Part shown: positions 1 through 64,000 of the stretch, in pieces
Layout of the letters: each line of letters begins with the position of its first letter
Position numbering within the stretch: the stretch's first letter is position 1
Assembly: GCA_016744695.1 (NCBI GenBank)
Contig: JADGDV010000008.1
Location: forward strand, 30,637 to 94,636
Direction of reading: 5' to 3'
Origin: Hahellaceae bacterium
Lineage (GTDB): Bacteria > Pseudomonadota > Gammaproteobacteria > Pseudomonadales > Oleiphilaceae
Length of the DNA: 64,000 nt
Notes under the pieces: generated by a model
Database searches by the model: none
Seen by the model: only the letters and a program-made list of their open reading frames with translations
What the model was told of the DNA's origin: nothing
Translations under genes and position numbers: made by a program

Positions 1-2
1 CC

Positions 3-1589
3 AATGCAGATGTATCGCTATTGACTGAAAGTCGACATAGAGGAATGCAGCGCTGGGTACAGCGGGCGCAGAAACTTGAGGTGGGGCATTGGTTAAAATA
101 CCTTAAAAACCCTGAGTCTCCCCAGTACATGCGTTTGGTGTGGATTGGAAAAGGTTATTCTAAATTCGTATTTGTTAACCACCAAGGTATGAAAGTAGTT
201 GAGCTTGATCTCATGACAGTGGCTGGCTATTTGCAGAAAGAAATCGCCATTATTGATAAAGATTATGAAGTGCCTATTGTTGATGAAAGTCTCGACAACA
301 TGGTGAAACAGGTTTACGGGCAGTTATCTTTTGCCACAACTCATGATGAATTAACTGGTCTGGTTAACCGAAAAGAATTTGAGCGTAATGTTGAGAACTT
401 ACTTGGTCAGAGAGATGATGTTGAGTGTTCATTACTCTATATCGACCTTAGGCAGTTTAGAATTATTAATGATGCTGCAGGTTATGAGGCAGGAGACCAG
501 ATATTAAAAGAGGTCTCTAAGATATTGGTTGACTATGCACCCCTAGGTGCGATTGTTGCACGTATGGGGGGGAATGAATTTGGTGTGTTAGTTAAGCATG
601 CCAATATTGAAGGGCTTGCAACTCAGTATGTTAAGAAAATACACAGTCATGAATTTAAGTGGGAAAGTAAATCTTACAATCTAGCGGTGTGCATCGGTTT
701 GGCGTCTGCGGGAGACGTTGTTGAAAACTCGGAAAAATTACTGAAAGTGGCCGAAGAGGCTTGTCGAAAAGCGAAATTGAAAGGCCCTAATAAAATAGAA
801 CAGTATTTAGCTGATGCACCGAATTTATCACAACAAGAGAAAATAAAAGCGAAGGTTGCCGGCTTTAGTAACCTGAGTAATGAACGAACTTTGTTACGGT
901 GCCAGAAAATTATTCCTCTGCAAGCAGAAACGAAACTCAAAACGCAGTATGAAATATTACTTAGTGTTTATGATGACGTAGGGCACTTGATTCCCGCGAA
1001 TGAGTTTGTGCGAACTGCTGAAAAATATAATCGAATGCAGGCGGTAGATCGCTGGGTTGTAGGGCATATGCTTGATTGGATGTCGAGCCACCAAGCTGAG
1101 GTAGAGGCTATGGGGGGGATTTGCATTAACTTATCAGGCCATTCGCTTAATGATGAAGAGCTTTTAGAATTTATTTATCACCGTTTAAGTAAAAATGATG
1201 CGCCTATTGAAAAAATATGGTTTGAAATTACTGAAGCCTCTGCAATTTCTAATGTGCATAGTGTGGCTGACTTTATGACTGAATTAAAAGATATTGGCTG
1301 TCATTTCTGTTTGGGGAATTTTGGCGCAGGTATGTCGTCATATCATTTTCTTAAAGAACTGCCTGTCGATATGATTAAGATTGATGGAAGCTTTGTAAAA
1401 GCGTTAGCAAGCGATGACAGTGACCGCGCAATGGTTCGATCAATGACAGAAATGGTTCACTTTATGGGGAAAGAAGTCGTAGCCACTCAGGTTGAAGATA
1501 AGCAGTGCATTGATATTTTAACAAGCCTGGGGGTCGATTATGCGCAAGGGTATGCGATAGAGAAACCCCGATTGCTTGGGAATATTTAA
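3..1589 (+). CDS. C-terminal part of a DUF1631-type/GGDEF/EAL protein, both c-di-GMP domains degenerate; 5' end lies outside the window
   Basis: Frame is open from position 3 (NADVSLLTES...), so the TTG at 21 is not the true start. GGDEF site reads GGNEF. EAL domain has EIL, GNFGAG instead of DDFGTG, and ATQVE instead of AEGVE. The upstream WLKY...LVWIG...FVFVNHQGMKV segment resembles the DUF1631 C-terminus. Confidence 0.8.
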   Translation, partial: NADVSLLTESRHRGMQRWVQRAQKLEVGHWLKYLKNPESPQYMRLVWIGKGYSKFVFVNHQGMKVVELDLMTVAGYLQKEIAIIDKDYEVPIVDESLDNMVKQVYGQLSFATTHDELTGLVNRKEFERNVENLLGQRDDVECSLLYIDLRQFRIINDAAGYEAGDQILKEVSKILVDYAPLGAIVARMGGNEFGVLVKHANIEGLATQYVKKIHSHEFKWESKSYNLAVCIGLASAGDVVENSEKLLKVAEEACRKAKLKGPNKIEQYLADAPNLSQQEKIKAKVAGFSNLSNERTLLRCQKIIPLQAETKLKTQYEILLSVYDDVGHLIPANEFVRTAEKYNRMQAVDRWVVGHMLDWMSSHQAEVEAMGGICINLSGHSLNDEELLEFIYHRLSKNDAPIEKIWFEITEASAISNVHSVADFMTELKDIGCHFCLGNFGAGMSSYHFLKELPVDMIKIDGSFVKALASDDSDRAMVRSMTEMVHFMGKEVVATQVEDKQCIDILTSLGVDYAQGYAIEKPRLLGNI

Positions 1590-1594
1590 TTACA

Positions 1595-1624
1595 GCGGTA
1601 GGGTTTATATGCTGAACCCTACGC
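1595..1624. terminator. Hairpin at a convergent gene junction, probable bidirectional terminator
   Basis: GCGGTAGGGTT...AACCCTACGC inverted repeat overlapping the TAG of the AAA ATPase gene. Confidence 0.5.
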
Positions 1625-3100
1625 TTTTACCGTCCTATCACTAGCCCACGCCCTTAATTCATCTAGCTTTTCAGACATCAGCACAGAAAGCGGTTGGGTT
1701 GAGTTAAGTTCATTCAATATATGTGTTTCATTGACTTCAATCTCTTGAGCTTGAGCTGCATATCGAGCCGCTACGATCGCTTGCTCTATTTCAGCTCCTG
1801 AAAACCCTTCTGAGAGAGTGGCAAGAGAATGAGTATTAAAGCGTTTACTATCTAATGTCCGTTTCGCTAAATGAATCTCAAATATTTCTTGTCGCACTGT
1901 CTTATCTGGCAGGTCAACAAAGAACACTTCATCAACTCTTCCTTTGCGAAGGAGTTCTGGAGGTAAGGCAGAGACATTGTTTGCAGTGGCTACAATAAAT
2001 ACAGGGTGCGTATTCTCCGCCATCCATGTTAGTAGAGTGCCCAATATTCGTTTCGATATGCCTTGGTCGTTGCTGTCTTGCCCTAAGCCCTTTTCAATTT
2101 CGTCTATCCACAACACACAAGGAGACATCAGTTCAGCAAGCTTTAAGGCTTCTCTAAGGTTACGCTCTGTTTCACCAAAGAACTTGTTATAAAGCGTACC
2201 AAAATCAAGCCTAAGCAGAGGCACTCCCCATACGCCTGATACGGCTTTGGCCGCGAGGCTTTTCCCGCCTCCTTGCACGCCAAGAAGCATTATTCCTTTT
2301 GGAGGCTGAAGAATGTGCTCGCCTTCTCCATTGAATGCGGATTTACGTTCTGATAGCCAGTGTTTAAGGTTATTTAATCCGCCCACATCACTGAATTTGG
2401 CTGTGTCATATTCAAAGCTCAGAACACCATCCATATCCATCAGGTCGAACTTGGCTTTATTTACACTAGGGATATCGTTAGACGTAATTGCACCATCATC
2501 AACAATGGCTCCGCGGGCTAGGCGTCTTACTTCAGAGTAACTGACACCCTGTAGGTTTTTAACTAATTGCTGCAGCGTTGTATTGTCGGTTTTTACTCGC
2601 TTGTTTTGGTTGCTGGTTGACCATTTGCCAGCCTCATCTCTTACAATGGCCATAATTTGTTCAGGTGAAGGAAGATGCATGGAGAATTGTGCGCTTAAAT
2701 GTTTCAGCTCTGGTGGGGTTTTAAGCTGATGGCTAATAAGAACCACAGTGTGTGCGACCTGACGATGATTGAGTGCTATGTCTTTTAATAATCTTACGCG
2801 GCGAGGGGCGTCATCTAACCAGGGGTGAAAGTCACAGAGAATAAATATACTTGGCGTTGATGAGTGCTTGATATGATTTAGGATATCATCGGGTTCATCC
2901 AGTTTATTCTTCTCTTCTAGCTCAAGCCCAAAACCACGGCGTTTAAGCCCGTCGGTTATTGTCCAGCTATAGATGGGTAGGTCGCGCTTACGAGCTAAGC
3001 GAGTTAGGGTATCAATGCTCCGGGTTTCTTCATGGGATTGAATGATGACCAGAGGGATGTGCGAGTCGATAATAAGGCCAAGATCATGAACTTCGGGCAT
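1619..3100 (-). CDS. Ycf46-like AAA+ ATPase
   Basis: Walker A GVQGGGKS, Walker B LWIDEIEK, SRH ATANN...LLRKGRVDE, and an N-terminal degenerate AAA module typical of the Ycf46 family. Confidence 0.85.
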   Translation of the reverse strand: MPEVHDLGLIIDSHIPLVIIQSHEETRSIDTLTRLARKRDLPIYSWTITDGLKRRGFGLELEEKNKLDEPDDILNHIKHSSTPSIFILCDFHPWLDDAPRRVRLLKDIALNHRQVAHTVVLISHQLKTPPELKHLSAQFSMHLPSPEQIMAIVRDEAGKWSTSNQNKRVKTDNTTLQQLVKNLQGVSYSEVRRLARGAIVDDGAITSNDIPSVNKAKFDLMDMDGVLSFEYDTAKFSDVGGLNNLKHWLSERKSAFNGEGEHILQPPKGIMLLGVQGGGKSLAAKAVSGVWGVPLLRLDFGTLYNKFFGETERNLREALKLAELMSPCVLWIDEIEKGLGQDSNDQGISKRILGTLLTWMAENTHPVFIVATANNVSALPPELLRKGRVDEVFFVDLPDKTVRQEIFEIHLAKRTLDSKRFNTHSLATLSEGFSGAEIEQAIVAARYAAQAQEIEVNETHILNELNSTQPLSVLMSEKLDELRAWASDRTVKA

Positions 3101-3176
3101 GAATTTATCCTGAGATTGAATGATATTTAAATGGTACTATACCCTCTTCTAATTCGCGACCTGTAAGGAGGTAGTA

Positions 3177-4043
3177 ATGTCAGCTAAGCATCCAATTATA
3201 TCTGTGACTGGCTCTTCCGGTGCAGGAACGACCACCGCGAGCAATATATTTAATCGTATTTTTGCGGATGAAAACATTAATGCTGCGATGGTTCAGGGCG
3301 ATAGTTTTCATAAATATACCCGCAAAGAAATGACTGCTCTTGCAGAGCAGGGGCATTATGGTGAGTGGAACCACTTTTCACTGGATGCAAACCATGTAGA
3401 TAAACTTGAAGACTTGTTTCAAGACTACGCAACAACAGGGGCAGGGCAGTACCGACATTACGTTCATGATGATGACCATAAGTTGATAGCGGGTGGCGAT
3501 AAGCCTGGCACCTTTACCCCGTGGATGAATTTACCTCAGGGCACAGATTTATTATTTTATGAGGGGCTTCATGGCGGCATTCAAACGGATTATGTAAATA
3601 TATCACCCCATGTTGATCTATTAATTGGTGTGGCTCCAATCGTTAATTTGGAATGGATTCAGAAAATTTATAGAGATACTCAGTCACGAGGTTATTCAAA
3701 GGAAGCGGTAGTGAATACCATTGTGAATAGAATGGATGACTATGTACGTTATATCGTTCCGCAATTCTCTAATACACACATTAATTTTCAGCGAGTGCCT
3801 ACTGTAGATACATCTAACCCTTTTGTGATGCGAGATGTTCCGAGTGATGATGAAAGTATGGTGGTCATACATTTTCAACACTATAACGAAGTAGACTTTC
3901 CTTACTTGTTACAGATGATAGAAGGGGCGTTTGTATCTCGTCGAGATACCTTGGTTATTCCGGGTAATAAAATGCCCCTTGCTATGGATCTGATTATTAG
4001 ACCCAGAGTAAAGGAGCTTATGCAACATAGAGTTTATGGCTAA
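3177..4043 (+). CDS. prkB: Phosphoribulokinase-family protein (proteobacterial PrkB type)
   Basis: HPIISVTGSSGAGTT, GDSFH, FYEGLHGG, NLEWIQKI, INFQRVPTVDTSNPF motifs; AAGGAGG RBS; prkB-yhfA-crp order as in enterobacteria. Confidence 0.9.
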   Translation: MSAKHPIISVTGSSGAGTTTASNIFNRIFADENINAAMVQGDSFHKYTRKEMTALAEQGHYGEWNHFSLDANHVDKLEDLFQDYATTGAGQYRHYVHDDDHKLIAGGDKPGTFTPWMNLPQGTDLLFYEGLHGGIQTDYVNISPHVDLLIGVAPIVNLEWIQKIYRDTQSRGYSKEAVVNTIVNRMDDYVRYIVPQFSNTHINFQRVPTVDTSNPFVMRDVPSDDESMVVIHFQHYNEVDFPYLLQMIEGAFVSRRDTLVIPGNKMPLAMDLIIRPRVKELMQHRVYG

Positions 4044-4051
4044 GTTAAAGG

Positions 4052-4465
4052 TTATTCAATAATGTAGTCGTGAGTAATTTCTACGCCGGCTTTTTCTAAC
4101 ATAATAGACGCAGAGCAATACTTTTCAGCGGATAAGGCAACGGCTCGTTTTACCAAAGACTCTTTAAGATTGTTACCTTTAACCGTAAATTGCACATGAA
4201 TTTTGGTAAATACGCTCGGTACTTCATCGGCTCTTTCAGCGGTAATTTCAGCAACACAATCGGTTACGTCTTGGCGAGATTTTTTGAGAATACTCATTAC
4301 ATCAAAAGAGGTGCAGCCTCCTAAGCCAAGAAGTAGCATTTCCATAGGGCGAGGCCCAAGGTTTTTTCCACCATGGTCTGGTGGTCCATCCATAGTTACC
4401 TGATGACCAGAACCTGATTCGCCAACAAATTTGGCGTCACCGCCCCAGCTTATTTTAACATTCAT
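4052..4465 (-). CDS. yhfA: OsmC/YhfA-family protein
   Basis: GPRPMEMLLLGLGGCTSFDV and SAEKYCSASIML motifs; divergent from crp. Confidence 0.9.
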   Translation of the reverse strand: MNVKISWGGDAKFVGESGSGHQVTMDGPPDHGGKNLGPRPMEMLLLGLGGCTSFDVMSILKKSRQDVTDCVAEITAERADEVPSVFTKIHVQFTVKGNNLKESLVKRAVALSAEKYCSASIMLEKAGVEITHDYIIE

Positions 4466-4731
4466 TTCTGTACCCTTAAGCTAACTTTCATTCAGCTACG
4501 AAGAGTAACATAAAAGCACCTTCTTCAATATGGACTCTTATGACAAAAAACCGCAAGGTGCTTTTTAATTCTTAGTCTATACTTTATTAAATTGGCACTG
4601 TGTCAGCAATATCAATAAGTTGCTGAGTAGCGTATATCCTGATATAAACGTAGGTATGAAAAAACGGTTCATGGATACGAACCATAAATGATATTCAAAA
4701 AATAAAGTAGTGGACAAAGGGACAACAAAAG

Positions 4732-5373
4732 ATGGCAACGATTATTAAACCGGTAGAAAGCAAAACTAAACATCTGGACTTCTTTTTGTCACAGTGTCAC
4801 CGGCGTCGTTACCCAGCGAAAAGTACAATTATTTATGCAGGGGATAAAAGCGACTCACTGTTCTACATAATCAAAGGCTCTGTGACCGTTATCATTGAAG
4901 ATGATGATGGCAGAGAAATGATTATGGCCTATTTGAACACGGGCGATTTTTTTGGAGAAATGGGACTGTTCGATAATATGGACTCCCGTAGTGCTTGGGT
5001 AAAAGCTAAAACTGAATGTGAAGTGGCTGAAATTAGCTATACTAAATTTCGTGAAATATCAGGGGAAGATCCTCGTATACTTTACTTTATTGGTGAGCAG
5101 ATGGCGTCTCGTTTACGCCAGACCACTCGTAAGGTTGGAGACTTGGCATTCTTGGACGTAACAGGTCGGGTAGCACGTACCTTGCTTGATTTATGTAAAG
5201 AGCCAGACGCAATGACGCACCCAGATGGAATGCAGATAAAAATTACCCGTCAGGAAATTGGACGCATTGTAGGTTGTTCTCGAGAAATGGTTGGACGCGT
5301 ATTAAAAACGCTTGAAGAGCAGGGCTTGGTTTCAGTTAAAGGCAAGACCATGGTTGTTTACGGAACGCGTTAA
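4732..5373 (+). CDS. crp: cAMP receptor protein (Vfr/CRP)
   Basis: cNMP-binding domain [10 protein letters not shown]...RSAWV; [23 protein letters not shown]. Confidence 0.97.
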
Positions 5374-5383
5374 CGATCCTTTC

Positions 5384-5412
5384 ATCATTCTGCGGCCTAG
5401 TCGCAGAATGAT
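5384..5412. terminator. Stem-loop between convergent crp and can
   Basis: ATCATTCTGCGGC-CTA-GTCGCAGAATGAT, 13-bp stem with one G.T pair. Confidence 0.55.
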
Positions 5413-5486
5413 CTTCAGAGGGAAGTCGCTATAACTCTTTATAACAAATAACCAAATTCCTCCCCGTTTGATTTTCTCATCTTTTT

Positions 5487-6119
5487 CTAGTTATTAATGT
5501 GGTAAATTGAGTCGGTTTTTTTATTACTACTTATAGATACATTAAGATCTTTGATTAACCCATCTTTGATGCCGTAAACCCAGCCGTGTACAGTAAGATT
5601 CTGTTGTTTTGACCAAGCCTCTTGAACAACAGTAGTCTGGCATACATTATGAACCTGCTTAATAACATTAAGCTCACAGAGACGGTCAACTTTCTGCTCT
5701 TCGTTTGTAATTTTATTTAGTTCATCATTATGTTCAGTGTAGGTGTCTTTAATGTTTCTTAGCCAGTTATCAATAAGCCCATTGTTTTCATTATGTAGGG
5801 CTGCATGAACACCGCCGCAACCATAGTGACCTACAACAATAACGTGCTTTACTCTAAGCATTTCTACTGCGTATTGAATAACAGATAAACAATTAAGATC
5901 AGTTTGGTTAACAATGTTGGCAACGTTTCGGTGAACAAATACATCACCGGGGTCAAGACCTACAATTTGGTTGGCCGGAACTCGACTATCCGAACAGCCA
6001 ATCCATAAAATTTCAGGGGATTGCTGTGTTGCCAATTGTTCAAAAAAACCCGGATTCGTCGTTTCAATTTTTTTAGCCCAGTTTTTATTGCTTTTAAGCA
6101 GGGAACTTAATGATTTCAT
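5487..6119 (-). CDS. can: Beta-class carbonic anhydrase
   Basis: WIGCSDSRVP, HRNVAN and GHYGCGG zinc-ligand motifs. Confidence 0.96.
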   Translation of the reverse strand: MKSLSSLLKSNKNWAKKIETTNPGFFEQLATQQSPEILWIGCSDSRVPANQIVGLDPGDVFVHRNVANIVNQTDLNCLSVIQYAVEMLRVKHVIVVGHYGCGGVHAALHNENNGLIDNWLRNIKDTYTEHNDELNKITNEEQKVDRLCELNVIKQVHNVCQTTVVQEAWSKQQNLTVHGWVYGIKDGLIKDLNVSISSNKKTDSIYHINN

Positions 6120-6260
6120 TAGATACCTATTAGACTGGTGAATGAGTAATTCTAATTGCGAATAATTATCGCTTAATTAGAGTTTTTTTACACTACACAA
6201 ATGATTTATTATCCTGCTTTTAGTCATAAGTGCAGTGTCCTGTCATTTTGTAGTTAGAGT

Positions 6261-8243
6261 CTAACCACCAAGAATTAGATTTTCTGCACTCTCAATCTGC
6301 TCTGAGTTCCCATGAAGAATTAAGGTGTCACCTATCGTTAATTTTAATGTTGGATACGGTGTAGATTCTGTGCCATCAATATGTTTTATCATTTCAACTG
6401 GGTTGCCCGCTTTTTCAAGCTTGAGGTTTGATAAGTACTTACCTGTAGCAAAACAGCTTTTTGTGAGTTGAACCGCATGGAGCTGCTCAAGAGGTCTTCC
6501 CTTGTCGTCTATCATCTTCGAGCTAATACCGTGGTAATAACCATGAAGAATTTGATAGCGCTGTTTTCGGGTTTCTGATATACGTTTAAAAACCTGAGGG
6601 GCTGGCGTGCCCATCATTGTTAATGCGTGAGATGCTAGCATCAAGCTAGCCTCCATTGTTTCGGGGATAATTTCCGTGGCACCGGCTTCGAGTAACTCCT
6701 CTAATGATGAATCGTCTCGGGTTCGAATTAGAACGGGTATGGTGTAGTCATTTTCTCTTAATGTATGGAGGATTTTCTTTGCAACGTTTAAATCGTTATA
6801 GCTAACTACTAATAATTTAGCTCTATCGAGGCCTAATAGTTTTAAAATATCTAGGCGTGAAGCATCTCCATAGTAAACATTTTCTCCGGCTGCGCTAGCC
6901 TCATTGACTCGAACAGAGTCAATGTCAACTGCGATATAAGGGAGTGACTCCTTAGCTAAAAAACGTGAGATAGTTTGTCCTACTCGTCCAAACCCACACA
7001 ATATTGCGTGCTCACTTAATTCAGCGCTGGCCTCATTTAGCTGATCTTTATAATCATGTTTATGTACTTCTTTTTTGCGCTTTCCGAACAGCTTTTCTGA
7101 AATAACGGGTGCAAAATTAATTAATAATGGCGTTAGGGTGATAGAAACCACAATCGTAGGGATCATTATTCCGCTAACGGACTCACTAATAATACCGCTG
7201 CTAAACCCTAGTGCAAATAAGGCAAACCCAAACTCGCCTCCTTGAGCTAGATATAAACCTGTGGTTATCGAGTCTCGTTTGCTGTTTTTGGTTGCACGGG
7301 TTAAGGCAAAAATTAATGCGGCCTTACCGATAACAAGTGAAGCGCTGCAAAGTAGTATCAAATCCCAGTGAGCAAGAAGGTTTTTCAGGTTCAGCGTCAT
7401 GCCTACTGTAATAAAAAACAACCCCAATAAGAGGTCTCTGAATGGTCTGATGTCCGCTTCTATCTGGTGGCGGTAGTTGGTCTCACTTAACATCATACCC
7501 GCTATAAACGCGCCTAAAGCCATCGATAATCCAAAATGGTGTGTAAGTGCTGCCGCCATAAGTGCAACTAATAACACGGTAAGAACAAATACTTCTTCTG
7601 AGCGGGTTTTAGCTACTTCATTGAATAAGGGGGGAAGAAGCCATTTTCCACAAGCTAAAAGGAGTGCAAATATTCCAACGCCCTTAGCCAAGGTCAGACC
7701 AACAGAAGTAAGAAGTTCGTCTTCAGCATTGCTCGCGAGAGCCGGCACTAATATTAGAAAGAGTACGGCGGCGATATCTTGAAATAGTAATATGCCAATG
7801 GTTAGCTGGCCATGAGGTTTGTGTAGTTCGTTGCGTGAAGAGAGTTCCTTACTGACCACGGCGGTTGACGAAAGTGATAGTGCGCCGGCCAATACAATTG
7901 ACTCTTCTATAGATACACCCACTGCAACAGAAATGGCAAAGGTGATAACGCTGCAAATGAGTACCTGTAGCCCCCCTAAACCAAACACCGTACGCCTGAG
8001 GGCCATCATTTTAGGTAGTGAGAATTCGAGACCTAATGAAAATAATAGAAACACCACACCGAACTCAGCCAGAAACCGAATAGATCCTTCATTATCAATA
8101 ACCCCCATTGCGCCGGGCCCAACGATTAACCCCACGCAGAGATAGGCTAAAATTGGGGGGATATGTACTCGCCTGAAAATGGCAGAGGCAACGACTGATG
8201 CGAATAATAATATGAGTACTTTGGTGAAAATACCTTCTGCCAT
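6261..8243 (-). CDS. CPA2-family monovalent cation:proton antiporter (Kef type) with TrkA-N and TrkA-C domains
   Basis: Multiple TM helices with AEFGVVFLLFSLGLEFS and GILLFQD; C-terminal CGFGRVGQ Rossmann (KTN) domain. Confidence 0.9.
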   Translation of the reverse strand: MAEGIFTKVLILLFASVVASAIFRRVHIPPILAYLCVGLIVGPGAMGVIDNEGSIRFLAEFGVVFLLFSLGLEFSLPKMMALRRTVFGLGGLQVLICSVITFAISVAVGVSIEESIVLAGALSLSSTAVVSKELSSRNELHKPHGQLTIGILLFQDIAAVLFLILVPALASNAEDELLTSVGLTLAKGVGIFALLLACGKWLLPPLFNEVAKTRSEEVFVLTVLLVALMAAALTHHFGLSMALGAFIAGMMLSETNYRHQIEADIRPFRDLLLGLFFITVGMTLNLKNLLAHWDLILLCSASLVIGKAALIFALTRATKNSKRDSITTGLYLAQGGEFGFALFALGFSSGIISESVSGIMIPTIVVSITLTPLLINFAPVISEKLFGKRKKEVHKHDYKDQLNEASAELSEHAILCGFGRVGQTISRFLAKESLPYIAVDIDSVRVNEASAAGENVYYGDASRLDILKLLGLDRAKLLVVSYNDLNVAKKILHTLRENDYTIPVLIRTRDDSSLEELLEAGATEIIPETMEASLMLASHALTMMGTPAPQVFKRISETRKQRYQILHGYYHGISSKMIDDKGRPLEQLHAVQLTKSCFATGKYLSNLKLEKAGNPVEMIKHIDGTESTPYPTLKLTIGDTLILHGNSEQIESAENLILGG

Positions 8244-8289
8244 TACTTCTCTCTTTAATGCTTACTGTTATAATCACTGCTCTATATTC

Positions 8290-8346
8290 TATAGTATTTG
8301 TCGCGCATTGTATTTGTCACATATAGTATTTGGCGCGCATTGTATT
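8290..8346. repeat. Tandem repeat in a divergent promoter (16-bp subunits; 25-bp unit repeated at 32-bp period)
   Basis: TATAGTATTTGTCGCGCATTGTATT (8290-8314) versus TATAGTATTTGGCGCGCATTGTATT (8322-8346), one mismatch. Confidence 0.85.
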
Positions 8347-8358
8347 GAGTGAACCAAA

Positions 8359-9378
8359 ATGATGCTGCAAGAACTACTCTCCACCGCTTACACCCAACGG
8401 CAGGCTTTAATTACGTCGTTACATAATGAAAAAACGACAGCCTATAGACTTTTTCATGGAACAAATGAAGGTAAGTCAGGTTTAACGGTTGATCGATATG
8501 GCGAGCTTATACTGATACAGACCTTTCATCTGGCTTTATGTGATGATGAACTTCAGCAAATTCAGGAATTTTATTCAACACACCTCTCGTATTCTCACTT
8601 TTTTGTATACAACGACCGCAGCGCTGCTAATTCCCGATACTTAAATCGCTTTGATAGCGATGATTATAAAGAATTAACAAAGGATGTGGTGTTTCAAGAG
8701 CTAGGTGTTAACTACTTGGCCCAAGGTCGGCATAAAGGGCAAGACCCGTTATTGTTTCTTGATTTTCGTGCTGCGAGACGACATGTTCTGAAACACGCAG
8801 AGGGTAAAGACGTTTTAAATCTGTTCTCTTATACCTGTGGTATAGGCATTAGTGCCGCGGTAGGAGGAGCAAAGCAGGTTGTTAATGTTGATTTTGCTGA
8901 ACCTGCTTTAGAGGTAGGGGAAGAGAATGCCCGTTTAAATGAGCTGGCGGAATCAAGTGTTGAGTTTATTAAATCAGATTTTTTTACGGCGGCGCGTCAG
9001 ATGGCCGGTTTACCAATAGCAACGAGACGAGGTCGGCAAAGCAAACTTCCAAAATACAATAAAATTGAAGCGCGCCAGTTTGATTTAGTTGTATTAGACC
9101 CCCCGAAGTGGGCTAAAAGCCCGTTTGGTACGGTTGATTTAGTGAGAGATTATTCGAGTGTTTTCAAACCTGCATTACTCTGTGTTAAAGAGGGGGGGCA
9201 GATTTTATGCGCTAATAACGTGGCTCAGGTTCCTTTGGCTGACTGGCTTGAGACACTTCAGCGTACCGCTACAAAAGCAGGTAAGCCTGTTAAAAATATT
9301 GAAGTAATTGTGCCTGAAGAGGACTTTCCATCAAGAGATGGTCATTACCCATTAAAAATGGCTCTGCTTAGCGTTTAA
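8359..9378 (+). CDS. SAM-dependent methyltransferase, RlmI/RlmK-like, lacking the PUA domain
   Basis: RLFHG..EG..GLTVDRYG, VLNLFSYTCG and VLDPP motifs. Confidence 0.85.
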   Translation: MMLQELLSTAYTQRQALITSLHNEKTTAYRLFHGTNEGKSGLTVDRYGELILIQTFHLALCDDELQQIQEFYSTHLSYSHFFVYNDRSAANSRYLNRFDSDDYKELTKDVVFQELGVNYLAQGRHKGQDPLLFLDFRAARRHVLKHAEGKDVLNLFSYTCGIGISAAVGGAKQVVNVDFAEPALEVGEENARLNELAESSVEFIKSDFFTAARQMAGLPIATRRGRQSKLPKYNKIEARQFDLVVLDPPKWAKSPFGTVDLVRDYSSVFKPALLCVKEGGQILCANNVAQVPLADWLETLQRTATKAGKPVKNIEVIVPEEDFPSRDGHYPLKMALLSV

Positions 9379-9386
9379 ATAAGGGT

Positions 9387-10598
9387 TTAGAAAAGATCAA
9401 CTTCGCCGGCATTATTGTCTTCAGGCTCTTCATCTTCTCGCGTTATATTATCTAGGAGAGATTGTTGTTTTTCTGCCAAATGTTGTAGTAGCCGAGAAAC
9501 AGATTTAAACGCGTGACTGGTGTTTGCGCTGCTTTCGATAATTACTTGGGCGGAAGCAATGGTTGAATCGACTTTATTTACAATATAAGACTCTTGGTCA
9601 TCTTCTAGCCCCATTTTTGGGATTTTATCTTCCAGTTCTTCAAGCATTGATGTTAATAACTCAACCACATCAGCCTGGTTCTTTTCAAGACTAGCCCCCA
9701 CTTCAGATAGTGTAGAGCGTACTGCAGAAAAAGAGCTGCTTAACTGAAGTGATTGGGCGTATAAAGCTTGTTCAGTTTCGAGGCTTTTTACTTTTGCATC
9801 TGTTGCCCCCAGCATCGTAGGCAAAAAGTCTTTATAGCGTCCGTAAGTGTCCATATCATTAAGCGGCATGTTTTTTACTAACAGGGCTACTTTGGGGTAA
9901 TTTATCTGTGTTCTGTTACCAAAATCGGTGAAGCGCTCTCCTTTGTCGTAAATTGTTGAGATGACTTCTTTTTCCAAAGGGGATATTTCTCCTGTTGTGG
10001 AGGAGAAAAATGAGTGTTCTTGCATTTCATTAAACATAAGGCTGCACTTCAAGCCTAGGCTATTAGTGATAGCCAAAAATTTATCAGCTAGAGTCGCAAG
10101 GTTTTTAGCGTTATAGCTAGATTCTATATATTGAATGGCTAGGCCCAACTCACTTGAGCCGCGCATGGCTGAAAATGCAGTATTAGTGGCTGTTTCAACC
10201 TGTAGGCAAAGCCCCTCGTTAGCTTCGGTAAATGACGTTAATATGTTTAATTTGGCTATTAACTCCGGTGCCTCAAAGGGTTTTACGAGAAAATCTGCCC
10301 CTCCCGCTTCATAGCCTGCCATGCGAGAATTTAGATTACTCAGGCTCGATAAGAAAATGATAGGAATATGGCTTGTTTCTTTTTCTTCTTTAAGCTTTTT
10401 ACAAACGGAATAACCGTTTTGCCCCGGCATCTCAACATCTAATAAGATAACATCGGGTTGATCTCTTTTAGCTGCTTTAAGACCTTCTTCACCATTAATA
10501 GCAGAGAAAATATGATACTGATTATCTAGTGAGCGCTGCACGATAGAATGAATCAGGGTGTTATCATCAATGGTTAATATTTTAGGTTTTTTTGGCAA
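9387..10598 (-). CDS. Response regulator (REC plus an unassigned C-terminal domain)
   Basis: IDDN, LLDVEMP (phospho-Asp), FLSS and LVKPF in the N-terminal REC domain; TTG start. Confidence 0.85.
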   Translation of the reverse strand: MPKKPKILTIDDNTLIHSIVQRSLDNQYHIFSAINGEEGLKAAKRDQPDVILLDVEMPGQNGYSVCKKLKEEKETSHIPIIFLSSLSNLNSRMAGYEAGGADFLVKPFEAPELIAKLNILTSFTEANEGLCLQVETATNTAFSAMRGSSELGLAIQYIESSYNAKNLATLADKFLAITNSLGLKCSLMFNEMQEHSFFSSTTGEISPLEKEVISTIYDKGERFTDFGNRTQINYPKVALLVKNMPLNDMDTYGRYKDFLPTMLGATDAKVKSLETEQALYAQSLQLSSSFSAVRSTLSEVGASLEKNQADVVELLTSMLEELEDKIPKMGLEDDQESYIVNKVDSTIASAQVIIESSANTSHAFKSVSRLLQHLAEKQQSLLDNITREDEEPEDNNAGEVDLF

Positions 10599-10686
10599 AA
10601 TAGTTGTCTCAGTCCATTAAAAAATCACTACTAATAGATGATAGACCATATAATTAATATATTGAAATATGTGAATTAATCTTTTG

Positions 10687-11094
10687 TTATGGGTGTAATA
10701 CTTCACTGGGCAGCTGGCGTATACAGCCGTCTTCATCTATCGCTACAAAAACGAAAGTAGACTCCGTTACTTTTCTTGGATGAGGCTCGTTGTTATCCTG
10801 AGTCCAAACTTCAACGGTGAGCTTTATCGAGCTTCTTCCTACGTCAACCAGTTTTGTATAACAGCTAACATAAGATCCTACTCGAACGGGAGAAATAAAC
10901 TCCATCCCTTCAATAGCAACAGTAGCGGTTCTTCCTTGGGATAACCTGCCAGCTGAGGTGGCTGCCGCCAGGTCCATTTGTCCTACTAGCCAACCTGCGT
11001 GAATATCGCCATTGGCATTAGTGTCTTTTGGCATCGGTACAATCTGAAGTATTAGGTCCCCTGCCGGTTGAGGTTTGTGCTCTTTATGTCTCAT
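10687..11094 (-). CDS. Acyl-CoA thioesterase (YciA-like hotdog fold)
   Basis: MPKDTNANGDIHAGWLVGQMDLAA and FISPVRVG motifs. Confidence 0.9.
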   Translation of the reverse strand: MRHKEHKPQPAGDLILQIVPMPKDTNANGDIHAGWLVGQMDLAAATSAGRLSQGRTATVAIEGMEFISPVRVGSYVSCYTKLVDVGRSSIKLTVEVWTQDNNEPHPRKVTESTFVFVAIDEDGCIRQLPSEVLHP

Positions 11095-11207
11095 GGTCTT
11101 ACTCTTTAGATTGTTATTTTTTTAGTTGATAACATTATAGTGACATTTTTACTACTCATCTGCCTGTTAGGTCAATTATTGTACTTAATACCTTTTTTGC
11201 ATACTTT

Positions 11208-12584
11208 TTAATTATAAATGTAGTCAGGAAGCCACGTGGCTAATTCTGGCCAAACAGCTAATAAACTCAGCATAAAGAGCTGAATAGCAATAAAAGGAAT
11301 CACCCCTTTGTAAATGTCTGAAGTCACGATGCTGTTGGGTGCGACACCTCGTAGATAAAACAATGAGAAGCCGAAAGGGGGGGTTAAAAAGGAGGTTTGT
11401 AGGTTTAAAGCAATCATTATTCCCAGCCAAACCGGGTCTAAGCCCATCGCGAGTAAAACAGGGCCTACAATAGGCACGACCACAAAGGTGATTTCAATAA
11501 AATCAAGAATGAAACCTAGTAAGAATATAACCACCATGACCACGAGTGTTGCGGTAAATACACCTCCAGGCATATCGCTGAGCAGTGAGCGAATGAGTTC
11601 ATCACCACCGTAGCCCCTGAATACCAGTGAAAAAATAGACGCGCCTATCAGTATCATAAACACCATACTGGTTACACGGGTCGTGGTTCTGCACACCTCT
11701 TTTGTTACGTCTATAGTGAGTTGCTTTTTATAGAAAGCAAGTAGCATCGCTCCAAGTGCGCCTACTCCTGCCGCCTCTGTCGGAGTGGCAATGCCGCCTA
11801 AAATTGACCCTAACACGGTAATAATAAGCAGGAGGGGAGGGCTTAGGTCATGAAACAAGGTTAATTTTCTTTTATTCTCTTTATTATCACTCTGGTCTGC
11901 AGGAGGAATAAGGTCTGGTCGGAACTTTGCTACAGCCCAGATATAAAGGATGTAAAGTCCAACGAGGCAGAGACCGGGAATGATAGCACCAACAAAAAGA
12001 TCACCCACTGAAACAGTGTCAGGGCTAAAAATACCCATATCACGTTGCGCTTGCTGATAGGCACTTGAAAGTACATCGCCGAGTAAAACCAAGGCGATAG
12101 AGGGTGGGATTATTTGCCCTAATGTGCCAGTTGCACAAATAGTGCCTGTTGCAATAGAGGGCGCATAGCCTCGTTTTAACATACTCGGTAGCGATATAAG
12201 CCCCATGGTCACAACGGTTGCACCAACAATGCCAGTGCTGGCAGCTAAAAGCATACCAACAAGGGCGACAGATATACCCAGCCCACCTTTAGCGCCTTTA
12301 AATAAAATGGCCATACTTTCGAGTAAGTTTTCAGCCAATTTAGAGCGTTGCAGCATGCAGCCCATAAAAATAAAGAGAGGCACGGCTATGAGTGTTTGGT
12401 TGGTTACTAATCCATAAAGTCGACTGGGGGTTGCAAAAAGAAAGGCGCTATCAAATACACCTGTCATCGTGCCTACAGCGGCAAAGGCTAATGCGGTGCC
12501 AGCGAGCGAGAAAGCAACGGGATAACCCATTAAAAGAACAATACAAACGCTTACGAACATAATCAGAGGTAAGAATTCTAGCAT
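11208..12584 (-). CDS. dctM: TRAP transporter large permease
   Basis: GYPVAFSL, AVPLFIFMG, GTLGQIIPPS and SFLTPPFG motifs. Confidence 0.93.
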   Translation of the reverse strand: MLEFLPLIMFVSVCIVLLMGYPVAFSLAGTALAFAAVGTMTGVFDSAFLFATPSRLYGLVTNQTLIAVPLFIFMGCMLQRSKLAENLLESMAILFKGAKGGLGISVALVGMLLAASTGIVGATVVTMGLISLPSMLKRGYAPSIATGTICATGTLGQIIPPSIALVLLGDVLSSAYQQAQRDMGIFSPDTVSVGDLFVGAIIPGLCLVGLYILYIWAVAKFRPDLIPPADQSDNKENKRKLTLFHDLSPPLLLIITVLGSILGGIATPTEAAGVGALGAMLLAFYKKQLTIDVTKEVCRTTTRVTSMVFMILIGASIFSLVFRGYGGDELIRSLLSDMPGGVFTATLVVMVVIFLLGFILDFIEITFVVVPIVGPVLLAMGLDPVWLGIMIALNLQTSFLTPPFGFSLFYLRGVAPNSIVTSDIYKGVIPFIAIQLFMLSLLAVWPELATWLPDYIYN

Positions 12585-13135
12585 TACAGTGCCCCTTCTT
12601 CTTTATGGTCGTGAGCTACGGGGATACCTGCTAGTTCTGCAACACTTTTTAGTATTTCTGACACTGCTTGAACTAATAACAAGGCAACCATTACTATAAT
12701 TAGGGACTTTAGAAGAAAGACCAGTGGAAGCCCTGACGCTTCAGATGATGTTTCCAGCACTCGCCATGAGCTTTCAATATATGGCCAGCTGCTCCAGCCT
12801 ATAAATAACATGACAGGAATAAGTAAAAACAGCGTGCCGATCAGGTTCACTAAGGCCTTGCCTTTAGTTGAAAGTCGCTGATAAAAAATATCGACTCGCA
12901 CATGTTCATCATGTTTTAAAGTGTAGGCGCTGGCCATTAAAAACACGATGGCGTGCAGGTACATGGCGCTTTCCTGAAGTACGATTGAGCTGTGGTTAAA
13001 TACGTAACGCATGATCACGACCAAGCAGGTTAAAATCACCATTGCAACGTTAAGCCACGCAATGGTGCGACCGGTAAACTCCGTAAATTGATCGATTCGA
13101 TGCGTGGATGCTGTGAGAAAATTACTAAAGGCCAT
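12584..13135 (-). CDS. dctQ: TRAP transporter small permease
   Basis: Four TM segments, HVRVDIFY motif, TAATG overlap with dctM. Confidence 0.9.
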   Translation of the reverse strand: MAFSNFLTASTHRIDQFTEFTGRTIAWLNVAMVILTCLVVIMRYVFNHSSIVLQESAMYLHAIVFLMASAYTLKHDEHVRVDIFYQRLSTKGKALVNLIGTLFLLIPVMLFIGWSSWPYIESSWRVLETSSEASGLPLVFLLKSLIIVMVALLLVQAVSEILKSVAELAGIPVAHDHKEEGAL

Positions 13136-13198
13136 TTGTTGTTGTTTTTTCCTTGCCTGTTTGTTATTGGAATAGCTTGTTAATGAGTGAGGCGAGCT

Positions 13199-13227
13199 AT
13201 TATAGGTGTGGATACGTCATCAACCAA
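13199..13227 (-). promoter_or_regulatory. sigma70 promoter for dctQM
   Basis: Perfect TATAAT on the minus strand (13204-13199); weak -35 TTGGTT 17 bp upstream. Confidence 0.55.
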
Positions 13228-13253
13228 GTGTTTATCTTTACCTGCTTAAAGTA

Positions 13254-13275
13254 AAAAGTGAGTGTTGTCACATGC
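13254..13275. promoter_or_regulatory. CRP/Vfr-like binding site
   Basis: AGTGA-GTGTTG-TCACA at 13257-13272 versus consensus TGTGA-N6-TCACA (one mismatch), with an A-rich left flank. Confidence 0.55.
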
Positions 13276-13298
13276 TTGTCATAAAGCGACTTTATAGT
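13265..13298 (+). promoter_or_regulatory. PhoB box and -10 element of pstS
   Basis: TTGTCAC (13265) and TTGTCAT (13276) direct repeats at 11-bp period; TATAGT -10 at 13293, 10 bp after the 18-bp box. Confidence 0.88.
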
Positions 13299-13389
13299 GT
13301 GCTCAAACCGGACAGAAGAGTAACTTTATTCTTGTAAGTTAATAGTTCTGTTCTTAGAGGTTTATATTGATTTTAAATTGGAGATGACT

Positions 13390-14370
13390 ATGAAATTTAA
13401 GAAGCTATTCGCGGCATTAACAATGACTGCAGCCGTAGCAGGCGCTACTACAGTAAGCGCTGGAGCAAAGGTTGATGAGAATTTAGATACGTATGTTAAA
13501 GCTAGTGGTGTATCAGGTAGCCTATCTAGCGTTGGTTCAGATACATTGGCTAACTTGATGACGCTTTGGGCTGAAGACTTTAAGCGTAACTATCCTAACG
13601 TTAATGTTCAGATTCAGGCGGCTGGCTCGTCTACTGCGCCACCAGCATTAACAGAAGGTACATCAAATGTTGGTCCAATGAGCCGTAAGATGAAGGACAA
13701 AGAAATAGAATCCTTCGAGAAGAAATTCGGTTATAAGCCAACGGCTATTCCAGTAGCGATTGATGCTTTGGCTGTATTTGTAAATAAAGATAACCCTATT
13801 GAGGGTTTAACGATTCCTCAAATTGATGCGATTTTCTCTGCTACTCGTAAGTGTGGCTATGACGCAGACATCTCTAAGTGGAGCGACCTAGGTTTAAGTG
13901 GCAGTCTTGCAACGAGTAGTGTTCAGTTGTTCGGACGTAACTCTGTTTCAGGTACTTATGGTTACTTTAAGAAGAAAGGACTATGTAAGGGCGATTACAA
14001 AAGTAATGTTAATGAGCAGCCTGGTTCAGCGTCTGTAGTGCAGGGTATTTCAGAGTCTATTAATGGTATCGGTTACTCTGGTATCGGTTACAAAACAGCA
14101 AGTGTTCGTGCGGTTCCTTTGGCTAAAAAGCCAGGTCAGCCATTTGTAGAAGCTTCTCCTGATAATGCAGTAACAGGTAAATACCCGCTTTCTCGCTTCT
14201 TATATGTTTACGTGAATAAAGCGCCTAATAAGCCACTTTCTCCATTAGATGGTGAGTTTATTAAATCTGTACTTTCTAAGCAGGGCCAGCAAGTTGTTGT
14301 GAAGGATGGTTATGTGCCACTTCCTGCTGAAGTTGCAGATAAGAGCCTGAAGATGTTGGGTCTTAAGTAA
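13390..14370 (+). CDS. pstS: Phosphate ABC transporter substrate-binding protein
   Basis: [27 protein letters not shown] and YPLSRFLY motifs; signal peptide; ATG at 13390 follows a GGAG RBS (the ORF track start at 13378 is upstream). Confidence 0.96.
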
Positions 14371-14376
14371 TAAACT

Positions 14377-14454
14377 GTGGCTGTGCAACGGAATCCGGGG
14401 GTTGTCTGACTTCGCTGAATAAACCCTGATTCCGCTTCGCTGCATCAAGGCTAC
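14377..14454. repeat. REP-like pair (GTAG family, class B): one intact and one decayed copy, inverted
   Basis: Minus strand 14454-14424 reads GTAGCCTTGATGCAGCGAAGCGGAATCAGGG (GTAG plus hairpin). The degenerate partner GTGGCTGTGCAACGGAATCCGGGG lies at 14377-14400. Confidence 0.65.
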
Positions 14455-14467
14455 AAGTTAAAAAACA

Positions 14468-14498
14468 AAAAAAACCGGGCCTTGAGCCCGGTTTTTTT
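14468..14498 (+). terminator. Rho-independent terminator after pstS
   Basis: A-tract, CCGGGC-CTTGA-GCCCGG, then T7. Confidence 0.9.
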
Positions 14499-14545
14499 GT
14501 ATCTGCCATTTACCTATTAGCTACTTTATTAGACATATCATATCT

Positions 14546-14579
14546 CTGTAATATTACTGTCACATTCGATCTTTATCCT
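14546..14579 (+). promoter_or_regulatory. Internal PhoB box and -10 element for pstCAB-phoU
   Basis: CTGTAAT (14546) and CTGTCAC (14557) at 11-bp period; TATCCT at 14574, the same 10-bp gap as at pstS. Confidence 0.82.
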
Positions 14580-14621
14580 ACGCACATCGATATTGGATCA
14601 TGTTTTTGGATTGAGTGATAA

Positions 14622-16919
14622 ATGAGTGATCAAACTGTTATAAAAGCACCAGAGCTTGACTTTAATACTCCGCAGTTACTTCGCTACCGCAAGGTGCGAT
14701 CCCTAAAGGATAAGGCTGCTGAGATCTCCATTGGTATGGGCGGGATCAGTGTTATTCTCGCTATCTGTCTTATTTTCTTCTACTTGCTGTATGAAGTTAT
14801 GCCGATGTTTAAGCCTGCTCATATGAGTCAGGTTGCTGAATATAGTATTCCCGGAAGTGATCAGTTAGAAAACGGAGCTTCTTCTAAAACGGTTTACTTA
14901 GCCATGGAGGAGCAGGCAGAAAAAGCTATTCGAGTGACGTCTGCCGGCCAGGTTGTATTCTTTAATGTTAAAGATGGCTCTCTTGTTTCTGAGCAAGCTC
15001 TGCCTCTTCCAGAAGGCGTAAGGGTTTCTAGTTTTGCAGAGTCAGCTATTGGTAATCATTTAGTGATTGCGGGCTTGTCTGATGGCACGGCTATTATTTT
15101 CAAACATCGTTATAAAATGACCTTCCCTAATGACGTGCGTGTTATTACACCCATTATAGAATTCCCTTATGGTGATGAGCCTATTGAGCTGGATACTAAT
15201 GGCGGTGCAATAAATAAAATAGTCCTTAGGGATTCCGAATCAGCACTGTTTGTTATTGGCTTGAATAGCAATAATGCACTGTTTTCAACCTACCTTTCAA
15301 AAGAAGAAGATTTCTTAAGTGGCGACGTTGTTTTGGAAGCGTCTGATGTAGCAATGCCAAATCTTAATGATGATGTGGTGGATATGCAGCTGGGGCCAGA
15401 CCTGCGTTGGTTATATATTTCAACCGCGCATGGCAAGCTCGATGTGTATGATTTGTCTGATCATGAAAAACCATTATTAAACAGCCGGGTTGATTTAACG
15501 GATGGTCAATATCAAATAACCTCGCTTGAATTACTGCTAGGCGGTATTTCTGTCTTAGCGTCTGATTCCAGTGGGTCTGTCTCTCAATGGTTTATGGTTA
15601 GAGATGAGAATAACGAATATACATTACAAAAAATACGTAGTTTCAGTCACAGTCAGTCACCCATAACCAGTGTTGCTTCAGAGCATCGTCGTAAGGGTTT
15701 TATTGTGGGTGATGAAGATGGGCATATTTCAATTTTCAATGCCACGGCACAGCGAATGCTGGTTGATGAAAAGGTAGTTGAAGGCGAAGTTAATCACTTG
15801 ATTATTGCGCCCCGAGCGAATTTTTTGATGTTTGAAAATGATGCAGGCCAATTAGTGTTATGGGCTGTTGATAATGAGCACCCTGAAGTATCTTGGGCGG
15901 CTTTATGGGACAAAGTTTGGTATGAAGGTTATGAAGAGGCTGATTATATTTGGCAGTCATCCGCAGCCAATAATGACTTTGAACCAAAGTATAGTTTAAT
16001 GCCCCTGGCGTTTGGTACCTTGAAAGCCGCGTTTTACGCCATGTTAATTGCTGCGCCATTAGCCATTTGTGGTGCATTGTATACGGCTTACTTTATGGCT
16101 CCAGCATTACGTCGTAAGGTTAAGCCCACTATTGAACTGATGGAAGCACTACCCACCGTTATTCTTGGGTTTTTGGCTGGTTTGTTCTTTGCTCCGTTTA
16201 TGGAAGTTCATTTACCCGGCATCTTTAGCTGGCTACTGATCACGCCACTTTCTATTGTGTTGTTTGGCTTTGTTTGGGCAAACTTGCCTGCATCCATTCG
16301 TCATAAAATTCCAGAAGGTTGGGACCCATTATTATTGTTGCCTTGGATTACTGTAGTGAGCTGGTTTTGTTTTGAAATGAGCCCTGTGATTGAGCAGTTC
16401 TTCTTTGATGGCGATATGCGTGGCTGGTTAACCAATGACTTGGGGATAAACTTTGATCAGCGTAATGCCTTAGTCGTTGGCGCAGCTATGGGCTTTGCGG
16501 TCATTCCGACTATTTTCTCTATTACTGAAGATGCGATATTCAGTGTGCCTAAACACCTGAGTTATGGTTCGTTAGCGTTAGGAGCGACACCTTGGCAGAC
16601 AGCCATTCGCGTGGTGCTTCCTACCGCAAGCCCCGGTATATTCTCTGCCTTAATGATAGGCATGGGGCGCGCAGTGGGTGAAACGATGATTGTACTGATG
16701 GCGACGGGTAATACACCGATTATGGATGTGAATATATTTGAAGGTATGAGAACGCTCTCGGCTAATATTGCGGTTGAAATGCCAGAGGCTGAAGTGGGAA
16801 GTTCACACTATCGAATATTGTTTTTAGCAGCCTTTGTATTGTTCCTCTTTACCTTTGTGGTCAATACGGCGGCAGAATTTGTGAGACAGCGATTAAGAAC
16901 CAAGTACACCGTACTTTAA
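14622..16919 (+). CDS. pstC: Phosphate ABC transporter permease PstC (long periplasmic-domain form)
   Basis: PLAFGTLKAAFYA, EALPTVILGFLAG, GSLALGATPWQT and RAVGETM motifs. Confidence 0.93.
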   Translation: MSDQTVIKAPELDFNTPQLLRYRKVRSLKDKAAEISIGMGGISVILAICLIFFYLLYEVMPMFKPAHMSQVAEYSIPGSDQLENGASSKTVYLAMEEQAEKAIRVTSAGQVVFFNVKDGSLVSEQALPLPEGVRVSSFAESAIGNHLVIAGLSDGTAIIFKHRYKMTFPNDVRVITPIIEFPYGDEPIELDTNGGAINKIVLRDSESALFVIGLNSNNALFSTYLSKEEDFLSGDVVLEASDVAMPNLNDDVVDMQLGPDLRWLYISTAHGKLDVYDLSDHEKPLLNSRVDLTDGQYQITSLELLLGGISVLASDSSGSVSQWFMVRDENNEYTLQKIRSFSHSQSPITSVASEHRRKGFIVGDEDGHISIFNATAQRMLVDEKVVEGEVNHLIIAPRANFLMFENDAGQLVLWAVDNEHPEVSWAALWDKVWYEGYEEADYIWQSSAANNDFEPKYSLMPLAFGTLKAAFYAMLIAAPLAICGALYTAYFMAPALRRKVKPTIELMEALPTVILGFLAGLFFAPFMEVHLPGIFSWLLITPLSIVLFGFVWANLPASIRHKIPEGWDPLLLLPWITVVSWFCFEMSPVIEQFFFDGDMRGWLTNDLGINFDQRNALVVGAAMGFAVIPTIFSITEDAIFSVPKHLSYGSLALGATPWQTAIRVVLPTASPGIFSALMIGMGRAVGETMIVLMATGNTPIMDVNIFEGMRTLSANIAVEMPEAEVGSSHYRILFLAAFVLFLFTFVVNTAAEFVRQRLRTKYTVL

Positions 16920-16930
16920 TTAAGAGATAA

Positions 16931-18601
16931 ATGATAATGCGAGTTTCTTTTAAACAATGGGCACAAAAAGGCGATCCGTGGGTCTGGCTGAATGCTGGCG
17001 CGGTTGCTATTAGTCTCGTGATGGTTATTGGTTTGCTAGGGTTAATTGCCTCAAAAGGGCTGGTGCATTTTTGGCCGCACCCAGTTCTGGAAGCTGACTA
17101 TATAGCGGATGAAAATTCACGTACGGTAATCATCGGAGAAGTGGTTGAAACAGAAGAAGTGCCCGCTGAACAGCTGCGTACGGCAGGTGTTGATGTAGCT
17201 GAAGGTGTTGAGTCTTTGCGCCGAGACTTGTTTAAAATTGGTAACCGCGATGTAAGTGGTTTTGATTTTAGATGGATTTTGGAACGAGACCTTGAGAATA
17301 AACGTTACCCTGAAACCGTCATGACGATGGAGCGTTATGAATGGGGTAACTTCTATGGTTACTTGAAGGCAGTTAAAGAAGACGGAAAAGAGGTTGCTGT
17401 TAATGATTTGGCCTGGGCCGAACTGCAACAACGCTTAGAAAGAGCGCATAGTATTCGTGAAAAAATTGAGGAGATAGAGCAAGGCCAGATTGGTGGGATT
17501 AATCGGGGCATTGAGCGCTTGCGTCTTAAGGAAAAAGCGCTTCAACTTAAAAATAAAGCCACCCCTCAACGCTTATTGGCCATACAGACTGAGCGAGCAG
17601 AGTATGATGCTGAATATGAAGGCTTACAAGGCGAGTTAACGGCACTGTACGGTGAAATAAATAGAGATAGCCTCATAGCAAGTACAATGGATGGCACCGT
17701 AATAGAAATGCCTTTGGCTAAAGTCGTTAAAGCGTTTCGTCCTAATCAAATGAACCTGTATGAAAAAATTGTATTTTATGTAAAACAAGTAGGATCATTT
17801 ATTACTGAAGATCCTAGAGAGGCCAATACAGAGGGGGGTATTTTCCCTGCTATATTTGGTACCGTTTTGATGGTGTTATTAATGTCTATATTGGTAACAC
17901 CTTTAGGGGTTGTTGCTGCCGTTTACCTGCGTGAATATGCTCGCCAAGGGCCGATTACGCGCATATTACGAATAGCGGTGAATAACCTCGCGGGTGTACC
18001 TTCAATTGTGTATGGTATTTTCGGGCTAGGATTTTTTATCTACTTTATTGGTTCAGGGGTCGATCAAGCACTATTTCCTGAAGCATTGCCATCGCCGACC
18101 TTTGGTACTCCTGGTTTATTATGGGCGTCTATTACTCTAGCCTTGTTGACCTTGCCAGTGGTCATTGTTGCGACTGAAGAAGGCTTGTCTCGTATTCCTC
18201 GATCTATCCGCGAGGGTAGTTTAGCTTTAGGCGCAACCAAAGCAGAGACTTTATGGCGTGTTGTTATACCTATGGCAAGCCCTGCAATGATGACGGGGGT
18301 GATTCTTGCTATCGCCAGGGCCGCGGGTGAAGTGGCTCCATTAATGTTGGTAGGCGTGGTAAAATTAGCACCGTCACTGCCTTTAGATGGTAGCTACCCT
18401 TATCTTCATTTAGATCAGAAATTTATGCACTTGGGCTTCCACATTTATGATGTTGGTTTTCAGAGTCCTAACGTTGAAGCAGCGCGACCCTTAGTTTACG
18501 CCACATCATTATTGTTAGTTGTGGTTATTGCCTTGCTTAATCTCTCTGCTGTTTCAATTCGAAACCGCTTAAGAGAAAAATACAAAGCGCTAGAGATGTA
18601 A
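16931..18601 (+). CDS. pstA: Phosphate ABC transporter permease PstA (long form)
   Basis: PREANTEGGIFPAIFGT, NLAGVPSIVYG and ARAAGEVAPL motifs. Confidence 0.94.
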   Translation: MIMRVSFKQWAQKGDPWVWLNAGAVAISLVMVIGLLGLIASKGLVHFWPHPVLEADYIADENSRTVIIGEVVETEEVPAEQLRTAGVDVAEGVESLRRDLFKIGNRDVSGFDFRWILERDLENKRYPETVMTMERYEWGNFYGYLKAVKEDGKEVAVNDLAWAELQQRLERAHSIREKIEEIEQGQIGGINRGIERLRLKEKALQLKNKATPQRLLAIQTERAEYDAEYEGLQGELTALYGEINRDSLIASTMDGTVIEMPLAKVVKAFRPNQMNLYEKIVFYVKQVGSFITEDPREANTEGGIFPAIFGTVLMVLLMSILVTPLGVVAAVYLREYARQGPITRILRIAVNNLAGVPSIVYGIFGLGFFIYFIGSGVDQALFPEALPSPTFGTPGLLWASITLALLTLPVVIVATEEGLSRIPRSIREGSLALGATKAETLWRVVIPMASPAMMTGVILAIARAAGEVAPLMLVGVVKLAPSLPLDGSYPYLHLDQKFMHLGFHIYDVGFQSPNVEAARPLVYATSLLLVVVIALLNLSAVSIRNRLREKYKALEM

Positions 18602-18674
18602 GTCTCTGTTTATAGAGAGCATATACATATTTACCGCGCGTAAACCTATTTAAGTTTAGAAGAGTGAAGTACCC

Positions 18675-19514
18675 ATGACTGAAGCAGCACAAACAAAGAC
18701 CCACGCTATTGATATAAGTTCGTTGGGAAGAGTTTCAGAAGCATTGAATTTGGAAAATGAAAAAATCAGCCTGGAAATTAAAGATCTCAAGTTGAGCTAT
18801 GGCGAAAAAGAAGCGCTGCATGGTATTAACTTGCGAATTCCTCAGAAACGAGTGACATCATTTATAGGGCCGTCGGGTTGTGGTAAATCAACGTTGTTAC
18901 GTTGCTTTAACCGCATGAATGACTTGGTTGATGGCTGTAATATTAATGGCCAAGTACTGCTTGATGACCAGAATATATATGACCGAAAGGTTGATGTAGC
19001 TGAATTGCGTAGACGAGTGGGTATGGTATTTCAGAAGCCCAACCCGTTTCCTAAATCAATTTATGAGAATGTTGCTTACGGACTTCGCATACAAGGCATC
19101 AATAAAAAGCGTGTACTGGATGAAACAGTCGAGTGGGCACTGCGCTCAGCGGCTTTATGGGATGAAGTTAAAGACCGATTAGACGAAAGTGCCTTGGGTA
19201 TGTCTGGTGGCCAGCAACAGCGTTTGGTTATAGCGCGTACGGTGGCCGTTAAACCAGAGGTTTTATTACTCGATGAGCCTGCATCGGCACTCGACCCATT
19301 ATCAACCCTTAAAATTGAAGAGTTGATCCATGAGTTGAAAAATGACTACACCATTGTGATCGTAACTCACAATATGCAACAGGCTGCGCGAGTTTCTGAC
19401 TACACTGCCTTTATGTATATGGGGGATATGGTTGAGTTTGGTAGCACTAATGAGTTGTTTACTAACCCAAGCAAAAAGCAGACAGAAGATTATATTACCG
19501 GCCGATATGGCTAG
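18675..19514 (+). CDS. pstB: Phosphate ABC transporter ATPase
   Basis: [28 protein letters not shown] and [10 protein letters not shown] motifs. Confidence 0.97.
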
Positions 19515-19533
19515 GGTTTGGATTAGATAAAAC

Positions 19534-19616
19534 GTAGGGTGTGCCGTGCGCACCAAAAAAATGTTGAACAAATTTGATGCAAACCAGATAAAAAAGGTGC
19601 GCATGGCACACCCTAC
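19534..19616. repeat. REP doublet (REPIN-like, GTAG family, class A)
   Basis: GTAGGGTGTGCCGTGCGCACC (19534-19554) and inverted GGTGCGCATGGCACACCCTAC (19596-19616), 41-nt spacer. Confidence 0.88.
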
Positions 19617-19666
19617 AATTGTGGTGGCCCGTTAAAATGATAAATTACAATGTGTGAAGGTGAAAC

Positions 19667-20395
19667 ATGGGCGTTATAACAAAAGATAGCCATAAGCAGC
19701 ATATTTCTCAGCAGTTTAACTCTGAGTTAAGTGAATTAAAAAACCATCTTCTTGTAATGGGGGGCGTGGTAGAAAAGCAGGTTGCCGAAGCAGTTGATGC
19801 GTTGGTTAAAGGTGATACAGCTCTAGCTGATTTGGTATTGGCAAGAGATGAAGATGTAAATCGTCTTGAGCTAATGATTGATGAAGAATGTACTCAGGTT
19901 ATTGCCAAGCGGCAACCTACAGCAAGTGACCTTCGTTTGGTGATGTCTGTTGCTAAAATGGTGAGTGACCTGGAGCGAATGGGTGATGAAGCGAGTAAGG
20001 TGGCCAAAATGGCTATTGTGCTTTCTGAAGAGGGTGAGTCTCCACGAGGGTATGTTGAGGTTCGTCATATTGGCGAGCATGTAAGCCGTATGGTGCGTGA
20101 TTCCTTGGATGCATTTGCTCGTTTCGATGCGAATAAAGCATTGAGTGTAATGAAAGAAGATAAGTCGGTAGATAACGAATACAAAACGGCTACTCGTTCT
20201 TTAGTTACGTTTATGATGGAAGACCCTAGAAGTATCTCTCAGGTGCTTAGTGTTATGTGGGTACTACGTGCACTGGAGCGAATTGGAGATCATGCGTGCA
20301 ATGTTGCGGAGCATGTTATTTATATGGTGAAAGGGAAAGATGTTCGTCATATCTCGGTAGAGCTTGCAGAGAAGGCGATTGAAGGGAAGCGATAA
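19667..20395 (+). CDS. phoU: Phosphate signalling protein PhoU
   Basis: IAKRQPTASDLRLV, DLERMGD and LERIGDHACNVAE motifs. Confidence 0.96.
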   Translation: MGVITKDSHKQHISQQFNSELSELKNHLLVMGGVVEKQVAEAVDALVKGDTALADLVLARDEDVNRLELMIDEECTQVIAKRQPTASDLRLVMSVAKMVSDLERMGDEASKVAKMAIVLSEEGESPRGYVEVRHIGEHVSRMVRDSLDAFARFDANKALSVMKEDKSVDNEYKTATRSLVTFMMEDPRSISQVLSVMWVLRALERIGDHACNVAEHVIYMVKGKDVRHISVELAEKAIEGKR

Positions 20396-20430
20396 GCTCT
20401 TTTCATTAGCGTTTAATGGCTGTAATAAAA

Positions 20431-20500
20431 AAAGCCCTGTCAATAATCATTGAAAGGGCTTTAAATTAGGAAGTGAAGGCAAGGAAGACGCGCCTTCACT
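20431..20500. terminator. Two hairpins between convergent phoU and the porin gene
   Basis: AAAGCCCT...AGGGCTTT (20431-20462) and AGTGAAGGC...GCCTTCACT (20472-20500). Confidence 0.6.
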
Positions 20501-20531
20501 GTTCCTTATGTCTAGACAGAAAACGGAAGTC

Positions 20532-21725
20532 CTAGAACTTCGCGCTTAGCTGTACCCATACTTTAGTGGTATCTGAGTACTTCACATCAGCAACAGGATT
20601 ACTATCACCTTGACTATAGAATGCACCTTTCAATAATACATTGTAGTGGTCAGCAAAGTCTTGGCTAACAGCGAAGTCGATTTCGTCACCGAGGTCTGCG
20701 CCACCTTCATTTGCGTCAAATGTGTGGTAAATCAACGCAAGTTTAGGTCCTGCAAGTTCGGTTGATACTGATACGTATAAATCTTCTAAGCCAGCAGCTG
20801 GTGTGCCAAGGAACTTGTCAGCCCAACCGTTAAACTTGTGGTTGGTTCCCAGTGGAGTAGAAAAACCATACTTACCATCATCTGACCCTAGTACTTCATA
20901 GCCCATTTTAGCTGTAAAACCAGCTACTTTAGCGCCTAACTCAGCAACATAGTAATCTGCTTCGCTAGAGTCTGACTCATCTGTTTCCTGCGTCGCGTAT
21001 TCAAATGTATATAGTAGTGATAGAGAGTCTAGATCTGTCTGACCATCAAAACGTACGCCGTAAGTATCACTAATGTCGGTTAGCAAATAAGCGTAAGCAC
21101 TAACGGTTCCAAAGCCAAGGCTCTTATTTTGAATATTAAATGCCTGATGATTCTCGCCATTAATATTCGATCCTACTATGGTATTAACATTGGTAATATT
21201 ACTTAAAATAATCGTTGTATCTGAAATCGATGTATTCACTAAAGTAAATGCATCATAAGTCTGCTCGTTTTGTCTCCAGCCAACACCACCAACGAAACGT
21301 TGGTTATCAAGTAAAATTCTTTGACGACCATAACGAAACAAGGTATCAACCGGTGCCGCATAATCAACATACGCTTGGTTTAAATCAGTACCTTTAGGAT
21401 CTGCAACAACAGGGTGATTAACTTCACCATTTAGTTTGCTGTTGTATGACCCTGTGTACACTTCATTAACACTATCAAACTCTACAAATGCGGTGGCATT
21501 TTGATATTGCTTTGTCTTGTAGTTTAAGCGAGTTCTAAGTGTTGATGCATTAGCATCCTTTTTATAAGGATCTTGATCAACAAACTCATAGCGGTATCTA
21601 AAGCTTAAAGACGCTTCACCATCAGTAAACGCTTGCTCAATTGATGTAGCCGGCTCTGCAGCAAACGCTGAGGTTGAGCTTGCGATAGCAATAGCTAATG
21701 CAGATAATTTAAGTTGGTTCTTCAT
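20532..21725 (-). CDS. Outer-membrane beta-barrel, alginate-export (AlgE-like) family porin
   Basis: Signal peptide ending AFA; FRYRYEFVDQD, TLRTRL, GRQRILLDNQRFVGGVGWRQNEQTYDA and HKFNGWADKF motifs; terminal Phe. Confidence 0.8.
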   Translation of the reverse strand: MKNQLKLSALAIAIASSTSAFAAEPATSIEQAFTDGEASLSFRYRYEFVDQDPYKKDANASTLRTRLNYKTKQYQNATAFVEFDSVNEVYTGSYNSKLNGEVNHPVVADPKGTDLNQAYVDYAAPVDTLFRYGRQRILLDNQRFVGGVGWRQNEQTYDAFTLVNTSISDTTIILSNITNVNTIVGSNINGENHQAFNIQNKSLGFGTVSAYAYLLTDISDTYGVRFDGQTDLDSLSLLYTFEYATQETDESDSSEADYYVAELGAKVAGFTAKMGYEVLGSDDGKYGFSTPLGTNHKFNGWADKFLGTPAAGLEDLYVSVSTELAGPKLALIYHTFDANEGGADLGDEIDFAVSQDFADHYNVLLKGAFYSQGDSNPVADVKYSDTTKVWVQLSAKF

Positions 21726-21821
21726 TTACGTGCTCCTGATCGGATATAAAATAGTTTTGTGTTCGGCTCTTTATGGCCAATTAATATGGTGTCAAGGTAG
21801 TATAAATACGTAATCTATTTC

Positions 21822-21835
21822 TTGATAAGTATCAA
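21822..21835. promoter_or_regulatory. FNR/Anr/Dnr-type box upstream of the porin
   Basis: Perfect TTGAT-AAGT-ATCAA; TACCTT (TAnnnT) on the minus strand at 21799-21794 fits class II (-41.5) geometry. Confidence 0.7.
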
Positions 21836-21965
21836 AAATACCTAAAATGAAGTATCTGGAGGAGGGTATTTGTCATAAAACATTAATAATATGACTGAGC
21901 TTGACGATAGAGAAAGGCCGAGGATAGTATTAATCAACTTCTTATGTAATCAAGGGCGCTGTTAA

Positions 21966-22820
21966 ATGATTCATCAAATAAAAATATGTCTTTTCTTAGT
22001 TTTTGCTTTTTTGTCACTTAATAGTGCTGCGCAGTCAAGTCAAAGCGCAGATAGTGAAGCACTGGCTAATAAAGTTATAAAACAATCAGGCTTGTCTGTA
22101 ATGATTAGCCAGTTCCCCGTTTTACTAAAAGAAGGTATTCAACAAAGTGGAGGGCAGTCTGGAGAGGAGGGCTCTGGCAATAATCAAAAAATGATTATGC
22201 AGATAAGTCAGATTATCGATCAGGCTTTTGTTGTTAGTGATTCAATTGAGGGCATTAGAGCAGCGCTTAGCACGGAGTTAACAGAGCAAGAGTTGTTAAC
22301 TGTTCTAGAGTGGCTGAATTCACCCTTAGGTAAAAAAATCACCCAAATGGAAATTGATATAATGTCTTCTGAAGCTTATAAAGACATGCAGTCACAGTTA
22401 TTGAGCTTACAGGAGAAGTACAGAGGAAGTGAAAGAGAGCGCTTGTTTCAACGTTTTGATAAAGCGACCAATGCAACAGAGGCGTCACTTGAAACGGCCA
22501 TTGCTGTTCAGCTAACCTTAGCGAGTGCAATGTCAGCTTCTTCAAATAACCCACAGATGCCCTCTTATGAAGAGTTGAAGCATAGTATTGAGTCAAATCG
22601 TTTTATGATGAGAGGGGTGATAGGGCAGCAGGTATTTGCTAATTACCTTTATACCTATCAGAGGCTAACAGACGATGAGCTTGAAGCGTATGTTAATTTC
22701 GTATCTACCCCTGCGGGGAACCATTATAGCTTGGTCGTGAATGAGGCAGTTAAAAATGCACTACTAAAGCCATCTGAGGTTATTGGTTCTAAGATAATGG
22801 CTGAAGCCATTTCTGGTTAA
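21966..22820 (+). CDS. Secreted helical protein, DUF2059-like
   Basis: Sec signal peptide; WLNSPLGKKITQME and FVSTPAG repeats; TTGACG-N18-TAGTAT upstream. Confidence 0.6.
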   Translation: MIHQIKICLFLVFAFLSLNSAAQSSQSADSEALANKVIKQSGLSVMISQFPVLLKEGIQQSGGQSGEEGSGNNQKMIMQISQIIDQAFVVSDSIEGIRAALSTELTEQELLTVLEWLNSPLGKKITQMEIDIMSSEAYKDMQSQLLSLQEKYRGSERERLFQRFDKATNATEASLETAIAVQLTLASAMSASSNNPQMPSYEELKHSIESNRFMMRGVIGQQVFANYLYTYQRLTDDELEAYVNFVSTPAGNHYSLVVNEAVKNALLKPSEVIGSKIMAEAISG

Positions 22821-22836
22821 TAGCTATTATCAAAAG

Positions 22837-22858
22837 CAAACCAGCCTAGGCTGGTTTG
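22837..22858. terminator. Perfect 22-bp palindrome at a convergent junction
   Basis: CAAACCAGCCTAGGCTGGTTTG, containing the ubiF stop codon. Confidence 0.55.
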
Positions 22859-24171
22859 GCCAGTTTGGGAATATTTCCTTCTAAGCCCATTGCATACTTA
22901 ATAACCTTTTTCTTACCAAAAGGTAGTTTGTCAGCAAGCCCCAGACCAATATTTCTAAGCAGTTTTAATGGCGGGTTATCATTACTGAACATATGATAGA
23001 AAAAGTCCATTACCTCCATCATTTTCAAATTCTCAGATTTTCTTCGTTGCTCATACTCTTTAAGGCTCCCAACTAAGCCAATATCCTTACCTTGATCATG
23101 AGCATCAGAAATAATTTCAATGAGTGTTGCTGCATCTTGAAAACCGAGATTAACGCCTTGCCCTGCTAATGGGTTGATTGTATGGGCTGCGTCTCCGGCT
23201 AATGCTACACGGTTGCCTACATAATGCTGTGCATGGCGTTTAACCAAGGTAAAACTGCCCTTCTCTAAGAGTGTTATCAACGGAGGGAGTTGTGGAGGAA
23301 AGTTTTTAACAACCTCCTCAATAAAGGCATCGTTATTCATGTCTGTTAATGCCCTTATTTTATCAGGCAAGTCGTACCAGACCAGTGAACCGTAATGTTT
23401 GTCGTTAACATCCATTAAAGGAAGGAAAGCTAAAGGCCCTGTGCTCGTAAAGGATTGCCAAGTGATATCTTCTTGTTGTCCTTTATATTCAACGGTAGCC
23501 ACTAATGCTTGTTGTTTATATTGATTGCTATTTAAACCAATGGCAGCCCACTCTCTTACTTTTGACAGCGCCCCGTCTGCACCAATAATGAGTTTTGCTT
23601 CAATTTGTATGCTTTCTGAATGGTCACTTTTTGCCAATTTAATAGTGGGGAGTGCTGTCTTAAAATCAATATTTTCAATCGTAGCGGGGCATATAAAATC
23701 AATATTACTATATTGTTTCATCGCCTTGTGTAGACCTATTTGAGTCACTCTGTTTTCAACAATATTTCCTAGGTAAGGATACCCAACATCTTTGCTGTCA
23801 AATAATGTTTGATTAAGTGGCGCGCCGGAGAAGTTTAGAGGGATATCGAGCTTCTCTGTGACCGCCATTCGACGGTAAGGGCAAACTCTCATGTTACTTA
23901 TGTGTTCCCATGCCCCCAGGTTCTTTAAAATCTGCTCGCTAGCATAACTAAGCGCAGACACCCGGATGTCAGGTGTTTTTTCAGGGTCAAAGGGCGTAGG
24001 TTCGGCTTTGTCTAAAATAGCTATGCGCAAACCTGTACGCCCAAGGCCGCAGGCAATGGCTGTTCCCACCATCCCAGCACCGATAATAGCGATATCATAC
24101 TGCTTTGTAGTTGTGTCTGTTGCTTTGTCTGCCGTCGTCTTCTGAGTGCTTTCTGTATGCTGATTTGTCAT
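22846..24171 (-). CDS. ubiF: FAD-dependent ubiquinone biosynthesis hydroxylase (UbiF-like)
   Basis: IIGAGMVG, DIRVSAL, IGADGALS and LAGDAAHTINPLAGQGVNLGFQD; PDIRVSA and PYRR segments match the UbiF branch as I recall it. Confidence 0.75.
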   Translation of the reverse strand: MTNQHTESTQKTTADKATDTTTKQYDIAIIGAGMVGTAIACGLGRTGLRIAILDKAEPTPFDPEKTPDIRVSALSYASEQILKNLGAWEHISNMRVCPYRRMAVTEKLDIPLNFSGAPLNQTLFDSKDVGYPYLGNIVENRVTQIGLHKAMKQYSNIDFICPATIENIDFKTALPTIKLAKSDHSESIQIEAKLIIGADGALSKVREWAAIGLNSNQYKQQALVATVEYKGQQEDITWQSFTSTGPLAFLPLMDVNDKHYGSLVWYDLPDKIRALTDMNNDAFIEEVVKNFPPQLPPLITLLEKGSFTLVKRHAQHYVGNRVALAGDAAHTINPLAGQGVNLGFQDAATLIEIISDAHDQGKDIGLVGSLKEYEQRRKSENLKMMEVMDFFYHMFSNDNPPLKLLRNIGLGLADKLPFGKKKVIKYAMGLEGNIPKLAKPA

Positions 24172-24207
24172 TGTAAGAAACAGTCTATTCCATGAAAAGA
24201 CTGTATT

Positions 24208-24720
24208 CTAACCGACTTTTCTTTTACACATCCAGTCAGGTTTAGGTGCATCAGGGTTTACAAAGCCTTCTGAGAGCAAAGTAGGTTCCGCTAATGTTTT
24301 GTAATCATCAAACTTCATTTTTATAATTTCGCTGTGAGAGCCTGCACTGAAAGCAATTTCTTCATTTTTGGCAAGTTCATCATATAGGTATACGTCCATA
24401 CCAAATAAATTTCCAAAAGGAGGCATGGCGCCCACCTCACAACCAGGAAAGTGGTCTTGAAACTCTTCCTCATCGGCTAATGCGATAAAGTCAGTGTCCA
24501 TGGACTTGATGAATCGATCCCAGCGTATTCGGCAAGAAGCGGGCAATACGATCATCGCCATTTTACCGTCGATGGTAACAATCACGGTTTTGGCTAATAG
24601 ATTACCTTTAATATGAGTGCGCTTGGCTATTTCTTGTGCGGTATAAGCAGGGGAGTGTTTAACAGATATATACTGAACCTGTTCTATATCGAGATAGTCT
24701 TTAAGTTGTTGTACTGGCAT
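24208..24720 (-). CDS. YbaK/ProX-family aminoacyl-tRNA deacylase
   Basis: LAKTVIV and FPGCEVGAMPPFG motifs. Confidence 0.88.
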   Translation of the reverse strand: MPVQQLKDYLDIEQVQYISVKHSPAYTAQEIAKRTHIKGNLLAKTVIVTIDGKMAMIVLPASCRIRWDRFIKSMDTDFIALADEEEFQDHFPGCEVGAMPPFGNLFGMDVYLYDELAKNEEIAFSAGSHSEIIKMKFDDYKTLAEPTLLSEGFVNPDAPKPDWMCKRKVG

Positions 24721-24936
24721 ACGATACGACCTCTAACAAAAATCAAGTTGGCGTTCCTTGCTTGACTATTGTTCGTTCCGTTATCTGTAGCTTAGTCCAC
24801 ATTTTGCGAGATAGGCAATGAATATGCCGAGTGTTGGAGGGTAATGTTGATAACTGAGTGAGCGGTCTCGCATAAAGTAAGATGCCCATCTCAATCATCA
24901 CATGTTTTACATTTGTTTAAAACATCAGAACAATGG

Positions 24937-24961
24937 ATTCCGGCTAAAACAATGCCGGAAT
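24937..24961 (-). terminator. Hairpin downstream of mscS
   Basis: ATTCCGGC-N9-GCCGGAAT. Confidence 0.5.
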
Positions 24962-24982
24962 GACAGCATTATTAGTTGAATG

Positions 24983-25819
24983 TTAAGCAACTTGATGCAT
25001 ATGTACATCTTGCTGTGGGAATGGAATAGATATACCTTCCGCATCAAATGCTATTTTAACGGCTTCATGCGTATCAAAATAAACATCCCAGTAGTCCGCT
25101 GTATCAACCCATAAACGCACGGTAAAGTTAACGGAACTGTCTGCTAATTCTGATAAAACAACGGTGCGAGCAGGGTCTTTAAGAACTCGGCTATCATTCT
25201 CTGCAATTTTGTTCAGAATATCTTTTGTTTTCTTGATGTCATCGCCATAACCAATGCCAAAAGTAAAATCTACTCGGCGAATAGGTTCAACGTTGACGTT
25301 AATTAAGCTGTTATTTGAAAGTACCGCGTTAGGAATAATAACTCGGCGGTTGTCCACGGTTGTTAAAATAGTGTTAAAAATCTGAATTTCTTTAACGACA
25401 CCAAGATGCCCACCGCCTTCAATTAGATCACCTACTTTAAACGGCTTGAATATTAGAATGAGCACGCCACCCGCAAAGTTAGATAAGCTACCTTGAAGTG
25501 CTAAACCAATAGCTAGACCCGCGGCACCTAAGACTGCGATAAATGAAGTGGTTGCTATGCCGACCATTGAGGCGACAGAAATAAGCAATAGTCCTTTTAA
25601 CCCAACTGATACAAGGCTACCGACAAACTTATGAAGTGTTGCATCGACTTTGCTATCCATTTTGCTTTGTACATAACTTACGGCTTTATTAATAACCCAT
25701 AAGCCGATGATAAGTGTTAAGAGTGCAAGAACAAGTTGAGGGGTGTAGGTTAAAACTAAGCCCCATAACGCATCAATTATTTCGTTTACTTGCTCTTGGC
25801 TACCGGTAAGGCTATCCAT
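24983..25819 (-). CDS. mscS: Small-conductance mechanosensitive channel
   Basis: GAAGLAIGLALQGSLSNFAGG, PFKVGD and LADSSVNF motifs. Confidence 0.95.
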   Translation of the reverse strand: MDSLTGSQEQVNEIIDALWGLVLTYTPQLVLALLTLIIGLWVINKAVSYVQSKMDSKVDATLHKFVGSLVSVGLKGLLLISVASMVGIATTSFIAVLGAAGLAIGLALQGSLSNFAGGVLILIFKPFKVGDLIEGGGHLGVVKEIQIFNTILTTVDNRRVIIPNAVLSNNSLINVNVEPIRRVDFTFGIGYGDDIKKTKDILNKIAENDSRVLKDPARTVVLSELADSSVNFTVRLWVDTADYWDVYFDTHEAVKIAFDAEGISIPFPQQDVHMHQVA

Positions 25820-25879
25820 CTTTATTCTTCCTGTGGAGTGAATGTTGTCTTATCTTAGAATACAAATATGAAATAGGGT

Positions 25880-25912
25880 ATAGCTATAAAGAAAAAATTT
25901 CTTTATAGCTAT
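25880..25912. repeat. Perfect 15-bp AT-rich inverted repeat
   Basis: ATAGCTATAAAGAAA-AAA-TTTCTTTATAGCTAT between acuI and mscS. Confidence 0.85.
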
Positions 25913-25923
25913 GAGTCTTGGGG

Positions 25924-26928
25924 TTAAGTTTTTAGGTCAACAACGGTTCGCCCCTGAACCTTTCCTGCCATCATATCTTCAGCCACTTGTTGAACCTCTT
26001 CCAGAGATACAACCTTATTGATTTCACTCAGTGCGCTTTCGGGTAACTCTTGAGCCAGTCGTTTCCAAGCGGTTTGTCGTTTTTCATTAGGGCACATGAC
26101 TGAATCAACACCTTGAAGGCGCACATTCCTGAGAATAAACGGCATAACAGTGGTTGGAAGATTAAAACCGCCCGCTAAACCACAGGCTGCAACAGCGCCA
26201 TTATAGTCTGTTTCAGCTAATACTCTGGCCAGAATAGCATCACCCACGGTATCAACAGCACCCGCCCAGCGTTGTTTTTCTAGGGCTCTAGCCGGTTTTT
26301 CCATTTCTTCTCGGCTAATAATGTCTTTAGCGCCGAGTTTTCTTAAATAGTCATGAGTGGATGAGCGAGCTGATACCGCGGTTACGTTATATCCAAGATG
26401 ACTGAGAATAGCTACTGCTACGCTGCCCACGCCGCCGCCGGCACCGGTTACCACTACAGGGCCTGTTTCAGGCTTAATGCCAGCGTCTTCAAGAGCCATA
26501 ACGCAAAGCATAGCGGTGAGGCCTGCTGTGCCTATTGCCATGGCCGTTTTGCCATCTATTGACTCAGGTAGAGGAATTAGCCACTTTGATTGAACGCGCT
26601 GAATTTGCGAATAACCTCCCCAGTATTGTTCTCCCACACTCCAGCCTGTTAACAGCACCTTTTCGCCGGGTTTATAGCTATCCGCATCTGATTCAATAAT
26701 AGTGCCGGTTAAATCAATACCGGGCACCATAGGCCAGGTGCGCACTATTTTTCCTGTACCTGTTACTGCGAGGCTATCTTTGTAGTTAATGCTTGAGTAG
26801 TCTACAGATAACAATACATCGCCTTCAGGTAGGTCATTTATGGAGAGTTGCTCCACTGAACTGACTGTTTTACCTCCTTCTTGACGTAGAACTAGTGCTT
26901 TAAAGCTTTCTGGGGGGAGCTGAGTCAT
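25924..26928 (-). CDS. acuI: MDR oxidoreductase, AcuI/YhdH (acryloyl-CoA reductase) family
   Basis: YSSINYKD, PGIDLTG, AMAIGTAGLTA, TGAGGGVGS and TVMPFILRNVRLQGVDSV motifs. Confidence 0.85.
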   Translation of the reverse strand: MTQLPPESFKALVLRQEGGKTVSSVEQLSINDLPEGDVLLSVDYSSINYKDSLAVTGTGKIVRTWPMVPGIDLTGTIIESDADSYKPGEKVLLTGWSVGEQYWGGYSQIQRVQSKWLIPLPESIDGKTAMAIGTAGLTAMLCVMALEDAGIKPETGPVVVTGAGGGVGSVAVAILSHLGYNVTAVSARSSTHDYLRKLGAKDIISREEMEKPARALEKQRWAGAVDTVGDAILARVLAETDYNGAVAACGLAGGFNLPTTVMPFILRNVRLQGVDSVMCPNEKRQTAWKRLAQELPESALSEINKVVSLEEVQQVAEDMMAGKVQGRTVVDLKT

Positions 26929-27076
26929 TTGGAGTCTCTGTATTGGGTGGGAGGATATTTATACCCCTAAGTGTAGCCTGATTTTGTGAATAGAAAAATA
27001 CACTATTCCCTTATTTGAACGCACTAGGCGCTACATAGGGCTATACTTTTGTTGAGTATCTTTATATAGGGTTTTA

Positions 27077-27679
27077 TTGTACATGGCCGTGTATCTTTTT
27101 GTCTTTTTAGGTGTTTTTAGCTCTCTTTTTGCAGTACTCATGCCTATGTATTTTGCACGGCGAATTGTCGATTATTCAGCCATCTGCAATACTTTAAGTG
27201 AGCTCGGGTCAATTGATAGCCCTTATAAAAATGCTGTCGCTAATGTTTATTTTTTACCACTGGCGCTGGTGAATATTGCCTTCCTATTATTTGCCTATCT
27301 TCTCTTTGCAGACCAATTGAATAATCTACACCCTTTAATATTAATGAGCTTTGTTAGTGTTGGTTATTTAGTGGCTGCCATTTTCCCTAGTGACCAGGGC
27401 TCGCCTATGAAGGGCAGTGTGCGTAACCAGATTCATAATCTAGGTGGCTTCTTTGAATATATAGGGAGTGGCTTAGGACTGATTTTATTAGGGCTATCAC
27501 CTTATCTGTGGGGCGGTGAATGGGGCGTTTACCTAGTTATCAGTGGTGGCGTTATTTTAGTCATGTTAATACTATTAATATCCCCCTTTTTTCAGTCAAT
27601 AAGAGGGTTGATTCAGCGTGTTGCTGAATATAGTTATTTTGGTTGGATGTTTGTTTTCTCTATGTCATTGTTGTTTTAA
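27077..27679 (+). CDS. DUF998-like membrane protein
   Basis: TLSELG, FPSD, IHNLGG and GLIQR motifs in a multi-TM protein. Confidence 0.7.
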   Translation: MYMAVYLFVFLGVFSSLFAVLMPMYFARRIVDYSAICNTLSELGSIDSPYKNAVANVYFLPLALVNIAFLLFAYLLFADQLNNLHPLILMSFVSVGYLVAAIFPSDQGSPMKGSVRNQIHNLGGFFEYIGSGLGLILLGLSPYLWGGEWGVYLVISGGVILVMLILLISPFFQSIRGLIQRVAEYSYFGWMFVFSMSLLF

Positions 27680-27738
27680 GGCAAAGGACTACTCTTAATA
27701 GAGTGTATGCATTAGAAAATAAAAATAAGAGGGAGTTT

Positions 27739-29106
27739 ATGGACGCTAAAGATGTTCGTAGCATTGAAGATGTTAGAGACATTATTGAAGAGCGACAGCT
27801 GAGCCATATTAAAGTCGGACTATTTGATACTGATGGTGTGATGCGTGGGAAATATATGTCAAAAGACAAATTCCTGTCATCTCTTGATAAAGGCTTTGGT
27901 TTCTGTGACGTTGTGCTTGGGTGGGATGTGCGTGATCAGCTTTACGATAACGTAAAATATACCGGCTGGCATACGGGTTACCCTGATGCGACGGTGCGCA
28001 TAATTCCAGAAAGCTGTCGTGAGTTACCTCTTGAAAACGGAGGGCTGCTATTTCTTGCAGAGTTTGTGGGCGCTGCTGAGGCTATTTGTCCTCGTGGTGT
28101 ATTACGAAAGGTGCTAAAGCAGGCCAAGGCGTTGGGTTTACACATAGAAGTTGGCTTTGAGTATGAGTTTTTTGTCTTCAATGAAACCCCTGAAAGCATT
28201 CGTGAAAAACGTTATCAATCATTAAAACCAATGGCCCCTTCAGAGTTTGGTTATTCGGTTATTCGAAACAGTGTTGAGTCTCAAACTTACCAGAATCTAC
28301 TTAATCTTTGTGATGTCATGGATTTCCCTATAGAGGGGCTGCATGAAGAAACCGGCCCAGGTGTATTGGAGGCTGCCATTGCTCATGATGAAGCACTGAA
28401 GTCTGCAGATAAAGCCGCGTTATTTAAAACATTTACCAAAATTGCGATGCAAAAAGAAGGGAAGATGGCGACCTTTATGGCTCGCTGGTCACCTGATTAC
28501 CCAGGGCAAAGTGGCCATATTCATTTGTCAGTTAATGATTTGAGTGGCGCTGCATTGTTTTATGATGAAAGTAAGCCAGACAATATTAGCGATATTATGC
28601 GTCACTTTTATGCTGGGCAGCAAAAATTAATGCCTGATTTATTGGCCATGATTGCACCGACTATTAATTCTTATCGACGTTTGGTTCCCGGTTTTTGGGC
28701 TCCCACTGAAGCGAGTGTCGGAATGGATAATCGTACGTGTGCTATTCGTTTGATTCCGGGTAATGAAAATTCTCAACGTATTGAATACCGAATTGGCGCG
28801 GCTGATGCTAACCCTTACATTATTTTGGCCGCGGTTATTGCTTCTGGATTATGGGGGATAGAAAACCGTGCAGAGCCGGAGCCCCTCGTTGAGGGTAATG
28901 CCTACGAAAAGCGTTTTCCTGATTATTTACAATTACCTTATACCCTATGGGATGCGGCTCAGCGACTAAAAAAATCACCCATAGCAAGGCACTATTTTGG
29001 TGATGCGTTTGTAGACCACTTTTCTGCAACAAGAGAGTGGGAAGAGCGGGAGTTTAGAAAGCATATATCTGATTGGGAACTTGATCGATATTTTGAGATT
29101 ATTTAA
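27739..29106 (+). CDS. Glutamine-synthetase-like gamma-glutamyl ligase
   Basis: EVGFEYEFF, HEETGPG, SGHIH, DNRTCAIR and RIEYRIGAADANPY motifs; ATG at 27739 follows a GAGGGAG RBS (the ORF track start at 27643 overlaps the previous gene). Confidence 0.9.
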   Translation: MDAKDVRSIEDVRDIIEERQLSHIKVGLFDTDGVMRGKYMSKDKFLSSLDKGFGFCDVVLGWDVRDQLYDNVKYTGWHTGYPDATVRIIPESCRELPLENGGLLFLAEFVGAAEAICPRGVLRKVLKQAKALGLHIEVGFEYEFFVFNETPESIREKRYQSLKPMAPSEFGYSVIRNSVESQTYQNLLNLCDVMDFPIEGLHEETGPGVLEAAIAHDEALKSADKAALFKTFTKIAMQKEGKMATFMARWSPDYPGQSGHIHLSVNDLSGAALFYDESKPDNISDIMRHFYAGQQKLMPDLLAMIAPTINSYRRLVPGFWAPTEASVGMDNRTCAIRLIPGNENSQRIEYRIGAADANPYIILAAVIASGLWGIENRAEPEPLVEGNAYEKRFPDYLQLPYTLWDAAQRLKKSPIARHYFGDAFVDHFSATREWEEREFRKHISDWELDRYFEII

Positions 29107-29123
29107 ACGGGTTTTGTTCTTTT

Positions 29124-29178
29124 GTAGGGTGTGCCGTGCGCACCGAAAGTACAAAACGGTGCGCACGGCACACCCTAC
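29124..29178. repeat. REP doublet (REPIN-like, class A)
   Basis: GTAGGGTGTGCCGTGCGCACC (29124-29144) and its exact inverse (29158-29178), 13-nt spacer; left copy identical to the one at 19534. Confidence 0.9.
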
Positions 29179-29205
29179 GGGATTCGATATGAACGGAGAT
29201 AATGA

Positions 29206-30588
29206 ATGAAAACTGTATTGTACTCTCCTATTGATGGACGAGTCTTGGCTGAACGTGAACTGGCTAAACTGATTGATATTGAAAACGCGCTCAATTGCGC
29301 TAAAAACGCTCAGCAAGAGTGGGCCCAAACGGAGATAAAAGAGCGTGCGAAGATATGCCATAAAGCAATCGATGCTCTACTTCAGAAAAAAGATGAAATC
29401 GCCCATGAGATAACATTGCAAATGGGGCGTCCAATTCAATATTCTGCGGGTGAAATTAACGGTCTGGAAGAGCGCGGCCGTTACATGATCGATAATGCTG
29501 AATCCGCCCTAGCTGATCACTTGGTTGAAGAAAAAAACGGGTTCAATCGCTTTATTCGTCATGAACCTTTAGGTGTTGTGGTTACTATAGCCCCATGGAA
29601 CTACCCTTATCTAACGGCGGTTAACTCAATAATACCCGCTATTATGGCCGGTAATAGTGTGGTGCTTAAGCACTCGAACCAAACACTTTTATGTGCTGAG
29701 CGGTTTGCTGAAGCCTTTGCCACGGCAGGGCTTCCTGAAGGTGTTTTTCAGTTCCTTCATCTTGATCATGAAACAACCGCACAGTTAGTGAGTCATGATA
29801 GTGTTGATTTTGTCTCTTTTACGGGCTCTGTTGCGGGTGGTGAAGCAATAGAAAAATCGGTAGCGGGTTATTTTAAAGGGTTGGCTTTAGAGTTAGGGGG
29901 TAAAGACCCTGCTTACATAAGAGAAGATGCCAACCTTGCTCATGCCATTGAAAATGTTCTGGATGGTGCTTTCTTTAACTCTGGTCAGTCTTGTTGCGGC
30001 GTTGAACGAATCTATGTTCATGAGTCGCTATATGAGCGCTTTGTTCAGGGGGCCATCAATCAAATTTATGAATATAAGCTGGGTAACCCGCTGGATGAAT
30101 CAACGACGTTAGGGCCTATGGTTAGCACCAAAGCGGCTGATCATATACGTGAACAAATTCAAAATGCAGTGGCTCAGGGAGCAAGGGCTTGCGTGGATAC
30201 AAGTTACTTTGACCGAGATGAGCTAGGCGCCGCTTATGTTGCCCCTCAATTGTTGACGCATGTAAATCATCAAATGAACATAATGACAGAAGAAAGTTTT
30301 GGGCCCGTGATCGGTGTGATGTCAGTTGCCAGTGATGAAGAAGCCATAAAATTGATGAATGATAGCCCCTTTGGTTTAACGGCCTCAATTTGGACTGAAG
30401 ATGAAAGCCAGGCCCTGTTGATCGGTGACCAACTGGAAACCGGCACGGTATTTATGAACCGCTGTGATTATTTAGATCCTGCTTTGGCGTGGGCCGGTGT
30501 TAAACAGTCTGGCCGAGGCTGTGCTTTATCTTCATTAGGCTATCAACAATTAACTCGACCTAAATCATTTCACCTTAAGCGCATTTAA
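29206..30588 (+). CDS. NAD(P)-dependent aldehyde dehydrogenase
   Basis: IAPWNYP, FTGS, LELGGKDP, NSGQSCCG and EESFGP motifs. Confidence 0.93.
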   Translation: MKTVLYSPIDGRVLAERELAKLIDIENALNCAKNAQQEWAQTEIKERAKICHKAIDALLQKKDEIAHEITLQMGRPIQYSAGEINGLEERGRYMIDNAESALADHLVEEKNGFNRFIRHEPLGVVVTIAPWNYPYLTAVNSIIPAIMAGNSVVLKHSNQTLLCAERFAEAFATAGLPEGVFQFLHLDHETTAQLVSHDSVDFVSFTGSVAGGEAIEKSVAGYFKGLALELGGKDPAYIREDANLAHAIENVLDGAFFNSGQSCCGVERIYVHESLYERFVQGAINQIYEYKLGNPLDESTTLGPMVSTKAADHIREQIQNAVAQGARACVDTSYFDRDELGAAYVAPQLLTHVNHQMNIMTEESFGPVIGVMSVASDEEAIKLMNDSPFGLTASIWTEDESQALLIGDQLETGTVFMNRCDYLDPALAWAGVKQSGRGCALSSLGYQQLTRPKSFHLKRI

Positions 30589-30604
30589 GCCAGAGAGATT
30601 ACAT

Positions 30605-31795
30605 ATGGAATATTCTTTAGACCTTACTGCGACAGATGAATTACAGGGTAACTGGAATTACCCAACCACCATTCGAATGGGCTGTGGACGGCTTAATGAG
30701 CTCCCTTTTGTTTGTAAATCTCTAGGAATAAGAAAGCCTTTGTTAGTAACGGATGCTGGGTTAGCAGGAATGGCCTTTGTTGAGCGGGCGATAGAATTGA
30801 TAAAAGCGGAAGGCATGAGTGTTTCTTTGTTCAGTGATGTGAAGCCTAACCCTACGGGTGATAATGTTCTTCAAGGTGTTCAAGTCTATAAACAGGGAGA
30901 GCATGATGGCGTTATTGCACTAGGGGGGGGGAGTGGGCTTGATGCAGGTAAAGCAATAGCCCTAATGAGTGGCCAAACGCACTCTATTTGGGATTTGGAA
31001 GATATTGGCTCAAACTGGCTGCGTGCAGATCCTGCGGGTATTGCGCCCATTATTGCGATTCCTACCACCTCCGGTACCGGTTCAGAAGTAGGCCGTGCTT
31101 CCGTCATACTCGATGAAAGTGAGCATGTTAAAAAAATAATATTTCATCCAAGTCTAATGCCTAAGGTTGTGTTGGCAGACCCTGAGGTTACCGCAGGTCT
31201 ACCGGCAAACTTAACGGCAGCGACAGGCTTAGATGCCTTTGTTCATTGCTTAGAGGCCTATTGTGCTCCGGGCTATCACCCAATGGCTGATGGCATTGCA
31301 CTTGAGGGCATGCGCCTGATTAAAACATGGCTACCTGAAGCGGTGAGTAATGGACATAATCTAACCGCGCGAAGTCATGTGATGATTGCCTCATCGATGG
31401 GGGCGACGGCTTTTCAAAAAGGACTAGGGGGTGTTCATGCCTTGGCCCACCCTTTAGGTGCATTGTACGATGCGCATCACGGCTTGCTAAACGCCATTAT
31501 CTTACCTTATGTTTTGGTGAAAAATCGGGATGCTATTGAAGGCCGAATCACACACATTGCCACCTGTATTGGCCTTGAAGAAGCAAGCTTTGAAGGTTTC
31601 ATGACTTGGTTATTGAGCCTGAGGAAGCAACTCAATATCCCTGATACACTGGCTGAAATTGGCATTACCACCGAAGACAGTGAGAAAGTAGGGCGGATGG
31701 CTTTTAAAGACCCGTCAGCCAGTGGAAACCCTGTAGCCTTGAGTGCGGAAGACTATGCGTCTTTATTTTGTAATGCTGTGAATGGAATACGCTAA
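30605..31795 (+). CDS. Iron-containing alcohol dehydrogenase
   Basis: GGGSGLD, PTTSGTGSE, DAFVHCLEAY, HALAH and HHGLLN motifs. Confidence 0.93.
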   Translation: MEYSLDLTATDELQGNWNYPTTIRMGCGRLNELPFVCKSLGIRKPLLVTDAGLAGMAFVERAIELIKAEGMSVSLFSDVKPNPTGDNVLQGVQVYKQGEHDGVIALGGGSGLDAGKAIALMSGQTHSIWDLEDIGSNWLRADPAGIAPIIAIPTTSGTGSEVGRASVILDESEHVKKIIFHPSLMPKVVLADPEVTAGLPANLTAATGLDAFVHCLEAYCAPGYHPMADGIALEGMRLIKTWLPEAVSNGHNLTARSHVMIASSMGATAFQKGLGGVHALAHPLGALYDAHHGLLNAIILPYVLVKNRDAIEGRITHIATCIGLEEASFEGFMTWLLSLRKQLNIPDTLAEIGITTEDSEKVGRMAFKDPSASGNPVALSAEDYASLFCNAVNGIR

Positions 31796-31798
31796 GGT

Positions 31799-32521
31799 AT
31801 GACAAATAAACCCTTAAAGCTGGGCATACTAGATTGTGACATCGTACATAAAGATTTACGCAAAGAGTATGTCTCGTACTCCCATATGTTCCAGACACTA
31901 TTTATGCAGACGGCTCCCTCTGTCAGTTTCATATCCTACCCCGTTATAGAAGGAGTTTATCCCGAATCCCTCGATGAATGCGATGGCTATATTATTACTG
32001 GCAGTAAAAGTAGCGTTTACGATAACGATGAGTGGCTTGGACATTTAAGTGATTATGTAAGAAGTCTGGCGAGCCATCGTAAAAAGATGATAGGGGTCTG
32101 CTTTGGTCACCAGTTGTTGGCTCATGTTCTTGGTGGGCGAACCAGTAACAGTGATAAAGGCTGGGGAGTAGGCGTAATGCTGAGTAAGGTCATGGCCAAC
32201 CCTGAATGGATGCAGCCCTCTATGCCATCATACTCACTGTTAGTGAGCCATCAAGATCAGGTTGTTCAGCTACCCCCGAATTCAACCGTTATTGCTCAGA
32301 GCGACTTTTGCAATTATTCAGCGTTCCAGGTTGAAGATTATGCATTAGGTTTTCAGGGGCACCCTGAGTTTGTTCGGGATTATAGCCGACGATTAATGGA
32401 GCTGAGGCGAGATAGAATTCCTCATCAGCGAGTTGAAGACGGTATTAAGTCTTTAACTGAAAACACTGATCACTTAGTTGTTGCAGAGTGGATGATAAAT
32501 TTTTTTGTTAAGGGCGGTTGA
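31799..32521 (+). CDS. Type 1 glutamine amidotransferase-like hydrolase
   Basis: GVCFGHQ nucleophile and QGHPEF triad. Confidence 0.9.
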   Translation: MTNKPLKLGILDCDIVHKDLRKEYVSYSHMFQTLFMQTAPSVSFISYPVIEGVYPESLDECDGYIITGSKSSVYDNDEWLGHLSDYVRSLASHRKKMIGVCFGHQLLAHVLGGRTSNSDKGWGVGVMLSKVMANPEWMQPSMPSYSLLVSHQDQVVQLPPNSTVIAQSDFCNYSAFQVEDYALGFQGHPEFVRDYSRRLMELRRDRIPHQRVEDGIKSLTENTDHLVVAEWMINFFVKGG

Positions 32522-32531
32522 TAGGTATCAA
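32518..32531. promoter_or_regulatory. FNR/Anr-type box upstream of the CBS gene
   Basis: Perfect TTGAT-AGGT-ATCAA overlapping the GATase stop; no clean -10 at the class II position. Confidence 0.55.
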
Positions 32532-32589
32532 TGTTTGAGAGCCTGTAGTTTGCTTTTCTAGTTAGAGAGAAAATAATAAGGAGTTACCA

Positions 32590-33039
32590 ATGATCAGTGT
32601 TGATGAAGTCATGACGAGTAATGTGTTTACATTAAAGCCAACTGACAGTGTTTATGATGCACGTGTTCTAATGCAAGAAAAAGACATTCGTCATATACCC
32701 ATTGTTGATGATAGCCATCGCCTGGTGGGGCTTGTTTCTCAACGCGATATACTGAGCGCTTCTGAGTCAACACTACATACAAGCAGTTCTGAGCAACGTA
32801 TATCACTTGAAAAACAGCACAAAATTGAAGAGGTGATGACACGTCAGGTAAAAATAATTGATCAAAGAGATAGCCTTAGGTCGGCGGCCGTGAATTTACG
32901 TAAATTTAAACATGGGTGTTTACCTGTTGTCACGGATGGTGAGTTAAAAGGAATTATCACCGATACCGATTTTGTAGGGGTGGCGTTACATCTTTTAGAG
33001 CAAGTAGAAGCGTCCGTTCCGGCTGAAGAATTTAATTAA
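32590..33039 (+). CDS. Tandem CBS-domain protein
   Basis: IRHIPIVD...GLVSQRD and HGCLPVV...GIITDTD repeats; GGAG RBS. Confidence 0.9.
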   Translation: MISVDEVMTSNVFTLKPTDSVYDARVLMQEKDIRHIPIVDDSHRLVGLVSQRDILSASESTLHTSSSEQRISLEKQHKIEEVMTRQVKIIDQRDSLRSAAVNLRKFKHGCLPVVTDGELKGIITDTDFVGVALHLLEQVEASVPAEEFN

Positions 33040-33052
33040 TCGACGGTTCATT

Positions 33053-33436
33053 ATGAATTACAGCACTTCAAAAAAATATCTTTTAGATAAACCAGAGTCA
33101 CTTGAAAGCTACCCTTTTGGTGATGATATTCCTGTGTTTAAGGTTAAGAATAAGGTGTTTGCAATACTAGGCATCAAGGGGGATGTGGGTCAGTTAAATT
33201 TAAAATGTGACCCTGATGAAGCGCTTTCTTTGAGAGATATTTTTGAAGCGGTTATTCCTGGTTACCATATGAATAAGAAGCATTGGAACACTATCATTCT
33301 TGATGGATCAATACCCGAGGGCGAAATAGAGCGAATGATTGATAACTCGTATTCGTTGGTTGTTAGAGGATTAAAGAAGCTTGAGCGTCAGGGTTTGGAG
33401 TTGAAATATGGAAAGAGTCAGCTTTATAAGTTATAA
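33053..33436 (+). CDS. MmcQ/YjbR-family protein
   Basis: YPFGDD, FKVKNKVFA, LKCDP and PGYHMNKKHWNT motifs. Confidence 0.92.
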   Translation: MNYSTSKKYLLDKPESLESYPFGDDIPVFKVKNKVFAILGIKGDVGQLNLKCDPDEALSLRDIFEAVIPGYHMNKKHWNTIILDGSIPEGEIERMIDNSYSLVVRGLKKLERQGLELKYGKSQLYKL

Positions 33437-33538
33437 ACTTGAAAGTCATCGTAAATAGTATTAATTTCCCTATTACCTAAAGGCTTATCTCGCTTTCATC
33501 GTTTACAGTCAATAAAATTCAAAAAGGCTTCATTTATT

Positions 33539-34378
33539 ATGCTCAGTTATCGTCATAGTTATCATGCGGGAAACTTCGCGGATGTGCTTAAGCACTGCGT
33601 ACAGTTGGCGATTATTGAGTATCTTAAGAAAAAAGATAAACCCTTCTGCTATCACGATACCCATAGTGGTGCCGGAGGTTATGTCATTGCTTCCCCCGAG
33701 ATGCAGAAAAATGGCGAATATCAAAGTGGTATAGCTAAGCTCTTCGGTCGCTCAACGGGGGTTGACGTTATTGACCATTATGCTGCATTAATCGCTTCGT
33801 TAAATACAACGGGGCGGTTAAATAGTTATCCAGGCTCACCTCAAATAGCGCTGTTGGCTAAGCGCGCCATTGATAGAATGCAGTTGACTGAACTTCACCC
33901 CGCAGACTTTTCGCATTTAAAGCAAATGCTAGGTAACAAGAAAAAAGTAAAAGCCTATCAACAAGATGCATGGCAAGGCTTAAAGGCAATGCTACCTCCT
34001 GCTGAAAAAAGAGGTTTAGTACTTATTGACCCTTCTTATGAGGTTAAGCAAGACTATAAAACAATCGTAAGCTCATTGCAGGAGGCTTATAAGCGCTTTT
34101 CATCGGGCATATTTGCTATTTGGTATCCGGTGTTAGAAAGAGATGCGACAGAGCAGTTTATAAGAAGCCTTGCCCAAGCAGGCATTCGTAACATGTTGCG
34201 GGTTGAGCATTGCATTTTACCTGACGACGAAAGCGGTATGACGGGGAGTGGAATGATTGTGGTTAACCCTCCCTATACACTTAAGGCTGATATGGAAACG
34301 GCGCTTCCTGTTTTGGGTAAACTGCTGAATGAGTGTGGAAAGGGTAGCTTTATTATCGAGCAATTGACTAAAGAGTAA
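33539..34378 (+). CDS. rlmJ: 23S rRNA m6A2030 methyltransferase
   Basis: MLSYRHSYHAGNFADVLKH, DTHSGAG, YPGSP and LIDPSYE motifs. Confidence 0.96.
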   Translation: MLSYRHSYHAGNFADVLKHCVQLAIIEYLKKKDKPFCYHDTHSGAGGYVIASPEMQKNGEYQSGIAKLFGRSTGVDVIDHYAALIASLNTTGRLNSYPGSPQIALLAKRAIDRMQLTELHPADFSHLKQMLGNKKKVKAYQQDAWQGLKAMLPPAEKRGLVLIDPSYEVKQDYKTIVSSLQEAYKRFSSGIFAIWYPVLERDATEQFIRSLAQAGIRNMLRVEHCILPDDESGMTGSGMIVVNPPYTLKADMETALPVLGKLLNECGKGSFIIEQLTKE

Positions 34379-34501
34379 TGGGGTTTTTCCGGTCTTTAAC
34401 CTAACACTCTCCTGAAGTAGATCAAATTATTACCCTATTATAGGGCTATACTGAAATATGTAGGTTAAGTAATTATTTTTCATTCAAAAGAGTGACGTTT
34501 G

Positions 34502-35428
34502 ATGCTTTCAGAGTCTGGTCAGAGCACCGTTGTAGCAAAAATAAATTACGATATTTCCACCATCAACAAGGCAATAATGCAGCATAGCCGTTGGCTTGGG
34601 GAGTGGAATAAAAAACTTATTTGTGAACAACCCATCTCTGATGAATTCATGCAGTCAGATGCCTATAAGCACTGTGGGTTTGGTCTTTGGTATTATGGAG
34701 AGCATAGTCACTTCACTCTAGAGCAAGACGAATTTCCACGTCTTGAGCAACTGCATAAATCTATTCACGAAAGTGTTAGGTATATTATGCTAAAAGCTAC
34801 CAAAAAAAGTGCAATAGCACCTCAATATTACGATAGTTTTATAGCCTCTGAGGCGGCCTTTACACGCTCTTTGGTTAACTTGCGTGACTCATTATTTGGT
34901 CAACTTTACTCGTTTGATTTCTTGACAGGCGTATATAATCGGCAAGCATTTTACTCGTTATTAGATAAAGAATTCGCACGTGTAGAACGTGCGTCTAGTG
35001 TTTCTAGCATCGTTATGGTCGACTTGGATTATTTTAAAAAAGTGAATGATCAATATGGCCATCAAGCAGGCGATAAAGTATTGACCTATTTTGCACATTA
35101 TCTAAAAGAAAGCCTGCGTTCATATGACTCTATAGGCCGTTATGGTGGCGAAGAGTTCCTTTTGTGCTTGCCTGATACCAGTGTTGACGATGCAAAAGTA
35201 ATTATGGATCGTGTTAGAGAAGAGCTGGCGGCACAACCTATTGATATCGTAGGGCCTAAAAACCAGCCGCTAAGTATCAATATAACTGCGTCATTCGGGG
35301 TATCCTCCATTAGTAAAGGGCATCCAACCAGTGAGGCAATTACAAGCGCTGATTTAGCCATGTACGAAGCTAAGTCGGCAGGAAGAAATCAGGTTAGTGC
35401 TTATTACTATGGTGCTGGCTCGGTATAA
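34502..35428 (+). CDS. Diguanylate cyclase with an N-terminal CZB zinc-sensing domain (DgcZ-like)
   Basis: CZB ligands H..W, CGFGLW and H...H; intact GGEEF with RSYD I-site. Confidence 0.85.
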   Translation: MLSESGQSTVVAKINYDISTINKAIMQHSRWLGEWNKKLICEQPISDEFMQSDAYKHCGFGLWYYGEHSHFTLEQDEFPRLEQLHKSIHESVRYIMLKATKKSAIAPQYYDSFIASEAAFTRSLVNLRDSLFGQLYSFDFLTGVYNRQAFYSLLDKEFARVERASSVSSIVMVDLDYFKKVNDQYGHQAGDKVLTYFAHYLKESLRSYDSIGRYGGEEFLLCLPDTSVDDAKVIMDRVREELAAQPIDIVGPKNQPLSINITASFGVSSISKGHPTSEAITSADLAMYEAKSAGRNQVSAYYYGAGSV

Positions 35429-35447
35429 CAGAGCAAGGTAGTTACTT

Positions 35448-35894
35448 ATGATGGAAACGGCAGAGAGTGTAGCAATAGTATCGGCAGGTGTGTTTTTTCT
35501 CACAGGGTTGCTTACAGGTATTTGGAAATACAAACAAATTATGGCGTCAGAGAATGGGCGGGCTCACCCCTATGTAGATATTTGCCATAGAGCGTCGTTG
35601 ATGTATGCCTTTGCCGCGATGTTATTAGCAAAGTTTGTTCAGGTCAGTCAGTTACCTAATATTGTAGAGTTGGTGGCTGTTAGTGCCGTTTTGATATATT
35701 TTGCCAGTGCAATATTTGGTTATTTTATCCATGGGCTATTGCAAGATACAAGCAATCAATTAAAGCCTCCTTTCAATATGGGTAAATATAAATTATCGCC
35801 AAGTACTGTTTCCATTTATATGTGGGGGCTGGTCGTGGCTGAAGTAGCCGGATTTTTAGTGTTGTTTTACGGCGTTATAATTGCCGTGCTTTAG
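35448..35894 (+). CDS. Four-TM integral membrane protein of unknown function
   Basis: Hydrophobic ORF with HPYVDICHRASLMY; AAGGTAG upstream. Confidence 0.75.
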   Translation: MMETAESVAIVSAGVFFLTGLLTGIWKYKQIMASENGRAHPYVDICHRASLMYAFAAMLLAKFVQVSQLPNIVELVAVSAVLIYFASAIFGYFIHGLLQDTSNQLKPPFNMGKYKLSPSTVSIYMWGLVVAEVAGFLVLFYGVIIAVL

Positions 35895-35982
35895 CCGCAC
35901 TTTTAGCCCTCGGCCTAGCGAAATTATGCATTTCATGTTTGACCGTTATAGTTATTAGCAGAAGAAACTGGTTAATTATTAA

Positions 35983-37257
35983 TCCCTCCGTCCCCTTTCC
36001 TTCTCTGTTGCATCGACATCGGCTAATGTTAAACGCTCTGTTGATAGACTTGAATCACCCAATAAGTCGGCAGAGAACCTGGTTCTTCCTTTTATATTTT
36101 CAACGGAAACAATGGGGCTGAATGTGGGTGTTGGCGTGATGGCTAGTGGCTATTACCAAGATCAGATGACGATGGGAGGGGCTGCATTTGGGGGAGAGGT
36201 CAGCCAGGGCGTGGGTGTCGGGCTTTGGAATTATCAGGTACTCGGGACGGATCGATTTTATTTTAGTATTGCTGGCATGGAAGGTTATTATCCTGATCAG
36301 CGAGCCTACGCCACTCCAAAAGATGAATTTAACTTACCGCCCTTAGCGGGCAGCAACGAATCTTCACCTGAAGACTATATTCAGGCAGATGGTTTGTCTA
36401 ACTGGTGGGAGATGAAATTGGAACTTTCCCTGCCTTTCGGGGCCACCGAAAACAAAGGGATGATCAAATACGAAACCCAAAATGGCCTTTTAGTATCTGG
36501 AGCCAGTGGTGGAGAAGAATGGAACCCATTAACGAGTGGCGCCTCAGTGTTAGTGCTTCGTCAATTTAATCGTTATCAAAGTTTTGAAGAGCAAGGTCGC
36601 TTTTTGGATGGCGCGGTTCACGCCATAGAGTTTGGCTTGTTATATGATAATACTGACTTTCCTGTAAACCCTTCTAAAGGCTCTAAACAGTATATTTCAA
36701 TTAGCCATAATGCTGAATGGTTGGAGTCTGAGCATGAATGGACCTTCGTTGAATTCGATGCCAGCAAATATTACTCGCTTGGAGAATCTGACAATGCGCA
36801 TCAACGTGTTATAGCGCTTAATTTTTGGACCGGTTATTCACCGTCTTGGGATGTTGAGTATAACGATCAAGGTCAGCAGCGAATTGTTAACGCGCCAGCA
36901 TACAATGAAGGGTCGACCTTGGGAGGATTTTACAAAATGCGGGGATATGCTCAAAATCGGTTTCACGATAAAGCCTCCATTTATATGACCGCTGAATATC
37001 GATACACCTTAAAATATAACCCTGTTGCGGGTGTTAGATGGCTACGCTTTTTGAAACTAGATTGGTTTCAATTGGTTGGTTTTGTTGAGGCTGGCAGGGT
37101 TGCTCCTGAGTACACGGCGAATGCGTTATTGTCTGATTTAAAGTATGACGCAGGTGTTTCTCTTAGAACGATGGTGGCGGGCTTAGTGGTTCGAGCTGAT
37201 GTCGCGGGTTCGGATGAAGGTGGAAGCCTTTGGTTTATGGTCGACCACCCTTTTTGA
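35983..37257 (+). CDS. BamA/TamA-like outer-membrane beta-barrel; 5' end (start and signal peptide) apparently disrupted
   Basis: Frame is open from 35983 but the first ATG is at 36112. Contains DFPVNPSKG, LGGFYKMRGY...RFHD, AEYRY and terminal DHPF. In-frame stops lie at 35956 and 35980. Confidence 0.7.
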   Translation, partial: SLRPLSFSVASTSANVKRSVDRLESPNKSAENLVLPFIFSTETMGLNVGVGVMASGYYQDQMTMGGAAFGGEVSQGVGVGLWNYQVLGTDRFYFSIAGMEGYYPDQRAYATPKDEFNLPPLAGSNESSPEDYIQADGLSNWWEMKLELSLPFGATENKGMIKYETQNGLLVSGASGGEEWNPLTSGASVLVLRQFNRYQSFEEQGRFLDGAVHAIEFGLLYDNTDFPVNPSKGSKQYISISHNAEWLESEHEWTFVEFDASKYYSLGESDNAHQRVIALNFWTGYSPSWDVEYNDQGQQRIVNAPAYNEGSTLGGFYKMRGYAQNRFHDKASIYMTAEYRYTLKYNPVAGVRWLRFLKLDWFQLVGFVEAGRVAPEYTANALLSDLKYDAGVSLRTMVAGLVVRADVAGSDEGGSLWFMVDHPF

Positions 37258-37537
37258 AGCGCGAAAAATGCCTTAAACGTGACTATTATTTGCTTATCTG
37301 GCAATGACTAAGCCGCTGCCTGAGGCTTGTAAGGGCAGGGAGCTGATTATGTACAATGAATATGTAGGTGCCATGCACAGTGGCGCGAAATTGCAGCTTG
37401 CGACTATGTTGGCGTAGCAACCTAGTTAAAACAAATAACAGACCTATCGCTACAGCGTTTGATTTTCGTTTACTTGTTAAAAGCTTTGATAGCTATCGTT
37501 TTCATTATTCAAAATAGCCGTTACGATACTCTCGAAT

Positions 37538-38425
37538 TTACACACCCTGCTTAGTTGTCGGCTGCGATAAAAAATCGACTAAGTGACGGACAACCGCTTC
37601 AGGTTCTTCAATATGAGGAAAGTGCCCTACGCCCGCCAGACTGGTAATATCTTTTTTGTGTGAAATTGCTTTTAGTCTGATCAGTGTATCTTCTCCATAC
37701 ATAGGGTCTTCACTCCCAGAGAGATAACACACAGGAAGCGTGGATGACTGCCATGCCTCACTCCATCTTTTACCATGAACTTTTCGGTCTTTTAGAAAAA
37801 AGTTCAATTTATGAAGTATTTTATTGCCTTGATGAGTGCATAGTAGTTGCCAATAGGTATTCACGGTATTTGAGTCTGGTTTTTTTTGCTCTGAAAAAAC
37901 ACGATTAAAACTCTTGGCAAATTTTTTCTCATTAAACAACTTGGTAATTAGCACTCCCATGTTAGATATCAGCAACTTCTGGATTAAACGAGGTTTTGAA
38001 AGTTCGGGGAATATCGACCCACTCATGGCAAATAGCGATAAAGGTTTTGGTTTTATGGGGCCTGAGCTGGTGGCTCTACTCAGCAGCTCTTGGGCGACGA
38101 TAGTACCAAAATCATGTGCCAAAATATGATACTCATGAATTCCAAGTAGTAATAATAGTGCTTCATGAATATCTGCCTGCTCTGTAATACTATATTGATG
38201 TTTTTGTGGCTTATCGGAAAAACCGAAACCCAACATATCAGGAGTGATAACTCTATAATTTTTCTGCAATTCAGGAATAAGATAACGCCAATCCCAACTT
38301 GATGTGGGAAAACCATGAATACAAATCAGAGGAATACCTTTACCTTCGTCTCGGTAAAAAATCTGTTGACCGTTGAAGTCAAAGAAATGCCCTTGTTTTT
38401 TCCACTGTTCTAACGCGCTGTTCAT
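37538..38425 (-). CDS. Alpha/beta hydrolase with Asp nucleophile (MEST/epoxide hydrolase-like)
   Basis: HGFPTSSWDW, DMLGFGFS, AHDFG and GVGHFPH motifs. Confidence 0.88.
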   Translation of the reverse strand: MNSALEQWKKQGHFFDFNGQQIFYRDEGKGIPLICIHGFPTSSWDWRYLIPELQKNYRVITPDMLGFGFSDKPQKHQYSITEQADIHEALLLLLGIHEYHILAHDFGTIVAQELLSRATSSGPIKPKPLSLFAMSGSIFPELSKPRLIQKLLISNMGVLITKLFNEKKFAKSFNRVFSEQKKPDSNTVNTYWQLLCTHQGNKILHKLNFFLKDRKVHGKRWSEAWQSSTLPVCYLSGSEDPMYGEDTLIRLKAISHKKDITSLAGVGHFPHIEEPEAVVRHLVDFLSQPTTKQGV

Positions 38426-38525
38426 TTTGGTCTCTCCATCATGGGATTAAGTCATTAAACGTAGATGAAGTATTCTCAACCAAATACATTGTCTAAATCG
38501 TCTTACTCTATAGAGTCGGAGCCTT

Positions 38526-39320
38526 TTACAACTGTATTTTAAATTCTTTAGGCGTCATTCCAGTTATTTTTTTGAATGCAGCATAGAAGGTAGAGGTGGA
38601 TTTGAAACCAGACTCTAATGAGATGGTTAATGCTTTTAATTCGGTGGCCTCATCAGACACAATTAGTTGCTTGGCAAAGCTGATGCGCAAGTCGTTAATA
38701 AACTGATAGAAGTTACAATGGAATTCGGTATTGATGGTTTGTGATAGGTGGTTAGTGGATATCTGTAATTCATCAGCTAGCTTCGATAAACTTAAGTCTT
38801 GATCGAGATAGCGCTGCTCTGCATGCATTAAGTGTTGTAATGCCTGTCTGATATTTATTAATTCTCGGTCCGATAGCCCAGAGGTATGGTACTTGGCTAG
38901 CTCCGAGACACCCGTCTTATTAGGTCTTGATAGGCCTTCGGGAGCATATTTTAAGTGTAGAGACGGCACTTTAGCAAAAATCTTACCTGTATCTCTATCA
39001 AAATAGACTTGTACGCTCTGAATTTTTCCCTGGCGGATACATAGCATATCAACACCCGAGAGCACTAAACCTGGCAAAGCACCATTAATTGTCCAGCGAG
39101 TAGCAATTAATCCGCCTGCATTAGGTGTTCGGTCTTTGACACAGACCTTAAGTTTAGGAAAACAGGTAAAAAGCTCAGAGGCTCTTAGTGCTAACTGATG
39201 AGCAGATACTTCTACGTTAATGTTGGAGTCTATATAAATACCTTCTGGGAGAAAGCAATTTTCAATAGCCTTAGAGTCGTGCGCATTCCAAGCATTGAGG
39301 TATTGTTCTACCACGTCCAT
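38526..39320 (-). CDS. AraC-family regulator with an N-terminal SnoaL/NTF2-like domain
   Basis: N-terminal YLNAWNAHD...RWTING...GVD...GKI fold; C-terminal LSLSKLA...NHLSQ...GFKSTSTFYAAFKK double HTH. Confidence 0.85.
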   Translation of the reverse strand: MDVVEQYLNAWNAHDSKAIENCFLPEGIYIDSNINVEVSAHQLALRASELFTCFPKLKVCVKDRTPNAGGLIATRWTINGALPGLVLSGVDMLCIRQGKIQSVQVYFDRDTGKIFAKVPSLHLKYAPEGLSRPNKTGVSELAKYHTSGLSDRELINIRQALQHLMHAEQRYLDQDLSLSKLADELQISTNHLSQTINTEFHCNFYQFINDLRISFAKQLIVSDEATELKALTISLESGFKSTSTFYAAFKKITGMTPKEFKIQL

Positions 39321-39437
39321 GTTTGATTTCCTATAAAACGAGTCACATCAGAATTGACAGAATAATAAGTCTTAGCGCCTTATGCAATCCAGTCAGGGAT
39401 TATCACCAGTCCCCCGTATACCTCATCATAGTGCTTT

Positions 39438-40349
39438 TTATACATGGAGTATAAACTTAGCGATGCTTTCAGTGAACTTGTCCGGTTCTTCAAGGTCAGG
39501 AAAGTGACCAGAATGTTCAAACTCTTCAAGCTGTGCGTGCTTTGATAATTTTAATGTGTCTTCCTTTACGGTTTTTTTATGTGTTTTGTCATGCATTCCC
39601 CAAATAACCAATGCCGGAGTATCCACCGGTTCATGTTCGGGAAGTTTAGGTGTCACAAGCCCTTGAAGACCACTAGCAAGGCAAAAACAAGCTCCATGAT
39701 TGTAAGCATCATTGCAAATGTCTGAATATGGGTTGAGTAGTGCTTTCTTGTGCAAGACGGTCTTAAACCAGCCTCTAGTCATGTTTTTCCGTTGCGATCG
39801 AAGAAGTAACTGACCTACTACTGGCGTTCCCAATATATTTTTGGGATCAACGGTTTTACGCCAATTAATACTATGAGTCTTAGTTGCCGTTTGCGTCAGT
39901 ATCAACCCACAGGCCAACTCAGGATGATTGTGGATTAAATAAGCTGCGCTGAGCCCCGATAGACATGGGAAATTTAAAATGTAAGGACCTTTGTTGATTG
40001 CCTTTAGAAATAGGGCATATATTTCGTTCAGGTCATCTGAATTCATCTTGAAGTTTCGTTTTGGTAATGAAAACCCAAAACCTGGCATTTCAAATAATAA
40101 AATATTGCAATGATTTCGAAGAGATTCAACGAGGCTTGCGTAGTGTTCTATCATCACTGGCGGATCAGGAATAATAACTAAAGTAGGGCGTTGCTTTAGA
40201 TTTGAATTTGATTCAATAAAACGGTAACGCAAGGTCACTGATGGTAAATCAAAAAAATGGATGTCATTTTGACTCCAAGCTTTTGCTTTAGTGATACGTT
40301 GTTTGTGATTAAACCCGAGGGGGAGTGTATCCATGTAGATGCCGAGCAT
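39438..40349 (-). CDS. Atypical alpha/beta hydrolase (Cys at the nucleophile elbow)
   Basis: FEMPGFGFS, ILNFPCLSG, VIWG..D and HSGHFPDLE motifs. Confidence 0.78.
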   Translation of the reverse strand: MLGIYMDTLPLGFNHKQRITKAKAWSQNDIHFFDLPSVTLRYRFIESNSNLKQRPTLVIIPDPPVMIEHYASLVESLRNHCNILLFEMPGFGFSLPKRNFKMNSDDLNEIYALFLKAINKGPYILNFPCLSGLSAAYLIHNHPELACGLILTQTATKTHSINWRKTVDPKNILGTPVVGQLLLRSQRKNMTRGWFKTVLHKKALLNPYSDICNDAYNHGACFCLASGLQGLVTPKLPEHEPVDTPALVIWGMHDKTHKKTVKEDTLKLSKHAQLEEFEHSGHFPDLEEPDKFTESIAKFILHV

Positions 40350-40462
40350 ATTCTGTTTCCTCTTTGTTAGTAAGAAACAGTATGGGATGCAGCCGATTAT
40401 TGATCAATTTAAATGATTTGAAGCCCTCTTAAATGATATTGAATTGACGTTTGAAATATGTG

Positions 40463-41353
40463 TTACTTTGATACAAGTATTTCTGTTAGCCATGTATAAA
40501 ATATTTGTATTTTGTCGACTTTGTCGCTTTTTTCCTGATAGGCAAAATAATATGCTTGTTGCATATCGAGGGATAGGTCAATAGGGCATATCAATCGTCT
40601 TGAATTCAACCACTGGTCTATCAATGGGAATACGCCGATGGTGAGACCTGAATGATTTTCAGCGGCTCTAAGGCATAAGGTATAGTCATTAAAATGGAGT
40701 TCACGCTGAGGTTTTATAGTTTTTAAACCTGCTTGTTTTGCAAATACCTCCCAATTATATTTATCATTGGCGAGGCAAATTAAAGTGCATTGATTAATGT
40801 CTTCGAGACTTTTAATTTGATGTTCTTCTGCATATTGCTCAGAACACACAATAGATACAGAGACGGGCATGATTTTCTCGCAGATCAGGTCGTCCCACTT
40901 CCCAGAGCCGAACCTTATCGCTACATCGACGTCTTCTGTTTGAAAGTTTGCCATGGAGTATTTAGTATCGATTTGTATGTCGATATCTGGGTATTTTTCA
41001 TAGAAGTTGCTAAGTTCCGGGATCACTATTTCTGTTGCCATAAATGGCAACATTTGTACTTTTAGAGGCTTACTTTGCTGACTGGTCATTGTATTCTTAG
41101 TCGCAGTTTGTATGTCAAACAGCGTTTTCGAAATATCAAAGTAGTACTGTTTACCGACCTCTGTTAACTCAACCCCTCTGGTCGTTCGGTTGAACAACGC
41201 CAATCCGAGCATAGATTCAAGTTCTTTGATCCTATAAGTCATGGCGGGAGGTGTTAGAAACAGTTCGTCCGCAGCATCTTTAAAACTAAGTAAGCGGGCA
41301 GCCGCCTCGAAAGCGATTAAAGATTGAAATGGAGGGATTTGGCGAATACTCAT
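40463..41353 (-). CDS. LysR-family regulator (GcvA-like)
   Basis: FEAAARLLSF..AADELFLTPPAMTYRIKELE HTH; DVAIRFGSG. Confidence 0.92.
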   Translation of the reverse strand: MSIRQIPPFQSLIAFEAAARLLSFKDAADELFLTPPAMTYRIKELESMLGLALFNRTTRGVELTEVGKQYYFDISKTLFDIQTATKNTMTSQQSKPLKVQMLPFMATEIVIPELSNFYEKYPDIDIQIDTKYSMANFQTEDVDVAIRFGSGKWDDLICEKIMPVSVSIVCSEQYAEEHQIKSLEDINQCTLICLANDKYNWEVFAKQAGLKTIKPQRELHFNDYTLCLRAAENHSGLTIGVFPLIDQWLNSRRLICPIDLSLDMQQAYYFAYQEKSDKVDKIQIFYTWLTEILVSK

Positions 41354-41739
41354 AATGTATTACGTTTAAGGTTGTATTGATGTGAGTGTAGCTGAATTAA
41401 GTCAACCAGACCTGAAAACAGGTGGATAATTTTCATGTTTTAGTTATATGCTAGATTATATGCTACGGAGTATTAGCGTTCCTTTTTATTATTCAAAATT
41501 TCCAAGTTAGATGTGTCTTTTAAAGACTGGAATTGCCACTAAGGAGTAATTCACATAGAGTCCTGGTTTCTTCGGCAGTCGGCCAAAAGCAGAAGTTAAG
41601 TGTGCCAAAAATTGGTGATGCGTAGCGCTAGCTTTTGGCGGAAATCGAACATTTTTCATATGAGGTTTATCGTTAATTACAGACGGCAAGCGATGGCAAC
41701 TCTTCGCACTTTGCCGGCCCCAACAGTCACGAGCAGGAA

Positions 41740-41955
41740 TTAGATTCTAGACTCCAAACGGACTGCAGAATGTTCACAGAATTCAGTCTCAATCGAGTCT
41801 GATAACCCTATAGAAAGCTCCTCCAAGGAAGCGATAGTAATAGGATCCTCATGGAGTAAATGCTTGAGAGGGTATCGCTTGCTTACCTTAACGTTCCAAG
41901 ATAGACCGCAGCTATTCGTAGGTACGGCTTTAATGGCTTTATGTATCGTGTTCAT
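41740..41955 (-). pseudogene. 71-codon ORF coupled to hisI; small protein or truncated gene remnant
   Basis: ATGA overlap with the hisI stop; no family recognised. Confidence 0.35.
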
Positions 41956-42377
41956 GTGAAATTTGCCTCACCTTTGATAAGAACGCGTTGGTTTGGGTGA
42001 TCAACTTGTAGATAGAAGCAGTCTCTGCGGCCTGTATGACATGCTTTTCCCTCTTGTTTCACCTGACAAAGTGCGACATCACCATCGCAATCAAACGACA
42101 TATTCATTAGTGCCTGAGTGTGACCACTGGTTTGGCCTTTTACCCAATATTCTTGGCGGCTTCGAGACCAGTAAGTCATTCGCTTGCTCGACAATGTGCG
42201 TTGCAGTGCTTCTTTGTTCATCCACGCAAACATTAAAATCTCTTTGGTCTCTGAGTCTTGCGTAATCACAGGTAATAGGCCGCGATCATCAAATACAATA
42301 TTATCAATGACTTCGGTAAGTCTTAACTCAGCCCCATCACCCAAATGCTCTAAAGATTTAAAGTAGTGGTGCTCCAT
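41952..42377 (-). CDS. hisI: Phosphoribosyl-AMP cyclohydrolase (zinc-island paralog)
   Basis: GLLPVITQD, YWSRSRQEYWVKGQTSGH and DCDGD...ACHTGRRDCF; start 42377 by TAATG overlap with znuB. Confidence 0.93.
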   Translation of the reverse strand: MEHHYFKSLEHLGDGAELRLTEVIDNIVFDDRGLLPVITQDSETKEILMFAWMNKEALQRTLSSKRMTYWSRSRQEYWVKGQTSGHTQALMNMSFDCDGDVALCQVKQEGKACHTGRRDCFYLQVDHPNQRVLIKGEANFT

Positions 42378-43198
42378 TATATTTTCTTGCCTATAAAGTG
42401 GGGTCGTATGAAAGGTATCAATCTGTGTGCGAGGTTTGTCAAAACAAACAGCAGAGCGCTGACACATACAATGGTTGGCCCCGTCGGCGTGTCAAACACG
42501 TAGGATGCTCGTAATCCAGATAAGCAGGCTGATATACCCAAGATAGCAGCAATAAGCGCCATCATTTCGGGCGTCTTGCTAAACGGCCTGGCTGTTGCCG
42601 CAGGTACAATGAGCATGGCTGCTATGAGTAAAACACCGACTACTTTAATCGAAACCGCAACGACAATTGCAAGTGAAATGGTGAGAACAAGTTGCTCACG
42701 CTTGGGGTCAATACCACTGGCCAAGGCCAGATCGGGGTTGATCGTCGACAAAAGAATACCTGACCAACGCCATACCATGAGAGCCAAAACAATCATAACG
42801 CCAAGAGCGATAACCCATAGGTCGGTTTTTCCCACGGCGAGAATATCACCAAACAAATATGACATTAGATCAATTCGCACCCCTGATAGAAACGACACCG
42901 CGACCAGGCCGATAGCCAGCGATGTGTGTGACATGACGCCTAGCAGGGTGTCCATAGTAAACCCCCTTCCACTTAAGCTTGAAACAGTGATCGCCATAAA
43001 TAAGCACGCAACCAGTACGCCTGCAAAAATAGGGATTGATAGCGCTAACGATAATGCAACACCTAGCACGGCGGCATGAGCGGTTGCGTCACCGAAGTAA
43101 GCCATTCGTCGCCATACAACGAAGCAGCCCAGTGGCGCTGCAGCCAACGCGACACCAACACTTGCTAACATTGCCCTTACTAAAAAATCATCCAGCAT
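42377..43198 (-). CDS. znuB: Zinc ABC transporter permease
   Basis: PLGCFVVWRRMAYFGDATAHAA, YLFGDILAV and TPTGPTIV motifs. Confidence 0.93.
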   Translation of the reverse strand: MLDDFLVRAMLASVGVALAAAPLGCFVVWRRMAYFGDATAHAAVLGVALSLALSIPIFAGVLVACLFMAITVSSLSGRGFTMDTLLGVMSHTSLAIGLVAVSFLSGVRIDLMSYLFGDILAVGKTDLWVIALGVMIVLALMVWRWSGILLSTINPDLALASGIDPKREQLVLTISLAIVVAVSIKVVGVLLIAAMLIVPAATARPFSKTPEMMALIAAILGISACLSGLRASYVFDTPTGPTIVCVSALLFVLTNLAHRLIPFIRPHFIGKKI

Positions 43199-43922
43199 GT
43201 GTCATCTCCGCAGGTAGTGTATTTCGGTGGTGATTGCGATGTAAGTAAAGAGCAGATTCGTTATCTCGATCCAGGCCAAATAGGGCATAATACTCGGGGG
43301 AGTCACTGACTGCTTCGGGTTTACCTTGGCAGCAAATATTGCCATTTAAGCAAATCACACGATCTGTCTGACGCATCACTACGTGCAGTTCGTGACTTAT
43401 CATGACGATGCCACATCCAAGCTTATCTCTAACGTGGGAAATTTGTCGATAGAACTCTGCGGAACCTCGGTGATCTAGCCCTTGCGTCGCTTCATCCAAT
43501 AAGAGTAAGTCAGGTTGGCCTAGCAGGGCCCTTGCCAGCAAGACGCGTTGAAATTGTCCACCCGATAGGTCCATGAGTTGTTCTGACTCTAGCTTGCTGG
43601 CCCCCGCATTCTCCAAAGCTTCTTCAATTGCTAATTGGCTGTGGCCGCTTGGTAAGTTCATAAATCGTTTTACCGTTATAGGGAGTGCCTCATCAATATG
43701 TAGTTTTTGCGGAACGTACCCAATCCGTAACCCTTGTTTTTTATGGATCACGCCCGAACTGGAGGGTACTGCACCGATAATTGCTTTGAACAAGGTAGAC
43801 TTTCCTGAGCCATTGGGACCAATGATCGTCACTATTTCACCTGAATTAACAGATAGCGATATGTTTTGAAGTATTTCCCGCCTTCTTAAATGTACTGATA
43901 AATTTTCACACTCAATCAACAT
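43188..43922 (-). CDS. znuC: Zinc ABC transporter ATPase
   Basis: GPNGSGKST, LSGGQFQRVLLARAL, ISHELHVVM and CLNGNICCQG motifs; ATG at 43922 after AGGTGG. Confidence 0.93.
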   Translation of the reverse strand: MLIECENLSVHLRRREILQNISLSVNSGEIVTIIGPNGSGKSTLFKAIIGAVPSSSGVIHKKQGLRIGYVPQKLHIDEALPITVKRFMNLPSGHSQLAIEEALENAGASKLESEQLMDLSGGQFQRVLLARALLGQPDLLLLDEATQGLDHRGSAEFYRQISHVRDKLGCGIVMISHELHVVMRQTDRVICLNGNICCQGKPEAVSDSPEYYALFGLDRDNESALYLHRNHHRNTLPAEMTHAG

Positions 43923-43997
43923 CAAAAACCACCTACAGAGTTAAAGCGTGGGTTAAATTTTCATTTAACAATCGCTAATTTATGTTTACTGTAAAAT

Positions 43998-44019
43998 AAA
44001 AGATATGTTATAACATCTC
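43998..44019. promoter_or_regulatory. Zur box in the znuC/znuA divergent promoter
   Basis: AGATATG-T-TATAACA with palindromic core ATGTTATAACAT (44005-44016). Confidence 0.8.
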
Positions 44020-44055
44020 ACTTGAATTTTCTAGATTATATATTAAGGAGTTTTT

Positions 44056-45045
44056 ATGCCTCACAAGATCCCTGCGCTAGCATTTACTGCTCTCGCTTTT
44101 GTTGCTGCGAGCGTTGTTGCAGAAAACATTGCTGCAGAAAACATTGAAGCTGCAGTCCCAAAAGTGGCCGTTGATATAGCACCTGTACACTCATTAGTTA
44201 GCCAAGTAATGGAAGGTGTTGGACAACCAGACTTGCTGATTCCAGCGGAAGCATCGCCCCATGAATATACCTTGCGCCCCTCACAGGCAAAGGCATTGTC
44301 AGATGCAGATATTGTTTTCTGGACGAGTGAAGCGCTGACGCCTTGGTTGGAAAAAGCGCTGGATAATATTGCACACTCCGCGCAGAAAGTTGAATTATTG
44401 GCGCTAGAAGGCACGGTTACACATAATTATCGAGAAGGCGCTACATTTGAGTCTCATGAGCATCATGATGAAGAAGAACACAGCACTGAAGAAGAGCATC
44501 ATGAAGAAATGGAGCATCATGATGATCATGATGAGGTAGACCCTCACGCGTGGCTAGACCCACAAAACGCAAAGACCTGGTTAGCCAGTATTGCGCAGAT
44601 TCTAGGGAAGAGTGACCCTGCTAATGCACATATTTATGCGGAAAATGCTGCAAAGGCGACTATAAAAATAGATGCGCTCATACACTCGACTCAGTCAGCT
44701 ATCGACACGGTAGGCGAACCGAAATTTATTGTATTTCATGATGCCTATCAATATTTTGAAAAGCGATTTGGTATTTCAGCAGCAGGCTCGATTTCTGTGG
44801 GCGATGCTGAAGACCCTAGCCCTGCACGAATAAAAGAAATTCAGAATACAGTGAATAAACTAGGTGTGACTTGTGTTTTTACTGAACCACAATTTAACCC
44901 TGGCTTAGTGAGAAATGTATTTGAAGGAACTAAGGTAACAACAATGGGTGTGATGGACCCTTTGGGAAGTGATATTAAAATCGGCAACAATCACTACTTT
45001 CGCTTAATTGAGAACATGACAAATAGCTTAAAATCCTGCAAATAA
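44056..45045 (+). CDS. znuA: Zinc ABC transporter substrate-binding protein
   Basis: SPHEYTLRPS, His/Glu-rich loop, DPHAWLDP, FHDAYQYFE and DPLG motifs. Confidence 0.93.
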   Translation: MPHKIPALAFTALAFVAASVVAENIAAENIEAAVPKVAVDIAPVHSLVSQVMEGVGQPDLLIPAEASPHEYTLRPSQAKALSDADIVFWTSEALTPWLEKALDNIAHSAQKVELLALEGTVTHNYREGATFESHEHHDEEEHSTEEEHHEEMEHHDDHDEVDPHAWLDPQNAKTWLASIAQILGKSDPANAHIYAENAAKATIKIDALIHSTQSAIDTVGEPKFIVFHDAYQYFEKRFGISAAGSISVGDAEDPSPARIKEIQNTVNKLGVTCVFTEPQFNPGLVRNVFEGTKVTTMGVMDPLGSDIKIGNNHYFRLIENMTNSLKSCK

Positions 45046-45078
45046 TACAAGCCTGATAAAAGATCAATTTAGATGTTT

Positions 45079-45118
45079 TTATTGCAATAATTAAAAGATA
45101 CGTTGCAACGTATCTTTT
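45079..45118. promoter_or_regulatory. Two TTGCAA-centred palindromes: candidate operator of the second metal-uptake module
   Basis: TTATTGCAATAA (45079-45090) and perfect 26-bp AAAAGATACGTTGCAACGTATCTTTT (45093-45118), centres 21 bp apart. Confidence 0.75.
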
Positions 45119-45168
45119 TTAAAAAATCAATACCCTATTTTTCATTATCAAGAGGAAAAAGAAAAATT

Positions 45169-46503
45169 ATGAACAGTACTAAGCAAAAAGGAAGCAAAAA
45201 ACTGAGGCCTCAACCTATCGTCAAATTAGGCGCAGTCCTAATCTCAGTAGCCATACTCAGCGCTTGCGGTAGCAGTAGCAGTAGCAGCGACAAGGATGAT
45301 GAACATGCAGAAACCCATATAGAAACAGAAGGTCGCTTGGCTGTTTTTGACGAAGATGCACAAGCACTAAAGGTGATTGAGCTAGAAGATGGAAATGTCA
45401 TAGACAGTTTTGCCTTGGACGGCACATCAACACCACGTTTGTATTCACTTCCTGGTCAGCGCTATATAGCGGCTATTCAGCGTGGTGACAACCTTGTCTC
45501 ATTTATAGATAGTGGCTTGTATACCGAAGATCATGGTGACCATTTACACGACTACCAAGAAGCCCCCAGCCTTTTGAGCTTTATGCTGACAAACGTGAAA
45601 CCGACTCACTTTGAAGCAGGAGAGGGTCGAGCACTTATCTTCAATGATGGCTCAGACGAAAGTGTTTCCAGTGTATCGGTTTTTTCGGCTGCTAGCATTG
45701 CTGATGGAGAAACGCTTTTTGAAGTGAATCGAGAAACCAATATGCACGGTGCTGCTAAGCTGATTGACGACAACTTATTTGTCACTCATCGCGATGCCAG
45801 CATTACCGATACAACGTTACCCGCCGAAGTTGATCGCTATTCTGTTGACGCAAATGTGGCAACATTTGAAGAGCGTTATGACGCGAAATGCCCCGGCTTA
45901 CATGGTGCGGGTTACAATCATGAAACCCTCATATTTGGCTGTTCTGACGGAATAGTAGCCATCGACCTGCACGATGAAGACTATTCAGCGACTAAATTTG
46001 GTAGCCCGGAGTCAATGGACGACGGCAGTAGAATCGGTTCAGTCTACGCTCACCATGACGTTGAGGCTTTGGTCACCAAGGCAGGCTCCCAACTATTTGC
46101 GACAGTTATTGAAGAGGGCGCTGTCTCCTATGAAGAGTTGATACTTGATGAAGGCGTGACAGCTTTAAGCCAAAATTTCACACCGAATGGTGAGTTTTTT
46201 TGGGTAGTAGGTGATAACGCAAAAATCTATTTATGGAACGCAGAAGAAAGCTGGGCTACGTCCACTTCATTCACAATTTCAGACTCTGAAATCACCTCTA
46301 TATTTGTGGCACCATCAACGGCCAGTCATCAACTGTATGTATTAGATGTTAATAACCAACAAGTGATCACTGTTGATTACGAGTCAGGCATCATTGAAGG
46401 CTCAATTGACTTGGATTTTACGCCTTCAGGACTCGCTTGGATGGGGTTGCCTGAACATGATCATGACGATGAACACGAGGGTGAGCATGACCATGATGAT
46501 TAA
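45169..46503 (+). CDS. AztD-like beta-propeller metal-binding lipoprotein
   Basis: Lipobox LSAC plus poly-Ser linker; EDHGDHLH, KPTHF, MHGAA and CPGLHG...FGCSDG motifs; His-rich tail. Start moved to ATG 45169 because the track TTG lies inside the palindrome. Confidence 0.75.
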   Translation: MNSTKQKGSKKLRPQPIVKLGAVLISVAILSACGSSSSSSDKDDEHAETHIETEGRLAVFDEDAQALKVIELEDGNVIDSFALDGTSTPRLYSLPGQRYIAAIQRGDNLVSFIDSGLYTEDHGDHLHDYQEAPSLLSFMLTNVKPTHFEAGEGRALIFNDGSDESVSSVSVFSAASIADGETLFEVNRETNMHGAAKLIDDNLFVTHRDASITDTTLPAEVDRYSVDANVATFEERYDAKCPGLHGAGYNHETLIFGCSDGIVAIDLHDEDYSATKFGSPESMDDGSRIGSVYAHHDVEALVTKAGSQLFATVIEEGAVSYEELILDEGVTALSQNFTPNGEFFWVVGDNAKIYLWNAEESWATSTSFTISDSEITSIFVAPSTASHQLYVLDVNNQQVITVDYESGIIEGSIDLDFTPSGLAWMGLPEHDHDDEHEGEHDHDD

Positions 46504-46513
46504 GGTGAAATCA

Positions 46514-47653
46514 ATGAAGCAAGGAATTAATGCAGTAAGGAGTATTGCCCAATCAGCGGTACTACCTTTGATGATTGGGGCGGGCATTACATGCTCAGCC
46601 GTGAATGCCAAAGAACTAAACCCGGATATTAGCGTGGTGCTGGATGCTTTGTATATTCAAAACGCCTTTGCTTTAGGGCATGGCGGGCCAGGATTTGTAC
46701 CCGGCCATAACGAACTTTCATTTGGAGCACCTATTGATGACCTGTTCAGTGGGCGCCTAACGGCAGTGATCGAAAGTCATGAAGGTGAAACCGAACTTGA
46801 ATTGGAAGAAGCCTTTATTCAAACAAACGGTCTTGGGTATGGCTTGAGCGTTAAAGCGGGCAGGTTCCTCTCTAACATTGGTTATTTAAACCCCCAACAC
46901 TCTCATGGCGATAGCTTTTCGACACGTCCGGCTGTTTACCGAGCACTGCTAGGCAGTCATTACTTTGATGACGGGCTTCAACTGGCCGTGACCCTCCCTA
47001 CAGATTTTTACTGGAGTCTGTCGGTGGAGGCATTGCAGGGGCAGAGCGTATCTGGCGAGGACGGTATTGGCTTGTATACTTTTAGCACTAAAGTGGGTGG
47101 GGATATTTCTGTATCACAAAGTTGGCAAGCCGGTGTTTCTTATATGAATAACCGCTCGCCTTTGGTCGAGGAAGATAGCCATGACGATCACGATGAGGCG
47201 CATGATCACTCCGGCCACAACCATGGCTTGAGCTATTATGGTGAAAATCTTTATGCCGCAGATCTAGTATGGAAGTGGGCACCAAAAGGCAACAACAGGC
47301 AGCAACAAGTTAGTCTGAGTGCTGAATATTTTTATGTAGATGATCTAAATGAGTTTGCGACTAAAGATGATTTTCATGAGGGTTGGTATACCTCTGCTGT
47401 CTGGCAATTTTCTCCGCAATGGTCAACAGGTTTGCGTTATGGAGAGGTCGATCTAAAGCAACCTCATGGGGATCATTTTCATAGTCAAACGTTGCAAGAA
47501 AGTGACTGGATGCTATCGTATGCACATTCACACTTTTCTACCATTCGGTTGCAATACATGCATCAGTCAGGGGAAGGTTTCACAAATATTGATAATACTG
47601 TGATGCTGCAATACGTAATGAGTTTCGGGGAGCATGGTGCACATGAATTTTAA
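46514..47653 (+). CDS. Zinc-regulated outer-membrane beta-barrel channel/receptor with a His-rich loop
   Basis: Signal peptide; NPDISVVLD, LEEAFIQT, KAGRFLSNIGYLNPQHSH and HSHFSTIRLQY motifs; ends FGEHGAHEF; ATG 46514 after AAGGTG. Confidence 0.75.
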   Translation: MKQGINAVRSIAQSAVLPLMIGAGITCSAVNAKELNPDISVVLDALYIQNAFALGHGGPGFVPGHNELSFGAPIDDLFSGRLTAVIESHEGETELELEEAFIQTNGLGYGLSVKAGRFLSNIGYLNPQHSHGDSFSTRPAVYRALLGSHYFDDGLQLAVTLPTDFYWSLSVEALQGQSVSGEDGIGLYTFSTKVGGDISVSQSWQAGVSYMNNRSPLVEEDSHDDHDEAHDHSGHNHGLSYYGENLYAADLVWKWAPKGNNRQQQVSLSAEYFYVDDLNEFATKDDFHEGWYTSAVWQFSPQWSTGLRYGEVDLKQPHGDHFHSQTLQESDWMLSYAHSHFSTIRLQYMHQSGEGFTNIDNTVMLQYVMSFGEHGAHEF

Positions 47654-48569
47654 GCAGTCAGCTTTACTCATTTTAGTACTGTGCCTTTCGGGAATGAGTG
47701 CTAGGGCAGACTTCAACGTTTTTGCCTGTGAGCCTGAGTGGGCAGATCTGGTTCAATCACTTGTACTAGAGGCCCATATCACAGTCGCGACGAGTGCTTG
47801 GCAAGACCCTCATTATATAGAAGCGCGCCCCAGTCTAATTGCGGCTATGCGCAATAGTAATTTGGCTGTATGTACTGGCGCTTCGTTAGAGGCAGGCTGG
47901 TTACCTGCGTTGATTCAGCGCGCTTCAAACGACACTATTGCAGAAAATCGAGAAGGTCTTTTTTATGCGGCTACCTACGCGCACTTGCATCAGCCTCATG
48001 CGCATGTTGACCGAAGTATGGGAGACGTTCACCCTGAAGGTAACCCGCACTTTCATCTAAATCCGCATGCCGTGCCAAGTATTGTTGAGGCGCTTGTTGA
48101 CCGTATTTCACACGTCGCATCGGCGGAAGAAACTAAATTCTTAAAGGCTCAGCATCTGCGCTGGAAGATGCGCTGGCGGCATGCTCGTGAAGATTGGGAA
48201 GCATACTTACCCAAGTTGCGAGGTATGAAGGTGATTGTGCAGCATACGGGGTTTGAGTATATATTACGCTACGCAGGCATCGAAGCCGTACTTGACCTTG
48301 AACCAAAGCCTGGTTTGCCTCCTACTGCGTCACACTTGAATGCGATCTTGAATGACCCTAGCTTAGATGAGGCGCAGGTTATCATTATCAGTCCTTATCA
48401 AGATCCTCAGCCGGCGCAATGGCTATCAGAGAAAACCGGACTACCGGTGCTTACTTTACCCACAACGGTGACTGACGAGGAGGTGACGGCGACGCTGCCT
48501 AAGCTAATTACCCATATACTTTCTAGTCTTTCAACCTATAGCGGGACAGATACCAAGGGGTTGAACTAA
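47634..48569 (+). CDS. Metal ABC transporter substrate-binding protein (cluster A-I)
   Basis: DPHYIEARPS, GDVHPEGNPHF and EPKPGLPPTASHL motifs. Confidence 0.88.
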   Translation: MVHMNFKQSALLILVLCLSGMSARADFNVFACEPEWADLVQSLVLEAHITVATSAWQDPHYIEARPSLIAAMRNSNLAVCTGASLEAGWLPALIQRASNDTIAENREGLFYAATYAHLHQPHAHVDRSMGDVHPEGNPHFHLNPHAVPSIVEALVDRISHVASAEETKFLKAQHLRWKMRWRHAREDWEAYLPKLRGMKVIVQHTGFEYILRYAGIEAVLDLEPKPGLPPTASHLNAILNDPSLDEAQVIIISPYQDPQPAQWLSEKTGLPVLTLPTTVTDEEVTATLPKLITHILSSLSTYSGTDTKGLN

Positions 48570-48570
48570 C

Positions 48571-49341
48571 ATGACAAATGAGTGGTTCTGGCTGTGGACG
48601 CCCTTGTGCGCCAGTATTTTACTGTCAATAATACTGGTGCCATTAGGAGAGCGTGTTTTACAGCGTGGCGTCGTTTTTGCCGACATTGCTATCGCGCAAT
48701 GGGCTGCTTTGGGTGTTTTACTGGGTGGACAGCTCGCTTGGACGCGAGAATTGACGGCTATATTGCCAGCGCTATCAATCAGTGGTCTATGTTTTTCACT
48801 TCTGGCTTCAGGGCTAGTTCATCTCATTTTGAGGGTTTATGCGCCACATAGGGAGGCGATGATCGGCACCTTATACGTGGCGGGTGCAAGCCTTGCAACG
48901 ATGAGTGTCAGTCATGACCCACATGGTGCCCAAGCACTCGCTGCAACGCTTAATGGTGATTTATTATGGGCTTCAACAAATCACTTTTACGCACTTATTC
49001 CCATTGCCGTTTGTGTATTTGCGTGGCAAAGAATATCTGTAGCTTTGCAGAACCACCTATTCCTTCCTTTATTTGCGTTGGCCGTTACGGTCGCGGTTGA
49101 AGTAGCAGGCATTTACGTTGTATTTGCCACACTCATTTCAACACCGTTGTTGTTATGTCAACTCGCCGGTAAGCGAATCGCTTCAGCAGTATTAGCGTGT
49201 ATAGCTGCACATTTTATTGGCTTGGTATTAGCGGCTTGGTTAGATTATCCGGTAGGCCCCGTTGTGGTGTTAAGCAGTATTTTGTTTACATCACTGGTGT
49301 TGGTGCTGCTGAGTGGCCTAAAGCGTTACGCCAAGGGGTGA
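48571..49341 (+). CDS. Metal ABC transporter permease (ABC-3 family)
   Basis: RGVVFADIAIAQWAALG and EAMIGTLYV motifs; multiple TM segments. Confidence 0.82.
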   Translation: MTNEWFWLWTPLCASILLSIILVPLGERVLQRGVVFADIAIAQWAALGVLLGGQLAWTRELTAILPALSISGLCFSLLASGLVHLILRVYAPHREAMIGTLYVAGASLATMSVSHDPHGAQALAATLNGDLLWASTNHFYALIPIAVCVFAWQRISVALQNHLFLPLFALAVTVAVEVAGIYVVFATLISTPLLLCQLAGKRIASAVLACIAAHFIGLVLAAWLDYPVGPVVVLSSILFTSLVLVLLSGLKRYAKG

Positions 49342-49344
49342 CCG

Positions 49345-49812
49345 TTAGTCGCACTCATTGCAGATGCAGCTCATCTCTAACTGGGGACTTAATAAGCGAT
49401 AACCCGCTTCCGTTACATTGTGTTCAAACTCTCGCAATACTTGCTTGTCGATGCTTATTTCTTGAACCTTCTGACAACGGTCACAAATTAAAAACTGTGG
49501 GGTGGCGTGTTCGTGGTCGCACGAGATATGTGAGCATGCTACAAATTTTTTTGCCAGACTCAGTTTATGAACGAGCTGCTCTTTTTCTAGAAATTCCAGC
49601 ATGCGATAAACTGACATGGCTGGTAAGTTTTCACCGAACTCTGTTTTACAATAGTCAATTAACTCATAGGCTGACATTGCTTGGTTTGATTTTAGTAAAC
49701 TGGACAGAATGAGTTTTCGCTTATCTGTTAGTCTCGTACCGTGTTGCTGGCAGTGTCGTTCTGCATGATCGATGATTGATTGAAGATTAGTCATAATACT
49801 TATAGATTCCAA
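49345..49812 (-). CDS. Fur-family regulator, Zur-like
   Basis: RLTDKRKLIL, SAYELID, SVYRMLEFL, FVACSH, CDRC and terminal CNEC; start may be ATG 49794. Confidence 0.88.
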   Translation of the reverse strand: MESISIMTNLQSIIDHAERHCQQHGTRLTDKRKLILSSLLKSNQAMSAYELIDYCKTEFGENLPAMSVYRMLEFLEKEQLVHKLSLAKKFVACSHISCDHEHATPQFLICDRCQKVQEISIDKQVLREFEHNVTEAGYRLLSPQLEMSCICNECD

Positions 49813-49942
49813 AACGTTTTGTTTGTTAATTTTAGCAGCTACGTAACGTAATTCTAACTAATCATTTAACCTGATGTTATTTCATTAAGTAAAAGAGGCA
49901 CTTTGCCCGTTGTGCCTGCTTCTGGCATAACCATATTAATAC

Positions 49943-50611
49943 TTAGGAATTAAAATCGAGCGTCAACAATAAGCGAGGAGAGTCAGTACTTGGTGACCGG
50001 TGGATAAGTCCAGCACCTTCGTTTCCTTCCCATAATTCACCCTTCAATAGTGACACGTCTCCCACTGTTAGTTGTTGAATAGAATCACTGCCGGCGTAAA
50101 GTCCGGACTCATGATCAGGCAAACCTCCATGACCATGACCTAACATTGATCGGTCTGTAGCCACATTAGTGAGCCACTCTGTAGCAGGGCCTTGATAGGT
50201 TGTTACTAATCGACACGGTACGCGATCAACATGAAACCTAGGACACATTGCATGACTTAGCACGGTTAACCTAAGTCCCACTCGCTCTTGTTCAAACAAA
50301 CAACAAAACATATCAACTAGCTGCGCAATATCTTTCGCTAATGGGGTTATAACATCTATTTTTCCAAGTTCATCAAACAAACTTGGGAGGGCATTATTAG
50401 GGGTTACCGTCACTGACGTTTGAAAAGTAGGGTTCGCTTCGACAAAAGACGCGACCAACTGCTTTAGATTAGGTGGCAACGTCCGTTGCCAGACCGCAAT
50501 ATTCAAAGCCTCATCATAGATACTTGTTAATACAGATGGGTCGCGCCCCTCATCCAATTGCTTTAAGGGTGAGGGCTGGTCAGGTTTTATAGCAAGTAAT
50601 GACGCGTTCAT
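49943..50611 (-). CDS. DUF1826-family protein
   Basis: [34 protein letters not shown] and HRSP motifs; start 50611 by ATGA overlap. Confidence 0.88.
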
Positions 50612-51816
50612 GCTTCTTCCTCCCATACAGGAAAAGGATCGTCTAACGTTGCCCAGTAATTTTTCCCCTGAAGTAGGTCTTCCTCTGACAACAAACATTC
50701 ATTAAGTACATTCGTCATCTTCGTTTGATCAAGCCCTTGGCCAATAAACACTAACTCTTGTCGCATATCGCCAAACGGTTCAACCCAATTGCTCTTGATA
50801 GATTGCAGGTACGTTTCGTCAGTAGGCCAGCTTGATTCTGGAATAGCTTTCCAAAACATACCCGCGAAACCATATCGGGCTATCCCTCCAGCCTGACTCC
50901 AGCTACCGGCAAAATCGGGCCTAGTTGCGAGCCAAAAGTAGCCTTTAGAACGAAGCAATTTTCCGTACTGCTCAGTTCCATGAAGGAAGTCGTAAAATTT
51001 TTGGGGATAAAAAGGCCTACGTGCAACATATGTAAAACTCCCTATACCGTACTCTTCAGTTTCAGGTACATGCTCACCACGCATTTCTTTTAACCACCCT
51101 GGAGCTTGCTGGGCATGTTCGAAGTCAAATAATCCTGTATTCAATACCTGGTCAATATCCACTCGGCCATTATCGATCGGGATTATTTTTGCTGTGGTAT
51201 TGAGTGTTTTTAAAATAGCAGTGAGTCGACCTACGTCAGCTGGCTTAGCTAAATCGGTTTTGGACAGAAGAATCACATCAGCAAACTCAACCTGATCAAC
51301 TAATAAGTCGGCGACACTTCGTTCATCTTCTTCCCCCAACGACTCGCCAGTGTCTTGCAGCGCATTAGCCGCTTCATAGTCATTTAAAAAATTAACGGCA
51401 TCAACCACGGTGACCATAGTGTCTAGTTTTGCCACGTCAGAGAGTGATATGCCATCTTCATCAGCGAAAGTAAACGTCTCTGCTACAGGGAGGGGCTCGG
51501 AAATGCCGGTTGATTCAATGACTAAGTAATCAAATCGACCATCCTTCGCTAGTTTATTTACCTCGATCAGCAGGTCTTCGCGTAAAGTACAACAGATACA
51601 ACCGTTGCTCATCTCTACCAGTTTTTCGTCACTTCGATTTAATGTTACCTCGTTCTGAACGATTGACGAGTCGATGTTAATCTCACTCATATCATTTACG
51701 ATAACGGCCACTTTTTTTCCATCTCGATTATTTAAAATATGACTTAACACCGTTGTTTTTCCTGCACCGAGAAATCCAGATAAAACGGTAACTGGCAGGC
51801 GCATATTCTGTTGCAT
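50608..51816 (-). CDS. COG0523 zinc metallochaperone GTPase (ZigA/YciC subfamily)
   Basis: [38 protein letters not shown] and C-terminal [11 protein letters not shown] motifs. Confidence 0.93.
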
Positions 51817-51848
51817 GATGAAACTCACTTTCTAAGAAATTATATTAA

Positions 51849-51871
51849 TAAATGTTATGATATAACATAAC
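51849..51871. promoter_or_regulatory. Zur box upstream of the ZigA/YciC gene
   Basis: TGTTATG-A-TATAACA (51853-51867). Confidence 0.88.
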
Positions 51872-51957
51872 GCTTAATTTGGTAAAGCGTTATCATGGAG
51901 AAGGCGCTTCCTCATTGATGATTTTTTTGAACGAGTAATAACTTGTTATGAGTGTGA

Positions 51958-51980
51958 GCTATGTTATAACATAACATACC
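51958..51980. promoter_or_regulatory. Zur box upstream of the DUF1007 gene
   Basis: TGTTATA-A-CATAACA (51962-51976), core ATGTTATAACAT. Confidence 0.85.
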
Positions 51981-52014
51981 TGCATTATCTGACTTACTTA
52001 AATAGGGTTGTACA

Positions 52015-52674
52015 GTGTTTCGTTTTGTAATTGCTCAGTTAATGAGTGCTTGGCTTGTGATGACATTATATTCGTCAGCCGTGCAAGGTCATCCACATAA
52101 TTGGGTGACCTTGAAATCTGACTTTATTTTAGACCCTCAGGTACGCTTGATTGAAATAAGGCAGAAGTGGCATTTTGATGCGTTTTATTCATCTATCACT
52201 ATTGCCGATATAGCCAATGAATTTGGTGAAAATAATAAAGCAGGTTTTCACCATAGAGCTAAAGAAATAATCACTAATTTAGGTAGCTACCAATTTTTTT
52301 CAACATTGAAAGTAGATGAGGTTGAGATAGCATTACCCGCCCCTAAGCGGTATCACTTGAATGTGATAGAAATCGAAGGTCAACAAGTTCTCGAACTCGA
52401 AATGCACTTTGTATTAACGAAAGCGGTTAATATTGAAAACAAAGCGGTGTCGTGGTCTGTTTTCGATCCGACTTACTACATTTCAATGTTATACGTAGAC
52501 CTTTCAGAATTTGTAGTACTGGGTGGGAATGCCACAGAGTGCTCTAAAGAGTTGTTTATACCAGAGCCGTCGAGAGAAGCCATCGACTATGCCAGCACGT
52601 TGGATAGAGAGCAGAGAAACACTGAGGGCTTAGGAGACCTGTTTGCAGAAAAAATTCTGTTGAACTGTTACTAA
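52015..52674 (+). CDS. DUF1007 periplasmic metal-binding protein (ZevA-like)
   Basis: Signal peptide followed by HPHNWV; W.FD.FYS and FDPTYYI motifs. Confidence 0.82.
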   Translation: MFRFVIAQLMSAWLVMTLYSSAVQGHPHNWVTLKSDFILDPQVRLIEIRQKWHFDAFYSSITIADIANEFGENNKAGFHHRAKEIITNLGSYQFFSTLKVDEVEIALPAPKRYHLNVIEIEGQQVLELEMHFVLTKAVNIENKAVSWSVFDPTYYISMLYVDLSEFVVLGGNATECSKELFIPEPSREAIDYASTLDREQRNTEGLGDLFAEKILLNCY

Positions 52675-52687
52675 ATGGACTATATAT

Positions 52688-53641
52688 ATGAATAACACCA
52701 GAACATCACCATTCTTCTCTATCAATCGCTGTCTGCAGTTTGTTTTCTTATTACTGATCATTTTGCTTGTTACAGCAACCTACTTTAACTGGGGGCATCT
52801 GTTAGTCTACATAGTTGATTTTCAGAAGCAGTTGCACGCACTCTTGGCAAAACATATTCAACAAGTCGCAAAATCACCGGAGGTTTATGGGTGGTCACTG
52901 ATTGGTTTAAGTTTTGGTTATGGTGTCTTTCACGCGATTGGGCCAGGCCATGGAAAGGCGGTTATTGTTACTTACCTAGGCACTCAAAAAGAAACCATAA
53001 AAAATGGAATTTTTATATCGTTTGTTGCGGCATTACTTCAATCACTGATTGCGATTATCTTAATTAGTATTTTAGTAATGATAATGAAATTTAAGTTCGC
53101 TGATGTGAAAATGATTGGCGAAGATATAACCATAGCAAGTTATCTTCTGGTCGCCTTCTTGGGCCTTTTTGTGACCTTGAGTTCAATACAAAAACTCTAT
53201 GTTCGATACAAGGAGCGTCAAGCCAGTAAATCTCATACCCCGCATACGCATCAGTGCGGCTGTAATCATGCTCACTCACCTAAAAGTAAGCTCACTTTTT
53301 TTCAAACGTTTATGGTGATTATGTCAATGGGGCTTAGACCTTGCTCCGGTGCTTTAGTTGTGTTGATATATGCCCAATTGGTGAATGCCTATTTATACGG
53401 AATAATCGCTACGCTATTTATGGGGCTAGGTACCGGCCTATCAGTCTCATTGATCGCTTTATCAAGCATTTACGCCAGAAAGTGGTTAGAGCGGATGTCT
53501 GAGACTCAAGAAACACTTCGCTGGAGTATCCCGAACGCATCTATCTATATAAACCTAGCAGGTGGCGGACTTTTGCTCGTTATTGGCTGGGGGCTATTTA
53601 GCACTGCAAGTAAAATGAGTTCTGCCCACCCCTTATTGTAA
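52688..53641 (+). CDS. NiCoT/RcnA-like metal transporter (ZevB-like)
   Basis: YGVFHAIGPGHGKAV, His-rich loop HTPHTHQCGCNHAH, GLRPCSGAL and terminal HPLL. Confidence 0.85.
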   Translation: MNNTRTSPFFSINRCLQFVFLLLIILLVTATYFNWGHLLVYIVDFQKQLHALLAKHIQQVAKSPEVYGWSLIGLSFGYGVFHAIGPGHGKAVIVTYLGTQKETIKNGIFISFVAALLQSLIAIILISILVMIMKFKFADVKMIGEDITIASYLLVAFLGLFVTLSSIQKLYVRYKERQASKSHTPHTHQCGCNHAHSPKSKLTFFQTFMVIMSMGLRPCSGALVVLIYAQLVNAYLYGIIATLFMGLGTGLSVSLIALSSIYARKWLERMSETQETLRWSIPNASIYINLAGGGLLLVIGWGLFSTASKMSSAHPLL

Positions 53642-53659
53642 AGAGGTTATACATAGCTA

Positions 53660-54667
53660 ATGAGTGTTACAAAAGAAAAACTACACGCGATACCAACCAA
53701 CATCATCACAGGGTTCTTGGGGGTCGGTAAAACGACCACCATCATGTACCTCTTAAAGCAAAAACCATCTAACGAGCGTTGGGCAGTGCTAGTTAATGAA
53801 TTTGGCGAAGTGGGTATCGATGGTAGTTTTCTGCAAGGTTCGCATAGCGAAGAAAGTGGTGTGTTTATTCGGGAAGTTCCCGGTGGATGTATGTGTTGTG
53901 CGGCGGGGTTACCCATGCATATTGCACTCAATCAATTGCTGGCTCGCGCAAAACCTGACCGGCTTCTTATCGAGCCCTCCGGCCTCGGACACCCAAAAGA
54001 AGTGCTAGAAGTTTTAAGCGCCGAACACTACAAAGATGTACTGGATATTCAAAAAAATATTACCTTGGTCGACGCCCGAAAATTACATGATAAGCGCTAT
54101 ACCGGCCATGACACATTTGTTCAGCAGATTGACATTGCCGACGTCGTTATAGGGAACAAGCAGGACCTTTATCAGGCGGAAGATAGTGATCTTTTGCACC
54201 GTTACCTAGCAAGTCACAGACAGACGCTCCCACGGGTAATATATGCCAATCATGGTCAAATAAATCCAAATATTTTGTATGGCCCATCGGAAATGCTTCA
54301 GCTAATGAAGATGTCGAAGCCCCATTTACATGGAAGAGACACAGCAACCATAGATAATGCGCCTATTCCTGATAGTGGGTATCTAAGCGTTCAAAACTCG
54401 GGTGAAGGTTATCACAGTATAGGCTGGCGCTTTTCAGCAAGTAAGTGTTTTGACCGACGTAAAATTTACACTTGGCTAAGTGGCCTTGAGGTACAGCGAA
54501 TGAAAGCCGTGTTCATTACTGATGAAGGGGTTTACGCTTATAACATGACTAGCGATGCGCTTACACAGATGGAGCTAGACGAGTGCAACGAAAGCAGAAT
54601 AGAAATCATCACTTTTGAAAAAAATGAAAAGTGGGAGCAAGAATTGCTTGCTTGTCTTGTTTCTTAG
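53660..54667 (+). CDS. Second COG0523/CobW-family GTPase
   Basis: ITGFLGVGKTT, NEFGEVGIDG, GGCMCC and IEPSGLGHP motifs. Confidence 0.92.
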   Translation: MSVTKEKLHAIPTNIITGFLGVGKTTTIMYLLKQKPSNERWAVLVNEFGEVGIDGSFLQGSHSEESGVFIREVPGGCMCCAAGLPMHIALNQLLARAKPDRLLIEPSGLGHPKEVLEVLSAEHYKDVLDIQKNITLVDARKLHDKRYTGHDTFVQQIDIADVVIGNKQDLYQAEDSDLLHRYLASHRQTLPRVIYANHGQINPNILYGPSEMLQLMKMSKPHLHGRDTATIDNAPIPDSGYLSVQNSGEGYHSIGWRFSASKCFDRRKIYTWLSGLEVQRMKAVFITDEGVYAYNMTSDALTQMELDECNESRIEIITFEKNEKWEQELLACLVS

Positions 54668-54753
54668 GGAGTGCACTTGTCGAATCTTGAAATTAACTGT
54701 CCATTACTGTCAGTTAAATTATGAGGAATAAACCTTATTCAAATACACTCTAC

Positions 54754-55239
54754 TTAAGACTTAAGTGCTTTAACTCTTTCAGAATAGGCTTTAAGACCAG
54801 GCCCAAACTGAGGAATAACCTCTTTAGGGTTAATGGTCTCTCCGCATTCTGAGCAGCAAATGTCAACAGACATTTTGTGTTTACATTGTGTGTGCAGGTA
54901 TTCCATGGGCGGGCCATCCCCACCATCCATCCACTTGTCTCCCCATTTGGCTAGTGTCATTAATACGGGGTATAACTCAACGCCCTTACGGGTCAGTTTG
55001 TATTCGTAACGTACAGGCTTTTCTTGATAGGGGGTTTTTCTTAGTATCTCATGCTCTACTAACTTGTTTAACCGGTCTGTCAGCCTGTGTCTACTAAGGC
55101 CAATTTGCTTTTGAAACTTATCAAAACGTTTAGTGCCCATAAAGCTATCGCGTAGAATTAGTAGCGTCCAGCGATCACCCACAATGGAGAGTGCTCTTGC
55201 GACTGAGCAGGGGAATTCTTGAATATTGTCCCACTTCAT
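54754..55239 (-). CDS. HxlR-family winged-helix regulator with a C-terminal Cys-rich extension
   Basis: CSVARALSIVGDRWTLLILR and RYEYKLTRKG motifs; HTQC...CCSECGE tail. Confidence 0.9.
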   Translation of the reverse strand: MKWDNIQEFPCSVARALSIVGDRWTLLILRDSFMGTKRFDKFQKQIGLSRHRLTDRLNKLVEHEILRKTPYQEKPVRYEYKLTRKGVELYPVLMTLAKWGDKWMDGGDGPPMEYLHTQCKHKMSVDICCSECGETINPKEVIPQFGPGLKAYSERVKALKS

Positions 55240-55302
55240 AAGCTATAAACTACCTTCTAATTAACTACATTTTTAACTATATTTTCATATTATAGCTTTA
55301 CA

Positions 55303-55348
55303 AGTTCTATTTTGGAACTTAGTATTAATTAAGTTCCAAAATAGAACT
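55303..55348. promoter_or_regulatory. Twin operator: perfect 19-bp inverted repeat whose arms are AGTTC-N7-GAACT palindromes
   Basis: AGTTCTATTTTGGAACTTA-GTATTAAT-TAAGTTCCAAAATAGAACT. Confidence 0.8.
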
Positions 55349-55376
55349 AACTAGATTTAGATGCTGGAGTGTTAAA

Positions 55377-57704
55377 ATGAGCGCTATACAAAAGATAGAT
55401 GCTACTAATGAAAGCTGGAAGTCAACGGCCTGTATGTTATGTAGTATCGGCTGTGCTATCGAGGTACAGGTTGACGGGCAACACCTGAAAAAAGTACGTG
55501 GTGATAAGTCTGCTGCCTCTTCAGAAGGTTATCTTTGTCAAAAAGCCGCTCGTTTAGATCATTACCAGAATCATAGTGAACGATTAACAAAGCCACTCCG
55601 TAAAAAATCAAATGGTGATTTTGAAGAAGTCGAGTGGGATGAGATTATTAACGAAATTGCAGGGAAAATGAATGCTATTCGCTCTCAGCATGGTGGGCAT
55701 GCATTTGCTTATTATGGTGGGGGAGGGCAAGGTAACCACCTTGGTGGAACCTACAGTTCTGCACTGACTGCCGCATTAGGAACCCCGTATATTTATACTG
55801 CTTTAGCGCAAGAAAAAACCGGTGATTTCTGGGTGAACGGTAAGCTTTTTGGCCGCCAGAGTTGCTTTGCTGTTGAAGGTATGGAACATGCTGATTATGC
55901 CATTATACTCGGAGCCAATCCTTGGGCTGCGCATGGCATACCGAAAACACGAGATCTATTAAAGCAATATAAGAAAGACCCCGCACGCACGATGGTGGTA
56001 ATAGACCCACGTTTAAGTGAAACCGCCAAAATGGCGGATGTTCATCTACCGGTAAAACCGGGAAAAGATGCCTTTTTACTCTCGGCTATTATTGCCATTA
56101 TCCTTAAGGAAGGCCTTGAAGATAAATCGTTTTTAGAAAAACACACACATAATTTTGAGTCGGTTAAAGCACAGTTTTTATCTGTACCTATCGAGCAATA
56201 CATAAAGTTGGCTGGGCTTGATGTTGATACGGTTAAAAAAGTTGCTATAGATTTTGCTAAAGCAGACACCGCAACAGTGAGAGCCGACCTTGGCATTCAG
56301 CAAAGTTTACATAGTACATTGAACTCTTATCTTGAGAAGTTACTCTTTCTGGTAACCGGTAATTTTAATAAGAAAGGGGGCAACCACCTTGTTGCACAAT
56401 TTGCCCCTTTAATTGGCCACTCTAAAGAACCAGAAGACGGGGGTATTGTTACGCGTGTTACTGGAATGAAAGGCATTAGTAAAATCTTCCCGCCTAACAT
56501 ATTACCTCAAGAAATTAACACGGATCACCCTGACCGAATAAGAGCGCTGGTAGTTGATAGTGCCAACCCAGGTCTTTCAGGTGCTGATAGCGCAGCCTAT
56601 CGATTAGCCTTCGACAAACTAGAGCTCTCTGTGGTTATTGACGTAGCCATGACAGAAACGGCTCGGATGGCCGATTACATATTGCCCGCGCCGACTCAGT
56701 TTGAAAAAACAGAATGCGCGTTCTTTACCTTTGGTTTCCCTACGTCTTATTTTCATTTACGTAAGCCCATTATTGGGGGCAGTGCTGTTAAACAAGGTGA
56801 CACCTTACCTGAGCCGGAGATATATAGGCGATTAGTGGTAGCGATGGGTAAAATACCAGACCGTTTCCCAAAACTTGAACAAATAGCTAAGTTAGATAGA
56901 AAGTTTCAGTTTGGTCGACTTTACCCTCTTGCCTTAGCGGCTGCACTCAAAGCAAGCCCTAAATGGATGCCTTATGTGCCGGTTATTCTTTACGCTACGT
57001 TAGGTAAAGCGTTGCCTAAGCATATGGCGTCTGCTGCAACATTGTGGGGCGTGTGTCAGTTTTTTGCTGCTAAATTTAGTGGTCAGGTGGCTGAGGCTGG
57101 CACGAAAGGTAAAGGCTATTCTCAGGGCAATGCATTATTTAATAAAGCGCTAGCATCAGATAAACCGGTGGCACTGGCTACGTTTGATTATAACGACACT
57201 TGGAAACTGATGAGAACGTCTGACAAAAAAGTGGAGCTATATATACAGGAGATGGCTGATGCTATGGAGCAACTGTGTGATGAAGCCGCTGCATTGGGTG
57301 AAAATAATGAAAAAGCAGAATATCCCTTTGTTTTAATGGCCGGTGAACGACGAGCTTACAACGCCAATCAAATATTCAGAACCCCTGACTGGCGAAAAAC
57401 GGATAAAGACGGCGCAATGAGAATTCACTCTGATGATCTGGGTAAGCTAGGGTTAGAAGATGGAGGTAAAGCGCTTTGCCGATCAGTAACAGGCCAGATA
57501 GAGGTATCGTTAATGCAAGACGATACGGTTCAGCCCGGAATGCTAACGCTGCCTCATGGTTATGGGATGCTTTATACTTCTGAGTCAGGGGAGCAAAAGC
57601 AAAATGGACCCGCGATTAATGAATTAACGGCGGCTGATTATTGTGACCCCATCGCTAAAACGCCTTATCACAAGCATGTTTTGGTGGCTGTTGAGGCCTT
57701 ATGA
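55377..57704 (+). CDS. Cytoplasmic molybdopterin (Mo-bisPGD, DMSO-reductase superfamily) oxidoreductase with an N-terminal 4Fe-4S cluster
   Basis: CMLCSIGC...YLCQK, GANPWAAHG, VIDPR, DVAMTETARMADYILP and a molybdopterin-binding C-terminus; no Tat signal. Confidence 0.88.
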   Translation: MSAIQKIDATNESWKSTACMLCSIGCAIEVQVDGQHLKKVRGDKSAASSEGYLCQKAARLDHYQNHSERLTKPLRKKSNGDFEEVEWDEIINEIAGKMNAIRSQHGGHAFAYYGGGGQGNHLGGTYSSALTAALGTPYIYTALAQEKTGDFWVNGKLFGRQSCFAVEGMEHADYAIILGANPWAAHGIPKTRDLLKQYKKDPARTMVVIDPRLSETAKMADVHLPVKPGKDAFLLSAIIAIILKEGLEDKSFLEKHTHNFESVKAQFLSVPIEQYIKLAGLDVDTVKKVAIDFAKADTATVRADLGIQQSLHSTLNSYLEKLLFLVTGNFNKKGGNHLVAQFAPLIGHSKEPEDGGIVTRVTGMKGISKIFPPNILPQEINTDHPDRIRALVVDSANPGLSGADSAAYRLAFDKLELSVVIDVAMTETARMADYILPAPTQFEKTECAFFTFGFPTSYFHLRKPIIGGSAVKQGDTLPEPEIYRRLVVAMGKIPDRFPKLEQIAKLDRKFQFGRLYPLALAAALKASPKWMPYVPVILYATLGKALPKHMASAATLWGVCQFFAAKFSGQVAEAGTKGKGYSQGNALFNKALASDKPVALATFDYNDTWKLMRTSDKKVELYIQEMADAMEQLCDEAAALGENNEKAEYPFVLMAGERRAYNANQIFRTPDWRKTDKDGAMRIHSDDLGKLGLEDGGKALCRSVTGQIEVSLMQDDTVQPGMLTLPHGYGMLYTSESGEQKQNGPAINELTAADYCDPIAKTPYHKHVLVAVEAL

Positions 57705-57905
57705 TTATAAATAGGCTGAAAATAAACTTAGAAGTTGATTGTAAAATTGATCAAGGTTAAGGTCTGGCAGGCCTTTAATCATTAAAGTGCCGCCTATATT
57801 GTATGCCTAAGCTGTATACAAGAGCCGTATGTATAAAAATAATATGTTAAATGGACTCGGCCCGAGTAAGTTGCTGTTAAAACTTTGATTTTCGGGAGAA
57901 GTAGT

Positions 57906-58160
57906 TTGATCTTATCTAATTGTACTTGTGGTAGTGAACCTGTCTGTGAGCCGGGTGCTGTGGGCGGGCGTAACTGGGATGTCTGTTGTTTTGAATGTGG
58001 AGCCCGCTCAGCTGTATTTCCTAACCGCACCGAAGCGGTAATGAGTTGGAATCAGATTAATAAAGTGGATGTGGTAATAAATACACCAGAAGAGGTTCAG
58101 GCTGGCGGTGTTATTGAACACTTTATCCAGCAGATTCGAGGGCGTGTATCGGCAATATAG
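57906..58160 (+). CDS. Small Zn-ribbon protein resembling the Lar (restriction alleviation) family
   Basis: CTCG...VCCFECGA...EAVMSWN; TTG at 57906 after a GGGAG RBS. Confidence 0.6.
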   Translation: MILSNCTCGSEPVCEPGAVGGRNWDVCCFECGARSAVFPNRTEAVMSWNQINKVDVVINTPEEVQAGGVIEHFIQQIRGRVSAI

Positions 58161-58163
58161 CGT

Positions 58164-59291
58164 TTAACCGTAGTCATTTTCCATAAAAGTACGTTGAATC
58201 GCTTCAATTTCGTCTTTGTTTTTCAGTAAGGCTTCAACACATTGAGGGTCAAACTGAATGCCTGACATTTCTTTAAGCTTTGTGTAAGCCTCTTCGTTGC
58301 TCCAGGCCTTTTTATAAGGGCGCTCGCTGGTTAATGCATCAAATACGTCTGCAACGGTGACAATCCGAGCTTCTATAGGGATGTCTTCACCAGAAAGCCC
58401 CTCGGGGTAGCCGCTTCCATCAACATACTCATGATGATATTGGGCAATGTTTTCGAGCATGCTGACATAACCTATGCCGCTTAGACCGTAGTTTTCCATT
58501 AAAGATTCTATTAGCTCTTTACCATCTGTTGGATGGTCTTTCATTACCGTGAATTCTTCATTCGTCAACTTATCTGGTTTAAGCAATATACGGTCAGGTA
58601 CTTTTATTTTCCCTAGGTCGTGTAGTGGTGCAAAGAGATAGATGTGCTCGATGTATTGATCATCAAAATCATATTTACTGGCTAATTCCCTAGCTATGAG
58701 GCGCGTATATCGTGACATTCGTTCTAGGTGAGATGCCGTTTCAGGGTCTCGTGAATGTGTCATGTTCAGGGCCGATTTAACGGTCGCTAGTAGTGTTCTT
58801 ATATTGGCTCGTTCATTGAAAATAAGCAGGGTGATCATATGACTGATCATATCTAACTCAATCATCACATGTTCGTTGAATACATTCTTTTCGAATGAAT
58901 TAAAGAATACAAAACCGAAGAAATGATCATTAAAAATCATTGGCATCGTGTAGCTAGATTTGTAGCCTGCATCCAGTACTGCGCTTGAGTGAGTTTTAGG
59001 CTTTCCATTTAATACTGTCAGGTCGTTGATCACTCGGGGTTCAGAGGCGTCAATGATGTTTTTTAATGAGTCTATTTCGGAAAGTTTAGCCTGATAGTTA
59101 CTTAAGGGTGTCTTTTCGTCACCGCTATAGATGAAGGTTTTTAGAAGGTCTGTGTTGGTATCATAAAGAGCAACGGAAATTCTTGAAATAAACGGATGAT
59201 GTTGTTGTGTTGCCTTATGAAGCGCTTTCAGCTTTTCGGCAATAGAAGATGTTTTGTTGATGCTATTTAAAGCGTCTTTATGGTGCGGCAT
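58164..59291 (-). CDS. GAF plus HD-GYP c-di-GMP phosphodiesterase
   Basis: APLHDLGKI, HHEYVDGSGYP and ADVFDALTSERPYKKAW motifs. Confidence 0.92.
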   Translation of the reverse strand: MPHHKDALNSINKTSSIAEKLKALHKATQQHHPFISRISVALYDTNTDLLKTFIYSGDEKTPLSNYQAKLSEIDSLKNIIDASEPRVINDLTVLNGKPKTHSSAVLDAGYKSSYTMPMIFNDHFFGFVFFNSFEKNVFNEHVMIELDMISHMITLLIFNERANIRTLLATVKSALNMTHSRDPETASHLERMSRYTRLIARELASKYDFDDQYIEHIYLFAPLHDLGKIKVPDRILLKPDKLTNEEFTVMKDHPTDGKELIESLMENYGLSGIGYVSMLENIAQYHHEYVDGSGYPEGLSGEDIPIEARIVTVADVFDALTSERPYKKAWSNEEAYTKLKEMSGIQFDPQCVEALLKNKDEIEAIQRTFMENDYG

Positions 59292-59412
59292 TGTTCATAT
59301 CTCAAGTTAAGTAGAGACCCGAAGATCTCCATAAACTATAGCAGATATAAATGAGAGTAAAAATTGCTAGGTAACTCTTAACTTATCGAGTTAATCGACA
59401 AGTTGTGTTTCA

Positions 59413-59571
59413 TCAGTCAATCCAGTAATCCTGTAGGTCATGCTCCAGTCTCTTCTTTTCAAAGTGCTGTTCAATGGCGCGCCTGGCTTCAAGCTTTTGT
59501 CGGGCGCTTGATTTTACTTTTTCTTTGACTTGTGTGGGGTTTGGGCTGACAGCATTATTATTGTTATTCAT
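59413..59571 (-). CDS. 52-aa small protein resembling the PA3496 family (absent from the ORF track)
   Basis: Hand translation MNNNNNAVSPNPTQVKEKVKSSARQKLEARRAIEQHFEKKRLEHDLQDYWID; AAGGAG upstream. Confidence 0.72.
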   Translation of the reverse strand: MNNNNNAVSPNPTQVKEKVKSSARQKLEARRAIEQHFEKKRLEHDLQDYWID

Positions 59572-59723
59572 GCTTATCGATCTCCTTTTGGGGGTGTTTC
59601 TTTATTTTTATAATATAGTGATAATTTATATGACTCAGGTGAAAATAGTGTGATCTGGTTGGCATTTTAGAGTGTTGAGTGTCTGAATTAAAAAATTAAA
59701 CGACAGTTTATAAATATGACGGC

Positions 59724-62684
59724 TTAAGTTAAGTTGGGAATTTCAATATCCTGTTTAATGAGCATGTCGGTCATATTATTTTTGGTTAGTGGTTTAGCTA
59801 TATAAAAGCCTTGAACCTCATCACAGTTAAGCTTTTCTAATAAGTCGTATTGAGCTTTGTTTTCAATACCTTCGGCAGTTACTTTTAACTTGAGGCTGTG
59901 GCCCAATACAATTATGGCTTTGGCAATAGCTGCATCTTCTTGTGTGGTTTCTATATCTCGTATAAAGCTGCGGTCTATTTTTAGAGCATCTACTGGGAAG
60001 AGTTTGAGATAACTTAGAGATGAGTAGCCTGTACCAAAATCATCAAGGGTAATACTGATGCCCATTGCGCATAACTTTTTTAGTAATTCGGTGGCGGTGT
60101 TAATGTTTTCCATGATGGCGCTTTCAGTTATTTCTAGCTCCAGTTGCCGAGCGTTGAGATGTGTGCTTTTTAGTACATTACTGATGGTCTGAACAAGATT
60201 GGTATGTCGTAATTGATAGGCAGAAATATTGACGCAAATTTTGATAGTGGCAGTGTTATTATCGGCCCATTGCTTAGCTTGCTGACAGGCTTTAAGCAAC
60301 ACGAGATGCCCTATCTCTGTAATTAAGCCGCTCTCTTCTGCTATATGCACAAACTCAGATGGATAGATAAGCCCTTTAGAGGGATGTCTCCAGCGTATCA
60401 GCGCCTCTGCAGACTCTATTTTCTGGTTATGAACGTTAACTTTTGGTTGGTAGAATACTTCAAGTTCATCATTTTTAATGGCTTTACGCAGTTCTTTTTC
60501 TATTTCCATTCGGTCTTGAGAGAAGCTTTGTAATTCATTGCAATAGAACTGAATGTTGTTTCCACCAAGGTATTTTGCGTGTTGAGTTGCAATGGTTGCC
60601 TGTTGCAATAATATATTAAGTTCTTGAACATTCTCAGGTAATAGTGATATCCCTATACTGCAACTAATAAAAAGCTCATTTTTGTGGATAAAGTAGGGCA
60701 CTGAAAGTGAATCAAGTAATAAGTCAGACTGAGTTGATGCGCAATCTTCAATGTTGTCATTTTGATCACATTCAATAATGATCGCGAACTCATTGCTGGC
60801 TAAACGAGCAATCGTATCAGCCTTATCAGTGTATGTTGTAATGCGTTGTGCCGCTTCTTTTAACAAGGCATCGCCGACTTCATGACCTAAGCTATCGTTA
60901 ATTTGTTTGAAGCGATCAATGTCAATGATGATCAGGTAAAAAGAGGCGTTGTCTTGTCGTGCTTTGACCACTGCATTATGTAAACGATCTCTAAATAAAG
61001 AGCGGTTTGCTAGCCCCGTCAGATCATCATAGTTGAGTAGATATTTTAGCTTTTCATCTGCTTCTTTTCTTACTGATATGTCTGATATTAACCCTGCATA
61101 ATAATTAATTGTCCCCATCTCATTCCTGATGGTGTTGATTTGAACCCATGCAGGAAAGTAATTACCATCTTTTTTCTTTTCAAAGAATTCTGCCTGCCAG
61201 TGATCGTCTTTGTCTAGAGATTCTTGGGCTTGTTTAAATACCTGATGTTTCTTAGGCGTGCTACTTAAATCAAGGAATATTCGGCCTTCAAGCTCGTTTT
61301 TATCGTAACCGGTGATTGTTTGAAATGCGGGGTTAACGGAAATAAAACGGAGGCCTGCATCGAGAACAAAAACACCTTCAGAGGTGTGGTCAAATACAGA
61401 TTTTGCCAGCCTGACTTGTTCATCGCGCATTTTTTCTGAGTTTATGTTGCGCCGTGTACCCAACATACGAAGAGGGCTTCCGTCGGCATCAACCTTAACG
61501 GTTTTCCCGCAGTCTTCTATCCATAACCAGCCTTCTTTTTCTGTGTTTATGCGGTATTGAACTAAATAACTATCACTTTCACCTTTCAGGTATTGAGTTA
61601 GCGCCGATTTTGTTAACTGATAATCGTGTGGATGAATAACTCTTTTTAAGTTTGCAATAAAGTCAATGGAGGTGAGTTCACGCTGTTTAAATGCATCATG
61701 AAAGGTTGATTGATAAACTGTACCTTTTGCTAAATCCCAGTCCCACAAACCAAGCTGTGAAACTTCAATTGCTTGAGATAACCGGGTCTGACTTTTAACC
61801 AGTGCATCGCTAATGCTTTTTCGTAAAGTGACTTGCTGGCTAAGCTTCTCATTGGCCTCTGTGAGATCAGCTGTTCTTTTATTAACACGGTACTCTAGTG
61901 TTTTATGGGCGGCCTTAAGCTCTTTTTCTGTTGCCTCTCGGTTAAATACTTCGTTACTGAGCTGATCATTCAAGGCTTCAGCTACGCAGCGAGCGTTATC
62001 GAGATATTGAATTAATGAGGTGTTTTCAAGAGATTTAACCAGTTCATTTTTTCTGTTTTTATAATGGTGATATGCGCTGTAACTTACAAAACCTGCAAAC
62101 ATTATATTGGTAAACAGGTAAGGGTAGCCGTAGCTATTAATCCACAGAAGGGTATGAACAACCAGTCCTGCAAGAGGCGGCGTAGCAAAACAGAAAAAGG
62201 CTTTAAGGTCCATTGTAAAAACGGTTGCGGCATAAACCAATATACTGCCAACAGCAGCGGCCGCGACCAATTCCACAACACCAAGGCTACCAGACTGCAA
62301 AATCAACGCAGCTATGCCCCAGTGAACTCCATTGATTAACGTGCCAATCAAGAACAAATTATGCCAAAGTGTTTGAGAAAAAGGTTTTTTTGAAATGTGC
62401 TTGAAGGCTATTATTAACCCGATTTGTAATAGTGACGAGAGTAATATCGAAGTAAGCCAAGTGATAACGGTCGTGTATTGATTGTTGGTTGCCTGACTTT
62501 GAATTTCATTCAGAAGTAATAAAGAAACAAGGCCTGCACAGATGATAGAGACGAGAAAAAGAGGTAAAGCCTCATTATAGACGGTTTTTAATTGATGTAG
62601 CATAACCGTACAACGTTTAGGCGCTGAAAATTCAGCCATTAACGTTAGTTCTGGTGACGCTTGACGTTCGACAAGCCTTGTCAT
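59724..62684 (-). CDS. Membrane sensor-PAS-PAS-GGDEF(degenerate)-EAL phosphodiesterase (PA5442-like)
   Basis: TM region, two PAS domains, ASNEF in place of GGDEF, intact EAL/ELEITE/DDFGTGYSSL; divergent from uvrD; true start may be a downstream ATG. Confidence 0.88.
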   Translation of the reverse strand: MTRLVERQASPELTLMAEFSAPKRCTVMLHQLKTVYNEALPLFLVSIICAGLVSLLLLNEIQSQATNNQYTTVITWLTSILLSSLLQIGLIIAFKHISKKPFSQTLWHNLFLIGTLINGVHWGIAALILQSGSLGVVELVAAAAVGSILVYAATVFTMDLKAFFCFATPPLAGLVVHTLLWINSYGYPYLFTNIMFAGFVSYSAYHHYKNRKNELVKSLENTSLIQYLDNARCVAEALNDQLSNEVFNREATEKELKAAHKTLEYRVNKRTADLTEANEKLSQQVTLRKSISDALVKSQTRLSQAIEVSQLGLWDWDLAKGTVYQSTFHDAFKQRELTSIDFIANLKRVIHPHDYQLTKSALTQYLKGESDSYLVQYRINTEKEGWLWIEDCGKTVKVDADGSPLRMLGTRRNINSEKMRDEQVRLAKSVFDHTSEGVFVLDAGLRFISVNPAFQTITGYDKNELEGRIFLDLSSTPKKHQVFKQAQESLDKDDHWQAEFFEKKKDGNYFPAWVQINTIRNEMGTINYYAGLISDISVRKEADEKLKYLLNYDDLTGLANRSLFRDRLHNAVVKARQDNASFYLIIIDIDRFKQINDSLGHEVGDALLKEAAQRITTYTDKADTIARLASNEFAIIIECDQNDNIEDCASTQSDLLLDSLSVPYFIHKNELFISCSIGISLLPENVQELNILLQQATIATQHAKYLGGNNIQFYCNELQSFSQDRMEIEKELRKAIKNDELEVFYQPKVNVHNQKIESAEALIRWRHPSKGLIYPSEFVHIAEESGLITEIGHLVLLKACQQAKQWADNNTATIKICVNISAYQLRHTNLVQTISNVLKSTHLNARQLELEITESAIMENINTATELLKKLCAMGISITLDDFGTGYSSLSYLKLFPVDALKIDRSFIRDIETTQEDAAIAKAIIVLGHSLKLKVTAEGIENKAQYDLLEKLNCDEVQGFYIAKPLTKNNMTDMLIKQDIEIPNLT

Positions 62685-62883
62685 GCTGAAGGGTTCCGTC
62701 CAATACTTTAATCATATGCTTAAGTTACTATCATTATATTCTACCTTTAATGATAGCGCTAAATATTGATGAGGGTTATTAAACTGTGAATAGGTACTCA
62801 TATCACTTAGATAAGTTGTTATGATAGCGACCTACTTAACACTAAAATTGTGATATCACTAAACATAGAGCAGGACTAAACGA

Positions 62884-64000
62884 ATGGATGTTTCCCATAT
62901 TCTTGATTCCCTAAATGAAGAGCAGCGACAGGCCGTAGCAGCACCCTCTCGGAATCTATTGGTGTTGGCTGGTGCTGGCAGTGGGAAAACCCGTGTTTTA
63001 GTGCACCGTATTGCTTGGTTAATGGAAATTGAACGCCTGAACCCTAGTAGCATAATGGCTGTGACGTTTACTAATAAAGCGGCCCGTGAAATGCGGGGAA
63101 GAATTGAAAAACTGCTAGATTTACCTGCCAGAGGTTTGTGGTTTGGCACCTTTCATGGCATCGCTCATCGTTTATTAAGATCGCACTGGCGCGACGCTAA
63201 TTTACCCGAAAACTTTCAAATTATTGATTCAGATGATCAGCTCAGATTGATAAAACGAGTGATAAGAGAGTTAAATCTGGATGAAACAAAATGGCCACCA
63301 AGACAAGCGCAATCATTTATCAATTCAAATAAAGATGAAGGTGTTCGTGCAGAGTATATAGACGATACAAGTGATATCTATATGCGGACCATGAAACAGG
63401 TTTACAAAAACTATGAAGAGCAATGCCAGCGCTCAGGTCTGGTCGACTTTGGCGAGTTATTGCTCCGCTCTCATGAGGTATGGCTAAACAACCCCCAGCT
63501 TCTTGCCCATTACCAAGAACGGTTCAGACATATATTGGTTGATGAGTTTCAAGATACTAACACCGTTCAATATGCATGGCTTCGGGTGTTGGCTGGTAAT
63601 CGTGTTCCTCTCACTGTCGTGGGTGATGATGATCAGTCCATTTATGGTTGGAGAGGGGCGAAAATTGAAAATATCCAGCACTTTCAAAATGACTTTGCCG
63701 ATACCATGCAGGTTAAACTAGAGCGTAATTACCGTTCTACAAGCACTATTCTTGATGCAGCTAATGGCCTTATTGCGAATAATTCAGGGCGTCTTGGAAA
63801 ACAACTTTGGACCGAAGAAAATGAAGGTGAGCCCATTGACCTTTATGCGGCCTTTAATGAACAAGATGAAGCTAATTACGTAGCAGATTGCATTCATGAC
63901 TGGGTGAAAAAGGGTAATCAACGTGCCGATGTAGCCATTCTTTATCGTTCGAACGCTCAATCGCGTGTAATAGAAGATGCGTTCATTAGACAGCAAGTAC
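62884..64000 (+). CDS. uvrD: DNA helicase II, 5' part (runs off the window)
   Basis: Hand translation MDVSHILDSLNEEQRQAVAAPSRNLLVLAGAGSGKTRVLVHRIAWL; AVTFTNKAA, LVDEFQDTN, VGDDDQSIYGWRGA and LERNYRST motifs. Confidence 0.96.
   Translation, partial: MDVSHILDSLNEEQRQAVAAPSRNLLVLAGAGSGKTRVLVHRIAWLMEIERLNPSSIMAVTFTNKAAREMRGRIEKLLDLPARGLWFGTFHGIAHRLLRSHWRDANLPENFQIIDSDDQLRLIKRVIRELNLDETKWPPRQAQSFINSNKDEGVRAEYIDDTSDIYMRTMKQVYKNYEEQCQRSGLVDFGELLLRSHEVWLNNPQLLAHYQERFRHILVDEFQDTNTVQYAWLRVLAGNRVPLTVVGDDDQSIYGWRGAKIENIQHFQNDFADTMQVKLERNYRSTSTILDAANGLIANNSGRLGKQLWTEENEGEPIDLYAAFNEQDEANYVADCIHDWVKKGNQRADVAILYRSNAQSRVIEDAFIRQQV

Follow-up and report, generated by a model that had tools for sequence, protein, structure and literature searches.

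The region of interest lies within the window, the whole stretch of 64,000 nucleotides that was analysed, and consists of four tightly packed genes, preceded by a Zur box and followed by a convergent gene of the Fur family, which together span positions 45097-49812 (Table 1). The four genes are predicted to encode an AztD-like lipoprotein, an outer-membrane barrel, a ZnuA-family solute-binding protein (SBP2) and an inner-membrane permease homologue (Perm2). Their open reading frames are intact and translationally coupled, with intergenic gaps, in operon order, of +10, −11 and +1 nt, and an AAGGTGA ribosome-binding site precedes the ATG of the barrel gene. The initial annotation had placed these genes and described the pack as free of an ABC ATPase, which was borne out: none of the four encodes one and the nearest is znuC. 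It had also ascribed His/acid-rich tracts to two proteins; the tracts are present, but in three proteins, the one of SBP2 being short.

Table 1 Coordinates of the operon and of the neighbouring zinc genes in the window
Feature	Position	Strand	Remarks
znuCB	42377-43925	-	NCBIfam ZnuC 271 bits, ZnuB 257 bits
znuC	43188-43925	-	ABC ATPase nearest to the operon
Zur box	44002-44019		Common to znuCB and znuA
znuA	44056-45045	+	NCBIfam ZnuA 209 bits
Zur-box-like perfect palindrome	45097-45114		GATACGTTGCAACGTATC; 55 nt upstream of the AztD-like ATG
AztD-like gene	45169-46503	+	Matches NCBIfam AztD and PDB 6cmk
Barrel gene	46514-47653	+	379 aa (about 347 mature), ATG at 46514
SBP2 gene	47643-48569	+	Pfam ZnuA; likely start 47643, alternative 47634
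Perm2 gene	48571-49341	+	256 aa; Pfam ABC-3
Fur-family gene	49345-49812	-	Convergent with Perm2; Pfam FUR, NCBIfam Zur
Further zinc-starvation genes	49943-53641	- and +	DUF1826 and zigA (-); DUF1007 and NicO-family transporter (+)
Two Zur boxes	51854-51871, 51958-51975		Between the DUF1826/zigA pair and the DUF1007/NicO pair

The barrel-SBP2-Perm2 triad was retained in 78 of 80 orthologous loci, taken from different species of Gamma- and Betaproteobacteria, and the barrel family is present in about 590 species. Because this gene order recurs so widely, the arrangement is far beyond chance. The four genes are a genuine zinc-starvation operon, of a kind carried by hundreds of bacteria of marine and freshwater origin.

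We found four palindromic Zur sites in the 64 kb (8 strand hits for 0.93 expected), all intergenic and in promoter regions of zinc genes. The one that precedes the AztD-like gene likely serves the four-gene operon as operator, and may also terminate the transcription of znuA as a weak hairpin ahead of a T-run. At the Hahella locus (L001), the core GTTGCAAC is shared with this box and stands in the same place, and 45 of the 77 orthologous operons have a Zur box upstream, compared with 0.019 expected. The Fur-family gene matched Pfam FUR (50 bits) and, as best NCBIfam model, Zur PRK11639 (75.5 bits for a cutoff of 167); on these matches, it most likely encodes Zur. About 15 of the 80 loci have such a gene beside the triad; in Betaproteobacteria it is usually downstream and co-directional. 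Beyond it lie zigA (NCBIfam ZigA, 696 bits) and the genes of DUF1826, DUF1007 and a NicO-family transporter, assigned by Pfam.

The expected metal regulation is also supported by published RNA-seq data: in Vibrio parahaemolyticus, the orthologous omr-znuAII-znuBII genes (VP_RS21430, VP_RS21425 and VP_RS21420) are up 1034-, 543- and 283-fold under zinc limitation (PMC9817125). The core triad is thus already known as a cluster of the Vibrio Zur regulon (omr-znuA2-znuB2 in RegPrecise), and deletion of vpa1307 hampers zinc-limited growth (PMC3794297), so that the view of the initial annotation that the system is uncharacterised does not hold for the triad (PMC3794297, PMC9817125).

The first protein of the operon matched the NCBIfam AztD model with 86.9 bits (E 1e-24), below its cutoff of 400, and the AztD structures 6cmk (E 1.4e-17) and 6ck1 (E 2.4e-11). 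It carries a signal peptide, a lipobox (ILSA|C33) followed by a Gly/Ser linker, and His/Asp/Glu tracts at both the N- and the C-terminus. The lipobox is kept in 24 of 26 orthologues. Using the zinc ligands of PdAztD given in PMC6689063, the equivalents of site 1 (H147, H193, H245), of site 2 (H122-G123-x-H125, with D104 represented by H127) and of the Cys241/Cys258 pair do not vary among 25 orthologues. These features support the proposal of a lipid-anchored AztD-like protein, show that its zinc ligand equivalents are kept and identify it by homology as an AztD-family zinc chaperone and predicted lipoprotein, which we place at the inner leaflet of the outer membrane by inference. The gene is found in about one third of the triad loci and missing from about two thirds; the lipoprotein is therefore not essential to the core mechanism, and is an accessory rather than the core relay element that had been suggested.

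SBP2 matched Pfam ZnuA (PF01297) with 99.4 bits, and in the alignment to E. coli ZnuA (2ogw) His57, His136 and His201 occupy the three canonical ligand positions. In the V. parahaemolyticus orthologue (P0279), a member of the same triad, His residues are found at both positions, 69 and 148, published for Vpa1307. SBP2 is thus, as judged from these alignments, a predicted divergent periplasmic binding protein of cluster A-I (ZnuA family), orthologous to Vpa1307/ZnuAII. Cluster A-I proteins and ABC-3 permeases also carry manganese and iron, His-rich tracts are not metal-specific and a NicO-family transporter is encoded nearby, so that Mn, Co, Ni, Cu or a metallophore could be considered as the substrate. 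This is very unlikely, given the Zur boxes in the window and at the orthologous loci, the massive induction of the Vibrio orthologues by zinc limitation together with the rescue of growth by zinc, the three-His set typical of zinc-type binding proteins and the zinc specificity of the characterised AztD (PMC6689063).

The AF2 model of the barrel (pLDDT 79.8) presents 16 strands, and the top Foldseek matches were OprO/OprP, OmpF/OmpC and Omp38 (E 3e-12, TM about 0.6). No Plug, TonB_dep_Rec or TonB-receptor match was obtained in Pfam, and the BBP2 match was weak and sub-threshold. The possibility of a TonB-dependent receptor was ruled out by the modelled porin fold, the missing plug and the size of the mature protein, as the initial annotation had anticipated from its length. 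The protein thus models as a 16-stranded porin-like outer-membrane channel; the annotation of its family as TonB-dependent receptor is wrong, which is not said in the literature searched. The mature protein contains 21 His (6.1%) and 47 Asp+Glu for 15 Lys+Arg, with a disordered His-rich loop at about residues 214-245, a long L3-like loop bearing H130/H132, both invariant, and a C-terminal GxHGAHxF that is likewise invariant. The conserved His/Asp/Glu residues hold in 77 orthologues, with invariant His among them and many acidic positions conserved. This acidic, His-rich character suggests a selectivity for cations or zinc.

Perm2 scored merely 37.7 bits against Pfam ABC-3. Its AF2 model (pLDDT 91) nevertheless retains the full nine-helix PsaC/ZnuB fold, with PsaC (7kyp) as top Foldseek match (TM about 0.72). 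In E. coli, ZnuB contacts ZnuC mainly via helix alpha2, residues 154-162 (PMC12236471). Opposite ZnuB 154-166 (NPDLALASG...), MAFFT and hhalign independently placed a gap of about 17 residues in Perm2. The coupling-helix segment is absent from all 73 aligned full-length sequences (72 orthologues and the window's Perm2), whereas ZnuB keeps all 18 residues, and the canonical ZnuB encoded in the window retains both the helix NPDLALASG (154-162) and the D37/H41 pair. A profile search extended the family to 112 representative clusters at E<=1e-30; among the best 132 full-length representatives, 119 retain at most four residues in the coupling-helix columns, and the full segment occurs in none. The functionally important His40 of ZnuB is replaced by the invariant Gln43, with a conserved Asp one position off, which implies that the translocation chemistry differs from that of ZnuB. 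Perm2 further presents the invariant polar transmembrane residues D38, Q43 and E95 and an invariant periplasmic motif, D116-P-H118-G, that is not a feature of ZnuB. From alignments and model, Perm2 is a predicted divergent inner-membrane protein of the ZnuB/PsaC fold devoid of the helix that couples to a nucleotide-binding domain, a loss that is not stated in the literature searched. Considering this loss, Perm2 probably imports zinc independently of ATP.

The survey of orthologous loci covered their neighbourhoods (5 and 10 kb), and no ABC ATPase gene adjoined the triad in any of the 80 loci inspected. An ATPase open reading frame was found within 5 kb in just 20 of 78 loci, on either strand and at variable positions, and the ones inspected are parts of nearby systems that have a permease of their own (znuCB, zrg-like operons and a fetAB-like pair at L018). 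It could be argued that Perm2 still works as an ABC permease, with ZnuC or an ATPase encoded elsewhere supplying power in trans, perhaps through a non-canonical contact, and one gene being saved. It is a true ZnuB/PsaC homologue; the window and the loci L001, L002, L030, L059 and L067 have znuC or the gene of a znuC-like ATPase at a distance of less than 10 kb; and znuC and zrgC are co-induced with the triad in V. parahaemolyticus (PMC9817125). This explanation, offered for ZnuC as one of two options by the initial annotation, is nonetheless unlikely, since the helix that engages the Q-loop of ZnuC is deleted throughout Perm2 and its wider family, a znuC within 10 kb is missing from most loci, and an ABC system would not usually lack an adjacent ATPase at all 80 loci inspected of a family carried by about 590 species. 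No orphan ATPase is listed, either, in the Zur regulon of V. parahaemolyticus (PMC9817125).

Low scores against curated models, 37.7 bits for Perm2 (ABC-3) and 87 bits for the AztD-like protein, whose model has a cutoff of 400, could also point to the non-functional remnant of an ABC transporter that has lost its ATPase. This is hardly credible: besides the intact coupled frames, the many invariant residues of the families and the strong and specific induction of the Vibrio orthologues, the conservation of the same architecture across two proteobacterial classes effectively refutes decay. With no ATPase gene beside the triad at the orthologous loci inspected and the coupling helix lost, the missing ATPase is, as far as comparative sequence data can tell, an ancestral, selected trait. 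The conserved absence of an ATPase at the triad loci is likewise not said in the literature searched.

Taken together, these data support, with a probability of roughly 60%, a Zur-repressed, zinc-starvation-induced and envelope-spanning Zn2+ acquisition module of the omr-znuA2-znuB2 family, in which Perm2 would work independently of ATP. Extracellular His/acid-rich loops, their sidedness being deduced from the general topology rule of porins, would capture Zn2+, and the dedicated acidic, His-studded 16-stranded porin would provide the passage through the outer membrane. In the lineage of the window, the lipid-anchored, Gly/Ser-linked AztD-type chaperone would take the ion at the periplasmic exit. 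The chaperone, or directly the invariant C-terminal His pair of the porin, would load SBP2, which would then dock on Perm2, and Zn2+ would enter the cytoplasm without a nucleotide-binding subunit. We infer this order of hand-off, from porin to chaperone, SBP2 and Perm2. Perm2 would then be a uniporter or a secondary carrier dependent on its SBP, with the membrane potential and the very low level of free zinc in the cytoplasm as driving forces. The interest of the operon lies in this inner-membrane "ABC permease", which is devoid of its ATPase-binding part and on that account would probably work ATP-free.

Zinc could instead be gathered to the periplasm only, the porin, the AztD-like protein and SBP2 buffering it for ZnuABC or other importers, with Perm2 as a dock, sensor or release factor. 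The replacement of His40 and the shifted Asp would fit such a role, as would the position of the operon next to znuA-znuCB in the window and Hahella, the proposal that AztD favours zinc accumulation in the periplasm (PMC6689063) and the minor role of ZnuAII in V. parahaemolyticus RIMD2210633, seen solely in a zrgA-deleted background. We consider it improbable, because the full fold of Perm2 is confidently modelled, its invariant polar residues and D-P-H-G motif are more in keeping with a transport path than with a passive anchor, and the triad is apart from znuABC in most genomes. The preferred reading remains that of an ATP-independent import module.

Among known systems, the Vibrio omr-znuAII-znuBII cluster has orthologous barrel, SBP and permease genes in the same order as in the window and is a predicted member of the Zur regulon. 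The orthologues of V. harveyi (L041), a close relative within Vibrio, present 46% (barrel), 39% (SBP) and 32% (permease) identity to the proteins of the window. The Vibrio cluster differs from that of the window in lacking the AztD-like lipoprotein and in having neither zur nor znuABC adjacent. In published work, its barrel figures as a TonB-dependent receptor, and its SBP and permease as a second ZnuA/ZnuB, the missing ATPase and coupling helix being unmentioned.

AztABCD of Paracoccus denitrificans, where AztD loads the SBP AztC, shares with the window an AztD homologue with both zinc sites and the disulfide kept, its gene lying, under Zur control, beside those of a cluster A-I SBP and a permease of the ABC-3 fold. 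In contrast, the AztD of the window is a predicted lipoprotein with a Gly/Ser tether, its site-2 Asp104 is a His in all orthologues and its score is far under the NCBIfam cutoff; the operon has no AztA ATPase and an outer-membrane channel gene stands between the chaperone and SBP genes. Compared with E. coli ZnuABC (cryo-EM structure of ZnuB2C2, PDB 9oko), SBP2 shows the ZnuA fold family with its three His, Perm2 the nine-helix fold, and Zur regulation is common to both; Perm2 differs by the lack of alpha2 (154-162), the Gln for His40, the added D-P-H-G and the lack of a cognate ZnuC.

At the outer membrane, the barrel resembles OprP/OprO (phosphate/pyrophosphate) and OmpF/OmpC by its 16 strands, long third loop and C-terminal aromatic residue, with no detectable sequence similarity to them. 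The charged "ladder" by which OprP selects one ion type offers a concept for the barrel, which is strongly acidic and His-rich where OprP has an Arg/Lys ladder for anions. With the TonB-dependent zinc receptors (ZnuD/TdfJ and Caulobacter ZnuK/L/M) the barrel would share the role of Zur-regulated zinc entry, and several databases annotate it so; unlike them, it has no plug, TonB box or 22-strand barrel and is under half the size. For the proposed mode of SBP2-Perm2, the TRAP (DctPQM) and TTT (TctABC) systems are precedents of a periplasmic SBP feeding an ATPase-free carrier; their folds are unrelated and their substrates organic anions, whereas Perm2 comes from the membrane domain of an ABC type-II importer.

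The gene anatomy that the initial annotation had claimed was borne out by the ORF listing and family scans (see the table). The AztD-like gene, which encodes a predicted lipoprotein, is followed by the triad of barrel, SBP2 (a ZnuA-type binding protein) and Perm2 (a ZnuB-like membrane protein). The convergent gene encodes a Fur-family protein: it scores 50 bits with PF01475, above the threshold of that model, and its top-ranked NCBIfam model is Zur, with 75.5 bits (cutoff 167); the Zur assignment is supported by four Zur-type boxes nearby. A HisI gene (PF01502, 114 bits) starts where znuB ends; co-transcription with znuCB, driven by the Zur-box promoter, is therefore probable, and the product may be a paralogue, used in zinc starvation, of a Zn-dependent enzyme. 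The C-terminal ~55 residues of the window ZnuC form a Cys/His-rich tail (CLNGNICCQG...LHRNHHRN...), which resembles the C-terminal zinc-sensing domain reported for E. coli ZnuC (PMC12236471). An Rfam scan of 41-54 kb showed no riboswitch or sRNA, and promoter and terminator consensus scans gave matches no better than in shuffled sequence. In a search of sequencing runs, the window sequence was found in marine metagenomes, with no RNA runs among the matches.

Genes and predicted Zur operators around the four-gene operon (window coordinates)
Feature	Position	Strand	Remark
HisI, phosphoribosyl-AMP cyclohydrolase	41952-42377	-	begins at znuB end
Canonical znuA, znuC, znuB			immediately upstream of operon
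ZnuC	43188-43925	-	Cys/His-rich C-terminal tail
Zur-type palindrome	44002-44019		znuC/znuA promoter region
Zur-type palindrome	45097-45114		ahead of AztD-like gene
AztD-like gene	45169-46503	+	first of four consecutive plus-strand genes
Barrel gene	ATG 46514	+	10 nt past preceding stop; ribosome-binding site AAGGTGA ahead
SBP2, ZnuA-family binding protein	likely ATG 47643	+	11-nt overlap with barrel stop
Perm2, 256 aa, ABC-3-like membrane protein	48571-49341	+	begins 1 nt beyond SBP2 stop
Fur-family gene, Zur best match	49345-49812		converges on operon
Zur-type palindromes, two	51854-51871, 51958-51975		between zigA and DUF1007
DUF1826, zigA, DUF1007, NicO-family transporter			downstream of operon

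Perm2 is a genuine ZnuB/PsaC homologue. It matches Pfam PF00950 (ABC-3) with 37.7 bits against a gathering score of 20.1, the top Foldseek match of its AF2 model (pLDDT 91) is PsaC (7kyp, TM 0.71-0.75), and hhalign against the window ZnuB gave a probability of 88%. A phmmer search against PDB sequences returned no match for Perm2, so that fold and profile comparison were needed to establish the link. MAFFT and hhalign alike placed a gap of ~17 residues in Perm2 opposite the ZnuB segment STINPDLALASGIDPKRE, and the 18 coupling columns hold 0-2 residues in 73/73 Perm2 sequences compared to 18 in 4/4 ZnuB sequences. The alignment of the window ZnuB to E. coli ZnuB (9oko) is residue for residue; in the latter, cryo-EM identified residues 154-162 (SPDLAFVDG in the E. 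coli chain, NPDLALASG in the window ZnuB) as the coupling helix, alpha2, which makes the principal contact with the ZnuC Q-loop (PMC12236471). In the Perm2 model, a three-residue turn joins helices 136-153 and 157-179; the coupling helix found between TM5 and TM6 of ABC-3 permeases is deleted. A search of 1.84 billion representatives with the Perm2 profile gave 112 clusters at E ≤ 1e-30, and among 132 full-length top profile hits the coupling columns hold at most 4 residues in 119 and the full segment in none. Since the deletion is family-wide, loss of the ATPase is an old, fixed trait of a sizeable family, and the usual mode of coupling to an ATPase would, judging from its sequence, be closed to Perm2. 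The pathway residues are altered as well: in place of the essential Asp36/His40 pair of ZnuB, Perm2 has an invariant Asp38 (shifted by one) and an invariant Gln43, and a new invariant D116-P-H118-G motif lies ahead of the periplasmic plug helix.

The conservation of the triad was compared between genomes. A pattern scan with one genome per species gave ~590 barrel relatives, of which the best 80 were analysed with 10-kb flanks; tblastn with the window proteins showed the order barrel-SBP2-Perm2 in 78/80 loci. The hosts are, on the gammaproteobacterial side, Hahella, Marinobacter, Ketobacter, Endozoicomonas, Marinobacterium, Vibrio, Photobacterium, Moritella, Thalassotalea and Colwellia, and, in the Betaproteobacteria, Caldimonas, Paucibacter, Ottowia, Chitinimonas and Limnohabitans. 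The two exceptions are a Ketobacter locus (L019), in which a ZigA-like gene follows barrel and SBP2 and Perm2 was not detected, and locus L048, which holds the AztD-like gene and the barrel only. No gene for a nucleotide-binding subunit was found within the window operon, nor adjoining the triad in 78/78 loci. Unbiased clustering of flanking ORFs placed an ABC ATPase within 5 kb of the triad in only 20/78 loci, on either strand and at variable positions, and those inspected belong to neighbour systems with their own permease, namely znuCB, zrg-like operons and a FetAB-like pair (L018). Decay of the window copy, a possible cause of the missing ATPase, is thus all but refuted by orthologous loci that likewise have no adjacent ATPase, and the conservation of the triad leaves a decayed locus with a negligible probability. 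A nucleotide-binding domain (NBD) borrowed in trans could in principle power Perm2, and the initial annotation had offered ZnuC for this role; this is unlikely given the stand-alone loci and the coupling helix missing from every Perm2 sequence compared.

The recurrent neighbours of the triad are zigA, DUF1826 and a Fur-family gene. In Betaproteobacteria (L022, L028, L032, L033, L044, L045, L047, L058, L060, L071 and L072), Perm2 is followed immediately, in the same orientation, by the Fur-family gene, which is therefore probably a member of the operon; the window copy is convergent. In Marinobacter loci (e.g. L006, L016), the triad is adjoined, often on the opposite strand, by a zrg-like operon encoding a DUF2796-type His-rich protein, a MacB-like permease, an ATPase and a DUF3299-like protein, so that these genomes group two or three zinc systems.

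TonB-dependent receptors combine an N-terminal plug with a 22-stranded barrel and are typically at least 650 aa long. The barrel, with 379 aa, has no Pfam Plug or TonB_dep_Rec match, and its AF2 model, built on a 21-sequence alignment (pLDDT 79.8), shows 16 strands and no plug. The top 50 Foldseek matches in the PDB are all porins (E down to 3e-12, TM 0.55-0.60), led by OprO and OprP, then OmpF, OmpC and Omp38. Domain scan and structure prediction therefore agree with the initial view that the protein is too short for a plugged receptor, and, on its predicted fold, the barrel is a porin and not a TonB-dependent receptor. The widespread label "zinc-regulated TonB-dependent receptor" for this family needs correcting. 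The family would provide a dedicated zinc-regulated porin in several hundred species, pathogenic vibrios included. In the database proteins P0047, P0056 and P0065, a misannotation has been propagated to a porin-fold protein of ~375 aa. As a lipoprotein gene is adjacent, a Slam-type lipoprotein translocon was also considered and rejected, the barrel having no DUF560/TPR signal and a 16-strand porin fold.

The N-terminal hydrophobic helix of the barrel ends in AVNA followed by KE, as in a Sec signal peptide, and the C-terminus (...HGAHEF) retains its last F/Y in all aligned homologues, as in an outer-membrane protein beta-signal. The mature protein contains 21 His (6.1%) and 47 Asp+Glu versus 15 Lys+Arg. 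Across 77 orthologues, H130, H132, H375 and H378 are invariant, while H66, H150, H341 and ~10 acidic strand residues are conserved to at least 80%. Strands 5 and 6 are linked by a 31-residue loop that includes a short helix and carries H130 and H132; the other invariant pair, H375 and H378, belongs to the C-terminal ...GxHGAHxF. In almost every member sampled, a disordered, His/Asp/Glu-rich loop connects strands 9 and 10. In the usual porin topology, both termini are periplasmic. With this orientation, the His-rich loop and the tip of the HGDHFH hairpin would point outward, the H130/H132 loop would form an L3-type constriction, and H341, H375 and H378 would lie at the periplasmic exit.

The 64-kb window contains four Zur-type palindromes, each within a promoter region (8 strand hits against 0.93 expected). 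In the orthologous operons, a Zur box, defined as the 12-mer core with at most 2 mismatches, occurs within 350 bp upstream in 45/77 cases compared to 0.019 expected, which points to Zur regulation as general for the operon. The operator ahead of the AztD-like gene departs from the usual core GTTATAAC and reads GTTGCAAC, the changes being symmetric so that the palindrome is preserved; Hahella has this variant too (L001, ~65 nt ahead of the AztD-like gene). Flanked by A/T runs, the window element could also act as a weak znuA terminator. At 51854-53641, two Zur boxes separate the divergent zigA-DUF1826 genes from a pair of DUF1007 and NicO-family transporter genes, a putative further Zur-controlled metal transporter.

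SBP2 matches Pfam PF01297 with 99.4 bits against a gathering score of 29, and its His57, His136 and His201 align with the three ligand positions of E. coli ZnuA. Its Vibrio counterpart is Vpa1307 of V. parahaemolyticus, encoded in the omr-znuA2-znuB2 (omr-znuAII-znuBII) cluster. The V. parahaemolyticus database protein P0279 was found via its V. harveyi orthologue (81% identical, 2000 member sequences). Numbered from an upstream start, it has His69 and His148 exactly at the positions reported for Vpa1307; the published third His (H202) was not matched in P0279, whose canonical third His is at 206, or 212 from the upstream start. The V. parahaemolyticus locus (L081) encodes a 380-aa protein with no Pfam match, a 309-aa ZnuA-family protein and a 267-aa weak ABC-3 protein. 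The gene vpa1307 is induced by Zn limitation and required for full growth under Zn depletion (PMC3794297). Moreover, omr, znuAII and znuBII are induced 1034-, 543- and 283-fold, the strongest response in the Zur regulon, whose table lists only znuC and zrgC as ATPases, and the growth role of ZnuAII in strain RIMD2210633 is minor (PMC9817125). The porin fold, the missing ATPase and the missing coupling helix are unmentioned in PMC3794297, PMC9817125 or the rest of the searchable literature. Regulation of the cluster is thus observed in Vibrio, in addition to the anatomy and conservation described here. These Zn data together with the Zur boxes make the handling of another metal very improbable. 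The mild Vibrio phenotype and the altered pathway residues of Perm2 would fit a role confined to the periplasm, in which zinc is acquired and buffered there and Perm2 serves as a dock or sensor; we consider this less likely still than a borrowed NBD.

The AztD-like protein belongs to a divergent AztD subfamily. It matches the sequences of the AztD crystal structures 6cmk (E 1.4e-17) and 6ck1 (E 2.4e-11) and stays under the cutoff of NCBIfam NF038015 (86.9 vs 400 bits). With the ligand numbering checked against the published list (PMC6689063), the site-1 His triad (H124, H167 and H218 in PdAztD) corresponds to H147, H193 and H245, kept in 24-25/25 orthologues. At site 2 (PdAztD H99-G100-x-H102-x-D104), H122, G123 and H125 are conserved and the D104 position is always His (H127) in the 25 orthologues. 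The disulfide pair C214-C231 of PdAztD, present as C241/C258, is invariant in 25/25, and the C-terminal residue is His in most orthologues, as is His408 of PdAztD; the window protein ends ...HDHDD. In 24/26 orthologues, a lipobox (L-[AST]-[AG]-C) precedes the residues GGSSS, a feature that sets the protein apart from characterised Gram-negative AztD. In E. coli, the Lol sorting rule makes residue +2 govern the membrane destination of a lipoprotein. By this rule, the +2 residue, usually Gly, suggests outer-membrane anchoring. The gene is present in only ~1/3 of the loci and absent from all Vibrionaceae loci, so the protein is accessory. In Thalassotalea/Colwellia-type loci (L046, 9646-9951, and 4 others), the place that the AztD-like gene occupies in other lineages, here 50-250 nt upstream of the barrel on the same strand, is taken by a conserved ORF of ~101 aa, which has an HCQVC motif and an N-terminus resembling a signal sequence. 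Transfer of Zn from AztD to its SBP starts at site 2 and is associative (PMC6689063).

The initial annotation had proposed a metal relay from outer to inner membrane with no ATPase of its own, its permease either borrowing ZnuC or working ATPase-free; its observation was confirmed and its interpretation partly supported, the relay and the ATPase-free option being retained as a proposal. We infer the hand-off order and the energetics as follows. Outward His/acid loops of the barrel would collect external Zn2+, which would pass through a pore of acidic character lined with His. On leaving the pore for the periplasm, the ion would be picked up by the tethered AztD-like chaperone, where present; in loci without it, SBP2 would take Zn2+ directly. 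SBP2 would dock on a Perm2 dimer, where the periplasmic Asp116/His118 could accept the ion, and Zn2+ would then move inward through Perm2 without nucleotide hydrolysis. Nucleotide-free import is thermodynamically reasonable, since the membrane potential favours the entry of a divalent cation and the cell holds free zinc in the cytoplasm extremely low. We regard this overall picture as more probable than not; import truly independent of any ATPase falls just short of an even chance. More speculatively, the frequently adjacent COG0523 GTPase ZigA might be the cytoplasmic acceptor or energiser.

A bolder reading, with a probability of about 0.45, is that SBP2-Perm2 is the first binding-protein-dependent transition-metal importer without any ATPase: an ABC type-II membrane domain would have become a uniporter or secondary carrier gated by its SBP. 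The porin, Zn-selective and lined with His and acidic residues, would join it, in some lineages along with an AztD chaperone tethered to the outer membrane, in a complete, energy-frugal Zn2+ relay from medium to cytoplasm driven only by affinity gradient and membrane potential. If true, this would define a new class of transporter, in which an ABC-type membrane domain works with a binding protein after loss of its ATPase, and would be a clear instance of evolutionary repurposing. It would also account for the lack of an energising subunit in the V. parahaemolyticus operon with the strongest zinc response. The most interesting point is that an entire ZnuB-like family appears, on its alignments, to have dispensed with the ATPase.

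Binding proteins that serve non-ABC carriers are known from the TRAP and TTT systems. Two zinc systems were considered as relatives and set aside: ZrgABCDE of V. cholerae uses a DUF2796 binding protein, a MacB-like permease and its own ATPase, and ZepA, of the Anabaena exoprotein system, is unrelated. The triad corresponds to omr-znuA2-znuB2 in gene order, is orthologous to the Vibrio proteins and likewise has a Zur box upstream. The locus is an AztD-lipoprotein-equipped variant, adjoining znuABC and zur, of this known, mis-annotated and mechanistically unexplored cluster.
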